From the NCBI GenBank assembly GCA_034190245.1, contig JAXHTJ010000001.1:7597-71596 (forward strand): DNA of 64,000 bases, written 5' to 3'. The stretch is from Halobacteriota archaeon (GTDB lineage Archaea; Halobacteriota; Syntropharchaeia; DAOWMC01). Both the position numbers and the translations under genes were made by a program. Numbering within the stretch: position 1 is the first letter of the stretch; each line of letters opens with the position of its first letter. The notes below the pieces were generated by a model. That model saw only the letters and a list, made by a program, of their open reading frames with translations. It was not told where the DNA came from and did no database searches. Below, piece after piece: positions 1-64,000 of this stretch.

Positions 1-2921
1 TTCGTTATTTTCTACCCTAACCGAAACATCTGTCGTCTCACCGAGATAAAGATCAGTTGGGGGCGTATCATCGCCTTCTGAGTCGAATACATAGATCGAT
101 GTCGATTTTTCCTTTGTAACAACCGAGACAGGCTCTATCTTTACATCATCCATCCAAACGGTCACAGGGAAGTTTTTAGACCATTCCTTTGCGTATAGGC
201 GCAAATCAAGTCTATTTTTTCCCTGATCCAGCGTAATGGGAATCTGAATCTGCTGCCACTCCTCATCCCCGGCTACATCATCTTCCCAGATAACGATACC
301 ATTTAGCAAAGCCTGCTTGAATAAGACTCCCTCTGAACGGTTTATCTTGTAAGAGTCGATCATCTTGAAGGATAGAGCTGCCAAACCTTCATCTGATTCT
401 ATCTCCTGAGATATCCCTCCATAATACCCTTCTTCAATTATTGTTTCTGATGGGTACTCCACCTGGTACAGACTCTCTGGAAGGGCCCTGAGTTCAATAT
501 CCAGATATACTATCTGACCGCTCTTTATGGTAAACTCTATCTCGTCGGCGTATATACTTGGCAGCACATTCAACCATAGGTGTCCAGAAGCAACTTCTAA
601 CTCATAATATCCGCTTCCATCTGTTATCGTCGATTCTTCGTACTTGAAGCGATCGGTTACATGGATCTCTACACCAGGAAGCATTGTGCCATTGTAAGAG
701 ATGTATCCGCTGATTGTTGATGGTGGTGGAACCGGATTGAGCGTCATATTCACCGTCTTACTTTCAAGATAATCGACATTGAACTCGTTTTCGTTCCAGA
801 AGTATCCACCTTTGTTTGCTCTCAAAACCATCTCTCCCGCTATGATGTTTAACTCATAATAACCCGTTGAATTGGTACGTGTTCGGGCGCGATATCCGCT
901 TGCAGTCACACCTACATCTGCATCCGGGATAAAAGCACCGGTTCTATTGTCATATATATATCCTCTAACTATCGATCTTTCAGGCTCCAATCTCACATCG
1001 CCACTCGCCAATCCCGAGAACTCGAACCTTTCCTTTTTTGACATGTAACCATCTGCATCGGCCGAGATATATGACGATCCTGCAATTATTCTCGTCTCGA
1101 AGTAACCCTTCCGGTCAGTTGTCAGCTGCTTTTCAAAACCGTAACCACTGGTAATCTTGATACTAGCGTTTGGGATGGGTGAACCCGTCACATTATCTAT
1201 GGCATACCCCTTTACAATAGCAAGCCATTCCGGTAATCCGGCAGTTTCGTCATCAGCTTTTGCAATCGAAAAAAGATTAGATAGTAAACCAAAAGCACCC
1301 TTCCCGGGAATAACATACGTCTTAGGTTCAAGCCCTATATCAACGGAGGAGTTACCAGATATGTAAAACTCAAAGCTCTCTTCAATGTAACCATCTGCTC
1401 TTGTTGTTATTATAGACTGTCCAGGTAGTGCTACCATCTCAAAGTAGCCTATATCATTGGTTGTTGTACTTAAATCATAGCCAGAAGCCAAAATATTAAC
1501 CTCTGCGTCCGGTATCGGTAAACCTGTCATGTAATCTGTAACGCGCCCTTCAACAACATACAACCACTCCGTCGATTCGAGGGGCAGAGTCTCAATTGTC
1601 AAGTTCAGCAGGTATAACTCTTCCAGAGTCAAATTGAATGGCATTTCAGTTATTAGAGGTTCATTTATTATGTTCAGGAGAAATTTCTCGTCCTCTGCTA
1701 CACTCACATTAACGTAACTTCTTTCATAGCCGTTAGCACGTGACTCGATCCAGAAGTGGTCGGCAATTGTCTGCATCTCATAGTATCCGCTTTCGTTTGT
1801 TGTATTAGACCTCTCATATCCATAGCGGTTTGTGATACTTATGCGAGCGTTCTCTACTGGGAGGCCGGTCTGATTATCAGTGACATAACCGAAGATCGTT
1901 GAATTCTCCGAAAAAGAGTAAAATTTTGTGAGATGCCCCCTGAAGTTAAGTGAGTTATTTGTCATAGTCCAACCTCCTATCCGTTCCATATCCTCGTTTC
2001 TTATCTGTGGCAGCTCTGAAAGGGCATACGCTTCAAGTATTTTCAGGTTATCGTAGTCTATACTGGAATCCACCCACAGGTGTACAGATCTGTATGGTTC
2101 TTGTAGATCATCCTTGTACAATAATAACTGAAGTTTAAGGTTTTTACCAACATGTTTTGGGGTGAATGATAGGTTATGAACCCATTTCCAGTCATGATCG
2201 AGCCAAAATTCTTCTCGATTGAGCAGATAATCTTCGAGTCTCACCTCGAGCGTATAGTTTGCTGGAGCATGTTCATAGTTCTCCACGCCGACTGTGATCG
2301 TTGTGGGTTCCAAAAGATATAGGTCGGTTGGGTAATTCTCCGCCTTGCCGCCCTCGCCAAGAATATAAAGGGTTGTGAACTTCTCCTCCTCAAACGTTAT
2401 CTTAGCAAAGACGAGTATACCGCTTGCTATGATTATCGATCCTACAAGTGCTATTATAAGTGCCTTCTCAATCTCGGTTGGCTCCTCTGTATCCCTTCTT
2501 ATCAAGTCTATAAAATTTGAGACAGTTAAAAGATTGAAGGTGAACCTCTCATCTTTCGGGGTCCTCCACCTAACAATGATGGTGATGAGCACAAGAATGA
2601 GAGTTATCATTGATAGCGACAGAACAAGGGGCATGGGTCTGAAACGCCACTGTGTGACGCTAATGGCAAACCCATCGAAGACAAATATAGCGATGCTCAT
2701 TCCTATTCCCAGAGTGAACCTCTCGATTCCACTGAGGTCACTTCTTCTCGGAAACATAGCAGATATTAGCGCATATCCCGGTAGGAATAGCAAGATCGGT
2801 AGAGAGAATATAATCCGGAGTGGAGTTTGATTGAAAGGAGAAACAAGAGTGAATAATATGGAGAGCGCCATAAATAGAATTACAAGCACCAGATCTGATG
2901 ATAACCCGTATATCCATTTTG
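1..2921 (-). CDS. Large surface/membrane protein, partial (C-terminus lies before window start). N-terminal multi-TM segment resembling DUF1616, followed by many ~100-aa carboxypeptidase-regulatory-like (CarboxypepD_reg / Cna-B-like) repeats
   Basis: Reverse-strand translation from ATG at 2921 (MANSKWIYGLSSDLVLVILFMALSILF...) runs open to position 1. It shows repeated units of the type xTGxPIxNAxVxIxxSGYxxxxxTDxxGYYE. This ORF is absent from the supplied ORF track because its stop lies outside the window. Confidence 0.55.
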
Positions 2922-3014
2922 AGTTAGCCATTTTTATATCTGTTGTGTTCAATTCTATAAATGCTTTTTTAACGAGAGGGTCTATCTGGGGGTCTTAAAT
3001 CAAAGGATGAGTCC

Positions 3015-4790
3015 TCAGTCCATAAGCCTCTTGATCGAGTATAAACCGGCACCCATGATGAGCAGCACCAATGCCAAAACAATGAATATTGAGGTGTCCT
3101 TGCCACCACCGTCCCCATTCCAATCGTGCATAAAAACTTGCGTAAAGTACTCTGAGACATCCTGATTTTCAACTATAACACCCACTTCCCTGCTGTATGT
3201 TGGACTGTCCTTATTCCAGTTGATGCTCGATACCAGGGTCTTGTCTCCATCAACGATCACCCCTTTTGTGTGCACTTTATCCAGATCTAATTCACCATTT
3301 ATCAGTCTTCCCTCCAGATTGAGCCCCTCATCTTCTGCTATGCCGTTGACGTATGAGACCGTTTCGGTGTTGGAGGCCACATTGTACCAGCTACTGTCCA
3401 AGAGTATCTTCACCTCGCAGCCCCTTCTTGCCGCATCAATCGCCGATTCCAGATATAAATTTGGTTCATCATCCCACTCCTTATGGACGTAAAGCTGCTC
3501 GATGTAAACACTCTTCTTTGCGGAGTTCATCAATCCCAGGACAGTCTCGTTCAAAAGAGAGGTATCCGGGGCAATTACGGGCGTGACTGTAAAATCACCC
3601 GTTATCTCCCTTGATTCGAAGATGGGATCATATCTTCCTCCTTGAATCGTTATTTGTGGAATGTCCCTGTCAAATTCTTTGGCAGGTATAATGTCATCAC
3701 CCACCCAATCGTCATTAAAAAGTTCAGTAAAGTAGGATGTGACATCTGCATCCTCAATTGCGATACCCCAGCCTCTACTCCCGAATGTGCTATCAATCGG
3801 CACTCCGGTGTATTTGAAGTTCTCGGTGAGGATGAGTGTTGTCACGTTGTCGATGAGCATGTACTTTGCATGGATGAATCTGTATCTATCGGGCATTGTT
3901 TCGTTCCCACGCATGAAGGATACAGACCCATTGGCACCTACAATCTCGCTTGCAATGAAGAGTTCTTCATCCTCGATGCCTCCGATAGGCCCTCCTTCCA
4001 GCAAGACTCTAACACTGATGCCCCGTTTCGTGGCGTCGATTACGTGCTCCATGATCTTTAGATTGTCAAACTCGTATACGCATATATCAAGAGAGGACTT
4101 CGCAGCGTCTATCGCCCCTGTGACTTCTTTGTAACTGCTGTCAGGAGAGACAAAGACTCTCACGTCTCCATGGAAATCGAATCTCTCAACCGGGAACCGG
4201 GACTGCCCCAGATAATATATCCGCGACTCATCCCAATCACTCTTTGAATCGGTATCAACGACTCCATTTCTCTGAAGGATCTCGCCTTCGTGCGCCTTCC
4301 CTATGGTTGGACCGGACCAACCCTGCCCGATGTATTCGGAGTCTCCATAAATAACAACGTCGATCAAATTTCCATCGCTATCAAACAGTAGCAGTTCATC
4401 CCCGTCATTACTGAGGCGGATAGTACCTCCAGGCATCCGGGGGGTGTCTGGACTCGGGTCCGAAACGTACACAAAATCTGCAGTCTTTTTACTCTGCTCA
4501 CTGAATCGGAGGGCGTTCCTTGTGATATATATCGTCTTTTCTCCTTCGATAAAAGTGCCTTGGGGGAAGGATATGTTGGCTTCGATATCGCTGATTGCCC
4601 AGCCTGATATCTCGATCGAATAATTGGTTGGATTGCAGATCGCTATGTATTCGTCCAAGTCATTCTTGGTGTAGGTGTTCGGATAAAACTCGAATATTAT
4701 CGGATGATTAACTGAAGCAGAGGCCACTTGAAAAGACAACGGCAATAGCAGGAGAATGATTATAACTTGGGTAGAGTATCTTCCCTTCAA
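3015..4790 (-). CDS. Secreted phospholipase-D-superfamily protein with N-terminal lamin-tail-like (LTD) domain and C-terminal TM anchor
   Basis: Signal-peptide-like N-terminus (LLLLPLSFQVASA). Two HKD motifs (HAKYMLIDNVT; HTKGVIVDGDKTLVSSINWN). C-terminal hydrophobic tail IFIVLALVLLIMGAGLYSI. Confidence 0.65.
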   Translation of the reverse strand: MKGRYSTQVIIILLLLPLSFQVASASVNHPIIFEFYPNTYTKNDLDEYIAICNPTNYSIEISGWAISDIEANISFPQGTFIEGEKTIYITRNALRFSEQSKKTADFVYVSDPSPDTPRMPGGTIRLSNDGDELLLFDSDGNLIDVVIYGDSEYIGQGWSGPTIGKAHEGEILQRNGVVDTDSKSDWDESRIYYLGQSRFPVERFDFHGDVRVFVSPDSSYKEVTGAIDAAKSSLDICVYEFDNLKIMEHVIDATKRGISVRVLLEGGPIGGIEDEELFIASEIVGANGSVSFMRGNETMPDRYRFIHAKYMLIDNVTTLILTENFKYTGVPIDSTFGSRGWGIAIEDADVTSYFTELFNDDWVGDDIIPAKEFDRDIPQITIQGGRYDPIFESREITGDFTVTPVIAPDTSLLNETVLGLMNSAKKSVYIEQLYVHKEWDDEPNLYLESAIDAARRGCEVKILLDSSWYNVASNTETVSYVNGIAEDEGLNLEGRLINGELDLDKVHTKGVIVDGDKTLVSSINWNKDSPTYSREVGVIVENQDVSEYFTQVFMHDWNGDGGGKDTSIFIVLALVLLIMGAGLYSIKRLMD

Positions 4791-5395
4791 TCCAATCCCA
4801 ATTTGCTTCTTATCTTCACCACATTTTTCTCTACACTCTTGTTAACCTTCTCGTACAGGCTGTTACCATGTGCATCTATACCCACTGTTAGAGGGCCGAA
4901 ATCTTTTGCCTCAAATATCCATAGAGCCTCTGGCATCCCTATATCGAGCCAATGGACACCTTTCACCGCCGTCACGCCTTTTGCGGCAAGTATTGCAGCT
5001 CCACCCGTCATCGCCAGATACACGCAGCCGTATTCCTTCATAGCGTTTATCGTGGGCATGCTCATACCTCCTTTGCCGATTATCGCCCTTGCATTGAAGT
5101 TCTTTATGTAATCTGGTTCGAGCGAGTTCATCCTTGAACTGGTCGTGGGCCCAGCGGCAACCAATTCCCATCCTCCATTCTTCTCCATTACTATCGGACC
5201 GCAGTGAAATACTGCCGCACCATTTAGATCTACGGGTAAGTCTTCACCCTCTTCGTGATACTCCAGCGCCCTCATGTGGGCTTCATCCCTCGACGTGTAG
5301 ATCACGCCATCTAAATAGACGATATCTCCCAACTTCAGACTGCGCACATCTTCTTCATCTATCGGGGTTGTCAATCTAACATCCATATCAACCAC
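4787..5395 (-). CDS. Class I (Fe-S) fumarate hydratase / hydro-lyase beta subunit
   Basis: 202-aa protein homologous to the FumA C-terminal domain / TtdB. It overlaps the alpha-subunit gene by 4 nt, as expected for an operon. Confidence 0.8.
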   Translation of the reverse strand: MVDMDVRLTTPIDEEDVRSLKLGDIVYLDGVIYTSRDEAHMRALEYHEEGEDLPVDLNGAAVFHCGPIVMEKNGGWELVAAGPTTSSRMNSLEPDYIKNFNARAIIGKGGMSMPTINAMKEYGCVYLAMTGGAAILAAKGVTAVKGVHWLDIGMPEALWIFEAKDFGPLTVGIDAHGNSLYEKVNKSVEKNVVKIRSKLGLD

Positions 5396-5399
5396 TCCT

Positions 5400-6263
5400 T
5401 CAGTCTAAGTACTCTACCTTTCCATCCGGATATAACCTCGCAGAAGCTCTACGGGCCGCCCAACACTGTATATTTATGGCAACAGGCAAGCTTGCTGTAT
5501 GGCAATACGCCTTCTCGATATTTACGCCGAGAAGCGTCGTCTTTCCTCCCATGCCCATGGGACCGATTCCAGTATCATTTAATGCATCGAGAAGCTCTCC
5601 TTCCAGAGTCGCTACATCTTTATCTGCATGCCTCTTGTCTATCGGCCTGAGTAATGCTTCTTTTGCAAGTTTCATCGATATATCTGCGGACCCACCTATT
5701 CCCATGCCCATTATTATGGGCGGGCAGGGTTTTCCTCCCGCATTTACAACCGTATTTAATGCAAACTCCTTGATCCCGGAAATTCCCATTGACGGGGGTA
5801 ACATCACAAGGGCGCTCATATTCTCAGATCCCGCCCCTTTTGGGAAAGCACAGATCTCCATATACTCCTTGTCAGTTATCTTATAATTTATGAACGGCAT
5901 TCTTACTCCAACGTTTGTTCCCGGGTTTTCCCTTGTTAACGGATCTACCGCATTGGGTCGTAGAGGTACTATTTTAGTCGCCTCCATAACGCCTTTTCTT
6001 ATCGCCTCTTCGACATTCTGCGCCTCCCCTCTTCCAAGGCTGACGTAGAATATATGGATTCCCGTGTCCTGGCACATCGGCAGACTCTTCTCGTCCGCGA
6101 TAGCAATGTTATCAAGTATTGCCTGAAGCTGCATCCTCGGTACATCATCTTCTTCTCTTTCGTAGCCCTTCTGTAGAGCATCCTTAATGTCAGAAGGGAG
6201 CCCCGTAGACGCCTTCTTCAAAAGCTGGATAGTGGTTTTACTGATCAAATCCTCGGATATCAT
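5400..6263 (-). CDS. Class I (Fe-S) fumarate hydratase / hydro-lyase alpha subunit
   Basis: 287-aa protein homologous to the FumA N-terminal catalytic domain (…PMCQDTGI… Cys ligands). Confidence 0.8.
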   Translation of the reverse strand: MISEDLISKTTIQLLKKASTGLPSDIKDALQKGYEREEDDVPRMQLQAILDNIAIADEKSLPMCQDTGIHIFYVSLGRGEAQNVEEAIRKGVMEATKIVPLRPNAVDPLTRENPGTNVGVRMPFINYKITDKEYMEICAFPKGAGSENMSALVMLPPSMGISGIKEFALNTVVNAGGKPCPPIIMGMGIGGSADISMKLAKEALLRPIDKRHADKDVATLEGELLDALNDTGIGPMGMGGKTTLLGVNIEKAYCHTASLPVAINIQCWAARRASARLYPDGKVEYLD

Positions 6264-6417
6264 TTACTCCACCTTATTTCAAGAAGATTAACGCTATACT
6301 TTTTAATCCTTTCCTTTCACTTGCAAAGCTTTACACACGCAATAAAGAAAAGTATATTAGTGTTAACGTACATGACGTATTGCTATTGCTTTGACATGTA
6401 TTGAAGCTGTGATAAAA

Positions 6418-6873
6418 ATGACCGATTTATCCAATCAAAAGAGAATGGCATCTGAGATCATGGGTGTCGGGATCCACCGAGTATGGATGGATCCAGAAGC
6501 CGCGGAAGATATAGCTACAGTGATAACACGAGAAGATATCAGGGATCTTATAGCAGAGGGTATCATTAAACAAAAACAGAAGAAGGGAATAAGCCGGGGT
6601 AGAGCACGGGCAAGAGCTGCGAAGCGGGCTTATGGGCATAGAAAAGGGCACGGATCAAGAAAAGGTGCGAAAGGTGCCAGATCCCCGAGAAAAGAGCAAT
6701 GGATGCGAAAGATAAGGGCTTTGAGAAGGAGACTGAAAGAGCTTAGAGCCGATGGCACTCTTGATGTAACAACATACAGAAAGATGTACAACAAAGCCAA
6801 GGGCGGAGAATTCAGAAACGTCTCCCATCTGAACAATTATCTTAAATCTAAAGGTTATATTAATGAGGAGTAA
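6418..6873 (+). CDS. rpl19e: 50S ribosomal protein L19e
   Basis: [27 protein letters not shown]… is a typical L19e N-terminus. I chose the internal ATG at 6418 rather than the track start at 6391. Confidence 0.9.
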
Positions 6874-6875
6874 TA

Positions 6876-7388
6876 ATGGCAAGAGGACCTAATTATCGAG
6901 TTCCATTCAGGAGAAGAAGAGAGGGCAAGACGAACTATAGGAGACGGATCAAGCTACTTGTCTCAAACAAGCCCAGATTGGTGATAAGGAAGAGTAATAA
7001 ACACATAAGTTTGCAACTTGCGATACCGAAGAACGAAGGGGATGAGACTTTACTGACTGTCAGATCCACTGACCTTGCGAAGTATGGTTACAAAGGCAAC
7101 ACAGGAAATATACCTGCTGCTTATCTGACAGGGTTGTTATTTGGGATGAAAGCAGTATCTGATGGGTACAAGGAAGCAATTCTGGACATTGGACTGCAGA
7201 CATCGACACCGGGTTCACGTATTTATGCGGCATTGAAGGGTGCTATAGACGGGGGGATTGTTGCCCCATGTGATGAATCTGTGTTGCCAAATGAAGAACG
7301 AATTAAGGGAGATCATACATCTATTGCTGATCTACCCGATCATTTTGATTCTGTGAAGGGAAAAATATTGGACGTGTTTGGGGTGTAG
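6876..7388 (+). CDS. rpl18: 50S ribosomal protein L18 (uL18)
   Basis: [24 protein letters not shown]… is the canonical archaeal uL18 start. The gene is 3 nt downstream of L19e. Confidence 0.9.
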
Positions 7389-7389
7389 A

Positions 7390-8013
7390 ATGGTTCAAGA
7401 GTATGAAGAAGATTGGATTCCAAAAACCAGACTGGGTAGAATGGTAACTGAAGATAAAATTACCACCATAGAGGAGGCATTAGAATCAGGAATGGCGCTA
7501 AGGGAATATCAGATCGTCGATTTACTTGTGCCTGAACTGAGGGACGAGATACTTGATATAAATATGGTCCAGCGGATGACTGACTCTGGAAGGAGGGTGA
7601 AGTTCAGAGTTGTGGTTGCAGTTGGAAATGAGGATGGTTTCGTCGGAGTGGGGCAGGCGAGAGACGCCCAGGTCGGCCCTGCGATTAAAAAAGCGATAAA
7701 TGATGCAAAGTTGAACCTGATCAATGTTAAGCGGGGCTGTGGTTCCTGGGAGTGTGATTGTGAGCATGGGCACTCCATTCCATTTGAGGTGACCGGCAAA
7801 TGCGGTAGTGTTCAAGTTACCCTGAAGCCAGCACCGATGGGACTCGGTCTTGCATGTGGTGAGACGGCGAAGAAGGTTCTTGAATTGGGTGGTATAAAAG
7901 ATATCTGGGCAAAGTCCAAAGGGAGGACGCGTACCACACTGAACTTCGCAAAGGCGACGTTTGATGCATTGAAGATGACGACCGCTGTAAAACTCCCGCC
8001 GCAAGCTAAATAA
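7390..8013 (+). CDS. rps5: 30S ribosomal protein S5 (uS5)
   Basis: Carries the dsRBD-like and S5 C-terminal motifs (…[28 protein letters not shown]…). The ATG at 7390 lies 2 nt after the L18 stop; the track's TTG start at 7378 is less likely. Confidence 0.9.
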
Positions 8014-8015
8014 AT

Positions 8016-9173
8016 ATGGAGAAATCAAAAGTTGCACTTGTAAGATGCGAGTCATATGATGAAGGTGAAGTACAAAAGGCTGTCGAAGAAGGGATAGGCC
8101 TTCTTGGTGGGATTGCGAGTTTTATAGAAGCTAATGAGAAGATAGTAATAAAACCGAATCTCCTGTTTGGCGCAAAGCCTGAAAAATGCGTAAACCCCCA
8201 TCCATCCATATTTAAAGCTCTGGGAAACCTGCTAATAGAAGCCGGTGCTGAAGTGTATTGTGGAGATTCTCCCGGGTTTGGAAGATGCGAAAGGCAGATG
8301 GAACGGGCAGGATTGAAGCAGGTGGCCGATGAACTCGGAATAAAACTTGCCGATTTTGATAATGGTAGACCGGTCAGCCATAAAGATGCGCTACTCAATA
8401 AAAGGTTCGTCATTGCAAATGGTGTTCTTGATTCAGATGGCCTCATAAACCTCTCCAAATTGAAGACTCATCAGCTAACAAGACTTACCGGTGCCATTAA
8501 AAACCAGTTCGGCTGTGTTCCCGGTGTCAGAAAGGGTGAACATCACGTGAAGATGCCAGATCCATACGATTTCTCGAAAATGCTCATCGATTTGAACACA
8601 CTCACAAAGGCGCGCTTGTACATAATGGATGCTGTTATAGCAATGGAGGGTAACGGTCCGAGAAGCGGAGATCCAAAGAGGCTGAATGCTCTTTTGTTCT
8701 CAAGTGACCCCATAGCTCTGGATTCTGTCGCCTGCAAGATTGTAGATCTCGATGCAGAAGTTATCCCAACATCAAAGATCGGCGAGAAGGCCGGACTTGG
8801 AACGTATCATTACGAGAATATCGAGATAGTCGGAGATGAAGTAGAATCGTTCGTCGATAAAAGCTTCAATATAATTCGAAAGGCTCCGAGATCGTTCAAG
8901 GGTGGACGATTGAGGGCTTTCATAAGAAATCGAGTATCACCAAGGCCGGTTATAAACGATGAAAAATGTGATATATGTGGAACTTGTGTCAAGATGTGTC
9001 CTGTAGATCCAAAATCTGTCAACTGGCATACGGGTGACAAAAAGATACCACCCACCTATAAGTATGACCGATGTATCCGCTGTTATTGCTGCCAGGAGTT
9101 GTGCCCTGAGGGTGCTATCACTGTTGAGAATACCCTGCTTGGCAGAGTGGCGGAAAGGATCTTGTTAAGGTGA
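8016..9173 (+). CDS. DUF362-domain protein with C-terminal 2x[4Fe-4S] ferredoxin domain
   Basis: 385-aa protein whose C-terminus carries CDICGTCVKMCP and CIRCYCCQELCPEGAI cysteine clusters. The N-terminal region is DUF362-like. Confidence 0.6.
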   Translation: MEKSKVALVRCESYDEGEVQKAVEEGIGLLGGIASFIEANEKIVIKPNLLFGAKPEKCVNPHPSIFKALGNLLIEAGAEVYCGDSPGFGRCERQMERAGLKQVADELGIKLADFDNGRPVSHKDALLNKRFVIANGVLDSDGLINLSKLKTHQLTRLTGAIKNQFGCVPGVRKGEHHVKMPDPYDFSKMLIDLNTLTKARLYIMDAVIAMEGNGPRSGDPKRLNALLFSSDPIALDSVACKIVDLDAEVIPTSKIGEKAGLGTYHYENIEIVGDEVESFVDKSFNIIRKAPRSFKGGRLRAFIRNRVSPRPVINDEKCDICGTCVKMCPVDPKSVNWHTGDKKIPPTYKYDRCIRCYCCQELCPEGAITVENTLLGRVAERILLR

Positions 9174-9186
9174 TTGTTTTGAATAC

Positions 9187-9205
9187 CTTCCTTTGGGAAG
9201 TTTTT
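9187..9205 (+). terminator. Hairpin (cttcc-tttg-ggaag) followed by T5 just after the DUF362 gene
   Basis: Read directly from the sequence at 9187-9205. Confidence 0.3.
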
Positions 9206-9245
9206 AAGTATCTCAGAAGAAGATAATTTTCAGTCTGGTGTTAAT

Positions 9246-9725
9246 GTGATAATCGGGGTAATTTCGGATACGCATCTGCCAGTGAGGGCGAAAAGGCTTC
9301 CGGAGGAACTCGTCAACCGATTGAAGGATGTTGACCTGATACTGCATGCTGGAGATTTTGAGGAGATGAATGCCCTCAGAGAGATACAAAATATTGGAGA
9401 GGTAAAGGCGGTTCATGGCAACATGGACTCACTTGGGCTCAAGAGAGAGTTGCCAGAAAAGGTGGTCTTTGAAGCCGAAGGATTCAAAATTGGAATCACC
9501 CATGGATCAGGCCCACCGATTGGACTGGAGAAGAGGGTGAAAGCAAAGCTTCCTGATGTCGATGTAATCGTGTATGGGCACTCTCACAAGCCAAAAAATG
9601 AAGTGATAGGTGGGACTCTATTCTTCAACCCCGGCAGCCCAACAGACAAAATCTTCGCACCATTCAAATCCTTTGGAATACTCAAAATTGGAGAAGAAGT
9701 TAAGGGCGATATAATTAAGTTTTGA
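9246..9725 (+). CDS. Metallophosphoesterase, YfcE/MJ0936 family
   Basis: Motifs GVISDTH, HAGD, GNMD and GHSH spaced as in calcineurin-like phosphoesterases. Confidence 0.7.
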   Translation: MIIGVISDTHLPVRAKRLPEELVNRLKDVDLILHAGDFEEMNALREIQNIGEVKAVHGNMDSLGLKRELPEKVVFEAEGFKIGITHGSGPPIGLEKRVKAKLPDVDVIVYGHSHKPKNEVIGGTLFFNPGSPTDKIFAPFKSFGILKIGEEVKGDIIKF

Positions 9726-9829
9726 GGGGAAGGGAATGTCAATAACTCCTGATAAATAATATGACAAAGTCAAGGTATACAATCAAAGAAAACTTTCATA
9801 TCCAATCGGCATAAACTCATCATGAAGAT

Positions 9830-11500
9830 ATGCAAGATATAAAAGACCTCATCGAGAGGTATGCGCTGCAGAACGCTGTTAAATATGGATCAACACCAAA
9901 AGTAGATGCAGTTATAAAGAAGCTTCTGGGAGAGCACAAAGATCTGCGCCCGAGAGCAAAAGAGATCATACCGATAGTCCGAGAAGAGCTTGGTAAGATA
10001 GAGGATATGAGTGCCTCTGAGTGTGCGGATCGCCTGAAGGCAATCGCTCCCGAACTACTTGAAGAGCTAAGCGAAGCAAAAGAGCAGAAGAAGGGGCTAC
10101 CCGATCTGAAGGTCGATGGTGATGTGGTTATGCGATTTGCACCCAATCCGAACGGCCCACCAACGCTCGGGAGTGTCAGAGGAATCATAATAAATTCAGA
10201 GTATGCAAAAAGATACGATGGGAAGTTCATCATCCGATTTGACGATACCGACCCTCAGACCAAAAGGCCGTTGATAGAGGCTTATGAGTGGTATCTTGAG
10301 GATTGTGAGTGGCTTGATGCAAAACCCGATGAAGTTGTAATCGCTTCTGACAGAATTGATCTTTATTATGAGTATGCAAGAACTCTGATAGACATGGGAA
10401 AAGCGTACGTCTGTTTCTGCTCCGGAGAGGAATTTAAGAGTTACAAGAACTCGGCAAAAGCGTGTCCGCACCGGAATTATGTCCCTGATGAAAATCTAAA
10501 GCAATGGGATGAGATGTTGGCCGGTGGTTACGAGGAGAAGGAAGCCGTGCTCAGGATCAAAACAGATATTGAAAACCCAAATCCTGCCCTTAGGGACTGG
10601 GTCGCTTTCAGGATAGTGAAAGCAACACATCCAAGGACGGATGATAGGTATATTGTCTGGCCGATGCTCGATTTTGAATCTGCAATAGAGGACCATATCC
10701 TGAGTGTTACACACATCATACGCGGTAAGGATCTGAGAGACAGCGAGAGAAGACAGCGATTTTTGTATGATCATCTCGATTGGGAGTATCCGAAGACGAT
10801 TCATTGGGGCCGGATAAAGATTCACGAGTTTGGCAAGTTCAGCACATCCTCTCTTAGGGAAGGAATCGAGAAGGGGGAGTATACAGGTTGGGATGACCCA
10901 AAACTGCCCACTCTGCGCGCTTTGAAGAGAAGGGGGATCCAACCCCTGGCCATACGAAATTTTATGATAAGTTTTGGGGTTGGGGAGACCGATATAAGCC
11001 TGAGTCTCGAGACTTTGCATGCAGAGAATAAAAAGGTGGTGGATCCGATAGCAAATAGGTACTTCTTCGTCTGGGATCCTGTCGCAGTGGTTATTGAAGG
11101 GGGGAGGACGGTTGCATACCCACCGGTTCATCCAAGTAAGAAGGAACGCCGTGAGATCAAACTGGGATCGGAACTGCTCATCTGTAAAAAGGATGCATCA
11201 ACTCTCTCTTCAGGTGACAGGGTGAGACTCAAAGATCTATATAACATAGAAATCACGAGCCCGAGTCCTATGAAGGCGAAATTCATAAGTGATGAGCCCG
11301 GTAAGGAGAAGATAATACACTGGGTCCCTTCTGACGGGATAAAGGTCAGAGTGATCTCTTCCGATGGGGATATGAGCGGTATAGGTGAGCCATTGATACG
11401 AAAAGAGGTGGGGAATGTTGTTCAGTTTGAAAGATTCGGTTTTGTCAGGATAGATTCAGTTACAGAAGACGGAGTTGTCGCATATTTTGCTCATAGATAA
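9830..11500 (+). CDS. gltX: Glutamyl-tRNA synthetase (archaeal/eukaryal-type GluRS)
   Basis: 556-aa class I aaRS with HIGH-like FAPNPNGPPTLGS and KMSKS-like region, in the archaeal GluRS architecture. Confidence 0.88.
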   Translation: MQDIKDLIERYALQNAVKYGSTPKVDAVIKKLLGEHKDLRPRAKEIIPIVREELGKIEDMSASECADRLKAIAPELLEELSEAKEQKKGLPDLKVDGDVVMRFAPNPNGPPTLGSVRGIIINSEYAKRYDGKFIIRFDDTDPQTKRPLIEAYEWYLEDCEWLDAKPDEVVIASDRIDLYYEYARTLIDMGKAYVCFCSGEEFKSYKNSAKACPHRNYVPDENLKQWDEMLAGGYEEKEAVLRIKTDIENPNPALRDWVAFRIVKATHPRTDDRYIVWPMLDFESAIEDHILSVTHIIRGKDLRDSERRQRFLYDHLDWEYPKTIHWGRIKIHEFGKFSTSSLREGIEKGEYTGWDDPKLPTLRALKRRGIQPLAIRNFMISFGVGETDISLSLETLHAENKKVVDPIANRYFFVWDPVAVVIEGGRTVAYPPVHPSKKERREIKLGSELLICKKDASTLSSGDRVRLKDLYNIEITSPSPMKAKFISDEPGKEKIIHWVPSDGIKVRVISSDGDMSGIGEPLIRKEVGNVVQFERFGFVRIDSVTEDGVVAYFAHR

Positions 11501-11546
11501 TCCCGTAAAAATTCCCAATCAAAAATTTTAAAAAGGTGAACTGATA

Positions 11547-12833
11547 ATGAAAGAATCAATGTACAAGTCATATGAGGATCTACCCAAGATAAAACTCCCA
11601 GAAGGTAATAGTGATATAAATATCAGCGATTCAACTATTAGAGATGGTTCGCAGATGCCCGGCATCGTGATGAAGGGCAGACACAAACTCCAGATCTTCG
11701 AATATCTGCATCGGATAGGGGTCGAAAAGCTGGAGACTTTTCTATTCACAAAAGGTGATCAAAGCATAGTAAAAGAGATGCTTAACAGGGGATATGAAAT
11801 CCCGGAGATTACTGGCTGGGCAAGAGCAAATCCAAAGGATATAGACTATGTAATAAATATGGATGGGATCGAAGAGACCGGGATTTTGATGTCTGTCTCG
11901 GATTCACACATTATTGACAAAATGGGACTCAAAAACAGGGAAGAAGCCGAAAAAAAATATTTGGAGGCTTTAGATTATGCAATAGATCATGGTCTTCGTG
12001 TGAGATGCCATCTAGAAGACGTGACCAGATCAGATGTCGAAGGATTTCTCATTCCATTCACTAAAAAGATTATAGAAAGGTCACCAGATGCGATTATTCG
12101 ATTATGTGACACCCTGGGTTATGGAGTACCATTTATCGATTCAATCTATCCATACAGCTTACCCAAAATGATCCGTGAGATGAAGAATATCGGTGTCAAG
12201 AACATCGAGACACACGTTCACGATGACTTTGGGCTCGGTTCGGCTACTTCACTTGCAGGTTTCTGGTATGGAGCCAATTGGTCAAGTCTGACATTTCTGG
12301 GAATCGGTGAGAGGGCCGGGAACTCTGAGATCGAGAAGATGCTGATATTTTTAGAGTACAGATTGGAGGGCTTTCACAAGTATAATCTGGAGTGCTTTAC
12401 GGAGTTTTCGAGGTACATAGAGGATGAACTGGGGATCAGAGTGCCGAGAAACAAAGCTGTAGTGGGAAAGAACATCTTTGCTCATGAATCCGGAATTCAT
12501 ACAGCGGGTGTGATAAAGAACCCGTTCACCTATGAGCCATATCCACCTGATCTTGTCGGCGGAACGAGACAGATTATGATCGGCAGCACTTCGGGAACCG
12601 AGGTGATAAGATTTAGGGTTGAGGAGGCGATGAAAGAGCTGATGCATCTGGATGTATCCATCAAAAAAGATGATCACAGGATTCAGTCCATTCATAAAGA
12701 CATTCAGAAGTTGTATGATGAAGGTGAAAGAGTCTCCTGCATATCGGATGAAGAGATTCGAGGGTATGTCGAGAAGTATTATATGCTCCGCCCGATAATA
12801 GAGAAGGATATTGCGTCAGAGAAGGAAGATTAG
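11547..12833 (+). CDS. HMGL-like family protein (2-isopropylmalate / homocitrate / citramalate synthase family)
   Basis: DSTIRDGSQ and HVHDDFGLGSATSLAG motifs resemble the LeuA-family DxxLRDGxQ and HxHNDxG motifs. The specific activity cannot be assigned. Confidence 0.6.
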   Translation: MKESMYKSYEDLPKIKLPEGNSDINISDSTIRDGSQMPGIVMKGRHKLQIFEYLHRIGVEKLETFLFTKGDQSIVKEMLNRGYEIPEITGWARANPKDIDYVINMDGIEETGILMSVSDSHIIDKMGLKNREEAEKKYLEALDYAIDHGLRVRCHLEDVTRSDVEGFLIPFTKKIIERSPDAIIRLCDTLGYGVPFIDSIYPYSLPKMIREMKNIGVKNIETHVHDDFGLGSATSLAGFWYGANWSSLTFLGIGERAGNSEIEKMLIFLEYRLEGFHKYNLECFTEFSRYIEDELGIRVPRNKAVVGKNIFAHESGIHTAGVIKNPFTYEPYPPDLVGGTRQIMIGSTSGTEVIRFRVEEAMKELMHLDVSIKKDDHRIQSIHKDIQKLYDEGERVSCISDEEIRGYVEKYYMLRPIIEKDIASEKED

Positions 12834-12977
12834 TGTTTTAGCAAGTTGGTTTATATACTCGATGAATCTGGTCATATTTCCACAATAGGAAGAATGAATA
12901 GGTATAGTCTAATTTTTTTAAAAAGCTCCCTTGTTGCAAAAGGTTATTAGAATACCCGACATAATAGAAAGAATAAA

Positions 12978-13568
12978 ATGTCAACCGTAAAAGAGGCAAT
13001 AGAAGGGAGAAGAAGCATAAGAAAGTACAAGCCAGATCCAGTACCGGATGAATCTCTCTTGCAGATCCTTGAGGCGGCACGGCTTGCACCATCAGGATCG
13101 AACACCCAGCCATGGCGTTTCATCGTTGTTAAGGGCGAGGAGACTAGGAAGAAGCTCAAGGAAGCTGCATTTAACCAGAGATTTGTCGGACAGGCACCGG
13201 TAGTAATCGTTTGCTGTGGCGATCTCACCTGTTGGAGGCAATTATCAAAGAGGGCCACTGATTTGACCCCTGTGATGGAGGAATGGGGTCTAAAAGACGT
13301 GACCTCACGGATGACGGCAACGGTCAGAAACGTCGCAATCGCAGTGGAGCACATGGTACTTCAGGCTGAAGAGCTTGGTCTTGGCACTTGCTGGGTCGGA
13401 CTCATCGACAGGAAGAAGGTGAGGGAGATGCTCAAGATACCGGATCATCTCGTGATTGTTTCTTTACTTCCCATCGGCTATCCTGCGGAAGATCCGGGAC
13501 AAAGGCCGAGATTTGGGCTCTATGATATCGCCTTTAGTGAAGATTATGGCAGAAGTTTTGAGGTATGA
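12978..13568 (+). CDS. Nitroreductase family protein
   Basis: RRSIRKY… and SGSNTQPW motifs. Confidence 0.75.
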   Translation: MSTVKEAIEGRRSIRKYKPDPVPDESLLQILEAARLAPSGSNTQPWRFIVVKGEETRKKLKEAAFNQRFVGQAPVVIVCCGDLTCWRQLSKRATDLTPVMEEWGLKDVTSRMTATVRNVAIAVEHMVLQAEELGLGTCWVGLIDRKKVREMLKIPDHLVIVSLLPIGYPAEDPGQRPRFGLYDIAFSEDYGRSFEV

Positions 13569-14035
13569 AGTTCTACTCAGATTTTGCAGATAAATATGAT
13601 GTAATGATCACCTGGAGCAGGCGAGAAGAGTTACAGGCCCCCTTCTTCAGAAAGGTTTTTGATAAGCACAATGTGAAATCAGTTTTAGATTGTGCCTGTG
13701 GTACCGGTTTTCACACGATCATGTTATCAAAGATGGGATATCATGTCGAAGGTTGCGATATCACTCCCGGAATGATCGAAAAATCCCGATTGAATGCTGC
13801 GAAGGATGGGTTGAATTTGAACTTCGTCCAATCTGACTTTAAAGAGATGGTTGGCAAATTCGATAAAAAATTTGAGGTGGATTCCACAGATTATAATCCG
13901 ATCTCAAAGGATAAGCTATCGGATCTGATGAAAAGAGCGGGTTTTGGTAAACTCAAATTTTATGGGGATTTTGACTTTACCGAATTTGATGAAAGAAAGA
14001 GTGAAAATCTTATTGTGGTTGGGATTAAAGGATGA
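13565..14035 (+). CDS. Class I SAM-dependent methyltransferase
   Basis: VLDCACGTG glycine-rich SAM motif. The ATGA start overlaps the upstream nitroreductase stop. Confidence 0.6.
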   Translation: MKFYSDFADKYDVMITWSRREELQAPFFRKVFDKHNVKSVLDCACGTGFHTIMLSKMGYHVEGCDITPGMIEKSRLNAAKDGLNLNFVQSDFKEMVGKFDKKFEVDSTDYNPISKDKLSDLMKRAGFGKLKFYGDFDFTEFDERKSENLIVVGIKG

Positions 14036-14123
14036 CACTGAAGAGGTTTTGATGACTCTTCACAATAAAGAATAACTTTTATCATTAAGTGGATACCAAT
14101 GCATTGTCATTGGGGGCTAAAAG

Positions 14124-14687
14124 ATGGAACTTAAAGAGGCGATTTTAAAGAGAAGAAGCATCAGAAGATTCACCGACTATCTCGTTACGGATGATGAGAT
14201 AAAAGAGATGATCGAGGCTGCGAGATGGGCTCCTTCATGGGCGAATACTCAATCGTGGGAGTTTATTGTAGTCAGAGACAAGAAAATTATCGAAGATGTG
14301 ACAGCGACATATTCAGAGAAGAATCCTGCGACCAAGTGTTCGAATTCTGCTTCTGTGTTGATTGTCGCTTGTGCAAAGAAAGATATTTCGGGGTATAAAA
14401 AGGAAGAGAAGAAGACAAAATTTTCGGATTGGTTCATGTTCGATCTTGGCATGGCCGTTCAGAATCTTCTGTTGAGGGCTCATGAGCTTGGGCTCGGAAG
14501 CGTTGTCGTTGGACTCTTAGACCACGATGCTTGCAGAAAGGTCCTTGGTGTACCGGATGAATATGAGGTGGCTGTGGTAGTTCCAATCGGAAGACCCGAT
14601 GTAGAAGGAAAAGAGGGGCCTCCGCGAAAAGATCTAAAAGAGTTTGTGCATCTCGACAATTTTGATCGAACCTTTGATGTGATGTGA
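14124..14687 (+). CDS. Nitroreductase family protein (second paralog)
   Basis: RRSIRRF and PSWANTQSWEF motifs. Confidence 0.75.
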   Translation: MELKEAILKRRSIRRFTDYLVTDDEIKEMIEAARWAPSWANTQSWEFIVVRDKKIIEDVTATYSEKNPATKCSNSASVLIVACAKKDISGYKKEEKKTKFSDWFMFDLGMAVQNLLLRAHELGLGSVVVGLLDHDACRKVLGVPDEYEVAVVVPIGRPDVEGKEGPPRKDLKEFVHLDNFDRTFDVM

Positions 14688-14764
14688 CGAAGATAGAACT
14701 TTGATGAGATAACTTCCGAAAGATAGAAGGGGATGTAGGTCTATACGGATTGTGAGGTGAATAG

Positions 14765-15235
14765 ATGAAATCGCTTCTCGTCTATTATTCGAGGACTGGA
14801 ACGACTAAAAAGGTTGCCGAAGCCATTTCAGAAAAAATTGACTGCGATATTGAAGAGATCGTCGATACAAAGAATAGGTCAGGGATTTTTGGATTTTTAA
14901 CTTCGGGCTTGGAAGCAATACAGAAGAAAGAAGTGCCGATTGAGGAGATCAAGAAAGATCCCTCCGAATACGATCTTGTCATAATTGGCTCCCCTACCTG
15001 GATGCACAATACACCATCTCCAGTTAGAACCTACCTATCCCAGGTAAAAGGTCAAATTGATAACGCTGCCTTCTTCTGCACCTATGGTGGCACCGGTTAC
15101 GATAAAGTCTTTGAAGAGATGCAAAATATCTCAGGAAAAAAACCGATCACTTCGTTAAATCTCAGAGCGAGGGATGTGAAGAAGGAAGATAACACAGAAA
15201 AGGTCAACGAGTTCGTCAGTGGCCTATCGGGTTAG
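14765..15235 (+). CDS. Flavodoxin-like protein
   Basis: MKSLLVYYSRTGTTKKVAE is a flavodoxin phosphate-binding loop. Confidence 0.65.
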   Translation: MKSLLVYYSRTGTTKKVAEAISEKIDCDIEEIVDTKNRSGIFGFLTSGLEAIQKKEVPIEEIKKDPSEYDLVIIGSPTWMHNTPSPVRTYLSQVKGQIDNAAFFCTYGGTGYDKVFEEMQNISGKKPITSLNLRARDVKKEDNTEKVNEFVSGLSG

Positions 15236-15260
15236 GTTTCTTTTGATTCACGTCGCGGGA

Positions 15261-17447
15261 TCATTTCGGCCTGGCAAACTGCAATGCTTCACCTCTAGGT
15301 TTCGGTTTTTCGTAATTGAATTGGGCTTCAACAACTCCCGTAATCTTAAGAGATCTCACCTCAATCTTTGAAAAGTCCAGACTGAAGAGGATAACAAAAA
15401 GAGCAGCAACTCCTATTAAAATTGGAAGAATTGCGTCAGATATGCTTATTGAGAGCGTAAAAACGAACAGTATTATGAGAAGTCTGAGTAAAAATATCTT
15501 GAGTTCATATTTTAGCAAGTTGTTCACATGAGTTAGATTTTTAAAGGCCTCGACATATCTAATATTTCCTTCTGTTGCCTTTTTAAAGTTTTTGCGAGCA
15601 TGATGGAATCTGAGGGGGGCAACTACACTGCCCTTTCCATACTCTGCATACGTGCATCCAATGTTGTTGTAAAATTCAGAATCATCATTTAATTCTAAAG
15701 CCATCTTAAATTCTGCTATAGCATCATTATATGCTCCTCTCTTACTTAAAACGAGTCCGAGGCCGTTATGGGAATAACCAAGATCCTTATTTAGATTTAT
15801 CGCTTCCCTATACTCTTTTTCAGCATTGTCATACTCTTTGAGTATATAAGACGAATCTCCAAGATTGGCATGGGCAATGTCAAGATACGGATCCAATTCA
15901 ATAGCCTTTTTATAATCCTTTTTTGCCTTACTATATTTCTCCAATTTAAAGTAAGCAAGCCCTCTATTGTTGTAAGCAGAGACATATTCTAAATCGAGCT
16001 CTATTGCCTTTCCAAAGTCTCCTATTGCCTCGTCATACAACGATAGATCGAGATAAACACTTCCTCTATCATAATAGGCCAGAGCATAATCTAAATCGAG
16101 TTCTATAGCCGTATTATAATCCTCTATAGCCTCATCATACATCATCAAATCATGATAAGTAAGTCCACGACCGATGTAGGCATTGACATAGTCCGGATTC
16201 AGATCAATTGCTCTGTTGTAGTCATTTATTGCTTCATCGTATCGCTTTAAATTGTAGTTAGCAAGCCCGCGATTGTAGTAAGCTAGGTCATACTCGGAAT
16301 CGAGATCTATTGCCTTACTATTGTCCTCTACTGCTTCATCAAACATCATTAATTCATGATAAGCAAGCCCGCGATTGTAGTAAGCATCAACGTATGATGG
16401 ATCAAGCTCTATTGCTCTGCTGCACGCTTCTATCGCTTCATCGTATCTTCCTGAGTCATAATACTCAACTCCATTATTGAAATAATCCTCAGCACTACTC
16501 TTATCAACATTTTCTGATCTTTTATCTCCTTTAAGTTCAGAATAGAGATTCTCTCGGTTGTTGTGAGCTTCGGTATAATCGGGATCAAGCTCTATTGCTT
16601 TGTCGTAGTCTTTTATTGCCTCATCATACCGTTTTAGATTATATTTGGCAAGTCCCCTGTTGTTGTAAGCAGAAGCATCGCAAGGGTCAAGCTTGATTAC
16701 CATACTTAGGTCCTCGATTGCCTTCTCGTAATTTTTTAATAGCGAGTATGTATTTGCACGATTGAAATAGGCAACAGTATGGTTTGGATCCAGTTCGATT
16801 GCCCGGTTAAAGTCCTCTATCGATTCATCATATCTTCCCATATCAGAAAAGACACTTCCACGACCGTTGTAAGCGGCAATGTATTTGGAATTGAGCTTAA
16901 TTGCCCTTTCATAGTCCTCTAATGCCTCATCGTATCTTTTTAAAAGATAGTATGCACTTCCACGATTGTTAAAAGCATTTATATCCTTTGGATCAAGTTC
17001 AACAGCCTTACTCAAATCCTCGATTGCTTCATCGTATCTTTTTAAGATATAATAAACGGTTCCGCGATTGTTGTAAACATGAGCAAAGTTTGGATCGATA
17101 TCTATTGCCCTACTGTAGTACTCTACCGCCTCATCATATCTCTCCTGATTATGGTAGTCAAGCCCACTGTTATAGTTCGTAAGAACTTCCGCCGTTTTAA
17201 GGGTTTTTTCAAGTGCGCAACAGGCTATTGCACGCTCTTTGATGTCATCATCTACCGCGATCTCCCCGGCAAAAGTAAGATATACAATTGAAAGGATGTA
17301 ATCTTTATCTTCTCCAAATCTGGTCCCTTTTACGATCAACTCCTTGGCAAGGGAATCAGGATCGCTTGCCTTCTCTTTGACAAGGTCGTGAGCCTTTGCT
17401 ACTTCTCCACTCTTAAGAAGAGCTTCTATTTCTTCTGATTCTGACAT
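15261..17447 (-). CDS. Tetratricopeptide-repeat (TPR) protein with C-terminal membrane anchor
   Basis: More than 15 tandem 34-aa TPR units (YNNRGxxYxxLxRYDEAIEDYxKAIELDP) and a C-terminal hydrophobic segment. Confidence 0.8.
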   Translation of the reverse strand: MSESEEIEALLKSGEVAKAHDLVKEKASDPDSLAKELIVKGTRFGEDKDYILSIVYLTFAGEIAVDDDIKERAIACCALEKTLKTAEVLTNYNSGLDYHNQERYDEAVEYYSRAIDIDPNFAHVYNNRGTVYYILKRYDEAIEDLSKAVELDPKDINAFNNRGSAYYLLKRYDEALEDYERAIKLNSKYIAAYNGRGSVFSDMGRYDESIEDFNRAIELDPNHTVAYFNRANTYSLLKNYEKAIEDLSMVIKLDPCDASAYNNRGLAKYNLKRYDEAIKDYDKAIELDPDYTEAHNNRENLYSELKGDKRSENVDKSSAEDYFNNGVEYYDSGRYDEAIEACSRAIELDPSYVDAYYNRGLAYHELMMFDEAVEDNSKAIDLDSEYDLAYYNRGLANYNLKRYDEAINDYNRAIDLNPDYVNAYIGRGLTYHDLMMYDEAIEDYNTAIELDLDYALAYYDRGSVYLDLSLYDEAIGDFGKAIELDLEYVSAYNNRGLAYFKLEKYSKAKKDYKKAIELDPYLDIAHANLGDSSYILKEYDNAEKEYREAINLNKDLGYSHNGLGLVLSKRGAYNDAIAEFKMALELNDDSEFYNNIGCTYAEYGKGSVVAPLRFHHARKNFKKATEGNIRYVEAFKNLTHVNNLLKYELKIFLLRLLIILFVFTLSISISDAILPILIGVAALFVILFSLDFSKIEVRSLKITGVVEAQFNYEKPKPRGEALQFARPK

Positions 17448-17512
17448 CTTCTATGAGCAATCGGTATGTATTGTGCTTAAATTTTTTCCCGATCTATCCC
17501 ATCCGTCCCCCT

Positions 17513-18838
17513 CTATCCTGAAATTATCTGGTTTACGCATCTAAAAGCAGATGAGATGGGCGCTTCCATTCCTGCCCCGGTACTTCTGATTGTATCTCCG
17601 ACGAAGTAGAGACCTGATATCTCGGGAGCCTTAACATCAGGCTTATTCTTCCAGACAAGATGGGGCTTGCGATGGACTCCGTCCAAAACTACTTTTGGGA
17701 TGCTTACTGCAATGAATCTTTCACAATTTTCCTCCCAATCATAACCGGCAAAGATCGTGCGGATATCTTCTGAAAAACCTTCTTTTATGCTCTCGATCTT
17801 ATCTTTTGGGAACTCTTTATCCGAAGTGCTCCCTCCAAACAGGATATGTTTGCCTTCTGTCGATGCGTAAGCAGAAGAGAAATTCGTGGGATGAACGACC
17901 TGAAAGCCTATGTGGTTTACCGGAGAATCGATAACTGAAACATACTTATGCCCCTCGTATAAGGGTTTCTTCAAAACTCCTGTCAGCCCAATAACATGAT
18001 ACAGGGAGTTTTCCCGGAGGTGGCTGGCCATGCCAACGAACCATGAGGGAAAGTTATCTTCACTAGCTAGCTTGAAGATCTCCCAGATGGGTGCGTTGCT
18101 GATAACAACGTTACTTTCAATGAGCTTTTCACCATCACCCTCTTTCAATAGGACTCCTTTGACCTTTGCATCCTTTATTACAATCTCGTTCACCTTCGCC
18201 TTTGTGCGTACAACTCCACCATCACCCTCTATAGAAGCTGCAAGTCCATCCCAGATCGCTGTAAGTCCCTGCTCGGGGATGCCTGAGTGTATTCCTGTCT
18301 CAATCCACTTTTTCATGCGCCTGAGAAGCTCTCCGGCACTTATCTCTGAAATGTCATTTATTGTGGAGAATACAAGCGCTCTTGCAGTGAAGTATATCAG
18401 CGTCTCCTCAAGTTTTGCCCTCTCATCGATCCAGTCTTTGAATGATAGATCATCCAGCTCCTCAGTCTGCTCAAATGACATCGATAGAATCTCGGTCTTT
18501 ATCCTAAGGACCTCCTTTTGAGCTTCATCAGATGATATCAATCTTTTGTCGCTCTGGAGTTTTCCCTGATAGTAGATGAGAAGTTCCTCAAATGGAATTA
18601 TATTCACATCGATTCCGAGGAAGGTGAGTACCTTGCCCATCTCACCCCTATCAGCACATGGCAGTATGTGGGTACCATTTTCCATTATACGATCACCCCT
18701 TCTTCGGGACCATGCCCTGCCACCAAGTGCGCCGCTCTTCTCAAAGACCGCTACTCTTCTGCCGGATCTTGCAAGCAAGCCTCCTGATATAAGCCCCCCT
18801 ATACCCCCTCCAACTATCACGACGTCGAATTCAGTCAT
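17513..18838 (-). CDS. FAD-dependent oxidoreductase (phytoene-desaturase / amine-oxidase-like)
   Basis: N-terminal DVVIVGGGIGGLISGGLLARSGRRVAVFEKSGALGGRA dinucleotide-binding motif. Confidence 0.7.
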   Translation of the reverse strand: MTEFDVVIVGGGIGGLISGGLLARSGRRVAVFEKSGALGGRAWSRRRGDRIMENGTHILPCADRGEMGKVLTFLGIDVNIIPFEELLIYYQGKLQSDKRLISSDEAQKEVLRIKTEILSMSFEQTEELDDLSFKDWIDERAKLEETLIYFTARALVFSTINDISEISAGELLRRMKKWIETGIHSGIPEQGLTAIWDGLAASIEGDGGVVRTKAKVNEIVIKDAKVKGVLLKEGDGEKLIESNVVISNAPIWEIFKLASEDNFPSWFVGMASHLRENSLYHVIGLTGVLKKPLYEGHKYVSVIDSPVNHIGFQVVHPTNFSSAYASTEGKHILFGGSTSDKEFPKDKIESIKEGFSEDIRTIFAGYDWEENCERFIAVSIPKVVLDGVHRKPHLVWKNKPDVKAPEISGLYFVGDTIRSTGAGMEAPISSAFRCVNQIISG

Positions 18839-19077
18839 AGATAAGAAAACCCTCCTATTTTATGATGATCATTTAGGAGGATTTATCTCTTAAACCTTTT
18901 GTAAATCCGAACACATATGCCTCTTTGGTCTAAAACTTCAATATCTGGTGTTGATATTATTGTTGATAATGTGGTGAGGCATATGAGCCTATGTCAAGTA
19001 AACAAAACCAATCTTTTAATAAAAAGTAATTATATCACCATATATCACCCCCTGAAGATATAAGGTTGAGGTCACAT

Positions 19078-22000
19078 ATGATCAAAGAAATATCCGCACA
19101 GTACGATGGTAGATCGATAAAAACTGAGATTGAGAAATTCTGGAATGATGAGGACGTTTATTCAAAAGTACGCAGAAATAACAGAGAGGGGGAGAAGTTT
19201 TTATTTGTAGACGGGCCGCCTTACACAACAGGGAAGGTCCATCTCGGAACCGCATGGAACAAGATTATCAAAGATTGCGTGCTCCGTTATCTATCAATGA
19301 ATGGATTTGATCTGCAGGATCGAGCCGGGTGGGATATGCACGGCCTGCCAATAGAGGTCAAGGTAGAAGAGATGCTCGGTTTCAGCTCAAAGAAGGACAT
19401 AGAAGAGCACGGTGTGGATAACTTTATTGAGGAATGTAAGCGGTTTGCCATTAAAAACAAAGAGGAGATGACTGTACAGTTCAAGATGCTCGGAGCCTGG
19501 CTGGACTGGGAGAACCCCTATATGACGGTAAAACCCGAATATATCGAGGCTACATGGTGGACTCTAAAGAGGGCACACGAGCGAAATCTACTCGAGAAAG
19601 GCACAAGGGTCATCAGCTGGTGCCCCAGGTGTGAGACAGCGATTGCGGAATCGGAGATAGAGTATCGTGACGTGACAGACCCATCGATATGCGTGAAATT
19701 CCCTATCAAAGGTGAAGAGGATACTTATATAGTCATATGGACGACCACGCCCTGGACACTGCCATCAAATATTGCTGTTGCAGTGCACCCATCCTTCGAG
19801 TATACAAAGGTCAGGGCCTATAAAGACGACTGCGAGGAAACACTTATACTCGCATCTGATCTGATCGAACCTGTGCTGAGAATGGGGAGATACAAGGATT
19901 ACGATATCCTTGAGAGGCTCAGTGGAACAGATATCGAAGGGCTGGAATACACTCATCCGCTTGAAGGCGAAGTACCCAGGCAGAAGGAGTTCTCACACAA
20001 CGTTTATCTGGCTGACTTTGTAACGATGGAGAATACGGGATGCGTACATATAGCACCTGGACATGGTCCTGACGATTTTGCCCTCGGTAAAGCGCACGGT
20101 CTTCCGATATTCTGCCCCGTCGACAGTAGAGGGATCTTCAAAGAAGATGCAGGTAAGTACGCTAATAAGAATGTGAAGATGGCAAATAAAGAGATTTTGG
20201 AGGATCTTAAGGCCAATGGAATTTTACTCTCCACCGAATCGATCTCCCATAGGTACGGCCATTGCTGGAGATGTGATACTGCGATTATATATCTCACTAC
20301 CGAGCAGTGGTTCCTGCGTGTGACCGATATCAAAGATGAGATGCTGGCGGAGATTGACAGGGTGAGCTGGTATCCTGATTGGGCTGGTAAGTCCAGATTT
20401 TATGATTGGATCCTTGGTATCCGGGACTGGTGCATCTCCAGACAGAGGTACTGGGGCATACCGCTTCCTATATGGACCTGTAAATGTGGGAATATCGAGG
20501 TAATAGGCACGATAGAAGAGCTCAAAGAGAAGGCAATCGATTATGACGATACTGATCTTCACATTCCATACATAGATGGTGTTCACCTGAAATGTAGCTG
20601 CAAAGAAGAGATGACAAGGGTGAAAGACATCTTTGATGTCTGGTTTGACTCTGCCGTTGCATCATGGGCAGGCCTGTACTTCCCACAACAGAAGGATCTA
20701 TTTGACGAGTGGTGGCCTGCCGATTGGATAACCGAAGGCCACGACCAGACAAGGGGTTGGTTCTATTCACAGCTCGGCGCTTCCATGGTGGCTTTTGGCA
20801 GGGCACCTTACAAGTCTGTGCTTATGCATGGATTCACGCTCGATGCCGGTGGGAATAAGATGTCAAAGAGACTCGGAAACGTGATCGAACCTGAAGAGGT
20901 TGTAAATAAATATGGCACCGATACTCTGCGTCTCTATTTGTTGAGTACGAGCGCACCATGGGACGACCTTAAGTTCAACTGGGAAGAGGTTAAAAATGTA
21001 AACAGGGCACTTAATATACTCTGGAACGTCTACAGATTTCCCCTACCTTATATGGTGCTTGATAGCTTCGATCCGACAAGTGTTGAACTGGAGGATGTAA
21101 AGAAAGACCTGAGGCAGGAAGATAGATGGGTTCTGTCGAGATTGCAGTCCTTGATTGTCGAGATAAGTGAAAAGCTAAAGGTTTATGAACTCCATAAAGC
21201 CTCGCGCTTACTCCTGGATTTTGTACTGGAGGATCTGTCCAGATGGTACGTGCAGCTCATAAGGCCAAGGACATGGACCGAGAAGGATGACCCTGATAAA
21301 ATTGCAGCATATTACACGGTATACGAGGTGCTTATGACACTCACAAAAGTGCTTGCCCCATTCGCCCCATTCTTGTCAGAGGAGATCTACCAGAACCTCG
21401 TTAGAGGCACCTTCCCATCCGCTCCGATTTCAGTTCATATGTCCAATTGGCCAGAGGTAAATGAAGAGTTGAGAGATCAGGAACTTGAGGAGATGATGGC
21501 TGTCGCAAGGGAGTTTGTTGAAGCTACAAGCAACGCACGCCAGAGTGCCAAGAGGAAGCTGAGGTGGCCAGTAAAGAGGATTGTAATCTCTCCTGGAAAC
21601 GATCTGGCGTTCAAAACTGTGGACCAACTGAAACAGATACTTAAAGGGCAGACGAATGCAAAAGAGATAGTGCTTCTTGGTGTGGATGAAGAGTGGGATG
21701 AGCTCGGTTTAGAGGTTATACCGAATCCAAAAGTGATCGGTCCGAAGTTCAAAGGAAGATCAGGCGAGATAATAAAAGCGTTGAAAGAGGCAGATGGTAA
21801 GCTTGTAAAAGGCGCAATCTCGGAAGGTTACGAAGTTCTTGGCGAAGTGATATCGGAGGATATGGTCGATTTCAGGGAAAGTGTTCCGGAGTTTATAGCA
21901 TTTACAGAGTCCCAGAATGGGAGAGTGTATGTTGATGTTGAACTTACAGAGGAGATAGAATCCGAAGGATATGCAAGAGAGACGATCCGGCGACTTCAGG

Positions 22001-22224
22001 AGATGAGAAAGGAGATGGATCTGAATGTGGAAGATTACATATCAGCATCAGTCTCTGTCAAAGATGAAAGGATTGCAAGGCTCATGGGAGATTGGGAACC
22101 CTTTATATCCGAGGAGATAAGGGCGAAGGATTTGAAGATCGGGAATGATGTGACTGTCCAGTCAGAGTATGTAAAGGATTGGGTTGTCGAGGGCGTGGAG
22201 ATGAAGCTCGGGATCTCGAGATAG
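19078..22224 (+). CDS. ileS: Isoleucyl-tRNA synthetase
   Basis: About 1050-aa class I aaRS with HLGTAWNK (HIGH) and KMSKRLGN (KMSKS) motifs. The ATG at 19078 with a GGTGA-like RBS is preferred over the track's TTG at 19066. Confidence 0.9.
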   Translation: MIKEISAQYDGRSIKTEIEKFWNDEDVYSKVRRNNREGEKFLFVDGPPYTTGKVHLGTAWNKIIKDCVLRYLSMNGFDLQDRAGWDMHGLPIEVKVEEMLGFSSKKDIEEHGVDNFIEECKRFAIKNKEEMTVQFKMLGAWLDWENPYMTVKPEYIEATWWTLKRAHERNLLEKGTRVISWCPRCETAIAESEIEYRDVTDPSICVKFPIKGEEDTYIVIWTTTPWTLPSNIAVAVHPSFEYTKVRAYKDDCEETLILASDLIEPVLRMGRYKDYDILERLSGTDIEGLEYTHPLEGEVPRQKEFSHNVYLADFVTMENTGCVHIAPGHGPDDFALGKAHGLPIFCPVDSRGIFKEDAGKYANKNVKMANKEILEDLKANGILLSTESISHRYGHCWRCDTAIIYLTTEQWFLRVTDIKDEMLAEIDRVSWYPDWAGKSRFYDWILGIRDWCISRQRYWGIPLPIWTCKCGNIEVIGTIEELKEKAIDYDDTDLHIPYIDGVHLKCSCKEEMTRVKDIFDVWFDSAVASWAGLYFPQQKDLFDEWWPADWITEGHDQTRGWFYSQLGASMVAFGRAPYKSVLMHGFTLDAGGNKMSKRLGNVIEPEEVVNKYGTDTLRLYLLSTSAPWDDLKFNWEEVKNVNRALNILWNVYRFPLPYMVLDSFDPTSVELEDVKKDLRQEDRWVLSRLQSLIVEISEKLKVYELHKASRLLLDFVLEDLSRWYVQLIRPRTWTEKDDPDKIAAYYTVYEVLMTLTKVLAPFAPFLSEEIYQNLVRGTFPSAPISVHMSNWPEVNEELRDQELEEMMAVAREFVEATSNARQSAKRKLRWPVKRIVISPGNDLAFKTVDQLKQILKGQTNAKEIVLLGVDEEWDELGLEVIPNPKVIGPKFKGRSGEIIKALKEADGKLVKGAISEGYEVLGEVISEDMVDFRESVPEFIAFTESQNGRVYVDVELTEEIESEGYARETIRRLQEMRKEMDLNVEDYISASVSVKDERIARLMGDWEPFISEEIRAKDLKIGNDVTVQSEYVKDWVVEGVEMKLGISR

Positions 22225-22226
22225 TG

Positions 22227-24509
22227 CTATTGTAAGAGTTCTATTCTTCTCTTACTTCTCCAATTGTCCAGGGTTATCAATATCGGCGGCAGAACAATCA
22301 GTGCACTCAGAATGGCAAATCCGACATTTATCACTGTCACAAGCCCAAAATCACTATTCATTGGAAATGGGGATGCAATAAGGGCAGAAAAACCAAAGAC
22401 TGTTGTTAGCCCGGAAGCGACTATTGCTTTTCCAATCCTCGATGAAGATACTTCAAGCGCCTCGGTAGGCTCCATACCGTTGTCCCGCTCTTCAAAGTAT
22501 CTCCCCATAAGTAGGATCGTATACTCACATCCAATGCCTATGATGAGTGCGCCCAGAGTCGCTGTCAATGGGTTGTACTTGATACCCATCGCATACATAA
22601 CTCCCCCACTCCAACCGACCACCATCAAAATCGGGGTTATTGGAATGAAGGCTTTCATCCAGTCCCTGTAAATTGCAAAAAGTGCCAGAAATATCGCCAG
22701 GAGACCCACCATTGTCAGTTCAAATCTCCCGGATGTCAGTGCCCCAAAGATAGAAGCCATAAGAACCGGCCCTCCAGTTGCTGTTGCTTCCAGACCTATC
22801 GGTGAGCCGAACCATTCGATGTCATCCTCAACGTCAAGTATCAGTAACCTGGTTCTCTCAGTTCCAAGCCCCGTTACGCTGCTGATTTCAAGATTTAAAA
22901 CCGCGATGTTGTTGCCCACAACATATCTATTTTTTATCTGATCGGGGATCATCTCCATCGTGGATGCAATCTTTGTAGGATCATTGGGGATCTTGTCGCC
23001 ATTCATCCTCATTATCTCTGTGGCTATAGAAGAGGCTGAAATAACATTTTTTCTGCCATTGATTTCATGTTCTCCGAAGTCGTTCATCCAGTTCAGAACC
23101 TCGGGACTTGTGACATCGTCGGCCTTTACAATTATGTTGAGTTGGTCGCTTCTATCGTATAGAACTTCAAAATGGCGAAAGTCCAGAAGGGCAGGCATAT
23201 CCGGTGGGACAAACTCCATAATGTCGGTTTGAACGCCAACCTTCTGGTCGAAATAAAGTCCAGTTATAAGAAGCGTTGAAGCAATGAAGATGACGATTAC
23301 GGGGTTACTAGACATAAATACTGCAAGTTTGCCTACAGCATTTCCTATCAGATCGCCATCCTCGTTCTCCCGTTTCCTATGGTTTCTATTCCCCTTCTCT
23401 TCTGCCCTTTTATCTAAGAGAAAAAGCAGTGCAACACCGAGAGTCATTGCAACAATGTAACATATAACAAGGCCCATAAATGTCATCATCCCAAAGTCTC
23501 TTACCATCGGAACTGGTGAAATAAAGAGTGCAACAAATCCAAGACTTGTTGCGATGAAGGCAATACCAACTGCTGGGCCCATATGTTTCACAGTCTGCAC
23601 AATCGCTTCCTCTGTTGTCTCTCCCTTACCTAACTCTTCTTCCATGCGATTATGAAATTGAATCGCATAATCTATGCCAAGACCAATAAGTATGGGAAAA
23701 ACAGCCATCGATGTCATAGTCAATGGGACCTTGGTCACTCCCATAGCACCAAAAGTAAGTATGATTCCGATCCCCACCATGAGGAAAGGAAGTAACCTCC
23801 AGCGAACATTAAATACCATATAAAGTGCGACTACCATAAGCATAAAAGCAACCATCAACATCATTCCAAGGCTGCGGCCCATCTCGTCATTCATGGATAT
23901 GTCAAAGGCTGCATCGCCCGTAACAATAACCTCTGTTCCAGGTGGAAATTCAGCCCATGAAACTGCATTTTTTGTAGTATCAAGTGCGGTTACGGAATCT
24001 TCGAATGATATATCACTGGGCAATTGGACTGCAACTACTGTGTTGTGATCATCGGGCATAATTCCTTTTACAACATCTTCTGGCATCGTATTTAGAATGG
24101 CTTTGACATCGGCTTTGTTATTCGGTATGACAGCTTCACCAGTCATTAATTGATTCACATCTTTTAATAGGGTTACAAGACTTGATGAGCCTGAGATGTA
24201 CTCTCTGCCTTCCAGTTGTTCTTCGAATCTTTCTATTGCCCTGAGCACTTTTACATCGGTGACATCCTCTGATATCACAAGAACCATGATAGTGCCACCC
24301 TCAAGGAAATTCTCGTAGTAAGTCTCAAAGTCCTGGAAGAGCTGACTGTCTCTTTCAACGAATGTGTCGAGTCCGGTTGCCATCTCAATCTCTTGTGCAG
24401 CGAAGAAGGATCCAAAGACAAGGAGCACAATTGAGAGCAGGACTACTCCTGTCCTTCTCTCGATGAATAGTCCCAATCCCTCAAATATGTCAGCAACTTG
24501 TGATGCCAT
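22227..24509 (-). CDS. RND-superfamily / MMPL-family exporter (COG1033-like)
   Basis: 760 aa with two blocks of about 6 TM helices, each preceded by a large soluble loop, which is the RND topology. Confidence 0.7.
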   Translation of the reverse strand: MASQVADIFEGLGLFIERRTGVVLLSIVLLVFGSFFAAQEIEMATGLDTFVERDSQLFQDFETYYENFLEGGTIMVLVISEDVTDVKVLRAIERFEEQLEGREYISGSSSLVTLLKDVNQLMTGEAVIPNNKADVKAILNTMPEDVVKGIMPDDHNTVVAVQLPSDISFEDSVTALDTTKNAVSWAEFPPGTEVIVTGDAAFDISMNDEMGRSLGMMLMVAFMLMVVALYMVFNVRWRLLPFLMVGIGIILTFGAMGVTKVPLTMTSMAVFPILIGLGIDYAIQFHNRMEEELGKGETTEEAIVQTVKHMGPAVGIAFIATSLGFVALFISPVPMVRDFGMMTFMGLVICYIVAMTLGVALLFLLDKRAEEKGNRNHRKRENEDGDLIGNAVGKLAVFMSSNPVIVIFIASTLLITGLYFDQKVGVQTDIMEFVPPDMPALLDFRHFEVLYDRSDQLNIIVKADDVTSPEVLNWMNDFGEHEINGRKNVISASSIATEIMRMNGDKIPNDPTKIASTMEMIPDQIKNRYVVGNNIAVLNLEISSVTGLGTERTRLLILDVEDDIEWFGSPIGLEATATGGPVLMASIFGALTSGRFELTMVGLLAIFLALFAIYRDWMKAFIPITPILMVVGWSGGVMYAMGIKYNPLTATLGALIIGIGCEYTILLMGRYFEERDNGMEPTEALEVSSSRIGKAIVASGLTTVFGFSALIASPFPMNSDFGLVTVINVGFAILSALIVLPPILITLDNWRSKRRIELLQ

Positions 24510-24523
24510 ATACTCAACTGCAC

Positions 24524-26200
24524 TTACTTCCTACTTTTTTTGAAGTAGTAGATGAAGAGAACGATCAAGACCAGAACCACCAAACCGATAGCTGCAACTC
24601 CGGATACATTTGTTGAAGCGGGTTTAACATCAAAAGCGGCCTTCATAACGTCACTTACTTTCGTGTTGTCATCTTCATTTGAGTATTTTATCTCCGTATT
24701 AAGTGCATACTCTTTTGCTATGGCTTCACCGTCTACTTTTATCTGGAATTTACCAACTTTTGTTTCACCAGGACTTATTGTACCCAAAAATGCCGTGTCA
24801 TCTGTCGAGCTGAAGGGGGTTGTTGCACTGATTCTTGCGATTGAGTCTTTTGCAGCCTCACTTCCTATATTTTTGAATGTGACCTCAATAAGGCCCTTAG
24901 AACCGACCTCAAGGTCCGCATCGACCTTCACGATCTCAAAATCCATCATCCCTTCAACGGGCACACCAAATGTCGCAGTTGTGAATATTTTCTTATCATG
25001 ATTGCCATCTTCGTAGCTTATCATGGCGTCAAGTGGATACTGCTTTTCAGAAGCGTCCTCTGCGATTTGAACCTTGAATACGGCTGTTTTACTCTTCCCA
25101 GGTTTTAAATCCCCGATAAATGCAGTGTTATCTAAAATAGAGAACGGTGACTTCAGATTGAGCGATGCAACTGAAGAATACGCAGTTTCATCCCCATCAT
25201 TTTCTATCGTCAACGTGATGGTCCCTTCGCCTCCTGCATCCATTCCAGAGACTTCAACATTCCTGACTATAAAATCGGATTTCTCTGTGATAAGAATCCC
25301 GAAAATGGCCGTTGTTGACTGCTTGGATTGGGAGTTGGCATCTTTGTAATCTGCCACAATCTGCACAGGGTATTCTTTTGTCATAGCATCATTAGATATC
25401 GCTATCTCAAAGTTCACCTTCACCGATTCATCCGGTTTTACGTCGCCTATATATGTACTGGTTGTTGGTGTGAAAGGTGTCGGTGCCATGGAGGATGGAT
25501 ATGATGGAATTGTTGGGTTTATTGTAAGTACAGTGTCATATGCAGTTTCATAGCCGTTATTTTTGATTGTTAGTTCCAGATTACCATTCGATCCGCCGTG
25601 CATATTTGAGGTCCTGATATCCTCGATGAGAAGATCGAAGTTCTCGGCTATTTTGATATCGAGGTCTATTGTCCTCTTTTCATCGGTATAAGAGTAGCTC
25701 ATAGAGGAATAATCATCGGATATATACACGCTCAAAAGCCGCTTGTATTTTACAACAAGCGGGATAGTATATTCTCCGGGCCTTGCGTCTTTATCAACCT
25801 CGATTGAGAAGGCAATTGGTGGATATGGATACATGGACGGTAGAGCTCCCACGAGTACCTTTTCAGTCTTTACCGTGATCGGAACGTCACTATCCAAATC
25901 AAGTTCTGCTGTCAGATCTATTGCAGTAAGGGATGAATTGGCAGCTGCTGAAATTGAGGTGTCAAACGTCTCCAAAAGCCCGGTATTCTGGATCAGGATC
26001 TGGAGTTGAGTCGATTCTCCGGGGCTGAGTTCATTGCTCCCATAGACTATGGCGTCAAGATCGGGTTCCCCGGGTGCGCTGGCAGTCAACGCAAACGAAG
26101 GTGATACTATGCTCGCCATCAGAAACAGAGCTAAACAGGTTGAGATTATCTTATTCTTCTGTTTTATATCCATTTTACATCTTTTATTCTTTCTTCTCAT
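24524..26200 (-). CDS. Secreted surface protein with repeated COG1361/CARDB(DUF11)-like beta-sandwich domains and a C-terminal TM anchor
   Basis: Signal peptide (…SPSFALTASA), four to five repeated domains of about 100 aa (…TLTIENDGDETAY…, …LTIKNNGYETAY…), and a C-terminal AAIGLVVLVLIVLFIYYFKKSRK tail. Confidence 0.55.
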   Translation of the reverse strand: MRRKNKRCKMDIKQKNKIISTCLALFLMASIVSPSFALTASAPGEPDLDAIVYGSNELSPGESTQLQILIQNTGLLETFDTSISAAANSSLTAIDLTAELDLDSDVPITVKTEKVLVGALPSMYPYPPIAFSIEVDKDARPGEYTIPLVVKYKRLLSVYISDDYSSMSYSYTDEKRTIDLDIKIAENFDLLIEDIRTSNMHGGSNGNLELTIKNNGYETAYDTVLTINPTIPSYPSSMAPTPFTPTTSTYIGDVKPDESVKVNFEIAISNDAMTKEYPVQIVADYKDANSQSKQSTTAIFGILITEKSDFIVRNVEVSGMDAGGEGTITLTIENDGDETAYSSVASLNLKSPFSILDNTAFIGDLKPGKSKTAVFKVQIAEDASEKQYPLDAMISYEDGNHDKKIFTTATFGVPVEGMMDFEIVKVDADLEVGSKGLIEVTFKNIGSEAAKDSIARISATTPFSSTDDTAFLGTISPGETKVGKFQIKVDGEAIAKEYALNTEIKYSNEDDNTKVSDVMKAAFDVKPASTNVSGVAAIGLVVLVLIVLFIYYFKKSRK

Positions 26201-26829
26201 CAGACCATTTCTCCTCTTCTTTTCGCTTCTTCCATAATGTATTCAATTGTTTCTGTATCCACTGTCAGATCAAATTTTTCTTTGAGACTTTTTTGCAAGT
26301 TTTCAGAGTGATTCTTCTCTCCACCTTCAATCAGTTCATTTGTAAGGTTTATCAGGTCTTCAGTTATGTTCCATGGGTAGATTATCCATATCCATGGAAC
26401 TCTTTCAACCCAGAAATCTGGAATGCCATCTTTGGGTGTTGTGTCAAATATCTGCATTGTTGCAGTTTTTACGGTTTTGGGGTTCAGCTTTTGAAGGAAC
26501 TTTTTTGTTTCTTTGATACTTTCTCCCGTATCCGAGCAGTCGTCTACAACAAGCACCTTCTTTCCTGTGAGGTCGATATCTATCGGATATTTTATCTTTG
26601 CTTCGCCGTCTGGTGTTGCAGTGACCCCCCAGTGCTCGAGTTTGAGAGAGATGAGGTCTTTTATTCCAAGAAAATCGCAGAGGTTTCTTGCAGGTACCCA
26701 TCCCCCTCTTGCAAGACCAATAACTATGTCAGGTTCGTACTCGGCTTCCTTTACCTTATCTGACAGTTCTTTAGACCTCTTGTATACATTCTCCCATGAT
26801 CTTATTTCACAACTTCGTTTTTCCCACAT
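26200..26829 (-). CDS. Purine phosphoribosyltransferase-like protein (type I PRTase)
   Basis: PRPP-binding motif VLVVDDCSDTGESI. A longer N-terminal extension up to 26934 is possible but overlaps the upstream gene by 47 nt. Confidence 0.6.
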   Translation of the reverse strand: MWEKRSCEIRSWENVYKRSKELSDKVKEAEYEPDIVIGLARGGWVPARNLCDFLGIKDLISLKLEHWGVTATPDGEAKIKYPIDIDLTGKKVLVVDDCSDTGESIKETKKFLQKLNPKTVKTATMQIFDTTPKDGIPDFWVERVPWIWIIYPWNITEDLINLTNELIEGGEKNHSENLQKSLKEKFDLTVDTETIEYIMEEAKRRGEMV

Positions 26830-26887
26830 TTCATTAACCTCTTTTTTATCATTTATATCACTTATATCACTTCTGTTGTAAGCCGGA

Positions 26888-27478
26888 TCAGAGAAGTACC
26901 CTCCTGAAAAAATCACAGACCCTCTCTGATACAAGATCCATCACTCCTCCATAAAAGTGATCGGTTTCGAGTACAAACTGCTCTTTCTCTCCTTTTGCAT
27001 CCGAAAACAAACTCTCGAAATCCTTGAAAGGTGCAAGCGGATCCTTTCTCCCATGGATCATAAGCTTTGGACAATTTGAACTCAGATCTGCACTCACTTT
27101 CTCGATTCTTTTAAGGATGGACATGGCCACATAACCATCTATTTTATGAGGCGATTGAGCTACTGCATTTGATGAGACGACAGCACCAAATGAGTATCCC
27201 AAGACACCCAGCTTCTTTGCCTCCCCTTTCATATGCGATATCGCAGCCATAACATCACGAGCCTCTCTTGCGCCCCCGCCATATTTTCCGTAGTCGATGC
27301 AGAGAGCAGAAATACCGGATCTTCCGAGTTCTTTTGCCAGATGAACCAATCGCGCATCATAGCGGGATCCTCCAAACATCGGATGCGGTGGGCATAGTAT
27401 CACACATACTCCTGATGTTTTGTAAAGCGTCCCAGTAAGAATTTGATCACCGCTAGGAAAATGGATATCCTCTTGCAT
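26888..27478 (-). CDS. Alpha/beta hydrolase (dienelactone-hydrolase-like)
   Basis: GYSFGA nucleophile-elbow motif. Confidence 0.6.
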   Translation of the reverse strand: MQEDIHFPSGDQILTGTLYKTSGVCVILCPPHPMFGGSRYDARLVHLAKELGRSGISALCIDYGKYGGGAREARDVMAAISHMKGEAKKLGVLGYSFGAVVSSNAVAQSPHKIDGYVAMSILKRIEKVSADLSSNCPKLMIHGRKDPLAPFKDFESLFSDAKGEKEQFVLETDHFYGGVMDLVSERVCDFFRRVLL

Positions 27479-27576
27479 AAGATATAGATTGAGTGCAGAT
27501 ATTATAAGAATTTGTAGAGCTTATAATGTTTTGATGGTAAGTTTAATTATAAATCAGATAGTACAAAGGATTAGAC

Positions 27577-28020
27577 ATGTATCTATTCAGAAGGGATGAG
27601 AGAGCGCAGATAATTGTCTTAACCGGTTTTTTAGTGGCTTTAGCTATTGTGGCCTTTGCCACCGTCTTTTTTGCGGGTGCATTGGCCGGACAGGAGACGA
27701 TAAAACAGGAAGCGGACGATAGCAATTTCGTATATGGAGATCTCATCCATGCATACGGGCAGGTTCTGAAGCAGATCTCATCTAATGGTACTACTAATCC
27801 TTTCACCGGAGCAGCTAATTTGAATGATCTGGGCAAAGCCGAACAGGATATAACCGCGCTGCTACATACACGAGGATATGTTGTAGTCTTCTATAATCAC
27901 TCTTCAACAGATTACTCAAGCTCGGCAAAAGTAGCAAATGCCACAATTCTGCTCTCAAATGGTGTAACTACATATACAGAAACTGTGATGTATGACCTGA
28001 CAAATGGCAATTCTATTTAG
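27577..28020 (+). CDS. Possible archaeal type IV pilin-like protein (class III signal peptide)
   Basis: N-terminus MYLFRRDERAQ|IIVLTGFLVALAIVAFATVFFAG has a charged n-region, an [KR][GA]Q cleavage-like site and a long hydrophobic stretch. The remainder is Thr/Ser/Asn-rich. Confidence 0.35.
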   Translation: MYLFRRDERAQIIVLTGFLVALAIVAFATVFFAGALAGQETIKQEADDSNFVYGDLIHAYGQVLKQISSNGTTNPFTGAANLNDLGKAEQDITALLHTRGYVVVFYNHSSTDYSSSAKVANATILLSNGVTTYTETVMYDLTNGNSI

Positions 28021-28183
28021 GCGGATCTGGCAGTTTCCCCCTCGTAAGTGAAATAAATATTTCCCAACCTTAAATTATTGCAGATGGTACGACCCAATTT
28101 TTAAGCTGAAAAGGCAATCATTAAGTATAGGTACCCCATATTAATCAGAAAAATACCTTTAAAACTAAAAAGGGGGTTATTCA

Positions 28184-29365
28184 ATGAGAGGAGTTTCAAT
28201 AGTTGCCGTCGGGATGACTGAGTTCAGGCATAGGCCAGAGTCATTCATGGACATAGGTGCTGATGGGATCGCAGAAGTATTTAAAGACTCGGATCTTAAG
28301 AATCTGGACATGAATGATATGGAAGCAGCATACTGCGGCACGATGGGTGGAGGCCCTCAAGCTGGCCAGAGAATCCTGGCAAGGTTGAAGAGCAGGATGG
28401 AGGAGAAAGGACTGGAACCACAGGAAGGCTTAACAGGGATTCCTGTCTCAAACTGGGAGAATCAGTGTACAAGTGGAACATGCGCTTTCGATGCTGGTTA
28501 TCGTGATATAGCTGCCGGGTTCCATGATATTGTACTGGCGTTCGGTGCCGAAAAACTCGGAAAAGGTTCATTATCTATGGGTGCTGGTGGAGGACTTTCA
28601 ACGGCAAAATTCAGAGGACCACCTCCGGTTCCAACGATGTTTGCCGGAAATGCAAAGCGTCACATGAAGAAATTCGATACAAAGAGAGAGCATCTTGCGA
28701 TGGTCGCTGTAAAGTCGAAGGAATATGCAGCCAGGAACCCAAATGCACAGTACAGAAACAGGATAACACTGGATGAAGCTTTAAATGCGAAGATGATTGC
28801 AGATCCGTTATCTATGTACATGTGCTGTCCTACATCAACAGGAGGATCTGCCTGTATACTCGTCGCAAGCGATATAGCAAGGAAATACACCGAGACACCG
28901 GTAGAGATAGTATGCGGCACAAATAAAACGGCAAGAGCAGGAATTAGTGCGTTAGAGTCTGGTTGGGATCCAAATTTAAGAGCTGGTAGAGAAGCATACA
29001 GACTTGCAGGTATCGGTCCAGAGGATATTGATGTTGCTCAGGTACACGACTGCTTCGCAATAGCAGAGCTGATGCACTATGAGAGCTTCGGATGGTGCGA
29101 GATAGGAAAATGTGGCGAGTGGATTGAATCCGGAGGGCCATGCATGGGTGGTGAGCTACCTGTGAATACAGATGGTGGATTGATATCGAAGGGTCACCCA
29201 CTCGGTGCAACAGGCTTTGCCCAGATCTACGAGCTGACTCACCAGTTGCGAGGCGACGGTCATAATCAGGTTCCAGATGCAGAAATCGCATGGAAGCACA
29301 ATATGGGTGGTGGTGTTGGTGTCGGAATGACGTACATTGTCCACGTACTGAAAAGGGGAAGATAG
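28184..29365 (+). CDS. Thiolase-like protein (SCP-x-type thiolase family), paralog 1
   Basis: Thiolase fold with an N-terminal active-site Cys region (NQCTSGTCAF) and a C-terminal …NTDGGLISKGHPLGATG… motif. Confidence 0.7.
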   Translation: MRGVSIVAVGMTEFRHRPESFMDIGADGIAEVFKDSDLKNLDMNDMEAAYCGTMGGGPQAGQRILARLKSRMEEKGLEPQEGLTGIPVSNWENQCTSGTCAFDAGYRDIAAGFHDIVLAFGAEKLGKGSLSMGAGGGLSTAKFRGPPPVPTMFAGNAKRHMKKFDTKREHLAMVAVKSKEYAARNPNAQYRNRITLDEALNAKMIADPLSMYMCCPTSTGGSACILVASDIARKYTETPVEIVCGTNKTARAGISALESGWDPNLRAGREAYRLAGIGPEDIDVAQVHDCFAIAELMHYESFGWCEIGKCGEWIESGGPCMGGELPVNTDGGLISKGHPLGATGFAQIYELTHQLRGDGHNQVPDAEIAWKHNMGGGVGVGMTYIVHVLKRGR

Positions 29366-29373
29366 GTGTCAAA

Positions 29374-30582
29374 ATGAGAGATGTTGCAATTATTGGTGTT
29401 GGTAGAACAGAATTTATTATAAGCGATGAATTCTCAAGCGGTATGGGTGCCATGACGGGCTTTGCCGGTCTTGGTGCAGAGGCAGTTAAAAAGGCATTGA
29501 AGGAAGCTAAGAATCTCGAGAAGAAAGACATCGAAACCGTTTATTGTGGCAGGTCAAATCCGGTTACAAATGCTGGTCAAACGATTATGCAGAAGATGGA
29601 GATGTTGAGTGAAGGTTCCTTCAGTGTGGACAACGGAGTGACAAGTGGCACAACCGCGCTTCTGTCTGCATATCGTGATGTTGCTGCTGGAATGCGCAAT
29701 GTGGCGTTAGTCGTTGGTTTCGAGACAATGGCTCCCGGGCAGTTATACATCACTCCTGACGGACAGGGATGGAAGAACAGGGATTCTGATTCACCACCAA
29801 TTCCAAGGTCTTTAGCACAGCTTGCGAGAAGGCATATGAGTGAATACGGTACCACCAAGGAACAACTTGCGATGGTTACTGCGAAGAACCGCAAAAACGG
29901 TGCTCTAAATCCGAATGCATTGAATAAAGAAGAGGTTTCGGCAGATGATGTCCTGAACTCAAGGATGGTTGCAGAGCCCCTGACAGAACCGATGTGTTCT
30001 ATTCCGGCGAGTGGTGCTACTGCTGTTGTTATCTGCGATGAGAAGTCAGCAAGTTATTACACCTCACATCCAATTAAGATAGCCGGATTTGCTATGACAA
30101 CCGGAAAAGCCGGTCTTGGTCTTCTGGATTCTGCCTATGATCCGATTGTGAGGGCTGCAAGGGAAGCGTACAGGATGGTAGGCCCATTCTTCAGTGGAAA
30201 AGATGTCGATATCGCACAGGTGGATGACACAACTGCAATAAATGAGCTTATAGCTTATGAGGCGCTTGGTTTCTGTAATAAAGGCGAAGCCGGAAAGATG
30301 GTTGAGGACGGTGTCACCAATCTGGATGGAGCTCTTCCAGTAAATACAGACGGTGGAATGCTTGCCAATGGTCAACCACTCGGTGCCTGCGGACTGGCTC
30401 AAGTCTATGAGCTTGTTGAACAACTAAGAGGGAAGGCAAAGGACAGGCAAGTTAAAGATGACATCGAGTATGCTGTTCAGTACAACGGTGGAAGCTTCGG
30501 TAGCGGTTTCTGCGGTGGTATAGGGGGAAGAGGCTTTGGAACCGGAGGCTCTTACATAGTCAACGTCTTTACGAAAGTCTAA
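29374..30582 (+). CDS. Thiolase-like protein (SCP-x-type thiolase family), paralog 2
   Basis: MRDVAIIGVGRTEF… …NTDGGMLANGQPLGACG…. The ATG at 29374 follows an aaggggaag RBS-like element. Confidence 0.7.
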   Translation: MRDVAIIGVGRTEFIISDEFSSGMGAMTGFAGLGAEAVKKALKEAKNLEKKDIETVYCGRSNPVTNAGQTIMQKMEMLSEGSFSVDNGVTSGTTALLSAYRDVAAGMRNVALVVGFETMAPGQLYITPDGQGWKNRDSDSPPIPRSLAQLARRHMSEYGTTKEQLAMVTAKNRKNGALNPNALNKEEVSADDVLNSRMVAEPLTEPMCSIPASGATAVVICDEKSASYYTSHPIKIAGFAMTTGKAGLGLLDSAYDPIVRAAREAYRMVGPFFSGKDVDIAQVDDTTAINELIAYEALGFCNKGEAGKMVEDGVTNLDGALPVNTDGGMLANGQPLGACGLAQVYELVEQLRGKAKDRQVKDDIEYAVQYNGGSFGSGFCGGIGGRGFGTGGSYIVNVFTKV

Positions 30583-30604
30583 ATCACAAAATAAAAAAAG
30601 TTGA

Positions 30605-30630
30605 CCTGCCACAATGGCAGGTTTTTTTCT
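30605..30630. terminator. Bidirectional terminator-like hairpin (acctgcc-acaa-tggcaggt) followed by T7
   Basis: Perfect 7-8 bp stem plus an oligo-T run, lying between convergent genes. Confidence 0.4.
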
Positions 30631-30651
30631 GTTTTTTAATAAATTTTTATC

Positions 30652-31083
30652 CTAAACTTTGAGTTCCATCTTTTCTGCAACTGCAGTTATAAGGGGCATC
30701 AGATCCATCGCTTTTGACATATTTCCGACTCGTCCATCTCTCCACATCGCAATATCTCCACCCATAAGCGATGTAGTCACATCTCTCTCGCCCGAGATTA
30801 TTGCCGATAATGTACCATAGGATAATTCCATAAAGAAGTCCGCTTCATCGGATAGGCCGGAACTGACTGATGGTTTACCACCTTTTAACTCAACCTTCAT
30901 TCCAATAACAGGATCTGACGATATATTGAAGACCATATCTGGAGTTAGAGACATCTCAGTTTTTATATCATCGTCCTCACTCATCTTCTCTATTGCACTG
31001 CTTACAACGCTCAGATCGATCCCTTTCTTCTCATCAATTGCCTTTTTTAAAGCATCTTTAAGTTCATTTGCCATACAATGCAC
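30652..31083 (-). CDS. SCP2 sterol-carrier-like domain protein
   Basis: About 140 aa, alpha/beta SCP2-like, with conserved …LSYGTLSAIISGE…. Confidence 0.55.
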   Translation of the reverse strand: MHCMANELKDALKKAIDEKKGIDLSVVSSAIEKMSEDDDIKTEMSLTPDMVFNISSDPVIGMKVELKGGKPSVSSGLSDEADFFMELSYGTLSAIISGERDVTTSLMGGDIAMWRDGRVGNMSKAMDLMPLITAVAEKMELKV

Positions 31084-31123
31084 CTGCGAGAATAATCTAC
31101 TTATCTATATAAAAAAATTGCGT

Positions 31124-32302
31124 TTATATCTCACCCTCGACAAACGACTCAATCCTTCTCAAAGCCTCTTTCAATGCATCTCTAGAAACTGCATACGAGC
31201 ACCTTACAAAACCCTCACCTGATGCGCCAAAGACATCTCCTGGCACGCAGGCAACACCCTCTTTTTTTAGTAGCCTTTCTGAAAACTCTTCGGATGACAA
31301 ACCAGTCTCTTTGATGCTCGGAAATGCATAGAAAGCCCCTTTTGGTTTGCTGCAGGCTAGCCCCATCTTGTTGAACCCTTCCACTATGAGTAGCCTTCTT
31401 CGGTTGTATTCGCTCTTCATCTCTTCGACGTTCTCCACTCCATTCTTAATTGCTTCTATTGCTGCGAATTGTGCCATTATCGGAGAGCATAACATTGTAT
31501 ATTGGTGCACCTTCATCATCGATTCTATAAACTCCTCGTTTCCTGTCGCAAAGCCTATCCTCCATCCCGTCATCGCATGAGACTTAGAAAAACCGTTCAA
31601 AACGATAGTTCTATCCCGCATTCCGTTGAGAGAAGCAAATGAAGTGTGCTCCCCTTCATAGGTCAACTCTCCGTATATCTCGTCGGATATAACGAGTATA
31701 TCGTGCTCTATTACAATATCCGCTATCTCTTCCATCTCTTTTCTATTCATAGTCGATCCGGTTGGATTATTTGGATAACCAAGAATGATCGCCTTTGTTT
31801 TATCAGAGATTTTCCCTTCTATATCTTCGGGGGCAGGTTTAAACTCGTTCTCGGGTTTGGTTGAGATGTGCACAGGTATTCCATCTGCGAATAATATGCA
31901 TGGAGAGTACGCAACATAACAGGGTTCGATTACGAGGACCTCTTCACCCGGGTTTACAGTGGCACGGATAGCAAGATCGAGCCCCTCCGATACGCCGGTG
32001 GTTATAAGTATCTCGCTTTCTGGATTATACCTCAATCCCCGTTTTGATTTAATATATTCTGATATCAGCTCTCTGAGCTCAAGAATCCCCCAGTTAGAAG
32101 TATATGAAGTATACCCGTTCTCCAGGGAGTACATGCAACCCTCTATTATGTGCCAGGGCGTAACAAAATCTGGTTCGCCAACCGCGAGTGATATAACATC
32201 CTCCATATCCAGCACCATCTCAAAGAATCTCCTGATTCCGGAACCTGTTACTGATCTAACCCTATCCGAAACGATATCATCTGGAATGAATGTCAATTTC
32301 AA
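31124..32302 (-). CDS. Class I/II (aspartate-family) PLP-dependent aminotransferase
   Basis: …NPTGSTM… and the SKSHAMTGWRIG PLP-lysine motif. Confidence 0.8.
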   Translation of the reverse strand: MKLTFIPDDIVSDRVRSVTGSGIRRFFEMVLDMEDVISLAVGEPDFVTPWHIIEGCMYSLENGYTSYTSNWGILELRELISEYIKSKRGLRYNPESEILITTGVSEGLDLAIRATVNPGEEVLVIEPCYVAYSPCILFADGIPVHISTKPENEFKPAPEDIEGKISDKTKAIILGYPNNPTGSTMNRKEMEEIADIVIEHDILVISDEIYGELTYEGEHTSFASLNGMRDRTIVLNGFSKSHAMTGWRIGFATGNEEFIESMMKVHQYTMLCSPIMAQFAAIEAIKNGVENVEEMKSEYNRRRLLIVEGFNKMGLACSKPKGAFYAFPSIKETGLSSEEFSERLLKKEGVACVPGDVFGASGEGFVRCSYAVSRDALKEALRRIESFVEGEI

Positions 32303-32435
32303 GCACGCTCCCTATGTAATACATCATACGAGTCTTTATACCATTTTCCCTCAACACCTATTTAACTTACGTTCTAAAATCACAACATCGGTTTTTCGTT
32401 TTCAGTTTGGAGTTATCCCGAAGATAATAGAGAAC

Positions 32436-33143
32436 CTACGAGATCAGAACTGCAATTACGCCAGCCAAAAATACACCATCGAATGTTCCTGCACCGCCAA
32501 TGCTGGCCATTGGAGCCCCGAGTTTGGAGATACCTCCAAGATTCAAGATGTCTGCACCGATGAGAGTTCCAAGAACTCCGCTTGCATATGCTATAACAAA
32601 AACACTACTCTGCGGAATATTAAATGCCAATCTTAGGAGTATGACAGATGCGGCAGCGGTTAGTGGAGGAATAAAAGCCGGAACTGTTATACCAAGTCCA
32701 CGAACAGGTCTTGCCATGCTATGAGTAACGACTGTAACTATCAGTATGCCGAAGAGAGCGAAGATCAGTTGGGATGGTATTCTAAAGAGGAGATATATAG
32801 ATATGAAAGCCGGTATTATAGCACCACCAACATTTGCGGCTATGACTGTTTTGGTTTGATGGGCATCAAATATTGGAATACGACGTGGAACACCGAAAAC
32901 CCGTATATACTTTTCGGGAACAGCAGGTTTTTCCGATTCAACGGTTTTTATCGGAATATTGATAACGCTCCCGATCAATGTCGCAAAGAGCAGTATCATT
33001 GCATGTCTCCAATTGAAACCGATTCTGACAAAAGCGACTCCAACCAAGCCAAAGAAGAAGAGACTGAATACCAGCCCGGCTACAACCAAGAAGAGTACTA
33101 TGAAGGCGAGATGCAATGGAGCGAATATCAATCGTGTTCGCAT
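32436..33143 (-). CDS. Integral membrane protein (DUF1614-like)
   Basis: About 6 predicted TM helices with a conserved-looking IGGAGTFDGVFLAG segment. Confidence 0.45.
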   Translation of the reverse strand: MRTRLIFAPLHLAFIVLFLVVAGLVFSLFFFGLVGVAFVRIGFNWRHAMILLFATLIGSVINIPIKTVESEKPAVPEKYIRVFGVPRRIPIFDAHQTKTVIAANVGGAIIPAFISIYLLFRIPSQLIFALFGILIVTVVTHSMARPVRGLGITVPAFIPPLTAAASVILLRLAFNIPQSSVFVIAYASGVLGTLIGADILNLGGISKLGAPMASIGGAGTFDGVFLAGVIAVLIS

Positions 33144-33157
33144 TCGTTACCTGCTAA

Positions 33158-34045
33158 TCATTGATTGACTATTGAAACAAATATCTCCTCAAGAGGGGAC
33201 TCATCGGTCTTGATGTCAATTATCTTTCCGCTATTTTCGGTTATCAATTTTGTAATTTGATTGACCTCTTCGACACTACTCGTTCTTTTCAGATAGTGGT
33301 CCCCAATTCGTTCGAGATCCCTATCCAACCCACCATTTCCACCGTTCAGATCGAATTCAAGGAGATATTCTCTTCGTCCAAAATCCCTCTTTAACTCATC
33401 TATACTGCCCGATGCCACTTCATTACCGTTACTGATGATCAGCACCTTATCACATATCGATTCTACCTGGTACAGGTTATGTGCGCTGAATAATATGGTC
33501 TTACCCTGTGCCTTCAGATCCTTGATGAACTTGACCACATACATGGAAGTCATTGGATCGAGTCCGGATGTCGGTTCATCGTATATAAGGACATCAGGGT
33601 CGTTGATCAAAGATCTGGCTATTATGATCTTCCTCTTCATCCCTTTCGAACAGTCGCCTATCTTCTTATAATCCGCAGAGAGGTTTAAAGAGGAGAGTAG
33701 TCTTTCGATTCGATCATCAGCCACCTTCCTATCCAGATCGAAGATCTCTGAGAAGAAGTGCAGATAGTCCCGCACGTACATACTCTCGTACAATGGAGAG
33801 TCCTCTGGAACAAAACCTATCAAGCTCTTGATCTCGAGTTCGTTCTTTGTCATATCATAGCCTGAAATTGAGATACTCCCTTCGGTCGGTTTGATCAGCC
33901 CACAGCACATCTTGAGTATTGTGGTCTTTCCGGCACCGTTGGGTCCAACAATGCCGAATATTTCCCCCTCACCAATATCAAAGGTTATATCGTTTACAGC
34001 AGTGAAGTCACCGTATCTTTTTATGAGGTCTACAGATTGAATCAC
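33158..34045 (-). CDS. ABC transporter ATP-binding protein
   Basis: Walker A GPNGAGKTT, LSGG-like signature and Walker B LIYDEPTSGLD. Confidence 0.8.
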   Translation of the reverse strand: MIQSVDLIKRYGDFTAVNDITFDIGEGEIFGIVGPNGAGKTTILKMCCGLIKPTEGSISISGYDMTKNELEIKSLIGFVPEDSPLYESMYVRDYLHFFSEIFDLDRKVADDRIERLLSSLNLSADYKKIGDCSKGMKRKIIIARSLINDPDVLIYDEPTSGLDPMTSMYVVKFIKDLKAQGKTILFSAHNLYQVESICDKVLIISNGNEVASGSIDELKRDFGRREYLLEFDLNGGNGGLDRDLERIGDHYLKRTSSVEEVNQITKLITENSGKIIDIKTDESPLEEIFVSIVNQ

Positions 34046-34278
34046 TTAAAACAACCATACATATATTTATCTTCAGCCATTATATGCTTTGTTCTCACAC
34101 GGGGAAGGCTAGATAGATTATAGTAAAGAGTAGAGCCACCATAACCACCAGAATCAGGAGTATCTCTTCTTCGCTTTGCATCGGTATATTCAAGTCAACT
34201 TAAAGGTTCTTTAATATTTATTAAGAGCAGGATATAAAGAAGAAAGATAACGATCCCTGCTTCAGTATGGTGAGAAGA

Positions 34279-34434
34279 ATGCCAAAGTGTAATATGTGTG
34301 GAGAAACATTCGATGTGGAAACGGCGCCGGGGGCAATATTATTTGCTCCGCCAGAACGAGTGGACATGGCATGTCCTGTAATGAAGTATCACATCTGCAG
34401 GAAGTGTTTCGATGGACTGACTCTGCTTGATTGA
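34279..34434 (+). CDS. Small zinc-ribbon protein (51 aa, CxxC…CxxC)
   Basis: MPKCNMCGETFDVETAPGAILFAPPERVDMACPVMKYHICRKCFDGLTLLD, with a GGTGA RBS 6 nt upstream. It is shorter than the track threshold. Confidence 0.3.
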   Translation: MPKCNMCGETFDVETAPGAILFAPPERVDMACPVMKYHICRKCFDGLTLLD

Positions 34435-34594
34435 TTGGGGAGCCTGCTGGGTAAATCTTGCATTTCCTTTCAACCATTAATAATTAATATATTTTTATCA
34501 TAATATTGGCCATTTTAATGATAAAACGATAGATTAATATACTTTAAAGTAGCATTTTCTTACTATAAGAGGTGAAAACACAGGAGTAGCAATT

Positions 34595-35395
34595 ATGGAG
34601 GAGAGTTTGGATATAATACTTGGACGAGGACATTCCCACAAACACAATTCTAAGAGTTCGGTGCAGTCCCCATCAGTAACTGTGGAATCAGCTACCTCAC
34701 CCATCAAATCAACCGGAATCAATTTTCTTGATAATGAGTTGAGTGGAGGTCTGCCGGCTGGTACGGTCGTTTATTTCTATGCAGATGCCGATGAGACTAC
34801 ATCAGAAGTCTTTCTTCATCATTTTTCGTCTGTCAGAAAAACATATTACTTTACCACAGTGAGACGCCCAAAATACATCTCTCAAAATATCACAGATCTG
34901 GGCCTTGATACTGAAAACATCAACTTTATAGATGTATACAGTCAGTATTATCTGAATAAATTCGGAGATATGATCGATAACGTTGGTAACGAATTTGTAG
35001 ACAAAGATATCTTGGACTTCACGGAGTACCAATTGAAGAATATCCGGGCCCAAGATGAGAAAGACTTTAACATCATCATTGACACGTTCTCGTTCTATCT
35101 GGGTTTGAATGTGAACTTTGGTAATATTCTGAGGCTTACAAACCTCATTTATGAGATAACGAAGGAGACGGAATCCATCTCGTATCTTTATGTCCTAAAC
35201 GATTACGATAAACCAGAAAACAAAGTAATGAATCTGTGTGATGCAGTATTTGATGTTACATCGGATAGGATTGGCGATAATATATACAGTAAACTCTCCA
35301 TTCCAAAGATGAGAGGAAAAACAGAAGTCAACGATCTTATCAAATTCAAAGTAGCCAGTGGTATACAGATAGATACGACTAGAGACATAGCTTAG
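34595..35395 (+). CDS. KaiC/RecA-superfamily ATPase-like protein with degenerate Walker A (probably catalytically inactive)
   Basis: GINFLDNELSGGLPAGTVVYFYADADETTSEVF aligns to the KaiC GIpGLDelLgGGlprGsvvlvsGppGtGKTtfalqF segment but lacks GxxGxGKT. A Walker-B-like IIIDTFS and a C-terminal KMRGKTEVNDLIKFKVASGIQID are present. Confidence 0.55.
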   Translation: MEESLDIILGRGHSHKHNSKSSVQSPSVTVESATSPIKSTGINFLDNELSGGLPAGTVVYFYADADETTSEVFLHHFSSVRKTYYFTTVRRPKYISQNITDLGLDTENINFIDVYSQYYLNKFGDMIDNVGNEFVDKDILDFTEYQLKNIRAQDEKDFNIIIDTFSFYLGLNVNFGNILRLTNLIYEITKETESISYLYVLNDYDKPENKVMNLCDAVFDVTSDRIGDNIYSKLSIPKMRGKTEVNDLIKFKVASGIQIDTTRDIA

Positions 35396-35453
35396 AAATT
35401 CACCACCATATTATGATTAAATAGTAAAAAAAGATGTATTGGAGGTTGATGAT

Positions 35454-35726
35454 ATGAATTCAGGTTCGAATGGTTTTGTGGCTGTTGTTTTTGTCCTGAT
35501 TATGGCCGTGGCGATGTTTTCCATTGCTGCTCCTGCGATGATACAGGAACCTTTAACTCCAGACACTTTATTTGGATCACCAACACCGACACCCGAAGAA
35601 ACAGCACCATCAGTAGGAGAGGAACCATTAGTTATAATGTGGGTAGGGGTGATTGTTATGATAATTTTGACTGCCATAGGCTGTGGAATCCTCTTAGTGA
35701 TTGCAGGGAGTGTGAGAGAATATTGA
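35454..35726 (+). CDS. Small membrane protein (2 TM) with Pro/Thr-rich linker
   Basis: ATG at 35454 preceded by a GGAGGT RBS. Two hydrophobic helices flank a PTPTPEETAP segment. Confidence 0.4.
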   Translation: MNSGSNGFVAVVFVLIMAVAMFSIAAPAMIQEPLTPDTLFGSPTPTPEETAPSVGEEPLVIMWVGVIVMIILTAIGCGILLVIAGSVREY

Positions 35727-35761
35727 GGGTGGTATGAGTCACCCATTCGGTTGAATCTGTT

Positions 35762-36694
35762 TTATTCGACTCTCTCTCGCAATGCCGCCACTATCATGGG
35801 AAGGGCGATTGTTGCATCGGCATAAACGGTGACAGCGCGAGCTTCTTCTTTTACCTTTGTCCAGGATTTCGCCTCATCCGGTGTTGCCCCGGAGAGTCCT
35901 CCTGAATCAGGTCGATCGGTCGTTATCTGGATGAAGTGGTCAAAACCCTCTTTCATGCTCACAAGCATCGACTGGAGTATGTAGTTTTTGGGCACGCCAC
36001 CCCCAAGTATTATCACACCGGTCTTTTTAGCATTATAACAGATGTCAATCAATTCAGAGAGATCATCGAATGTGTCCACGCTCAGCTTTTGCGTCTGTTT
36101 GTAAAGCCATACGTTGAGTCCGATTATCGAGTCAGAAATAGCCGGACAGAATACCGGAACGTCGCAGTCAACGGCACTTCTGAGAATCGAATCCGGGTCA
36201 TCTATGCTCTGACCAATAACAGATATGAACTCACGTATTGTGAGCTTGCGGTCAATGTCTTCCAGAACGCCCATCATATGATCTTCCAATACCGTGAAAT
36301 GCTCTTCCGGTAGAAAAACATCGAATATTCTATTTATTTTCTGATCTCTCAAGATGAGATCATCAGCCTTCTCACTGCCCTTGTAATGATGACCCCCAAG
36401 CGATTCAATCATATCATGAACGAGATTTGCGCCGGTGGTTACCAGTACATCGATGTAGCCATCTCTTATCATATCGCTTATGATCTGTCTCATCCCGGCT
36501 GGAACGAGAGCTCCGGCAAGCCCAAAGAATTTAGTAGCCCCATCTTCCACCATACCCTCATATATGTCCACAGCTTCTGCAATTCTTCCGGCACCAAGTC
36601 CACAACCATCTAAAGCTGAGACGAGCTCATTCGCACTCATGCCAGAGACGATTTTTGCTTGCTTTATCTCTTGAAAGGGAATTTTGGAGTTCAT
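35762..36694 (-). CDS. dys: Deoxyhypusine synthase
   Basis: 310 aa of the DHS family (…GGGVPKNYILQS…). It is the archaeal eIF5A-modification enzyme. Confidence 0.8.
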   Translation of the reverse strand: MNSKIPFQEIKQAKIVSGMSANELVSALDGCGLGAGRIAEAVDIYEGMVEDGATKFFGLAGALVPAGMRQIISDMIRDGYIDVLVTTGANLVHDMIESLGGHHYKGSEKADDLILRDQKINRIFDVFLPEEHFTVLEDHMMGVLEDIDRKLTIREFISVIGQSIDDPDSILRSAVDCDVPVFCPAISDSIIGLNVWLYKQTQKLSVDTFDDLSELIDICYNAKKTGVIILGGGVPKNYILQSMLVSMKEGFDHFIQITTDRPDSGGLSGATPDEAKSWTKVKEEARAVTVYADATIALPMIVAALRERVE

Positions 36695-36798
36695 TATAAC
36701 CTCGCAAATTCAACGGATCTTCATTGGGAAAAAACCCTTTACCGTAAAAAGTTTATGCATCATTACCCCATATAATGATTAGATTTTGTGGGGTCAAC

Positions 36799-37563
36799 AT
36801 GGAAGATGATCAAGAAGTTGATATAAACCTGGCCGCAAAACAGATTCTTCGATCTAAATATCTCATTGCATCTACCGGTGCGGGGTTCTCAACAGAAAGT
36901 GGCATACCCGATTTCAGAGGTCCTGATGGAGTATGGACGAAATATGGTGAACCGAGTATGGACGGTTTCCAGCGCTTTATGGAAGATCCCAGTAGCATGG
37001 CTAAGGAACTTATGAAACCCAAAAGGATGAGCATGATCAGGAACTTTCTGGGTAGCAAGCCCAATCCGGGTCACTATGCTCTGGCTGAGCTCGAAGAGAT
37101 GGGTATATTAAAGTGCCTGATCACACAGAATGTTGATAATCTGCATAGGGCCGCCGGTAATAAAAATGTCCTTGAATTTCACGGTAACGTCTACAGATTG
37201 CGTTGTTTAACCTGTAACTCAAGATTTGACCTGACACAGTCGGATGATATTCGTGAGCATCGTTCCCGTTGCAATGGTCGTGTTAAGACAGATGCTGTTA
37301 TGTTCGGGGAGCCAATTCCTCAGGACGTTCTGAGAAGATCCTTTGAGGAGGCGAAGAGGTGTGACTGTTTGATAGTGGCCGGAACATCAGCGGTTGTTTA
37401 TCCTGCTGCCAGCTTGCCGGGTATTGCAAAGGAGCAGGGAGCCACCATTATTGAGATAAACGGTGAAGAGACGCATCTGACCTACTCCATCACAGATAAT
37501 TATATAAAAGGTAAAACAGGCGAGGTTTTACCTCGGATAGTCAAGGAGATAAAGGGCCTTTGA
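36799..37563 (+). CDS. cobB: NAD-dependent protein deacylase, Sir2 family
   Basis: GAGFSTESGIPDFRG, the Zn-binding CxxC…CxxC pair, and the HGN motif. Confidence 0.8.
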   Translation: MEDDQEVDINLAAKQILRSKYLIASTGAGFSTESGIPDFRGPDGVWTKYGEPSMDGFQRFMEDPSSMAKELMKPKRMSMIRNFLGSKPNPGHYALAELEEMGILKCLITQNVDNLHRAAGNKNVLEFHGNVYRLRCLTCNSRFDLTQSDDIREHRSRCNGRVKTDAVMFGEPIPQDVLRRSFEEAKRCDCLIVAGTSAVVYPAASLPGIAKEQGATIIEINGEETHLTYSITDNYIKGKTGEVLPRIVKEIKGL

Positions 37564-37999
37564 TAGGGAAGGGCTACCGCCCTTTCCAAACCTGTGTCCG
37601 CCTTCGGCAGGACTAATCGGGCTTTCGCCCGATGATTTATCTGGCCATTTTATAGGGATTGGAATTATTCTTAGCTAAACCCCTTTTAATGCATATAAAA
37701 CATCTCGCCGTAGATGAGATTAGTCCAGCATAAAACTGGAATGGTAATATTCGACATCTTAAAATTCAAAGTTTTTTCATTTGAGTTACGTCACACAATT
37801 GTGAATTTATTAAAAAAGGCTTTATTTTACTTCTTTAAAAAACTTCTTTGGGACATTTTTCTTCTTTTTTTATATTGGAGGGCACTCATTCATTTTTGAT
37901 GAAAATTTTGGTAGATTTCTACTATATGGTCTTCTTTTTACAAGTTCTCCGAACTTTTTTTCTTATTTTTAAGAATAAAGGTTTAATAATGTTTTATTT

Positions 38000-38565
38000 G
38001 GCTATCAAAAGCTTTATATAGGTTTAATCTCAATGTTAACGTTGTCATGATGAAAGCTTGCAGGATGACAGGAGAAGAACTCCGACATGACAGGCACACG
38101 GTGTCACTCTTAACAGATCACATGGTTATTACTCCAAAATATAGGGGTAAAATATTAACTGACGATGTTGCTATGGTTTGTGAAGGTCTTATCAGGAAGA
38201 CATGCAGGGAGATGGATATTGAGATAATTGATATGGCAATCAATACTGATCATGTTCATCTGTTTATAAAGTATCCGCCAAAGTATTCTGTTAGCTTTAT
38301 CGCAAAGAAGATCAAAGGCAGGACAAGCAGAATACTGAGGCAGCACTTCCCACATTTGAAAGAATGGTGTCCTGACCATTTATGGGCACCGGGTTGTTTT
38401 CATGGTTCAGTAGGCCATGGTTGGGAGTGGTGGAAAATTATATCTTAACTCAGGTTCATTCACCTAAACAAGGGAAAAGTATATAAAATGGCTGGACACC
38501 TCCAGCCTGAGAGGTGTCCGATTTTCAATCGGACTAAAGGGGTGTATAAGCACCCCTTGTTTTGA
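38000..38565 (+). mobile_element. IS200/IS605-family insertion sequence (tnpA only); ends approximate
   Basis: Y1/HUH transposase ORF followed by two subterminal hairpins (38495-38521 and 38538-38562). The left boundary is not resolved. Confidence 0.5.
38047..38448 (+). CDS. tnpA: IS200/IS605 family transposase TnpA (HUH Y1)
   Basis: 133 aa with an HVHLF (HUH) motif. The C-terminal …LWAPGCFHGSVG… matches the IS200 LWSPSYFxGSVG pattern. Confidence 0.8.
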   Translation: MMKACRMTGEELRHDRHTVSLLTDHMVITPKYRGKILTDDVAMVCEGLIRKTCREMDIEIIDMAINTDHVHLFIKYPPKYSVSFIAKKIKGRTSRILRQHFPHLKEWCPDHLWAPGCFHGSVGHGWEWWKIIS

Positions 38566-38684
38566 TTAACCTTTTATTTAAAAGGTTACTAACAAGCCTG
38601 GTACCTATAAGTACGGGGTATAGTGACTTAATACAGGATATTTTCATGTACTATAAAATGAGTATATGTATGGTTGTGTCTGTT

Positions 38685-40658
38685 ATGTTTGGAGATTCAA
38701 GATATGTTGTTAGATTAGCTATTATAATACTTCTGCTAACTCTTTTCATTGGTACAGCATCCGCTGAGATATGGTATGTTGATGATGATAGTGGTGCGGA
38801 TTTTACAAAGATACAGGATGCGATTGATGCTGCGGTTGCAGGCGATACGATTATTGTAAAAGATGGTACGTATCATGAGAATGTGGATGTGTATGAGCGT
38901 TTAATAATACGATCTGAGAATGGGTCTGTATCGACAACTGTTATTGCATCAAATCCTGAAGATCATGTTTTCGGAGTATTTGGAAATTATGTGAATATCA
39001 GTGGGTTTACGATAGAAGGGGCAACTGGATCATGGATAGCCGGGATTTATCTCAAGGTTGCGTATGACTGCAATATTTCGGGTAACATCGCATCGAACAA
39101 CAGCTACGGCATCTACCTAGATCGTTTTTCAGGTAACAACAGACTTGTGAGCAACATCGTGAGTGGAAACCACAACGGTATCCGCCTGTATTCTTCATAC
39201 AACAACACACTCACGGGCAATATGATGTTGGATAATACCCACAGTCTTGGTGTTTATAGTCCTAATCTTTATGATTATTATGGTTCCAGTTATGGCTCCA
39301 GTCTCCCTGACTACACTCAAAACATAGACAACACAAACAAAGTAAATGGAAAACCGGTCTATTACTTGGTTGATAAGCAAGATCAGGTAATATCTGACGA
39401 TGCTGGCTACGTGGGAGTTGTGAATTCCACAAACATTACAGTGAAAGATTTAACGTTAACAGGCAATCGTCAAGGAGTGCTTTTTGTTTACACAAATAAT
39501 TCAAAGATAGAGAATGTGAATGTATCGAACAACCACAACGGCATCTACCTAGAATCTTCAAGCAACAACACACTCACGGGCAACATCGTGAAGGGCAACA
39601 ACCACAACGGCATCTACCTAGAATCTTCAAGCAACAACACACTCACGGGCAACATCGCGAATTCGAACAACGGCGACGGCATCTACCTGTTTAAATCAAA
39701 AAACAACTCACTTGTGAACAACACCGCGAATTCGAACAATAACTACGGCATCCACCTGTGGAATTCAAGAAACAGTACACTTTTGGAAAACAATATGTCG
39801 GGGAATGGCTACAACCTTTATGTTTTAGGTTCAATTCTTTGTGATTATTATGGTTCCAGTTATGGTTCCATTCTTCTTGGCTACACTCAAAACATAGACA
39901 ACACAAACAAAGTAAATGGAAAACAGGTCTATTACTTGGTTGATAAGCAAGATCAGGTAATACCTGACGATGCTGGCTATGTTGGAGTTGTGAATTCCAC
40001 AAACATTATAGTGAAAAATTTAACGTTAACAGGCAATCGTCAAGGAGTGCTTTTTGTTTACACAAATAATTCAAAGATAGAGAATGTGAATGTATCGAAC
40101 AACCACAACGGCATCTACCTAGAATCTTCGAGCAACAACACACTCATGAACAACACCGCGAAGGGCAACAACTGCGGCATCATGCTGCGGTATTCAATCA
40201 ACAACACAATAGAGGGCAACAATGCAACGAACAACAACTACGGCATCTATCTGGAAAATTCAAGAAACAACACAATCTACAACAACTACTTCAACAACAC
40301 AAAAAATGCCTTTGATATCAAAAACAACATCTGGAACATCACAAAAACAGCAGGAACAAATATAATCGGTGGGCCTTACTTAGGTGGAAATTACTGGTCG
40401 TCAGACTATAAAGGAGCTGATACTGATGGAGACGGCTTGGGTGATACATTGTTCCCGCACAACTCTTCAGGATTAATAACGAACTCCGGAGATTATCACC
40501 CGCTGATGAAGACGTGGATACCAACTCCAACACCTACTCCAACCCCAACATCAACTTCAACGCCATCCACACCCGATGAGGAACAACCCGGATTCGAAGC
40601 AATATTCGCAATCATTGGACTTTTGGTGATAGCATATCTTGTGAGAAGAAGAAAATAA
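38685..40658 (+). CDS. Secreted right-handed parallel beta-helix repeat protein (NosD/pectate-lyase-like) with PGF-CTERM archaeosortase sorting signal
   Basis: Signal peptide MFGDSRYVVRLAIIILLLTLFIGTASA. Many NxxHNGIYLxxSxNNTLTGN PbH1-like repeats. C-terminus PTPTPTPTPTSTSTPSTPDEEQPGFEAIFAIIGLLVIAYLVRRRK. Confidence 0.7.
   Translation: MFGDSRYVVRLAIIILLLTLFIGTASAEIWYVDDDSGADFTKIQDAIDAAVAGDTIIVKDGTYHENVDVYERLIIRSENGSVSTTVIASNPEDHVFGVFGNYVNISGFTIEGATGSWIAGIYLKVAYDCNISGNIASNNSYGIYLDRFSGNNRLVSNIVSGNHNGIRLYSSYNNTLTGNMMLDNTHSLGVYSPNLYDYYGSSYGSSLPDYTQNIDNTNKVNGKPVYYLVDKQDQVISDDAGYVGVVNSTNITVKDLTLTGNRQGVLFVYTNNSKIENVNVSNNHNGIYLESSSNNTLTGNIVKGNNHNGIYLESSSNNTLTGNIANSNNGDGIYLFKSKNNSLVNNTANSNNNYGIHLWNSRNSTLLENNMSGNGYNLYVLGSILCDYYGSSYGSILLGYTQNIDNTNKVNGKQVYYLVDKQDQVIPDDAGYVGVVNSTNIIVKNLTLTGNRQGVLFVYTNNSKIENVNVSNNHNGIYLESSSNNTLMNNTAKGNNCGIMLRYSINNTIEGNNATNNNYGIYLENSRNNTIYNNYFNNTKNAFDIKNNIWNITKTAGTNIIGGPYLGGNYWSSDYKGADTDGDGLGDTLFPHNSSGLITNSGDYHPLMKTWIPTPTPTPTPTSTSTPSTPDEEQPGFEAIFAIIGLLVIAYLVRRRK
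39272..40147 (+). repeat. Intragenic direct duplication of about 305 bp at about 95% identity (39272-39577 vs 39842-40147), plus a perfect 57-bp tandem duplication (39531-39587 / 39600-39656)
   Basis: Direct comparison of the two stretches; the copies differ by only a handful of substitutions. Confidence 0.7.
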
Positions 40659-40754
40659 AAACAAATACCCAACCAACCGCCCCGTGGATGCACCCGAATT
40701 CATTCGGGTGTGGCGTGGATGGGGCTTAAACACTTTCACCACACTTACTCAACC

Positions 40755-40762
40755 TTTATATG
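40755..40762 (+). promoter_or_regulatory. TATA-box-like element (tttatatg) about 40 bp upstream of the Panacea-domain gene
   Basis: AT-rich octamer at the appropriate distance for an archaeal promoter. Confidence 0.2.
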
Positions 40763-40800
40763 TAATTCATACCTACATATTATTAGAAACTGTGATATAT

Positions 40801-41403
40801 ATGATTCATTTTAAAGGAATTGATAATAAAAAATTAAGGGATGTTATTGTGTATTTTACCTTTAAAACGAATTATTTGACCTTAATACGTCTTATAAAAT
40901 TGGTTTATATTGCAGAAATCTATTCTATAAAAAAATTTGGCAGAAGATTGACGGAGGTAGACTTTCTCAACTATCACTATGGCCCTTGGAGTTCTGAGAT
41001 TAACTCTATAGGAGAGATAATATCTGGTGATGATATCTTAATCGAGTTTGATAGAACTCCTCAAGGTCATGATGCTTCTTTCTTTAAACCGAATGTAGAT
41101 GAACCTGCTATCAACCTTTCTGAAGAAGATATATCTTTACTAGATGATGTCATAAATGAATGGGGATTCAAAAAGACTGAGGAAATAATCACATTTGTAA
41201 AATCTACTTCTTCGTATAAGAATTCTGGATTTGGAGAATTGATAAATTTCGATGAATATATCGATGAGTGTAGATCTGCGCTGGTTGAGAGTGATGATAA
41301 AATTCTTTCTGGTGTCCATGAGGCAATAGAAGAATACAAAAAAGGCCTTGGAAAAACCTTTGAAACAAAAGATGAGCTCTTAAGACATCTTCAAAGTTTG
41401 TAG
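40801..41403 (+). CDS. Panacea (DUF4065)-domain protein, putative PanA-type antitoxin
   Basis: …TNYLTLIRLIKLVYIAEIYSIKKFGRRLTEVDFLNYHYGPWSSEI… matches the Panacea/SocA core (T.LKLqKLlYyA….G.pl….F.a…GP). The ATG at 40801 is preferred over the track's upstream extension. Confidence 0.55.
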   Translation: MIHFKGIDNKKLRDVIVYFTFKTNYLTLIRLIKLVYIAEIYSIKKFGRRLTEVDFLNYHYGPWSSEINSIGEIISGDDILIEFDRTPQGHDASFFKPNVDEPAINLSEEDISLLDDVINEWGFKKTEEIITFVKSTSSYKNSGFGELINFDEYIDECRSALVESDDKILSGVHEAIEEYKKGLGKTFETKDELLRHLQSL

Positions 41404-41411
41404 ATGGTTTT

Positions 41412-41669
41412 ATGGGCTTTACATATCGTACAGAACCCCGATTCGATAAGAATTTTAAGAAACTGACTAAGAAAGACAAGGATTTGAAAGAAAGAGTACT
41501 AAGTAAAATCGAAGAGATATGTACAAATCCAACGATAGGAAAGCCTTTGAGAAATGAACTTAGAGGCATGCGAAGAGTTCATATTGGTTCTTATGTGATT
41601 ATTTATGCAATCATTGGAAATGAGATTATCTTTATGAACTTTGATCATCATGATTTTGTATATAATTGA
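41412..41669 (+). CDS. RelE/ParE-superfamily type II toxin
   Basis: 85 aa: …FDKNFKKLTKKDKDLKERVLSKIEEICTNPTIGKPLRNELRGMRRVHIGSYVIIYAI…FDHHDFVY. This follows the classic RelE/ParE layout, 8 nt after the Panacea gene stop. Confidence 0.7.
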   Translation: MGFTYRTEPRFDKNFKKLTKKDKDLKERVLSKIEEICTNPTIGKPLRNELRGMRRVHIGSYVIIYAIIGNEIIFMNFDHHDFVYN

Positions 41670-41842
41670 TGATAAAAACAATCACCCAACCTACGGCTCA
41701 CTTCGTTCACCCAAATTCCGCCTTAGGTGGAGCCTCGCATGCCCTCCAAACGTTATTTAATTCTCGCTTTCAAACTTGGATAGAGAGATTCTGTCAAGTA
41801 AGTTTTTTGGTGTGAAAAAGTCAAGCTAAGGATGGTGTTAAT

Positions 41843-43222
41843 ATGCAGGTAGATGAGATCATAGATAGCCTCGTTACAATAGTAGGAAGAGAAAATGTTC
41901 TTTCTGGCGATGAGATCCCCGAAGAGTATGGACGCGACGAGGCACTCACTCTGAAGCCCTGCTTACCGGAGGTAGTGGTTAAACCAGAAAGCGCAGAAGA
42001 GGTATCAAAGATATTGAGTCTTGCTAATTCCTGGAAGATTCCGGTAACACCAAGAGGTGCAGGAACCGGTCTTTCCGGTGGTTGTGTGCCCCTCTATTCA
42101 GGCATACTTCTCTCCCTCGAACGAATGAATAAAATCATTGAGATCGATGAGGAAAATAGTGTGGCTGTTATTGAAACAGGTGTTGTTTTGGCAGATTTGT
42201 ACAAAGCTGTCGAAGCACGTGGACTATACTATCCGATCTATCCGGGAGAGGTGAGTGCCACAATCGGAGGAAATGTCGCTACGAATGCGGGCGGGATGCG
42301 GGCGGTGAGGTACGGTGTGACAAGACATTTTGTTCTGGGATTGGAAGCAGTATTGCCCACCGGGGAGATCATAAGCACCGGTGGAAAATATGTGAAAGTT
42401 TCAACCGGTTACGACCTAACCCAGCTAATCTGCGGCTCAGAAGGCACCCTAGCAGTGGTAACAAGGATAATACTAAAACTTCTCCCGCGTCCCAGAGCTA
42501 AGGCAACTCTTCTTGTTCCTTTCAAGGACGTGAGTGATGCAATCGGAACTGTTCCAATCATACTCAAATCCGGGGTGATCCCGGTAACAATCGAATTTTT
42601 GGAAAAATTTGGGCTAATAGGCATGGAGAGCTATACAAAGATGAAAGTTCCCATTGGAAAAGAAGCACGCAGTAAGGCAAGAGCCTATCTGATCATAGTC
42701 CTGGAAGAGAAGAGTTCCGAAGCGGCTTTCAAGGATGCCGAACTGATCTCCGATATCTGTATGGAGCATGGAGCAATAGACGTATTCATACCCTCCACCG
42801 AAAAAGATGGCCGGGAGCTTCTGGAGCTGAGGGAAAAGGCCTTTTATGCCACAAGGGATGCGGGTGCTTCAGATTTGATCGATGTAGTGGTCCCCCGTGG
42901 CGAGATACCGAAATTTTTGGAGAATATACGTGAGATATCTGCAAAATACTCAACAGTGATAGCTGGTGCAGGGCACGCCGGAGATGGAAATTTGCACATG
43001 GGAATAATGGTGCGGGATTCCGAGAAGAAGTCAAAGATACTCGAGGATATCTATCGAGCCGGAAGAGATCTTGGGGGGACAATTTCTGCTGAGCATGGTA
43101 TCGGTTGTGAGAAGAGAAGGTATCTACTAAAGATGGAAGACGAGGTAAAAATTGAGCTTATGAGAAGGATAAAAGAAGCCTTCGATCCAAATAAAATACT
43201 GAACCCTGGAAAGATTTTTTAG
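41843..43222 (+). CDS. FAD-linked oxidase (GlcD / D-lactate dehydrogenase family)
   Basis: N-terminal PCMH-type FAD-binding domain (PRGAGTGLSGG) and C-terminal FAD-oxidase domain. Confidence 0.7.
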   Translation: MQVDEIIDSLVTIVGRENVLSGDEIPEEYGRDEALTLKPCLPEVVVKPESAEEVSKILSLANSWKIPVTPRGAGTGLSGGCVPLYSGILLSLERMNKIIEIDEENSVAVIETGVVLADLYKAVEARGLYYPIYPGEVSATIGGNVATNAGGMRAVRYGVTRHFVLGLEAVLPTGEIISTGGKYVKVSTGYDLTQLICGSEGTLAVVTRIILKLLPRPRAKATLLVPFKDVSDAIGTVPIILKSGVIPVTIEFLEKFGLIGMESYTKMKVPIGKEARSKARAYLIIVLEEKSSEAAFKDAELISDICMEHGAIDVFIPSTEKDGRELLELREKAFYATRDAGASDLIDVVVPRGEIPKFLENIREISAKYSTVIAGAGHAGDGNLHMGIMVRDSEKKSKILEDIYRAGRDLGGTISAEHGIGCEKRRYLLKMEDEVKIELMRRIKEAFDPNKILNPGKIF

Positions 43223-43277
43223 GGTTGCTTGGGTTCATACAACAACATATTTAATAACCATATACTATCTCTAAGTT

Positions 43278-44045
43278 ATGCTCACCTTCGTTGGTGCCGG
43301 GTTGTACGATGAGAAGGATATAACGCTCAAGGGTATGGAAGCGATCAAAGAAGCAGATATCGTTTATGCAGAATTTTACACCTCCCGACTTATGGGAACA
43401 ACGATAGAGAAGATAGAAGATGCTTATAAAAAGAAGATCATCCTTTTAGAGAGAGAAGATATCGAAGTTGACCCGGATCCTCTTTTAAGAGAGGCGAAAT
43501 CTTCGAATGTGGTCCTTTTAACCGGAGGCGATCCAATGATTGCAACCACGCATATCGATCTCAGACTCAGGGCTTTTGACGCCGGTATCAAGACTACGGT
43601 GGTCCATGCACCATCGATATTTTCGGCAGCATTAGGGCTTTGTGGCCTTCAGAATTACAGATTCGGTAAATCGGCTACTATTGCACCCCCGTATAAAGAC
43701 CGGCCATCAGAAGTACCGTATGATACAATAAAGATGAATAGTTTTAATGAGCTTCACACGTTACTCTATCTGGACATACCCATGACTATAAATCGCGCTT
43801 GTGAAATACTGCTCATTTTGGAAGATAAGAGAGGAGAAGGCCTATTTAATGAGAGGATGATAGTGGGAATTGCGAGGGCAGGGTCCAAAAAACCAACAAT
43901 TAAGGCAGATTATATAGAGAGGATAAAGGAGTATGATTTTGGGCCACCGTTACATATAATGATCGCTACCGGAAAATTACACTTTATGGAAAACGAGGCG
44001 CTTTTAAAGTTTGCAGGCGCTCCTGTGGAGATTATGAAAGAATGA
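43278..44045 (+). CDS. dph5: Diphthine synthase
   Basis: MLTFVGAGLYDEKDITLKGMEAIKEADIVYAEFYTS… is a tetrapyrrole-methylase-fold Dph5. Confidence 0.85.
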   Translation: MLTFVGAGLYDEKDITLKGMEAIKEADIVYAEFYTSRLMGTTIEKIEDAYKKKIILLEREDIEVDPDPLLREAKSSNVVLLTGGDPMIATTHIDLRLRAFDAGIKTTVVHAPSIFSAALGLCGLQNYRFGKSATIAPPYKDRPSEVPYDTIKMNSFNELHTLLYLDIPMTINRACEILLILEDKRGEGLFNERMIVGIARAGSKKPTIKADYIERIKEYDFGPPLHIMIATGKLHFMENEALLKFAGAPVEIMKE

Positions 44046-44731
44046 AGAACAAGTTTTTTGATCTCAATGTACATTCTCAGCCAGAAAATTCAAGCTCACA
44101 GGCAGAGTTGTGCGAGGTTTCAAAGAGGTATGGTTACTCCGGAATTGCCTTCACAAACCATTCTGATTTTTTTGGAGGCAGGATGGAGATGAATGTTTGG
44201 AATTTTGAAGTCTATAACGGTGTCGAGATCGTTTCCAGCGTCTCGAAGTTGAAAGATGAGATCAGGAGATTCAGGCCGAAGGTGACTGTTTTATCTGTTC
44301 ATGGTGGAGATGAAAGGATAAACAGGATGGCTGTTGAAGACAGAAGAGTTGACATTCTCTGTCATCCGGAAGAGGTCGATGGTCCCGGTTTAAATCATGT
44401 ACTGGCAAGATCCGCAACGAAGAATGGTGTGGCCATAGAGTTCAATATCGGAGAGATAATACACAACAGGGGCAGGTCCAGATCACGCATCTTATCCTTT
44501 ATGGCCAAAAATCTGAAACTTGCAAGGAAGTACGATGTTCCAATGGTGCTAACAAGTAGCGCAAATTCCATATACGATCTACGTGCACCACGGGAGATGA
44601 TGGCGCTTGCAAGTCTCTTTGGAATGACAGGAGAAGAAGCTCTGATTGCGCTGAGTTTAACTCCACAGCAGATAATAAGAGATAATATGTCGAGGTTACC
44701 CAATGGTGTGGAGGTTGTGGGATCCCATTGA
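44042..44731 (+). CDS. rnp3: Ribonuclease P protein component 3 (Rpp30)
   Basis: FDLNVH start and PHP/TIM-barrel Rpp30 pattern. Its ATGA overlaps the dph5 stop. Confidence 0.8.
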   Translation: MKNKFFDLNVHSQPENSSSQAELCEVSKRYGYSGIAFTNHSDFFGGRMEMNVWNFEVYNGVEIVSSVSKLKDEIRRFRPKVTVLSVHGGDERINRMAVEDRRVDILCHPEEVDGPGLNHVLARSATKNGVAIEFNIGEIIHNRGRSRSRILSFMAKNLKLARKYDVPMVLTSSANSIYDLRAPREMMALASLFGMTGEEALIALSLTPQQIIRDNMSRLPNGVEVVGSH

Positions 44732-44849
44732 TCGCTTCACCCAAAGATCTCTTCAAGCTGTTCAAGTATAAATGTGGGCATGCGAAACCATCATAAACCT
44801 GCAATGGTTCGGAATTGAACCAAACTTTTACAAAGGTTAGGAGTAGATA

Positions 44850-45521
44850 TTGGGCTGGAGGGGGGTCTTGGTCCCTTCATGGCGGGAGATGACTGAAGAT
44901 AAGAGCGAGTTACCAGAGGAAGATATTGAAGAATATATTGAAGAATATATTGAAGAGTATGCCAGCATTCGCTCTATAGTATCAGAAGCGCTGCCTTTTG
45001 AGATCGTATGCGCATTGGGTGGTGTGGTTGCGGGTATAATCCTCTTCGGAATGGTGGATGAGATCGCTTCCATAGCCGGATTGCTCGTGATAGTGCCAGC
45101 AGTAATGGGAATGAGGGGGAACATATCCTGCGCTCTGGGGTCCAGATTGGGTTCAGCCATACATATGGGTCTGATAACAAAGATTGAGCGGAACCCGGAA
45201 CTAACAAACAACATCATCGCTTCATTAACCCTCAGTCTCATCATGGCAATCGTGCTTGGACTGGCGGGTCACTACGTTTCTATCTTCCTCGGATTGCCGA
45301 GTCAAGGTCCTCTTATTCTTGTATCAATAGCGGTTATATCCGGATTGGTCTCAGGGATCATCTTGGCGGGTGTTGCAGTGCTTCTAGCCACCGCTGCATT
45401 CAGATTTGGAGTTGATCCGGACAATATAGTTACCCCCGCCATTGGAACAATAGGTGATATAGTTACGATGCTTTTGATATTTGCAAGTGCGAAGGTGGTA
45501 ATATGGCTTTTTATAGTGTAA
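44850..45521 (+). CDS. MgtE-family divalent-cation transporter TM-domain protein (paralog 1)
   Basis: VPAVMGMRGNISCALGSRLGSAIHMGLI motif and about 5 TM helices. Confidence 0.45.
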   Translation: MGWRGVLVPSWREMTEDKSELPEEDIEEYIEEYIEEYASIRSIVSEALPFEIVCALGGVVAGIILFGMVDEIASIAGLLVIVPAVMGMRGNISCALGSRLGSAIHMGLITKIERNPELTNNIIASLTLSLIMAIVLGLAGHYVSIFLGLPSQGPLILVSIAVISGLVSGIILAGVAVLLATAAFRFGVDPDNIVTPAIGTIGDIVTMLLIFASAKVVIWLFIV

Positions 45522-46072
45522 GGAAGATCGTTGAGAATAGTATCCCGGTGCTTATGTTGACGGCCATGATAAGCATTGCATCAGGGCAGATACTAAGTGT
45601 CAATCAAGGTGTGTTGATCGGAGTATTTCCAGTCCTATTGATCTTGATCCCACCGCTGATAAAGGTTGGTGGCGACACCGGAAGCATCCTTGGAGCAAGG
45701 CTTTCATCGGCGTTACATCTCGGTTTGATCGACTCAAAACTTGAAAGAAGCTCCGTTATCGAAAATAGCATTATAGCATCGTTTATTATTGGAATTGCAA
45801 CATGTTTTATACTCGGAATTGCCGTCTGGACAATACAAATAATTTTAAGTATTAATAGTAATATTGGTTTTGTAGCTTTGGTTGCGATAAGCACAATTGC
45901 TGGAGCTATACAGATGCTTATTATGTTCAGCATGACGACGGTGATAGCGTTACTCTCACATCGGTTCGGAATGGATCCGGATGATACAGTTATTCCCATA
46001 ATCACTACTTCTGGTGACTTTTTTGGAATAGCCTGTATCTTCTTAGTCATGCACTTGGTAGGGTTTATATGA
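45503..46072 (+). CDS. MgtE-family divalent-cation transporter TM-domain protein (paralog 2)
   Basis: IPPLIKVGGDTGSILGARLSSALHLGLI; paralogous to the upstream gene. Confidence 0.45.
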   Translation: MAFYSVRKIVENSIPVLMLTAMISIASGQILSVNQGVLIGVFPVLLILIPPLIKVGGDTGSILGARLSSALHLGLIDSKLERSSVIENSIIASFIIGIATCFILGIAVWTIQIILSINSNIGFVALVAISTIAGAIQMLIMFSMTTVIALLSHRFGMDPDDTVIPIITTSGDFFGIACIFLVMHLVGFI

Positions 46073-47259
46073 GTCAAAAGGAGATAAAGTACCATCCAGA
46101 GAATGTAAAAGATCTGTTGAAGGAGATGAAGGACATCTCAGAATTGATGGTGGATCTGAGTTATTCGGCCGTCCTATTTGATAACGAGGATATTGCAGAA
46201 GAGGTATTGCGATTGGAAGAGGAGATAGATATACTATTGTATCATGCAAGAATTGCAGCAATGCTTGGTGCAAGAGGGACTGATGAAGCTGAAAAACTGT
46301 CGGGAGTGCTCCAGATTGCTTCTGCCACAGAGAATATATCAAATGCTGCAGGAGACATCGCAAAGGTTGCTTTGGCAGACCTGAAACTCCCGGAAGAGTT
46401 TAAGGCTCACCTAAAAAAAGCAGAAGAGACTGTTACTAGGGTTAAAGTCAGTCCGGATTCGGATTTTGCCAGTAGAACCTTGAAAGATTTGAAGTTAAAG
46501 ACCGAGACGGGGATGAGAGTTATAGCGATTCGTAGAGGGCATGAGTGGATATTCGATCCAGATAAAGAGATGATGCTCTTAAGAGAAGACGTATTATTTG
46601 CCGAGGGGCCAGATGAAGGCGTACCGCATTTTTATGAACTTGCGAGTGGGGAGGCCTACCCCAAAAAAGAGTTTGAGTCGAAAGCAAAGATAGATGCCCT
46701 CGAAGAGGCAGCCGATCTGATTACAGATATGAAGGACACATCCGAGCTGGCTGCAGGTCTCGCTTACTCCGCCGTACTCTTCAACAGTGAAGAGATCGCG
46801 TATGAGGTCGAGCTCCTTGAGCAGCAGATGGATGGGATGAGGAGTAAGCTTGAATCACTCGTCCTCGAATCTGCAAAAACGATCGATGATACAGATTCCC
46901 TCAGAGGACTTCTGCAACTTGGAACATCCTCAGAAGTGATATCAGATGCTGCATATGAGATTGCAGATATCGTTCTAAGGGACATTGAACTCCATCCAGT
47001 CTTTATGCTTGCACTTAGAGAATCCGACGAAGTGATATCGCGGGTGAATGTTGAAGAATCATCAGAGATAGTTGGAAAGACACTAGGAAGCCTGAAACTC
47101 GAGACTGAGACGGGCATGTTTGTCCTTGCTATCAGGAGGAGGGACAAGTGGATATATCATCCGAGTGCGAAGACTATAATTGAAGAGGGAGATTCTCTGA
47201 TCGCGAAAGGGACAAAAAGTGGTGAAGAGTTGCTGATAGCATTGAGTTCGGAGAAGTAA
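46069..47259 (+). CDS. PhoU-like / 2xTrkA-C domain regulatory protein
   Basis: Two TrkA-C-like segments (VKVSPDSDFASRTLKDLKLKTETGMRVIAIRRG…; VNVEESSEIVGKTLGSLKLETETGMFVLAIRRR…), each preceded by a PhoU-like helical region. Confidence 0.55.
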   Translation: MSQKEIKYHPENVKDLLKEMKDISELMVDLSYSAVLFDNEDIAEEVLRLEEEIDILLYHARIAAMLGARGTDEAEKLSGVLQIASATENISNAAGDIAKVALADLKLPEEFKAHLKKAEETVTRVKVSPDSDFASRTLKDLKLKTETGMRVIAIRRGHEWIFDPDKEMMLLREDVLFAEGPDEGVPHFYELASGEAYPKKEFESKAKIDALEEAADLITDMKDTSELAAGLAYSAVLFNSEEIAYEVELLEQQMDGMRSKLESLVLESAKTIDDTDSLRGLLQLGTSSEVISDAAYEIADIVLRDIELHPVFMLALRESDEVISRVNVEESSEIVGKTLGSLKLETETGMFVLAIRRRDKWIYHPSAKTIIEEGDSLIAKGTKSGEELLIALSSEK

Positions 47260-47474
47260 AGGGGGTAGCGAGCGGTTTAAAATAAGGCTAGACAAGAGGT
47301 GAATAACATTTTACGGGCCATTGAATCTCGGCTACCCCACACTTCCTCCGGAGGGTGTATAAGCCATGGTCCACTATATATACCTTATGGCCGCAGTTTC
47401 TTAATAATTATGGCCATGATCTTAGCACCCAATTATAAGATAACTTTAAGTTATTAAAGGTGGTAATCGGAGTA

Positions 47475-48401
47475 ATGTTTACAAAAAGAGAGATCATTTC
47501 GATGAGAGATTTCTCGCGAGAAGAGATTAATTACGTATTGAAAAGAGCCGAAGAGCTAGAGGTTTATGCTCTTGGGAAGAGGTCTGATCTTTTGGGCGGT
47601 AAAATAATGGCAAATCTCTTCTTTGAGCCTTCAACAAGGACACGCCTCTCTTTTGAGACTGCTATGAAACGTTTGGGTGGCGAGGTCTTAAATTTAGGAT
47701 CGGAAGAAGCGAGTTCTATCGTAAAAGGTGAGACACTTGCAGATACCGTGCGTGTCATCTCCAACTACTGCGATGTGCTTGTGCTCAGACACCCAAAACA
47801 GGGTGCGGCAAGGATGGCTGCTGAATACTCCTCGGTTCCGGTCATAAATGCTGGAGATGGTGCAGGGCATCATCCAACGCAAACACTTATTGACCTGTAT
47901 ACGATAAGCAGGGAGAGCCATCTGGATGGGATCAACATTGCGTTGGTGGGTGATTTAAAGTACGGGAGGACAGTCCATTCATTAGCATACGCTTTAGCCT
48001 TGTATGACACAAATATCTGGCTGGTCTCTCCTGATCAATTGCGCATGCCGGACAGCATTAAAAGCGACTTAAAGAGTCTCGGAATCGAAGTTATTGAGAC
48101 GAGCGACATAGCGGACGTGATCGATGAAGTAGATGTTTTGTATGTAACAAGAATTCAGAAGGAGAGGTTCCCGGATCCTGCGGAGTATCGTAAGGTTGCA
48201 GATTCATATCGCATCTCTATAGACCTGCTCAAAGAAGCAAAGGAAAATTTGATAATTATGCATCCACTTCCGAGGGTGACCGAAATTGATGTCGAAGTCG
48301 ATTCCTCGAAATATGCCAAGTATTTCAAACAGACCTTCTATGGCGTACCGATAAGAATGGCATTGTTGACTCTGCTTCTGGAGGGAAGAGATGAACAATA
48401 G
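47475..48401 (+). CDS. pyrB: Aspartate carbamoyltransferase catalytic subunit
   Basis: STRTR and HPTQ motifs. Its end overlaps pyrI. Confidence 0.9.
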
Positions 48402-48855
48402 GGAGCTCAGGATAGAGGCAATTCGTAGTGGAACCGTCATTGACCACATCATGGCAGGCCATGCATTGCAGGTCTTGAATATCCTGGGAATCGCCGGGAG
48501 ATCTGACGCTGTTGTATCGGTAGCAATGAATGTTCCTAGTGAAAGGGTGGGTACAAAGGACATCGTAAAAGTTGAAGAGCGGGAGTTGATAACCGATGAG
48601 GTTAACAAGATAGCGTTGATCGCCCCCAATGCCACGATAAATATCATCCGCGATTACGAGGTCATAGAAAAGAATGTTGTGCACCTGCCGGATCTGATTG
48701 AAGGCATCATAAGCTGCCCAAATCCAGATTGTATCTCGAATACCAGAGAACCAATTCTATCGAGCTTCATTGTGCATAAACGAGAACCACTCCAATTCCG
48801 TTGTTACTACTGTGAGGGGCTTGTAGAGAATGTAGCTGATTACCTTCTTTTGTAG
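48391..48855 (+). CDS. pyrI: Aspartate carbamoyltransferase regulatory subunit
   Basis: C-terminal Zn domain CPNPDCIS…CYYC. Confidence 0.9.
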
Positions 48856-48873
48856 AAGAAATTTAAATTATCA

Positions 48874-50460
48874 CTATCTCCGCTCCAATTTTGCATTTTC
48901 CGCTGAAATTTTGTTCAAGTGCTCTACAATCTCAACGCTTGATAACTCTTCTGGCCAAATCACATAGTCGGTCAGCTTTTCTTCCCTCAGCCTGCTGGAT
49001 TGTTCTATAGTATGCACTACCGAGATGACATAACAATTGGGATTAATATCTTTGATTCTTCTCAAACATAGATACTCTTCGTGCTCGTCTGGTATCGTAA
49101 CAATCACCGTTTCAGCCTCCTCGATACCTGCTTTGAAGAGCACGGTCCTATCAGCCCCGTCACCGTATACTACGTCCGTTCCGGTCACCTTTAGCTCCTC
49201 TACTACAGCCATATTGTTATCTATAACAATCAGGGATTTTTCCTGTATCTTGAGTAAATTTGTTATGAGGGCCGAGTTACGACCGTAGCCAACAACGATG
49301 GTATGTTTGCTAAGTGCGTGTTTTTTCTCTTCTTCTCTTGTCAGTAATCTGAGTACAAATGGGGTTGAGATTGCCGTAAATATCGACATTATCACAACTG
49401 AGACGAGTATCTGTTGATCAAAGATCCGGAACTCAAGTCCGATGGCTGCAGCTGCAAGAGTGGCACTCAGTTGTGGCCAAAATGTGATCCCAAGAATGAT
49501 GCCTTTCTTTATGCCAAGACCTTCGGTTTCTGCAAATATCAGCCCTCCAAGGATCTTACAAAGCATCAACATCCCGATTATCGATGCTGTTATAACGATG
49601 TTTTCGATGCTTGAGAGAATTCCAATATCAAGTTCCATCCCAAGCACAATAAAGAAGATAGGTATGAAGAAGCCATGACCGAAGCCATACAGCTTCGAAA
49701 ATGTCCTCTCATTGATGTACTCTCCCATAACAATTCCTACCAGAAATGAGATCACGATTCCGTGGAGGTTTATCAGCTCCCCTATTCCAACCATTGCCAA
49801 AAGTACAGTCAGCACAAACCTCAAATCGGTCTCTTCTGGTTTTCTTCTCAAAAGAGAGAAAAATTTTTGGGCTATTCTTGGGATAACATAGATTATCAGG
49901 AGAATAAGAAAGAGAGAACCGGTGATAAATAGGATATTTGAATATAACCCTTTATCAAGCTGAATGATAAAAGCGAGGGCGAATAAACTTGTGCCGTCCA
50001 TAATAATGATAGCAGGAAAGATGAAATGCCCAAATTCTTCCCTCAAAAATGAGGAGGATTGGACCATGGGAATTATCTCTGCTACCGAAGAGGACATCAT
50101 TATCGTTCCGATCAAGAGGCTTGCAGGCATTGGGTAGCCCAGAATCCTGCCCAATAAGAATCCCCCAATAAAGCATATGCTTGCAGAGACTGTGCTAAAT
50201 TTTATCGACTTATTAATATTTTTCAGCCCCGTCTCATGGATCTCCAGTCCTGCAATGAAGACCAGCATGAAAAGCCCTATATCAGCGATAAAATCGAAGG
50301 CTGGATGGGTATTAAAACCCAAAACAAAAGGACCCAGCATAATTCCTGCGAGTATATAAAACGGAACGTAAGTGACTTTCAACCGTCTGAAAAGCTCCGG
50401 AATTGTGAAAGCTATGATGAGGATGATGACAAAAGCATGTATCGGATCAATTTCAACCAT
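48874..50460 (-). CDS. CPA2-family cation:proton antiporter with C-terminal TrkA-N (RCK) domain
   Basis: About 12 TM helices, then a Rossmann-like TIVVGYGRNSALITNLL region. Confidence 0.75.
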   Translation of the reverse strand: MVEIDPIHAFVIILIIAFTIPELFRRLKVTYVPFYILAGIMLGPFVLGFNTHPAFDFIADIGLFMLVFIAGLEIHETGLKNINKSIKFSTVSASICFIGGFLLGRILGYPMPASLLIGTIMMSSSVAEIIPMVQSSSFLREEFGHFIFPAIIIMDGTSLFALAFIIQLDKGLYSNILFITGSLFLILLIIYVIPRIAQKFFSLLRRKPEETDLRFVLTVLLAMVGIGELINLHGIVISFLVGIVMGEYINERTFSKLYGFGHGFFIPIFFIVLGMELDIGILSSIENIVITASIIGMLMLCKILGGLIFAETEGLGIKKGIILGITFWPQLSATLAAAAIGLEFRIFDQQILVSVVIMSIFTAISTPFVLRLLTREEEKKHALSKHTIVVGYGRNSALITNLLKIQEKSLIVIDNNMAVVEELKVTGTDVVYGDGADRTVLFKAGIEEAETVIVTIPDEHEEYLCLRRIKDINPNCYVISVVHTIEQSSRLREEKLTDYVIWPEELSSVEIVEHLNKISAENAKLERR

Positions 50461-50504
50461 ATAATCTAATTTTACTTTTATTACGCCATCATATATAATT
50501 CTCT

Positions 50505-51206
50505 CTACGGTCTGATTATCTGGTCATAACTCACGTTTGCCCTGACAATGCTCGGAAGATCCCCCCAGGTACCTATACGATCTCCACAGATGATCAGAAC
50601 ACCATCCACGCCATCAACCTCTTTTAAATTCTCAATTGCGCAATCTATAGAATCTACATCGGTCACAATATTACCTATGGCTGTAGCAGACGAATCTGCA
50701 AGAGAGGTATTTCTGGAAACAACAGTCACAGCATCGGCATTTCCAAAGCTTATAGAAGGGCCGATCTTCCCGGAGGATGTGCAGATACCGAGAATCAAAT
50801 TTCTGGGTTCAATCCTGAAGGCAAAATCTTTAATCTCACCGGCATAGATCCCCACAAGTACAGGTCTTTCATTTATCATCGCAATATCGCCACCGTTGTC
50901 AACGATGGCATCTGTAGCACCAGCATCGATCATCGCTTCAACAGCCAATTGTGAGATGGTTCCGGCAACCGCAGACATGGGGCCTATCCCTACCTTTGCA
51001 CTTGCATCGGTCATCCTCTTGACGATCTCAGGGGCATTCTTTGACTGTGGATAGGGCTCGAGAGTCGTTTTAAAGAAGGGGTCTTCTGCTATAAAGTGCT
51101 CCAATTCTCTTCTGTGGAGTACTATTGCCTCTTTTGCTACATCGATATATTCTTCTTCTGCGATTATCGTCAAAACTGTCTCTTTTATCTGGAATTTTGT
51201 CTTCAC
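50505..51206 (-). CDS. UPF0280-family protein (ApbE-like superfamily)
   Basis: 233 aa containing …IGPMSAVAGTISQLAVEAM…. Family assignment is from memory of archaeal UPF0280 proteins. Confidence 0.4.
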   Translation of the reverse strand: MKTKFQIKETVLTIIAEEEYIDVAKEAIVLHRRELEHFIAEDPFFKTTLEPYPQSKNAPEIVKRMTDASAKVGIGPMSAVAGTISQLAVEAMIDAGATDAIVDNGGDIAMINERPVLVGIYAGEIKDFAFRIEPRNLILGICTSSGKIGPSISFGNADAVTVVSRNTSLADSSATAIGNIVTDVDSIDCAIENLKEVDGVDGVLIICGDRIGTWGDLPSIVRANVSYDQIIRP

Positions 51207-51349
51207 TTCAATATAGATATAACCGACCTTTTACAATAAATAAATTTCATTTTGAAGAAGAAAACTCCCGATGAGATCGATATAGAAAAAAGAAGGGTGA
51301 AGAAGACAGAATACTATATTTAGAGAGAATTTAAGGAGGTGATAAAGAG

Positions 51350-52231
51350 ATGGGTTTATTTGCAAAAGAAGGTGAGTATGGGAGACAACTGAGATGGGGT
51401 AGATTATTTGGATTGTTCATTTTATTCATAATACTGTTTATACTTCTATTTTCAATGTTCGTCATAATCAGTGCCGGTGAGGTTGGTGTAAAATTTGATC
51501 CATTCCGTGGTGGTGTCCAGTCAGAGGAGTTTACAGAGGGATTTCATTTTAAGGCGCCGTGGGTACGTGTAGACAGGTACAACATCAAGACACATGACTA
51601 TACTATGAGTAGATTGGTGGAAGAAGGACAGGAGAAAAGAGACGACAGAATAAGAACCGTGACAAAAGAAGGTCTTTACGTAGATCTGGACCTGACAATC
51701 CTTTACAAGATCAATCCGATGAAGGCTGACGAGATAAGAAAAAGCATCGGTGTGGATGGTCAGTATCAAAAGATAGTTGTGAGACCAACGGTTCGAAACA
51801 GTGTGAGGGAAGTGATCAGCAACTACGATGCAGGGGATATTTATGGCGAAAAGAGACCTGTAGTAGAGCAGGAGATGTATAATAGGATATCTGATCAGCT
51901 GAGTGCCAGAGATGTCATTGTCGAAGGAGTGCTTTTAAGGGACGTTGGATTGCCATCAGAGCTTACAAAATCGATAGAAGAGAAGAAGACAGCTGAGCAA
52001 CAAGCACTGAGAATGGAGTATATTCTACAGCAAGAAAGACTGGAAAAAGAGCGAAAAATCATAGAAGCCGAAGGGATTACCAAGGCTAACGATATCATCG
52101 CAGGAAGTCTAACAAGGAACTACCTGACATGGTACTGGATCGACAACCTGGATACTCATGAGAGTGTGATTTACGTGCCTGTAGGAGAGGGAGGAGTTCC
52201 GCTGTTTAAAGAAGTCTCCGAAGTTCCGTAG
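51350..52231 (+). CDS. SPFH/band-7 (prohibitin/HflK/C-like) membrane protein
   Basis: N-terminal TM followed by an SPFH domain and a coiled-coil region. Confidence 0.75.
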   Translation: MGLFAKEGEYGRQLRWGRLFGLFILFIILFILLFSMFVIISAGEVGVKFDPFRGGVQSEEFTEGFHFKAPWVRVDRYNIKTHDYTMSRLVEEGQEKRDDRIRTVTKEGLYVDLDLTILYKINPMKADEIRKSIGVDGQYQKIVVRPTVRNSVREVISNYDAGDIYGEKRPVVEQEMYNRISDQLSARDVIVEGVLLRDVGLPSELTKSIEEKKTAEQQALRMEYILQQERLEKERKIIEAEGITKANDIIAGSLTRNYLTWYWIDNLDTHESVIYVPVGEGGVPLFKEVSEVP

Positions 52232-52493
52232 ACTTCTTGAGCGAATGTATCATGACCGGTATCGCCTTTATCTTATTTTGCTCGCACATTTCTAAATCAA
52301 AAATAATATATAGCATAAACATAAAGAGCATGAATCATAGGTCTGTTATACTTTAAGCACGGCTCAATGGACAAATAGAACCGATTTTTATTTCTTAAAA
52401 CTCCAATATTATTTTTTGTGGTACATGGGTTTCACATATGCATAAAGTTTATATAGTATTAATGGAAATAAGGTCACTAGAGGGATAACAATT

Positions 52494-53834
52494 ATGGATC
52501 AAGACGAAAAATTGGTTAGAGCACCTGGTAGAATAACCACACAACAGAGTGAATTTCTCGAAGGGGAGGTCAGAAGTGGCAGGTTTGCCTCGGTGAGCGA
52601 AGCTCTCAGAGCAAGTATAAATGCTTATGGGCAGCAGATATTAAGGGACGAAGTTTACCTTATAGGCGAAGCTTTGATGGGTGATGAGCCGGAACTAGCG
52701 CACATCGATCTTATGATAGGGGATAAAAAAGGCCAGATAGGGTTAGCATTTGCGAACAGCATAAGCCAATTATCAGTAGGCCACACACCCCTACTTGCAG
52801 TGGTGAGACCCAACCTACCATGCAAACCTTACACGCTTGTGGTACCCAAGGTGACTATCAAGGACATGGAGGACACGGGTAAGATCTTTGGTCCTGCACA
52901 AGCAGCAGTGGCAAAAGCGATAGCCGATTCCGTCGAAGAGGGAGTCATACCGAAAGAGAGTGTTGAAGACCTCGTAGCTATTGTAAGTGTCTTTATCCAT
53001 CCTGAAGCAAAAGATTACAATAAAATTTTTAGGTATAATTATGGTGCGACCAAATTAGCTCTTAAACGGGCAATGGAAGGATTTCCATCTGTTGATAAGG
53101 TCCTTTATGAGAAGGACAGGTCCACTCACCCTGTGATGGGATTTAAAGTGACACGTCTGTGGGATCCACCATACCTCCAGGTTGCCCTAGATATAACAGA
53201 ATGGGAAAAAGTAAGCAGAGTTCTGAAGGATTTGCCCAAGAATGATCACTTGATCATAGAAGTGGGCACACCACTGGTGAAGAGGTTTGGTATTGAGGTG
53301 ATAAACAAGATAAGAGAGGTACGCCCGGACACTTTTATCATCGCCGATCTGAAGATACTGGACACCGGAAACCTGGAAGCCAGAATGGCATCTGATTATG
53401 CTGCTGACGCCGTGGTGATCTCCGGGCTGGCACCTATACCAACCATAGAAAAGGCGATTGAAGAGGCAAATAAAACTGGCATATATTCTGTAATCGACAT
53501 GTTAAACGTCTCCAATCCGATAGACCTCCTAAAAAAATTGAGTGTGAAACCGGGAGTTGTCGAGCTGCACAGGGCGATAGACGCAGAACTTGCCGGGAGT
53601 GAACACAAGTGGGGAGACATCTCAAAGATTAGAGAGATAGACGAAAAGATTGTTGTTGCGGTCGCTGGAGGAATCAGGGTTGATAATGCTCCTGAAGCGT
53701 TGAAATCCGGCGCCAATATCCTAGTAGTCGGGCGGGCGATAACCAATGCCAAGGACATTGAAGGGGCTGCAAGAAGATTCCTGTCGCTGATGAAAGAAGA
53801 GATAGATCAGTTCAGAGTGATGACGGACTTCTGA
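52494..53834 (+). CDS. fae-hps: Bifunctional formaldehyde-activating enzyme / 3-hexulose-6-phosphate synthase (Fae-Hps) with an unusual N-terminal RHH-like extension
   Basis: Fae core …[26 protein letters not shown]…. The HPS (OMPDC-like) part includes …[11 protein letters not shown]… and …[12 protein letters not shown]…. The first ~50 aa ([30 protein letters not shown]) look like a CopG/ParD ribbon-helix-helix. Confidence 0.8.
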
Positions 53835-53909
53835 TGTGAGAGTGAGAACGGTAACGATGTTAAGGGCAATGGGGGTAGGTTATACATAGACCGTTAAAAC
53901 CCTTAAACC

Positions 53910-54407
53910 TTACATCAACAGAAAGGCCACTCCGATAAATATCAGGATCAAGTGCAGTGCTGCCAGCCATGCCATAACTCCAGAAATAATCAGTTTGATC
54001 GAGGGTAATCCACCACCTCCTCTGACTCTACCAATACCCTCTATGGAACTACTCCACTTCTCTTCAAAATCATCTATACTCTCCTTAAAAGTGTACATGT
54101 TGGTTGATATAGTGCCAAGGCTCTTTCCAAGCTCCCTGAAAGATCTGCCAACAAGCGGCAAAGAACCACCAATATCAAAAAATATTCTCGACACACCATC
54201 TATAATAGGTGTCGATGTCCCCAGAAATTCACTGGCGTTGTGTACCGTGCTGTTTAAGGTGTCTGCTGTTTCAGCAAAATTATCAAGACTACCGACTATT
54301 CCAAAAAGAGCGCTCCTGCGAATTGAGAGATAACCGAATATTACAGCCAGGATACCGACAGAACCAAAAACAATCAAGAATATTGCAAGGATATCAACAA
54401 ATGTCAT
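53910..54407 (-). CDS. Hypothetical membrane protein (TM helices at both termini)
   Basis: Hydrophobicity pattern only. Confidence 0.4.
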   Translation of the reverse strand: MTFVDILAIFLIVFGSVGILAVIFGYLSIRRSALFGIVGSLDNFAETADTLNSTVHNASEFLGTSTPIIDGVSRIFFDIGGSLPLVGRSFRELGKSLGTISTNMYTFKESIDDFEEKWSSSIEGIGRVRGGGGLPSIKLIISGVMAWLAALHLILIFIGVAFLLM

Positions 54408-54589
54408 TTTATCAACCTTCCAACCGCAAAATAACTTGAAAACGATCTAATGAGAGTAAATCAACAGATGAGCCAATTTGCTTACAGAATAAGTAATTCC
54501 GGGCAAGATAAAGGTTGTGATTGGTTGAAGTAAATATAATATATTGGATATAATAATTAAAAATGGAGGAGACCAACCCCTTTGTTTCT

Positions 54590-54700
54590 ACTGGAGGTTT
54601 TGGTGGGTGGTGGTACAAGATTTTAAGTGAGCATGGTACAGGAGGTTTTTGTCGGGGGTTGTAATTGAACTTTTTGTGGGTGGTGGTAATGGAGGTTTAT
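54590..54700 (+). repeat. Three degenerate copies of a ~23-nt G-rich unit (ggaggtttTggtgggtggtggta)
   Basis: 54597-54619, 54645-54667 and 54675-54697 (the third with the half-sites permuted). Confidence 0.3.
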
Positions 54701-54746
54701 GCGAGTTGTGAGCGGACCAGCAAAAAACAGTCATCTCACAGTTGCT

Positions 54747-55553
54747 TCATAACTTTAAAGCAAGCATACTTGCAAGTTTAATTGCCCGTCCATAACTGTC
54801 ACTTGCTCTTGATGTGTCGATAAAGACTTTATCCATCAAAATGGGGGCTCCAAAACCCATGCCACCACCAAGTAGCACCAGTGTTCTGAAGATCAGGTTT
54901 CCAGATATTCCATCCGGTGCGATAATGATGTTTGATTCTTTTACAGCGTCCTCAATCAAGATCTGGTGGTGTTTTGCACAGATACCCATTCCGGTAACTT
55001 TCTGTACAATTAGCTCGGCCTCTTCTAAACTCCTGTCCACAACTTCACTGCGGCCTACATCACCGAACCTGCCTCCAGACAGAACTCCGACCTTTGCCTC
55101 GAGGTCGAATCTCTTTAAAAGCTCGCTTCCGAGCCTGATGATCTCGATCTTTTCTTCTGCGCTCTTCCCCTCGTCAATACCAACAGGAGAAAGGAAGAAG
55201 GTGTCCTTAGAAGTGGTCTGTAATAGCGCCATTCTGTAGATCTTTTCCAGATTCGTCTGTGTTTTTAGCTGATTTAAAGTCTCCGAAGCTCGCAGATTTC
55301 CCCTCACCGCCGCATCTATCTCTCCTTCAACAAGCAGGCTGATAAGTTCTTTTTCTGGACTCTTCGTATCGATTATTTCGATATCAGTTCCGGTTGAAGA
55401 AATCTTCTCTTCATCTCCAACAAGCACAATATCTGCAAAATCTTCTGCGTCTATTGCATAAAAAATGACGTTCTCATGGGGATAATCGACACCGATTCCC
55501 ACTCGGACTATACTACCTTTTGTGATGGTATCAATTTTTCTTTGCAGATTCAT
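54747..55553 (-). CDS. Phosphate acetyl/butyryl-transferase-fold (Pta/PlsX-like) protein
   Basis: C-terminal …IIIAPDGISGNLIFRTLVLLGGGMGFGAPIL… resembles the Pta …PDLEAGNIGYK…G.IGPIL… segment. Confidence 0.45.
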   Translation of the reverse strand: MNLQRKIDTITKGSIVRVGIGVDYPHENVIFYAIDAEDFADIVLVGDEEKISSTGTDIEIIDTKSPEKELISLLVEGEIDAAVRGNLRASETLNQLKTQTNLEKIYRMALLQTTSKDTFFLSPVGIDEGKSAEEKIEIIRLGSELLKRFDLEAKVGVLSGGRFGDVGRSEVVDRSLEEAELIVQKVTGMGICAKHHQILIEDAVKESNIIIAPDGISGNLIFRTLVLLGGGMGFGAPILMDKVFIDTSRASDSYGRAIKLASMLALKL

Positions 55554-55687
55554 TTCATCCCTTGCATTTATAAGGTTAAGTTAACTACCATAATTCTTTA
55601 ATTTGGACTATATCCAAAACCATTTAAGTCGTTAGCTATATAAAATATGTTAATTTGAAAGGTTTTGAAGTGTATACAAGGTGAATA

Positions 55688-56983
55688 ATGATCGAACTCA
55701 TTTGGTATGGAATCGCTCTTTTTCAGGTCCATATCAATCCACGGATTCCCCCTAAATGGCAACGAAAGTTGGCTGAAAGAAGGGTGATTCGCCAGATTCA
55801 ACGTGCCTACAAGGATGTCCCCTATTACCGGAAGAGGTATGATGAAGCAGGGGTGGATATCAGTTCCATACGCCATATAGAAGACTTAAAAAAGCTTCCG
55901 TGTATCACCAAAGAAGAGGTCCGACAAAATTTTCCGGAAGGCATGCTTGCAGATGGAGTTGATATTGACAGATGCCATTATTCGGCAACAGCAGGATCCA
56001 CTGGTAAACCACTCTCATTCATATTTTCTAAAGCAACGTTTGCTTTCTATATTCTTACCAGTGTACGAGTCTATACAATGATTGGATATAGGCCATGGCA
56101 TAAAATGTGCTACATCAAATACACAGCTGTGGATGCTGCCCCCCACCTCAATATGGGTCCATTCTTCCGACAGAGCCATATCTCCTCCAATATCCCGGTG
56201 GAAGAGCAGATCGCCCGTCTCAGGGAAGAAAAACCGGATCTACTTATAGGCTATTCATCCAGCATCTCGGAGATTGCCCGGTATATAACGCCAGAAGATA
56301 GGAAGCACTTTCGTCCCAAATTTATCTCTGTCAATTCAGGGATGTCAACTCAGGAGGAGCGCAAATACATTTCGAGTGTCTTTGACTGCCCGGTCTATGA
56401 CGAATACTCAACAGAAGAGACCTGGATGATCTCTTCCCAGTGCCATCATAACAATTACCACCTATTTACTGACAATGTATGGGTGGAATTTCTGGATGAG
56501 GAAGGAAATGATGTAACTTCAGATAAGACAGGCGAGATAGTTCTCACCACCATGCGCAGCCCAGCCATGCCGTTCATACGATACAGGATCGGAGACTTGG
56601 GGAGGCCTAGCGACCGTACCTGTCCTTGTGGTCGAAGCTTTCCCTTGATGGAATCGCTTGAGGGGCGCTCCAACGATTCTTTCATCTTACCAAGTGGTAG
56701 ATTTATCTCACCATCCAAAATCCATACAGTGTTTTACCCCTTTATAAAAAAATACCCCAATACGATAGAGCAATTCAAAGTCATTCAGAAGGAAAAAGGG
56801 CTGATTGTCATCCAACTTGTGAAGGGCAAAGAGTACAGTGAAGACCGCTTCAAGGAAGTGATAGACAGGTTACATGAAATCTTTGATGAACCTGTGACAA
56901 TAACAGTAGAGATGGTGGAGGAGATCCCTAAGAAATATATCAAACGTAAAGCTATTGAATCGTGGGTAGAAAAATCGAGGTGA
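55688..56983 (+). CDS. Phenylacetate-CoA-ligase-like (PaaK / coenzyme F390 synthetase family) adenylate-forming enzyme
   Basis: …YSATAGSTGKPLSF… AMP-binding motif and the PaaK-family N-terminal region (…VPYYRKRYDEAGVD…). Confidence 0.7.
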   Translation: MIELIWYGIALFQVHINPRIPPKWQRKLAERRVIRQIQRAYKDVPYYRKRYDEAGVDISSIRHIEDLKKLPCITKEEVRQNFPEGMLADGVDIDRCHYSATAGSTGKPLSFIFSKATFAFYILTSVRVYTMIGYRPWHKMCYIKYTAVDAAPHLNMGPFFRQSHISSNIPVEEQIARLREEKPDLLIGYSSSISEIARYITPEDRKHFRPKFISVNSGMSTQEERKYISSVFDCPVYDEYSTEETWMISSQCHHNNYHLFTDNVWVEFLDEEGNDVTSDKTGEIVLTTMRSPAMPFIRYRIGDLGRPSDRTCPCGRSFPLMESLEGRSNDSFILPSGRFISPSKIHTVFYPFIKKYPNTIEQFKVIQKEKGLIVIQLVKGKEYSEDRFKEVIDRLHEIFDEPVTITVEMVEEIPKKYIKRKAIESWVEKSR

Positions 56984-56984
56984 T

Positions 56985-58019
56985 ATGAAGGGAGTGAGGA
57001 AATGGCTGATACTGTCTCTAACGGTTAGTGTAATAGCCATAATTGTAGTCTTATCTGTTACCATGACCGAAGAAACGGTAGATAGTCTTGCTAAAATCCG
57101 TCCAGAATACCTTCTTTTGGCTGTTGTTGCTCGTGCCATGTGCTGGGTAGCCATGGGATCACGTATAAAAATCTTAAGCAGGGTGGTTGGCTGTAAAATA
57201 AGTTTGCTACAGTCCATAAAAATTGTACTGCCCGGAACTTTTGCCGCTGGTGTTACTCCTTCATATATCGGTGGGGAACCGGTTAGGATTTATCTCTTGA
57301 GTAAGAAGGGCCTGTCTATTGGAGATGCAGCGGCAGTTGATTTAGGTGGAATGATATTGAATGGATTGGTAGTAGCGATGATGCTTCCATTTGCCTGGTT
57401 CATATTTAGAGATACGATCAGACCAAACTTCGTCCTATCATCTGTCTTTTTATTTGTTGGGATATTATTTGGTCTTGCTTGGGGATTTGGTATATATGGT
57501 ATGCTATACCCGGAACAACTTAAAAAACTCCTTGATCGTCTCGGAAGATCTAAACTTATCAGTGAGATAACCTTTGGTAGATCAGAGCAGATTATCAGTA
57601 GAGTTGTTATTGAATTTGATAATTTTCGTAATGGTTTGCTAAGGTTTGTTAGAGAGGGCCGAAGAGAATTAATATTGGGACTACTCTGGACGATGGCATA
57701 TTGGTTCTTCCTGATAATACTACCGTCTATTATTTTGTTGGGCATGAATCTGGATCCAATGTGGGTACCATCTATGGCAGCTCAGGTGATACTTATGACC
57801 ATCGTTATGATTCCAATAGCACCAGGTGGTAGCGGAATTGCCGAGATCGGTGCTGCATCACTCTACTCTGTCGTCCTGCCTGCAGATGGTATACAGTTGC
57901 TGGGTGTATTTGTGGCGATATGGAGGTTTGTGGAGCATTACATACCTTTGCTGATTGGGGGACTGGTCAGTTTGAAAGTGATGCGGGAGATAGACCTGAA
58001 TAAATTGATCGAAGGATGA
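56985..58019 (+). CDS. UPF0104 / lysyl-phosphatidylglycerol-synthase-TM-region-like (MprF flippase-domain-like) membrane protein
   Basis: About 8 TM helices. Begins 1 nt after the ligase gene. Confidence 0.55.
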   Translation: MKGVRKWLILSLTVSVIAIIVVLSVTMTEETVDSLAKIRPEYLLLAVVARAMCWVAMGSRIKILSRVVGCKISLLQSIKIVLPGTFAAGVTPSYIGGEPVRIYLLSKKGLSIGDAAAVDLGGMILNGLVVAMMLPFAWFIFRDTIRPNFVLSSVFLFVGILFGLAWGFGIYGMLYPEQLKKLLDRLGRSKLISEITFGRSEQIISRVVIEFDNFRNGLLRFVREGRRELILGLLWTMAYWFFLIILPSIILLGMNLDPMWVPSMAAQVILMTIVMIPIAPGGSGIAEIGAASLYSVVLPADGIQLLGVFVAIWRFVEHYIPLLIGGLVSLKVMREIDLNKLIEG

Positions 58020-58153
58020 AGCTCATTGTTGTATTTGGATAGACATTTTGAGAATTTATATAGATGATGAAAGACATATAAATAAAAGAGATAGAAAAAT
58101 TCTGGAGTTCTGATATCAATGAGTGGGGGGCTCTTTGAACAGATATATTAAAA

Positions 58154-59026
58154 GTGATAACTATGGAAGATGATTTGGCACATCCGCTTAAACCGTACGA
58201 TAAACTGATAATTAATGTTGCTCTTACCGGAATGGTACCTACAAAGAAAGACTCGCCTTTTGTTCCGACTACCGTTGATGAGATCATAGAGGATGCGATC
58301 AAGTGTGCCTCAGTAGGTGCAAGTATCCTTCATATCCATGCTCGTGATAGTGACGAGGCGCCAACATATAAAGCAGAGGCCTACGCAGAAATAATCGAAG
58401 GTATCAGAAGTAAATGCCCTGACGTTATCATATGCGTAACAACCAGTGGTAGGACATATGGAGAATTTGAGAAACGTTCTGAGGTTCTAGAACTTCGTGA
58501 TCATGTTAAACCGGATATGGCAAGTTTGACTCTCGGTTCTATCAACTTTCCTGACCAGACCAGTATTAATGAACCGGAAACGATACTTCGATTGGCAAAA
58601 AAGATGAAATCCGTAGGGATAAAACCCGAACTCGAAGTCTTTGATACCGGAATGATAAATACTGCAAGATATCTCTACCGCAAGGGAGTTATTGAGCCCC
58701 CATTCTATTTTAATATCTTATTCGGATCGATATATGCAACACAAGCAAGAATGTCAGATCTCTGTTATCTGGTAAGTCAATTACCACAGGGATCTATTTG
58801 GGCAGGTGCAGGAATTGGGATTTTTCAATTGATCATCAATAGTGCATCAGTTATAATGGGTGGTAATGTTAGAACTGGTATTGAAGACAATATCTGGTAT
58901 GATCATGAAAAGACGGAGTTGACAACCAACGTAAAAACGATTCAGAGGGTTTGCGAGATTGCTGCAATAATCGGACGTGAGATAGCAACACCGTCAGAAA
59001 CAAGAAAGATGTTGGGATTTGTTTAG
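58154..59026 (+). CDS. Beta-keto-acid cleavage enzyme (BKACE / DUF849; 3-keto-5-aminohexanoate cleavage enzyme-like)
   Basis: TIM-barrel Kce-like motifs …NVALTGMVP…, …ILHIHARD… and …EVFDTGM…. Confidence 0.7.
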   Translation: MITMEDDLAHPLKPYDKLIINVALTGMVPTKKDSPFVPTTVDEIIEDAIKCASVGASILHIHARDSDEAPTYKAEAYAEIIEGIRSKCPDVIICVTTSGRTYGEFEKRSEVLELRDHVKPDMASLTLGSINFPDQTSINEPETILRLAKKMKSVGIKPELEVFDTGMINTARYLYRKGVIEPPFYFNILFGSIYATQARMSDLCYLVSQLPQGSIWAGAGIGIFQLIINSASVIMGGNVRTGIEDNIWYDHEKTELTTNVKTIQRVCEIAAIIGREIATPSETRKMLGFV

Positions 59027-59056
59027 GTTAAAAATAGTGTAGGAATTGATATTAAT

Positions 59057-59617
59057 ATGATTAGAAGGGCGGAAGAATCCGATATTGAGAGAATATTGAG
59101 TGTATTATCCTGCTATAATTTCAAAGTACTGAATCCTGTTGACGATTCCCCCATTGATGATGAAAGTGAAGAACTGATAACACTCTACAATGGTGCAAGT
59201 GAATTAAACCTTGATAAAGGGTTCGTTGCGGAATATGAAGGGAAAATTGTTGGTTTTTCACATTACAAACGACACGAAGACGGTAAAGCAAAGACGACGT
59301 TACTCACCGTCATGCCAAAATATAGGAAACATGGATTCGGTAAGAAACTTCAGATTGCCCGGATGAAGGACGCATACGATAATGGATATGAGATCCTTAT
59401 GACATTCACAGAGAATCCCAAAGCATCAAAGTGGTATGTCAAACATTTTGGATATCAGGTAATAGGAACAGATGTCTGTTATCACCGTCTACATTTTATA
59501 CCGCTGAGCAATCGGATTATATGGGGCGTTCATTATGGTATATATGGGTATGATAAAGTAGATGTGTTGGAATGTGATCTGGGTGAATTTTTTATGAATG
59601 CGACATCATCTTTTTAG
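59057..59617 (+). CDS. GNAT-family N-acetyltransferase
   Basis: …RKHGFGKKL… acetyl-CoA-binding motif. Confidence 0.7.
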   Translation: MIRRAEESDIERILSVLSCYNFKVLNPVDDSPIDDESEELITLYNGASELNLDKGFVAEYEGKIVGFSHYKRHEDGKAKTTLLTVMPKYRKHGFGKKLQIARMKDAYDNGYEILMTFTENPKASKWYVKHFGYQVIGTDVCYHRLHFIPLSNRIIWGVHYGIYGYDKVDVLECDLGEFFMNATSSF

Positions 59618-59623
59618 CACAAA

Positions 59624-60592
59624 CTACCACCCAAGGAGTCGTTCGAAGAATTCCGTGATTGGAGTTACTATTGTGCTCACTATCTCAGGAAGATAAATGT
59701 CGGATTCTTCTTCCTGGGATTCGGATGTTGGTGAAATAACAACAGTAGGTGTTAACGTTTGATTGAGAGTTGGTTCAATTGTTGGCGTGGATGTTGGAGT
59801 TGGTGTAGCCGTTGGAGTGGCTGTCGGAGTTGGGGTGGGTATTGGTGTAGGAGTTGGTGGGGTTATAGGTGTTGGCGTGGGTGTAGGTATCGGTTTTGCT
59901 CTCACCTTATTTGAGAAATCGCTTTCACCAACGTCATTTACTGCCTTAACCATGTAGTAGTGACTTCTCCTATTTTTTATATTGTCACTGTCATTAAAGG
60001 TGGCCCAATCGGATGATATAATGGCGTGAAGAGTCCGTGTTTGATGGGATAGCCGTCTATAGATCGTGTAACTGGTCACCTTTGAACCACCATCATTTGA
60101 CGAGGGGTCCCAAGCGATTTCTATATAATCATGGCCAACATCCGTTATTGTTAGATTTGTTGGTGGAGATGGAGCTGATGCTGATGTCTTAAAAAAGATA
60201 TCATCTCCGTAACTTATTCCATCAAAATTCAATGCACATGCTCTGAAGTGATAAGTTGTTCCAGGACTCAAACCAGTGATATCTTCACGAAATGAACCTG
60301 GCGATGACATGGATATATTAGCGGTTGAGCATCCATAATATTTCGTTAAGCCATATTCAAACCAAACCTGGCAATCTTCTTGATATTGAAAATCAGAAGG
60401 AACGCCTGTTGAATCAAGATTACCATTCAAAATAGCAGTTGAAGTTGTAATACAAGAGGCATTATCAGTCGTTGCTAGGGGTTTACCAGCTTTTACTAAC
60501 CTTAATGAAGCAGCATTGTCCGATGCATCAACCACCACAATAACTGATAAAACCAATCCCATAAATATGAGTATTGCAAGAATTTTTTTCAT
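59624..60592 (-). CDS. Secreted protein with two fibronectin-type-III-like domains and a long Pro/Thr linker
   Basis: Signal peptide [23 protein letters not shown]. …[11 protein letters not shown]… and …TSYTIYRR… are FN3-like. [33 protein letters not shown] linker is present. Confidence 0.6.
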
Positions 60593-60756
60593 GTGTAGAT
60601 ATACCAATGTATCTTATTTTGTATATATTTTTTGTTAGTCACTATACACCATATCTAACAAAACCTTGCAAAGCATGTTCCAACTCTGGAGGTTGAGTTA
60701 TTAATCACCGTAAAATTTAATATTTATTTATGGCATAATTTATATGGGGTAAGAAA

Positions 60757-60909
60757 ATGATATGTGACATCTGTGGAAAAGAGTTAGAAACTGAGGTTAG
60801 ATCAGTATCTACAGATAGCATAATAACGTGTGATAGGTGCACACGGTGGGCTAAAAAGATAAGCGATGATTATGTGATGGGCTTTGGAAACTCAAGAGGA
60901 CAGGGATAA
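60757..60909 (+). CDS. Small zinc-ribbon protein (50 aa)
   Basis: MICDICGKELETEVRSVSTDSIITCDRCTRWAKK… has a CxxC…CxxC pair. There is an AT-rich TATA-like stretch upstream. It is below the ORF-track length cutoff. Confidence 0.3.
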   Translation: MICDICGKELETEVRSVSTDSIITCDRCTRWAKKISDDYVMGFGNSRGQG

Positions 60910-61127
60910 ATTCCACACTTTTTTGTAACGTCTCTTGGATAAAGTGCTCCAATAGTTGCTTGGGTTAAGTGAGCAACTGCCATCTGACTATCTGCTGTAC
61001 GCACAAATCCATCAAGAGTAAGAGATTCCACGTAAAATGAGAGGATCCACATAACACAGTATGATATCATAACGTGGCTTCATTACAATATTACTCCCAT
61101 ATCCATAGTTCCGATTGATCAGGAGTG

Positions 61128-61565
61128 CTAATATTTTCCGGTCAGCTTTCTTATTCCTCGATGTATCCCATGCATACCGAAGCTGCCTCCAAGATATGTC
61201 ATTGGACAACGTCCGGTAATGCATTCTATTTGAGACTCGCTACATCTCTTTTCTACTTCTGGCGTCTCAGTCCTAAAATGTATCCAAATGTTTTTGATAC
61301 CTTTATCTTCCACTTCTTGCATCACCTTCGCAGGCTCGATCTTCGTCACTCCGATTACTGCACCATCCACACCTTGCGGAAGCTCGGAGACACTATTTAA
61401 GGTACCATCATCTGGCTTATCAGAGATATCAACAACATGGACCTTCTTTTCCCTTTTGGTCAGTTCTTTTATTGTCCACTTCATTGCCGGTTTTGTCTTA
61501 TCAGTAACCACCACAAAACTATTGGCATCCCAGAAAGATTCTTGCTCGGTTGACATTTTTTTCAC
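61128..61565 (-). CDS. CoA-binding-domain protein (YccU-like)
   Basis: …DGAVIGVTK…IWIHF…GRCPMTY… follows the CoA_binding_2 pattern. Confidence 0.5.
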   Translation of the reverse strand: MKKMSTEQESFWDANSFVVVTDKTKPAMKWTIKELTKREKKVHVVDISDKPDDGTLNSVSELPQGVDGAVIGVTKIEPAKVMQEVEDKGIKNIWIHFRTETPEVEKRCSESQIECITGRCPMTYLGGSFGMHGIHRGIRKLTGKY

Positions 61566-61753
61566 CCCACCTATATTCCGGTATGCAATTATTGGTATTG
61601 TTACATCTTATAAGCTTTATGGATCCCTGAAGATTTTCGTCTCTGTACTCATAGGGGTACATCATTGCTTAATATAAAAGCTCAGTCCTTGTTTTTCTTC
61701 ATTGACATAGAGAATAGGGAAGGTATGTGAGATATATTTTACGGAAGCCGAAG

Positions 61754-61906
61754 TTAAAAGACATAACCTTCATAAAACTCTTCAAGAAATGGATTCTTTT
61801 CATGTTCTTCTAATATTTTTCCCATTTTTAATTCATGTGAGAAATAGTTGGTCAGGCTTGTTTTACCGGCGCCTACACATCCCTCGAAGCTTATTATTTT
61901 TGTCAT
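61754..61906 (-). pseudogene. Truncated N-terminal fragment of a P-loop deoxynucleoside/nucleotide kinase
   Basis: MTKIISFEGCVGAGKTSLTNYFSHELKMGKILEEHEKNPFLEEFYEGYVF then a stop. Only the Walker-A region of a dNK-like kinase is present, and it overlaps the 3' end of the upstream gene. Confidence 0.4.
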
Positions 61907-62819
61907 TTGGATTACCGTTCTTATTTTTTGACCTCGTTTTAGAACACGCAAAAATTGATATTAATAAAGCTAAAATTGAAAAGATAACAGTGAAATAAGC
62001 CCAACAGGGGAGGGTTTCTTCTACTCCTTGAGTGGAACTAACAAGTATAGACAGGGCAGCAACTAAAACAGCTATAGCAGTGAAGATTATTCCTATCGAT
62101 GTATCAAGTTTTGTTTCAAATCGGTTTGTTCTTTTTTCAATTTCGTCAATCCGTTGTGCTGCCTCGGTAAATAAAGCACTTTTCAACCAATAATCATAAT
62201 CATCAAGATCCTTACGGCGTGGTGGTCGAGGGAATTTTTTACTCTCTTCCTTAAAAGTGGTAGTCTTGGCAAAATCGATCGTAGCAAGTTTTTCCCCTTT
62301 CTTAATTATAACAGCTTCGTCTGATAGATTATATATTGGACAAAAGAGGTGACCGAACCAACCTGGATCAACTTGAGGGCCACCAACCCAGAGTAAACCT
62401 TTATAAGCCCATTTTACCCTTATGTTCCAACGACCGATAAGGAATCGGGGGATGTTAACTATTTCTCTTGTTTTGATTATAGCAACCTGAAAAGGGGGTA
62501 TGACTATCTTATCATTTTTTTTGTTCAACTCTTCCATTATTCCTCCAAGAGCGTATTTATCCCCTACCGTCAGCTGGTATGAGGCGGCTTTTAAATTTTT
62601 TTTGTCAAATGGATAGATTAACTTAAATTCTTTTACATATCTCTCGATTTCATCGCTCAAAAGTATTCCTGGCTCCCCGTTTGGGTCCTTTGCAGGATCA
62701 GGAAATTTTTCCAGAATATCATCTATAGATAAATGTTCCTCTATTTCCTCCAAAGAATATCTATTTAAAAGTTCATCCAAAGAGAGTTTCTTCAATTTTT
62801 CTGGGTTGACTTTGTTCAT
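61863..62819 (-). CDS. dCTP-deaminase/dUTPase-fold domain protein with N-terminal extension and C-terminal 2-TM tail
   Basis: …ILLSDEIERYVKEFKLIYPFDKKNLKAASYQLTVGD… and …GGPQVDPGWFGHLFCPIYNLSDEAVIIKKGEKLATIDF… match Dcd/Dcd-Dut signature regions. The last ~90 aa contain two hydrophobic helices (IGIIFTAIAVLVAALSILV; YFTVIFSILALLISIFA). Confidence 0.6.
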   Translation of the reverse strand: MNKVNPEKLKKLSLDELLNRYSLEEIEEHLSIDDILEKFPDPAKDPNGEPGILLSDEIERYVKEFKLIYPFDKKNLKAASYQLTVGDKYALGGIMEELNKKNDKIVIPPFQVAIIKTREIVNIPRFLIGRWNIRVKWAYKGLLWVGGPQVDPGWFGHLFCPIYNLSDEAVIIKKGEKLATIDFAKTTTFKEESKKFPRPPRRKDLDDYDYWLKSALFTEAAQRIDEIEKRTNRFETKLDTSIGIIFTAIAVLVAALSILVSSTQGVEETLPCWAYFTVIFSILALLISIFACSKTRSKNKNGNPNDKNNKLRGMCRRR

Positions 62820-63867
62820 ACTCTACCACCATAGTACTTGTTCTTCTATCAATAAGTTCTTGGTCTGTTGGTCCAGTCCCAACAAAATCTATTTTTATCC
62901 CTATCTCCAATTCTAACCACGAGATAAACTCTTTAGTTTTTTGTGTTAACCCACTATAATCCTTCACACCTTTATTTTTATAATCTAAATAATCTACCCC
63001 CATCAAGGCTATTTCAGTTGGCCTGTTTACGGAGATGGCCTTTTTCACGATATCAAGATCGAATCTTGCTACCCTACGTAGTTTTTTGGTTACTGATGTG
63101 AATTCTTGAATTTCATAGGGATAACCACTTTCGCACTGGATAGTTTTCCAGTTAATTTCTTTTGGAAGGGGACCTGAGTTCCCACTTACTCTGATTGGAA
63201 ATGTCCGTATCACCATAACAATATCAGAAACCACTAACGGACTTATTCCGACTTCACTCAAAAACCCTGAAACTGTAGTATCTCTACTGGTGGCATAGGG
63301 GTAATAAGGGCTATGGTATAAAGACAAGCCAAACCCTTGTGTTCCTTCAATGACAATTTTTTTACCATTCAAATGATGATTCATTACGTTTTGAGAAACA
63401 CAAGTTAGATACGGCTTTAATTCGGGGACATCCCTAGCTAACTTAAAATCACCCCCTCTTAAAACCCGATTGGCAACAGCAATACCTGTGCCTGTGCATG
63501 TAGAGCCAATTCTCTTGTTAAGTTCCAATTCCTCTTCTTTTTGGTTATACTCTTCATTTATAATAGCTGCATTAGAATCTATTCCCAATCTATCTGGACT
63601 TAGGTCGAATGTGTCTATCTCCTCAAATAAAAGATCGAGGTCTATAAGGCAACCTGCTGCAAGGAGCAGTTTCGTATTATCATTTACTACTCCTGCAGGG
63701 ACGGATCTAAGTACTATCTGTCCATGATTTATGGTAATAGTATGCCCTGAGTTCGGCCCTCCACATCTAACCGCTACATCAAATCCTTTTTCACGGCACA
63801 TATAGGCCGTTATTTTACCTTTTCCTTCAGATCCAAACTGTCCACCCACAACTACTTTAACAGGCAA
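62773..63867 (-). CDS. Adenylosuccinate-synthetase-family protein (short archaeal/PurZ-like type) with noncanonical P-loop
   Basis: MPVKVVVGGQFGSEGKGKI…GGPNSGHTI…GTQGFGLSLY…VTKKLRRVARFDL…. Canonical PurA has GxQWGDEGKGK, whereas here the Asp is Ser and Trp is Phe. Start is TTG at 63865-63867 with an AGGTGA RBS. Confidence 0.7.
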   Translation of the reverse strand: MPVKVVVGGQFGSEGKGKITAYMCREKGFDVAVRCGGPNSGHTITINHGQIVLRSVPAGVVNDNTKLLLAAGCLIDLDLLFEEIDTFDLSPDRLGIDSNAAIINEEYNQKEEELELNKRIGSTCTGTGIAVANRVLRGGDFKLARDVPELKPYLTCVSQNVMNHHLNGKKIVIEGTQGFGLSLYHSPYYPYATSRDTTVSGFLSEVGISPLVVSDIVMVIRTFPIRVSGNSGPLPKEINWKTIQCESGYPYEIQEFTSVTKKLRRVARFDLDIVKKAISVNRPTEIALMGVDYLDYKNKGVKDYSGLTQKTKEFISWLELEIGIKIDFVGTGPTDQELIDRRTSTMVVEYEQSQPRKIEETLFG

Positions 63868-63869
63868 AG

Positions 63870-64000
63870 CTACTCACCTATACATAAATGAAGATCTGCC
63901 ATTTTAAACTTTGGCATAGGTTTAAGATTTGGTATAATCAGATACCTTTCCTCTTCATTTCCTAAAGCTTCATAATCCCCTGCAAGATAAAAATATCCAA
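63870..64000 (-). CDS. 3' end of an upstream ORF (partial), same strand as the PurA-like gene
   Basis: Open frame …ERYLIIPNLKPMPKFKMADLHLCIGE* whose stop overlaps the PurA-like RBS. Confidence 0.3.
   Translation of the reverse strand, partial: GYFYLAGDYEALGNEEERYLIIPNLKPMPKFKMADLHLCIGE

Follow-up and report, generated by a model that had tools for sequence, protein, structure and literature searches.

The AT-rich end of the 64,000-nt stretch of archaeal DNA analysed here (the window) carries an adenylosuccinate synthetase (PurA) homolog and a protein with the dCTP deaminase (Dcd)/dUTPase fold, which raises the question of whether these are the ordinary purA and dcd genes of the host or parts of something else. 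They belong to an undescribed, widespread cassette centred on a relative of the phage enzyme for 2-aminoadenine DNA, and it is very probable that they are not housekeeping genes, as a sequence-only reading had already proposed. That reading had also placed three minus-strand open reading frames correctly and described them as an operon-like array. The array is indeed operon-like, but the window ends inside it: the continuation of the contig (locus L001) completes a cassette of four genes, the largest of which, a nuclease gene lying mostly past position 64000, had been missed. The features, in window coordinates, are:

61754..64000, no strand: AT-rich island, in-window part, defined by GC and GC3; it runs on to about 65715, outside the window
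63870..64000, minus strand: 3' end of gene 1, last ~43 codons plus stop; the full gene (551 aa) spans 63870..65525
62773..63867, minus strand: gene 2, PurZ-group adenylosuccinate-synthetase homolog, 364 aa, TTG start (PF00709, E=2e-53)
63814..63846, minus strand: P-loop GGQFGSEGKGK of gene 2, with Ser in place of the PurA catalytic base Asp13
61863..62819, minus strand: gene 3, DCD-TM protein, 318 aa (PF22769 DCD, residues 52-185, E=2.3e-16)
61962..62114, minus strand: two predicted transmembrane (TM) helices of gene 3, aa 236-254 and 268-286 (Kyte-Doolittle scan)
61754..61906, minus strand: remnant of gene 4, a dNK/dTMP-kinase-like P-loop kinase (ORF 61754..61951; PF01712, 5e-5)

The island coincides with the cassette. 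Its GC content of 0.362 lies below that of every 4-kb window over positions 1-60000 (mean 0.430, SD 0.020, minimum 0.380), and GC3 is 0.28-0.32 in the cassette versus 0.36-0.39 in flanking genes. An AT-rich island had thus been rightly recognized, but it starts at about 61.75 kb and not at 60.6 kb; the CoA-binding gene at 61128..61565 (GC 0.429) is host-like and outside the cassette, and the genes past its other end are host-like as well (PfkB, GC 0.414; Metallophos, GC 0.423). Within the window the flanks are ordinary archaeal chromosomal genes for metabolic and surface functions, with no defence island here. The low GC, the host-like flanks and the distribution of relatives described below indicate a foreign origin: the array is compositionally foreign, and the cassette is horizontally acquired and self-contained, the region studied being its downstream part.

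Gene 1 (L001, 2405-4060) stops 2 nt short of the start of gene 2. Its product has an HhH domain, a DEDDy 3'-5' exonuclease domain (PF13482, RNase_H_2) and, with a Cys cluster, a RuvC/YqgF-like nuclease domain of the DUF429 family. Both the DEDDy and the RuvC-like motifs are conserved, and its structural matches are the PolB exonuclease, diDNase and RuvC.

In gene 2, which overlaps gene 3 by 47 nt, the unusual P-loop and the second motif VTKKLRRVARF both read as had been claimed. The catalytic Asp13 is 99% conserved in PurA (PMC12884076), but its replacement by Ser is not peculiar to this gene: among the 120 best homologs, every sequence that could be parsed carries Ser or Gly there. The same holds for 113 (106 Ser, 7 Gly) of the 150 closest representatives at 50% identity, whereas 2 have Asp. 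Ser occupies this position in 50/66 cassette members and Gly in 15/66, and all 73 viral sequences have Ser. The window protein also shows G298T, G302K, R303K, R304L and a 2-residue insertion after RV, and it retains K16, N38, H41, T129, R143, Q224, T239, V273 and R305, as well as D333, which contacts the GTP base. In a distance-based neighbor-joining tree with few Asp-type outgroups, all Ser/Gly sequences form a clade with PurZ0 (7vf6) and PurZ (6fm1) at a bootstrap of 92, with the Asp-type short PurAs outside. Archaeal Ser/Gly sequences have also been assigned to the PurZ group (PMC12884076). Judged by signature residues and phylogeny, gene 2 is a PurZ-group enzyme, as the suggested kinship to PurZ had it. 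Profile scores are less clear-cut, since gene 2 falls below both curated NCBIfam cutoffs and scores higher as archaeal PurA (NF003295; 348 bits, cutoff 368) than as PurZ (233 bits, cutoff 300); its match to PHROG 1211, annotated as 2-aminooxy adenylosuccinate synthetase, is at 2.5e-70.

[quoted passage not shown] Like gene 2, it has a short PurA-type architecture, Ser instead of Asp13, the GTP-base Asp, K/N-K-(I/L/V)-R-R where PurA has G-R-R-R-R, and G-N-S-G inserted after RV; the two fall in one clade, and each is followed directly by a dUTPase-superfamily gene. However, gene 2 is only 36% identical and lies in a cellular chromosome, not in a phage, and the cassette has an upstream double nuclease and lacks DmtZ, DUF5664 and DpoZ. 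The ATP/dATP-dependent PurZ enzymes (phiVC8 6FM1, S-2L 7ODX) likewise have the Asp-to-Ser change, an altered R303 region and presumably the same chemistry on dGMP; in phiVC8 PurZ (34% identity), unlike gene 2, the GTP-base Asp is Asn, and Z-clusters contain DatZ and MazZ, absent from the cassette. In overall similarity the best match is the short PurA of Pyrococcus horikoshii (2D7U/5K7X; 236 bits, 40% identity), which is of the same length class and has the same IMP/GMP-phosphate and GTP ligands, but gene 2 differs from it in lacking Asp13, in the changed GRRRR, in the 2-residue insertion and in falling outside the Asp-type group. By analogy with PurZ0, it is somewhat probable that gene 2 does PurZ-type chemistry on a guanine nucleotide.

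Gene 3 starts with a helical extension of about 50 aa, which is followed by a barrel of the Dcd/dUTPase fold (aa ~50-185, nt 62265..62672) and a long helix; at the C-terminus two helices form a membrane hairpin. The extension and the two TM helices had been noticed before, and both the hydrophobicity scan and an AF2 model (pLDDT 87.9; helices 215-263 and 272-300) agree with them; at least one C-terminal TM segment is found in 62/63 full-length family members. The closest solved relative is the Thermococcus pacificus dUTPase 8y1w (E=6e-17, TM-score 0.88 over the target, 33% identity). Gene 3 shares with this enzyme and with E. coli Dcd the beta-barrel fold and the VDPGW motif, whereas the helical bundle, long helix and hairpin are additions. 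The position of the deaminase Glu (E138) is a conserved Pro, and in place of the Ser/Arg phosphate motif RSS the family has a motif of its own, RwN…Y.GLLW. Lacking the Dcd catalytic Glu and this motif, DCD-TM therefore cannot be a dCTP deaminase, and the earlier argument from dCTP depletion by Dcd domains in defence does not apply. To our knowledge, the known anti-phage dCTP deaminases have the zinc cytidine-deaminase fold and not the Dcd fold. Because the motif-III Asp (VDPG) and the C-terminal arm residues R198, Y208 and S214 are kept, the domain may nevertheless be an active dNTP pyrophosphatase with a metabolic role instead of a sensor. Genes 2 and 3 are not covered by any PADLOC model, and the PADLOC matches of DCD-TM to PycTM/2TM effectors are weak (1.7e-4) and may be no more than noise from hydrophobic segments.

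Gene 4 overlaps the 3' end of the DCD-TM gene and is truncated, as had been observed. Its codons 1-46 are intact and 87% identical to the full-length 208-aa kinase of locus L002 (PF01712, 3.9e-26); homology ends there in tblastn, and nothing downstream matches that kinase. The frame runs on through a non-homologous tail to a stop, and some 160 codons of the kinase have been lost. As the kinase is reduced to a stub, this copy of the cassette may be impaired. Decayed copies are common.

The conservation survey covered 84 cellular loci, with loci having enough flanking sequence as denominators. Gene 1 is present in 44/50, DCD-TM in 60/73 and dNK in 15/43, and any other family occurs in at most 14 of the 84; reciprocally, of three DCD-TM genes picked independently, two sit in the cassette. 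It occurs in archaea and bacteria, among them Bacteroidota, Firmicutes and rhizobial plasmids, with relatives in Peptococcaceae (72% identity), Thermoplasmatales, a Lacibacter chromosome and plasmids of rhizobia, Burkholderia and Ralstonia, several of the carrier plasmids being conjugative. The slot of gene 3 may hold an IetA-like AAA+ ATPase (8 loci) or, on plasmids, DUF7002. PolX-PHP takes the place of the gene 1 exonuclease module in some cassettes, PolX fused to gene 1 being the type B form, and the kinases are fused or free. Such modularity is typical of conflict systems. Among 2.9 million viral contigs there are no DCD-TM relatives and only three weak, exonuclease-only matches to gene 1, against 316 PurZ-like matches, and the cassette is therefore host-side, not viral.

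The best explanation, to which we give a probability of about 0.5, is that the cassette is an uncharacterised host conflict system that converts dGMP to 2-aminoadenine-type nucleotides. Gene 1 would be a DNA-binding double nuclease in which the proofreading-type DEDDy exonuclease frees mononucleotides and the RuvC-like DUF429 acts as endonuclease, so that DNA breakdown would supply dGMP. As a precedent, one report describes a dNMP from DNA degradation as an immune trigger (10.64898/2026.01.15.699771). The intact gene 2 would then, by analogy with PurZ0, use GTP to join aspartate to (d)GMP and not to IMP, and the host PurB would convert the resulting N6-succino-2-amino-(d)AMP to the 2-aminoadenine (Z) nucleotide. 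Where gene 4 is present, its dNK/dTMP-kinase-like enzyme would phosphorylate the product of this pathway; in this genome it is the stub. Gene 3 would join a trimer-type Dcd/dUTPase-fold nucleotide-binding domain to a membrane hairpin, and the unusual purine nucleotide could activate it as membrane-anchored receptor and effector, or could itself be antiviral. The odds of a conflict or defence role, against viruses or mobile elements, are close to even, and a nucleotide-based role of this kind, as had been suggested, is the best reading of the cassette; the specific signal-to-membrane-effector mechanism is tentative.

It is also conceivable, if rather improbable, that the cassette is purely metabolic and makes dZTP for DNA. 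DCD-TM would then be an active, membrane-tethered dGTP/dATP pyrophosphatase feeding dGMP to gene 2, like phage DutZ/MazZ, and host PurB and the cassette kinase would complete dZTP for the cell or a mobile element, where Z in DNA would shield self or plasmid from restriction or poison the replication of an invader, gene 1 processing DNA to that end. PurZ0 is paired with a Dut-fold dATP/dGTP pyrophosphatase in every PurZ0 phage (PMC12884076), and a dUTPase occupies the same slot downstream of PurZ in 19 viral loci. The conserved VDPG Asp and arm residues, the recurrent kinases, the PolX fusion, the conjugative carriers, an HD 5'-deoxynucleotidase-like gene flanking the Sinorhizobium copy (phrog_318, 9e-59) and a purB-like gene 600 nt upstream of the copy in locus L174 all fit this. 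However, gene 3 belongs to the Dcd branch and shows neither the RSS phosphate motif nor dUTPase motifs II and V, whereas every phage DutZ-like protein keeps RSS and motif V. Moreover, a pool enzyme leaves the membrane hairpin unexplained, the AAA+ ATPase or DUF7002 in its slot could not supply dGMP, the conserved core has neither a Z-selective polymerase nor the dATP-removing DatZ, and E. coli is poisoned when it expresses a phage Z-cluster (PMC8342488).

A remnant of a provirus or a virus-derived Z-genome module, the alternative raised earlier, is very unlikely. PurZ otherwise belongs to viruses, two viral contigs carry close relatives of gene 2 on their own (58% and 51% identity), and an AT-rich island with one truncated gene would suit it, but the exonuclease gene, DCD-TM and dNK were not found in viral PurZ loci, neither the window tail nor L001 contains integrase, tRNA, capsid or terminase genes, and the flanks within the window are ordinary chromosomal genes. 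That the genes are a divergent archaeal form of the genome's ordinary purA and dcd/dut can hardly be maintained, even if the top NCBIfam match is the archaeal PurA equivalog (20 bits below cutoff), the closest solved relative is Pyrococcus PurA, the source annotations read adenylosuccinate synthetase and dCTP deaminase, and no second purA or dcd was found within the 64-kb window. Against it stand the missing Asp13 and Dcd Glu, the foreign composition, the tight linkage of gene 2 to genes for a nuclease and a TM protein, the frequent decay, and the occurrence of the same cassette in bacteria as well as on rhizobial, Burkholderia and Ralstonia plasmids; these organisms have a long-form purA of their own. 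Equally improbable is the biosynthesis of a nucleoside natural product with a PurA homolog like ToyG of the toyocamycin/sangivamycin pathway. The same search did find Rhizobium plasmids whose 7-deazapurine cluster contains a short PurA homolog, and in another locus (L172) a relative of DCD-TM is paired with a radical-SAM enzyme; the ToyG-like enzyme, however, has the canonical Asp, TGRPRR and no insertion, and the cassette lacks folE, queC, queD, queE and tailoring or export genes.

The conflict-system reading has parallels in Pycsar PycTM and CBASS 2TM, defence systems with a nucleotide signal and TM effectors that sense it. The design is similar in having an enzyme that converts nucleotides, a kinase, TM helices attached to a nucleotide-fold domain, effectors that can be swapped and, in several genomes, neighbours from defence islands. 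Unlike them, the cassette brings its own nuclease, and it has no homology to their cyclases or effectors beyond the weak TM matches. A further parallel is the Kongming system, in which a purine-metabolism enzyme makes dITP, which is sensed by an inactive protein of NTP-pyrophosphatase fold. The 133 flanking proteins include 7 integrases, 4 Cas1, 3 type I methyltransferases and 5 mad2, as raw counts that come partly from related loci. Neighbours in other genomes also comprise toxin-antitoxins and type I restriction-modification genes. The Sinorhizobium plasmid carries AbiEii and Phd, HsdM follows the cassette in locus L048, and Gabija adjoins the Ralstonia copy (GajA 9e-183, GajB 1e-112).

By its residue signatures and by phylogeny, the PurA-like protein near the end of the window is a PurZ-group enzyme, and it is encoded in a cellular cassette of minus-strand genes. 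The three ORFs that the sequence-only reading had described were all found as described, and the array carries one more, larger first gene of 551 aa (gene 1), whose stop lies 2 nt ahead of the PurA-like start. In order of transcription the cassette reads as follows.

63870..64000, minus strand: last ~43 codons of gene 1, the remainder lying beyond the window and read from contig L001
62773..63867, minus strand: PurA-like gene (gene 2), 364 aa, PF00709 with E=2e-53
61863..62819, minus strand: Dcd-fold/TM gene (gene 3, DCD-TM), 318 aa, PF22769 at residues 52-185 with E=2.3e-16
61754..61951, minus strand: start of a P-loop kinase (gene 4), PF01712 with E=5e-5

Genes 2 to 4 overlap by 47 nt and 44 nt, which suggests translational coupling. 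L001 is a 7.6-kb Logan contig that is identical to window 60343..64000 and reaches 3.9 kb beyond the edge. The foreign-looking AT-rich island that had been proposed for 60.6-64 kb is real in its low GC, and its extent is that of the cassette alone, since the flanks are host-like. GC is 0.362 over the 3,962 bp between the small ORF immediately upstream of gene 1 and the kinase stub, both included, and none of the 4-kb windows of the first 60 kb is as low (mean 0.430, SD 0.020, minimum 0.380), while the genes on either side show 0.414 (PfkB), 0.423 (Metallophos) and 0.429 (CoA-binding). Neither an integrase nor a tRNA flanking the island was found in the window tail, in L001 or in tRNA scans of the island edges, and an Rfam scan of the window gave no matches. 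The remaining window is ordinary archaeal chromosome (IleRS, a Fae-Hps fusion, a PGF-CTERM surface protein, a Na+/H+ exchanger, BKACE and GNAT), and the cassette's own neighbourhood in it is not defensive.

Several genes near the cassette are mentioned for completeness. A small ORF of RHH type (L001 2215-2367), upstream of gene 1, was not counted as part of the cassette, since the other loci carry no counterpart. Window 59624..60607 (minus strand), about 1.1 kb away from the island, encodes a protein, secreted or at the surface, that combines an fn3 domain with a long linker of Pro-Thr repeats (PTPTPTP…); GC there is 0.39-0.40, already under the window mean. This gene is separated from the cassette by a 50-aa zinc-ribbon-like ORF (60757..60909, plus strand; weak, E=6e-3) and a 145-aa CoA_binding_2 protein of host-like GC (61128..61565, minus strand), neither of which was recurrent among cassette neighbours upon neighbour clustering. 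A PfkB-family gene, ribokinase- or ribose-1-phosphate-kinase-like, adjoins archaeal-type cassettes in at least four loci (L001 1055-1969, L006 10062-11147, L010 10040-10975 and L174 9085-10009). As its GC is host-like in L001, this recurrence may reflect a common site of insertion and not a common function.

The gene 2 protein has a P-loop reading GGQFGSEGKGK and a second motif reading VTKKLRRVARF. Ser takes the place of PurA's catalytic Asp13, the ribose/aspartate loop is altered (VTKKLRRV vs VTGRRRRV in PurA, with R303 changed to K and R304 to a hydrophobic residue) and there is an insertion after the RV motif (RVSGNSGP vs RVGAGP in PurA). In a site-by-site comparison all the PurZ-type departures from PurA were present (D13S, G298T, G302K, R303K, R304L and the two-residue insertion after 'RV'), and all the residues common to PurA and PurZ were kept (K16, N38, H41, T129, R143, Q224, T239, V273 and R305). 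Structural analysis has tied the R303 change and the RV insertion, which narrows the 2' pocket, to lost 2'-OH recognition (PMC8342488). The guanine-contacting Asp333 is kept, as in PurZ0 and PurA, whereas the ATP-using PurZ of phage phiVC8 has Asn at this position; we thus infer that the phosphate donor is GTP. The predicted PurZ-type reaction would convert dGMP, Asp and NTP to N6-succino-2-amino-dAMP.

The distribution of these signatures places the protein in a large group. Among cassette members the Asp13 position is Ser in 50/66 and Gly in 15/66, and it is Ser in 73/73 viral sequences. A search with the window protein returned 857 representatives at E ≤ 1e-30, the nearest ~100 having Ser or Gly where the motif was readable. 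Every parsable sequence of the 120 best homologs (58-75% identity) had Ser or Gly, and the 150 nearest 50%-identity representatives comprised 106 Ser, 7 Gly and 2 Asp types, the Asp types appearing first at rank 102. In a neighbor-joining tree (159 sequences, 331 columns, 200 bootstraps, rooted on E. coli PurA) all Ser/Gly sequences, whether cellular, viral, PurZ0 or PurZ, formed one clade with a bootstrap of 92, a support to be taken as moderate in a distance tree with few outgroups; four Asp-type short PurAs fell outside it. Tree and active-site alignment both group the window protein with PurZ/PurZ0, the relationship that the sequence-only reading had raised. The clade and the Ser/Gly pattern also agree with the published placement of four archaeal Ser/Gly sequences inside the PurZ group, in a study where Asp13 was 99% conserved in PurA (PMC12884076).

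Profile scores assign the protein to neither of the curated families. It scores under the cutoffs of the NCBIfam archaeal PurA equivalog NF003295 (347.9 bits vs 368) and of the PurZ model NF038379 (232.9 bits vs 300), which was built on phage PurZ, and its closest solved structures are Pyrococcus PurA (236 bits), PurZ0 7VF6 (148) and PurZ 6FM1 (136). No second purA was found within the 64-kb window. The NF003295 score and the Ser at position 13 led us to reject a housekeeping archaeal adenylosuccinate synthetase. A role like that of ToyG in 7-deazapurine antibiotic synthesis was likewise rejected, since the plasmid ToyG-like PurA keeps all the canonical signatures, including the Asp. The genes of that pathway were met as a toyocamycin/sangivamycin-like cluster on conjugative plasmids, in Rhizobium leguminosarum pRL23b2 (L171 5375-12937) and seven similar plasmids, comprising folE, the ToyG-like PurA, purB, queE, an IMPDH-like gene, nitrile hydratase, queC, HAD and PRTase.

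Gene 1 combines HhH, DEDDy exonuclease and DUF429 nuclease parts, with Pfam matches to RNase_H_2 (2.7e-36) and DUF429. Its DEDDy motifs (LDIETTGLS, NG..FD, YN..D) and DUF429 motifs (GIDL, SIDSPL, ESYPGAAQD, HDE.DA) are invariant or nearly so in 40-51 homologs. The DUF429/RuvC-like half also holds an almost invariant Cys cluster (C397, C402, C404, C413 and C427; residues 397-427, L001 3593-3685, beyond the window), which is probably a zinc site and is absent from the Pfam annotation.

The nearest solved structure to DCD-TM is the Thermococcus pacificus Dcd-family dUTPase 8Y1W (E=6e-17, TM 0.88 over the target). Where Dcd has its catalytic Glu (E. coli E138), a conserved Pro stands across 63-66 family members, and the Ser111/Arg115 motif RSS..R, variable across the family, reads RVK..Y in the window protein; in place of the RSS phosphate motif the family has one of its own, R-W-N…Y-x-G-L-L-W (63-66 members). 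From the five dUTPase motifs the Asp of motif III alone is kept (the VDPG Asp, conserved in the family together with several C-terminal-arm residues), GRSS (II) and the GFGSTG arm (V) being gone. With the catalytic Glu changed to Pro and the Ser/Arg motif replaced, a dCTP deaminase (Dcd or Dcd-Dut) was rejected, and the depletion of dCTP once considered for this domain falls with it. DCD-TM could either retain dNTP hydrolysis or merely bind nucleotide.

The two C-terminal membrane helices that had been proposed for 61863..62819 were recovered as two hydrophobic helices, and such TM segments are typical of the family (62/63 full-length DCD-like proteins). In an AF2 model (pLDDT 87.9) the barrel is carried on a helix of ~50 residues, followed by a helical hairpin. 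As Dcd and dUTPase proteins form trimers, DCD-TM could plausibly have a trimeric stalk that contains six membrane helices. A relative 52% identical to the window's protein, with three predicted TM segments, occurs on a 78.9-kb JGI 3300001784 contig (L172 7213-8897), in translational coupling with a 262-aa radical-SAM enzyme (CNLNCYYC motif, weak QueE-like match); no PurZ-like or nuclease gene was found within 8 kb of it. This coupling suggests that DCD-TM can pair with other nucleotide-modifying enzymes.

The kinase had been thought truncated and is indeed so: its P-loop start remains, and the substrate and lid regions of full-length PF01712 are missing, while 15/43 other loci hold a full-length copy. 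The stub is 87% identical to codons 1-46 of a full-length bacterial gene from a Peptococcaceae locus (L002), and since nothing of the kinase is left after codon 46, the loss of this accessory gene is a genuine deletion. Other decayed copies were seen, with the PurZ-like gene split into two ORFs in L003/L007 (7788-8840) and L174 (6961-8053), and DCD-TM split in L002 (10986-11940). Together with the truncated kinase, these copies are consistent with dispensable, often lost accessory genes.

Metagenomes scanned with a family alignment yielded 80 cellular loci, and 80 viral loci came from a viral scan. Components were counted by profile searches and by unbiased clustering of all neighbouring ORFs, using only loci with enough flanking sequence. 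A gene 1 homolog was present in 44/50 such loci, a DCD-like gene directly downstream of the PurZ-like gene in 60/73 and a dNK-like kinase in 15/43, and neighbour clustering found no further recurrent family in more than 14 loci. In the reciprocal direction, two of three independently picked DCD-TM genes on long contigs sit in a cassette, the third being the one coupled to a radical-SAM enzyme. The cassette occurs, among others, in a Peptococcaceae bacterium (72% identity) and a Thermoplasmatales MAG, on the complete Lacibacter sp. MH-610 chromosome and on plasmids of Sinorhizobium, Rhizobium, Agrobacterium, Burkholderia and Ralstonia, and source names of gene 1 homologs add Archaeoglobaceae, Promethearchaeota, Aminicenantes and Nitrospirae. 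The argument for cross-domain spread is based on Lacibacter, the plasmids and these source names, and not on the Peptococcaceae locus, a possible mis-binned archaeal contig, where a flank protein resembles by eye bacterial RecJ. In the single locus L174, a purB-type adenylosuccinate lyase (3292-4344; TIGR00928, 275 bits) lies ~600 nt upstream of the cassette; PurB is the enzyme required after PurZ.

The distribution of the cassette is patchy across domains, and its components are swapped. Thirteen loci lack DCD-TM, and in 8 of them its place is taken by a 700-786-aa protein with a terminal AAA+ module (best PADLOC match IetA, 1e-16); gene 1 is in these 8 loci a ~1000-aa fusion of PolX-HhH, pol-beta thumb, PHP, DUF429 and P-loop kinase. 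This order of fusion, PurZ-like gene and IetA-like AAA+ gene is exemplified by L048 4981-11127, with a dNK and a type I HsdM after it, and was also seen in L063, L076, L078, L080 and L084. In a third form an AAA_18 kinase is fused to a Ser-type PurZ-like enzyme and followed by DUF7002 (PF22531), as in L167 6431-8774, L168 5889-8774, L169 5449-7741 and L170 5449-7748, on Burkholderia, Ralstonia, Agrobacterium and Rhizobium plasmids. We found no literature on DUF7002, whose N-terminus (LFHMAE…PSIL.HGLLS) resembles by eye DarT/ADP-ribosyltransferase motifs. On a Sinorhizobium plasmid, the PurZ-like and DCD-TM genes are paired with an HD 5'-deoxynucleotidase-like gene.

Some of these copies have defence or mobile genes as neighbours. 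The Ralstonia copy adjoins a bona fide Gabija pair (GajA 9e-183, GajB 1e-112), the Sinorhizobium plasmid copy lies near AbiEii, Phd and a recombinase, and the Burkholderia copy near a transposase, an integrase and a PDDEXK nuclease. A pool of 133 flanking proteins held 7 integrases, 4 Cas1, 3 type I methyltransferases and 5 mad2. This association is suggestive, since some loci are interrelated and the counts lack a background model. The cassette components match no known system's models in PADLOC-DB v2, which has no models for genes 2 or 3 and gave no match for the PurZ-like protein; weak matches were TM for DCD-TM, and PDC-S44, DEDDh and VakA for genes 1 and 4.

The comparison with viruses bears on the proposal that the cluster is provirus-derived. 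PurZ-like genes have 316 viral relatives. Alignments of the partners were searched against 2.9 million viral contigs, where DCD-TM had no relatives and gene 1 only three weak, exonuclease-only matches; this places the partners on the host side. In the corresponding slot downstream of phage PurZ, 19/80 viral loci carry a short canonical dUTPase with all motifs and no TM segment, the counterpart of which is the DutZ of PurZ0 phages (PMC12884076). As the motifs of DutZ and DCD-TM differ, the cassette gene was rejected as a DutZ ortholog and the two neighbours are analogous. The phage Z-genome cluster is virus-encoded with DatZ, MazZ, DUF550 or DutZ, and usually DpoZ, whereas the window cassette is cellular; its context, its downstream gene, which is no DutZ-type dUTPase, and the absence of its partners from viral contigs exclude it from that cluster. 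The nearest viral relative of the window's PurZ-like protein (58% identity) is a lone gene on a 188-kb viral contig (L085, IMG/VR UViG 3300021592_000001; coordinates 1627-3270 and 9992-11062), with a protein that is by eye PolX-like 6.7 kb upstream, and a second one (L086, 51%) lies near genes that look by eye like QueE and dCMP deaminase.

A housekeeping role does not fit the catalytic residues, composition, linkage and distribution of the array, and a provirus origin fails on the cellular flanks without an integrase and on the partners' absence from viruses. This leaves a mobile cassette of cellular genes built around PurZ-type chemistry, in which PurZ-type nucleotide conversion would be part of a multi-gene system. 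We estimate the probability of a role in conflict, in general terms, at about 0.5. This reading is favoured because DCD-TM swaps with AAA+ and DUF7002 proteins, combines a sensor-like domain with TM segments and has lost the Dcd catalytic motifs. In a metabolic Z-nucleotide pathway DCD-TM would instead be an active dGTP/dATP pyrophosphatase like DutZ, with dZTP entering DNA; the motif-III Asp is kept and motifs II and V are gone. We regard this pathway, which also fits the findings, as rather improbable.

A specific mechanism for the conflict role can be put forward only tentatively. The gene 1 nuclease would free dGMP from invading or damaged DNA, the PurZ-like enzyme and the kinase would turn it into an unusual purine nucleotide of the 2-aminoadenine type, and the interchangeable gene 3 product (DCD-TM, AAA+ ATPase or DUF7002) would act as receptor or effector, with that nucleotide as an alarm signal. 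Alternatively, the 2-aminoadenine-type nucleotide could itself be antiviral. In Kongming, a purine-metabolism enzyme acts with a kinase to produce dITP, the sensor of which has an inactive NTP-pyrophosphatase fold. A recent report provides a precedent for a dNMP derived from DNA degradation as immune trigger (10.64898/2026.01.15.699771). It is possible, if doubtful, that the cassette is an unrecognised prokaryotic immune family, in which a cellular PurZ would make a signal or antiviral nucleotide of the 2-aminoadenine type from nuclease-freed dGMP, and from which phages would have acquired their PurZ. The chance that the cassette represents a categorically new defence family is substantial.

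To our knowledge, PurZ has been described solely as a phage enzyme that swaps adenine for 2-aminoadenine, and its origin 'from archaeal PurA' has so far been based on a handful of unexplained archaeal Ser/Gly sequences. These now appear as part of a large cellular family whose genes sit in a mobile and conserved cassette, and the modular variants of this cassette are defence-like. Should the cassette produce Z-type nucleotides in cells, it would represent either a new nucleotide-based immunity or the first cellular Z-nucleotide metabolism, and either outcome, if true, would be a concrete source for the phage Z pathway. Archaeal relatives of PurZ0 were reportedly first discussed by Tong et al. 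2023 (Nat Microbiol). Our literature searches found nothing linking PurZ-like genes to defence and nothing on the cassette, its nuclease or its DCD-TM, AAA+ or DUF7002 partners, although an earlier mention of the gene context is possible (Tong et al. 2023); it was already known that a few archaeal PurA-like sequences of the Ser/Gly type lie basal to PurZ (PMC12884076). Cultured strains with complete cassettes offer a direct test of the idea, and they are listed here with those carrying the DUF7002 variant.

Lacibacter sp. MH-610, NZ_CP116002.1, about 1,019,078-1,023,923: complete cassette in a cultured strain
Sinorhizobium medicae ml20, plasmid pMl2, WP_153529217.1 and WP_208180341.1: complete cassette
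Burkholderia thailandensis, Ralstonia solanacearum and Agrobacterium rubi plasmids: DUF7002 variant in cultured strains
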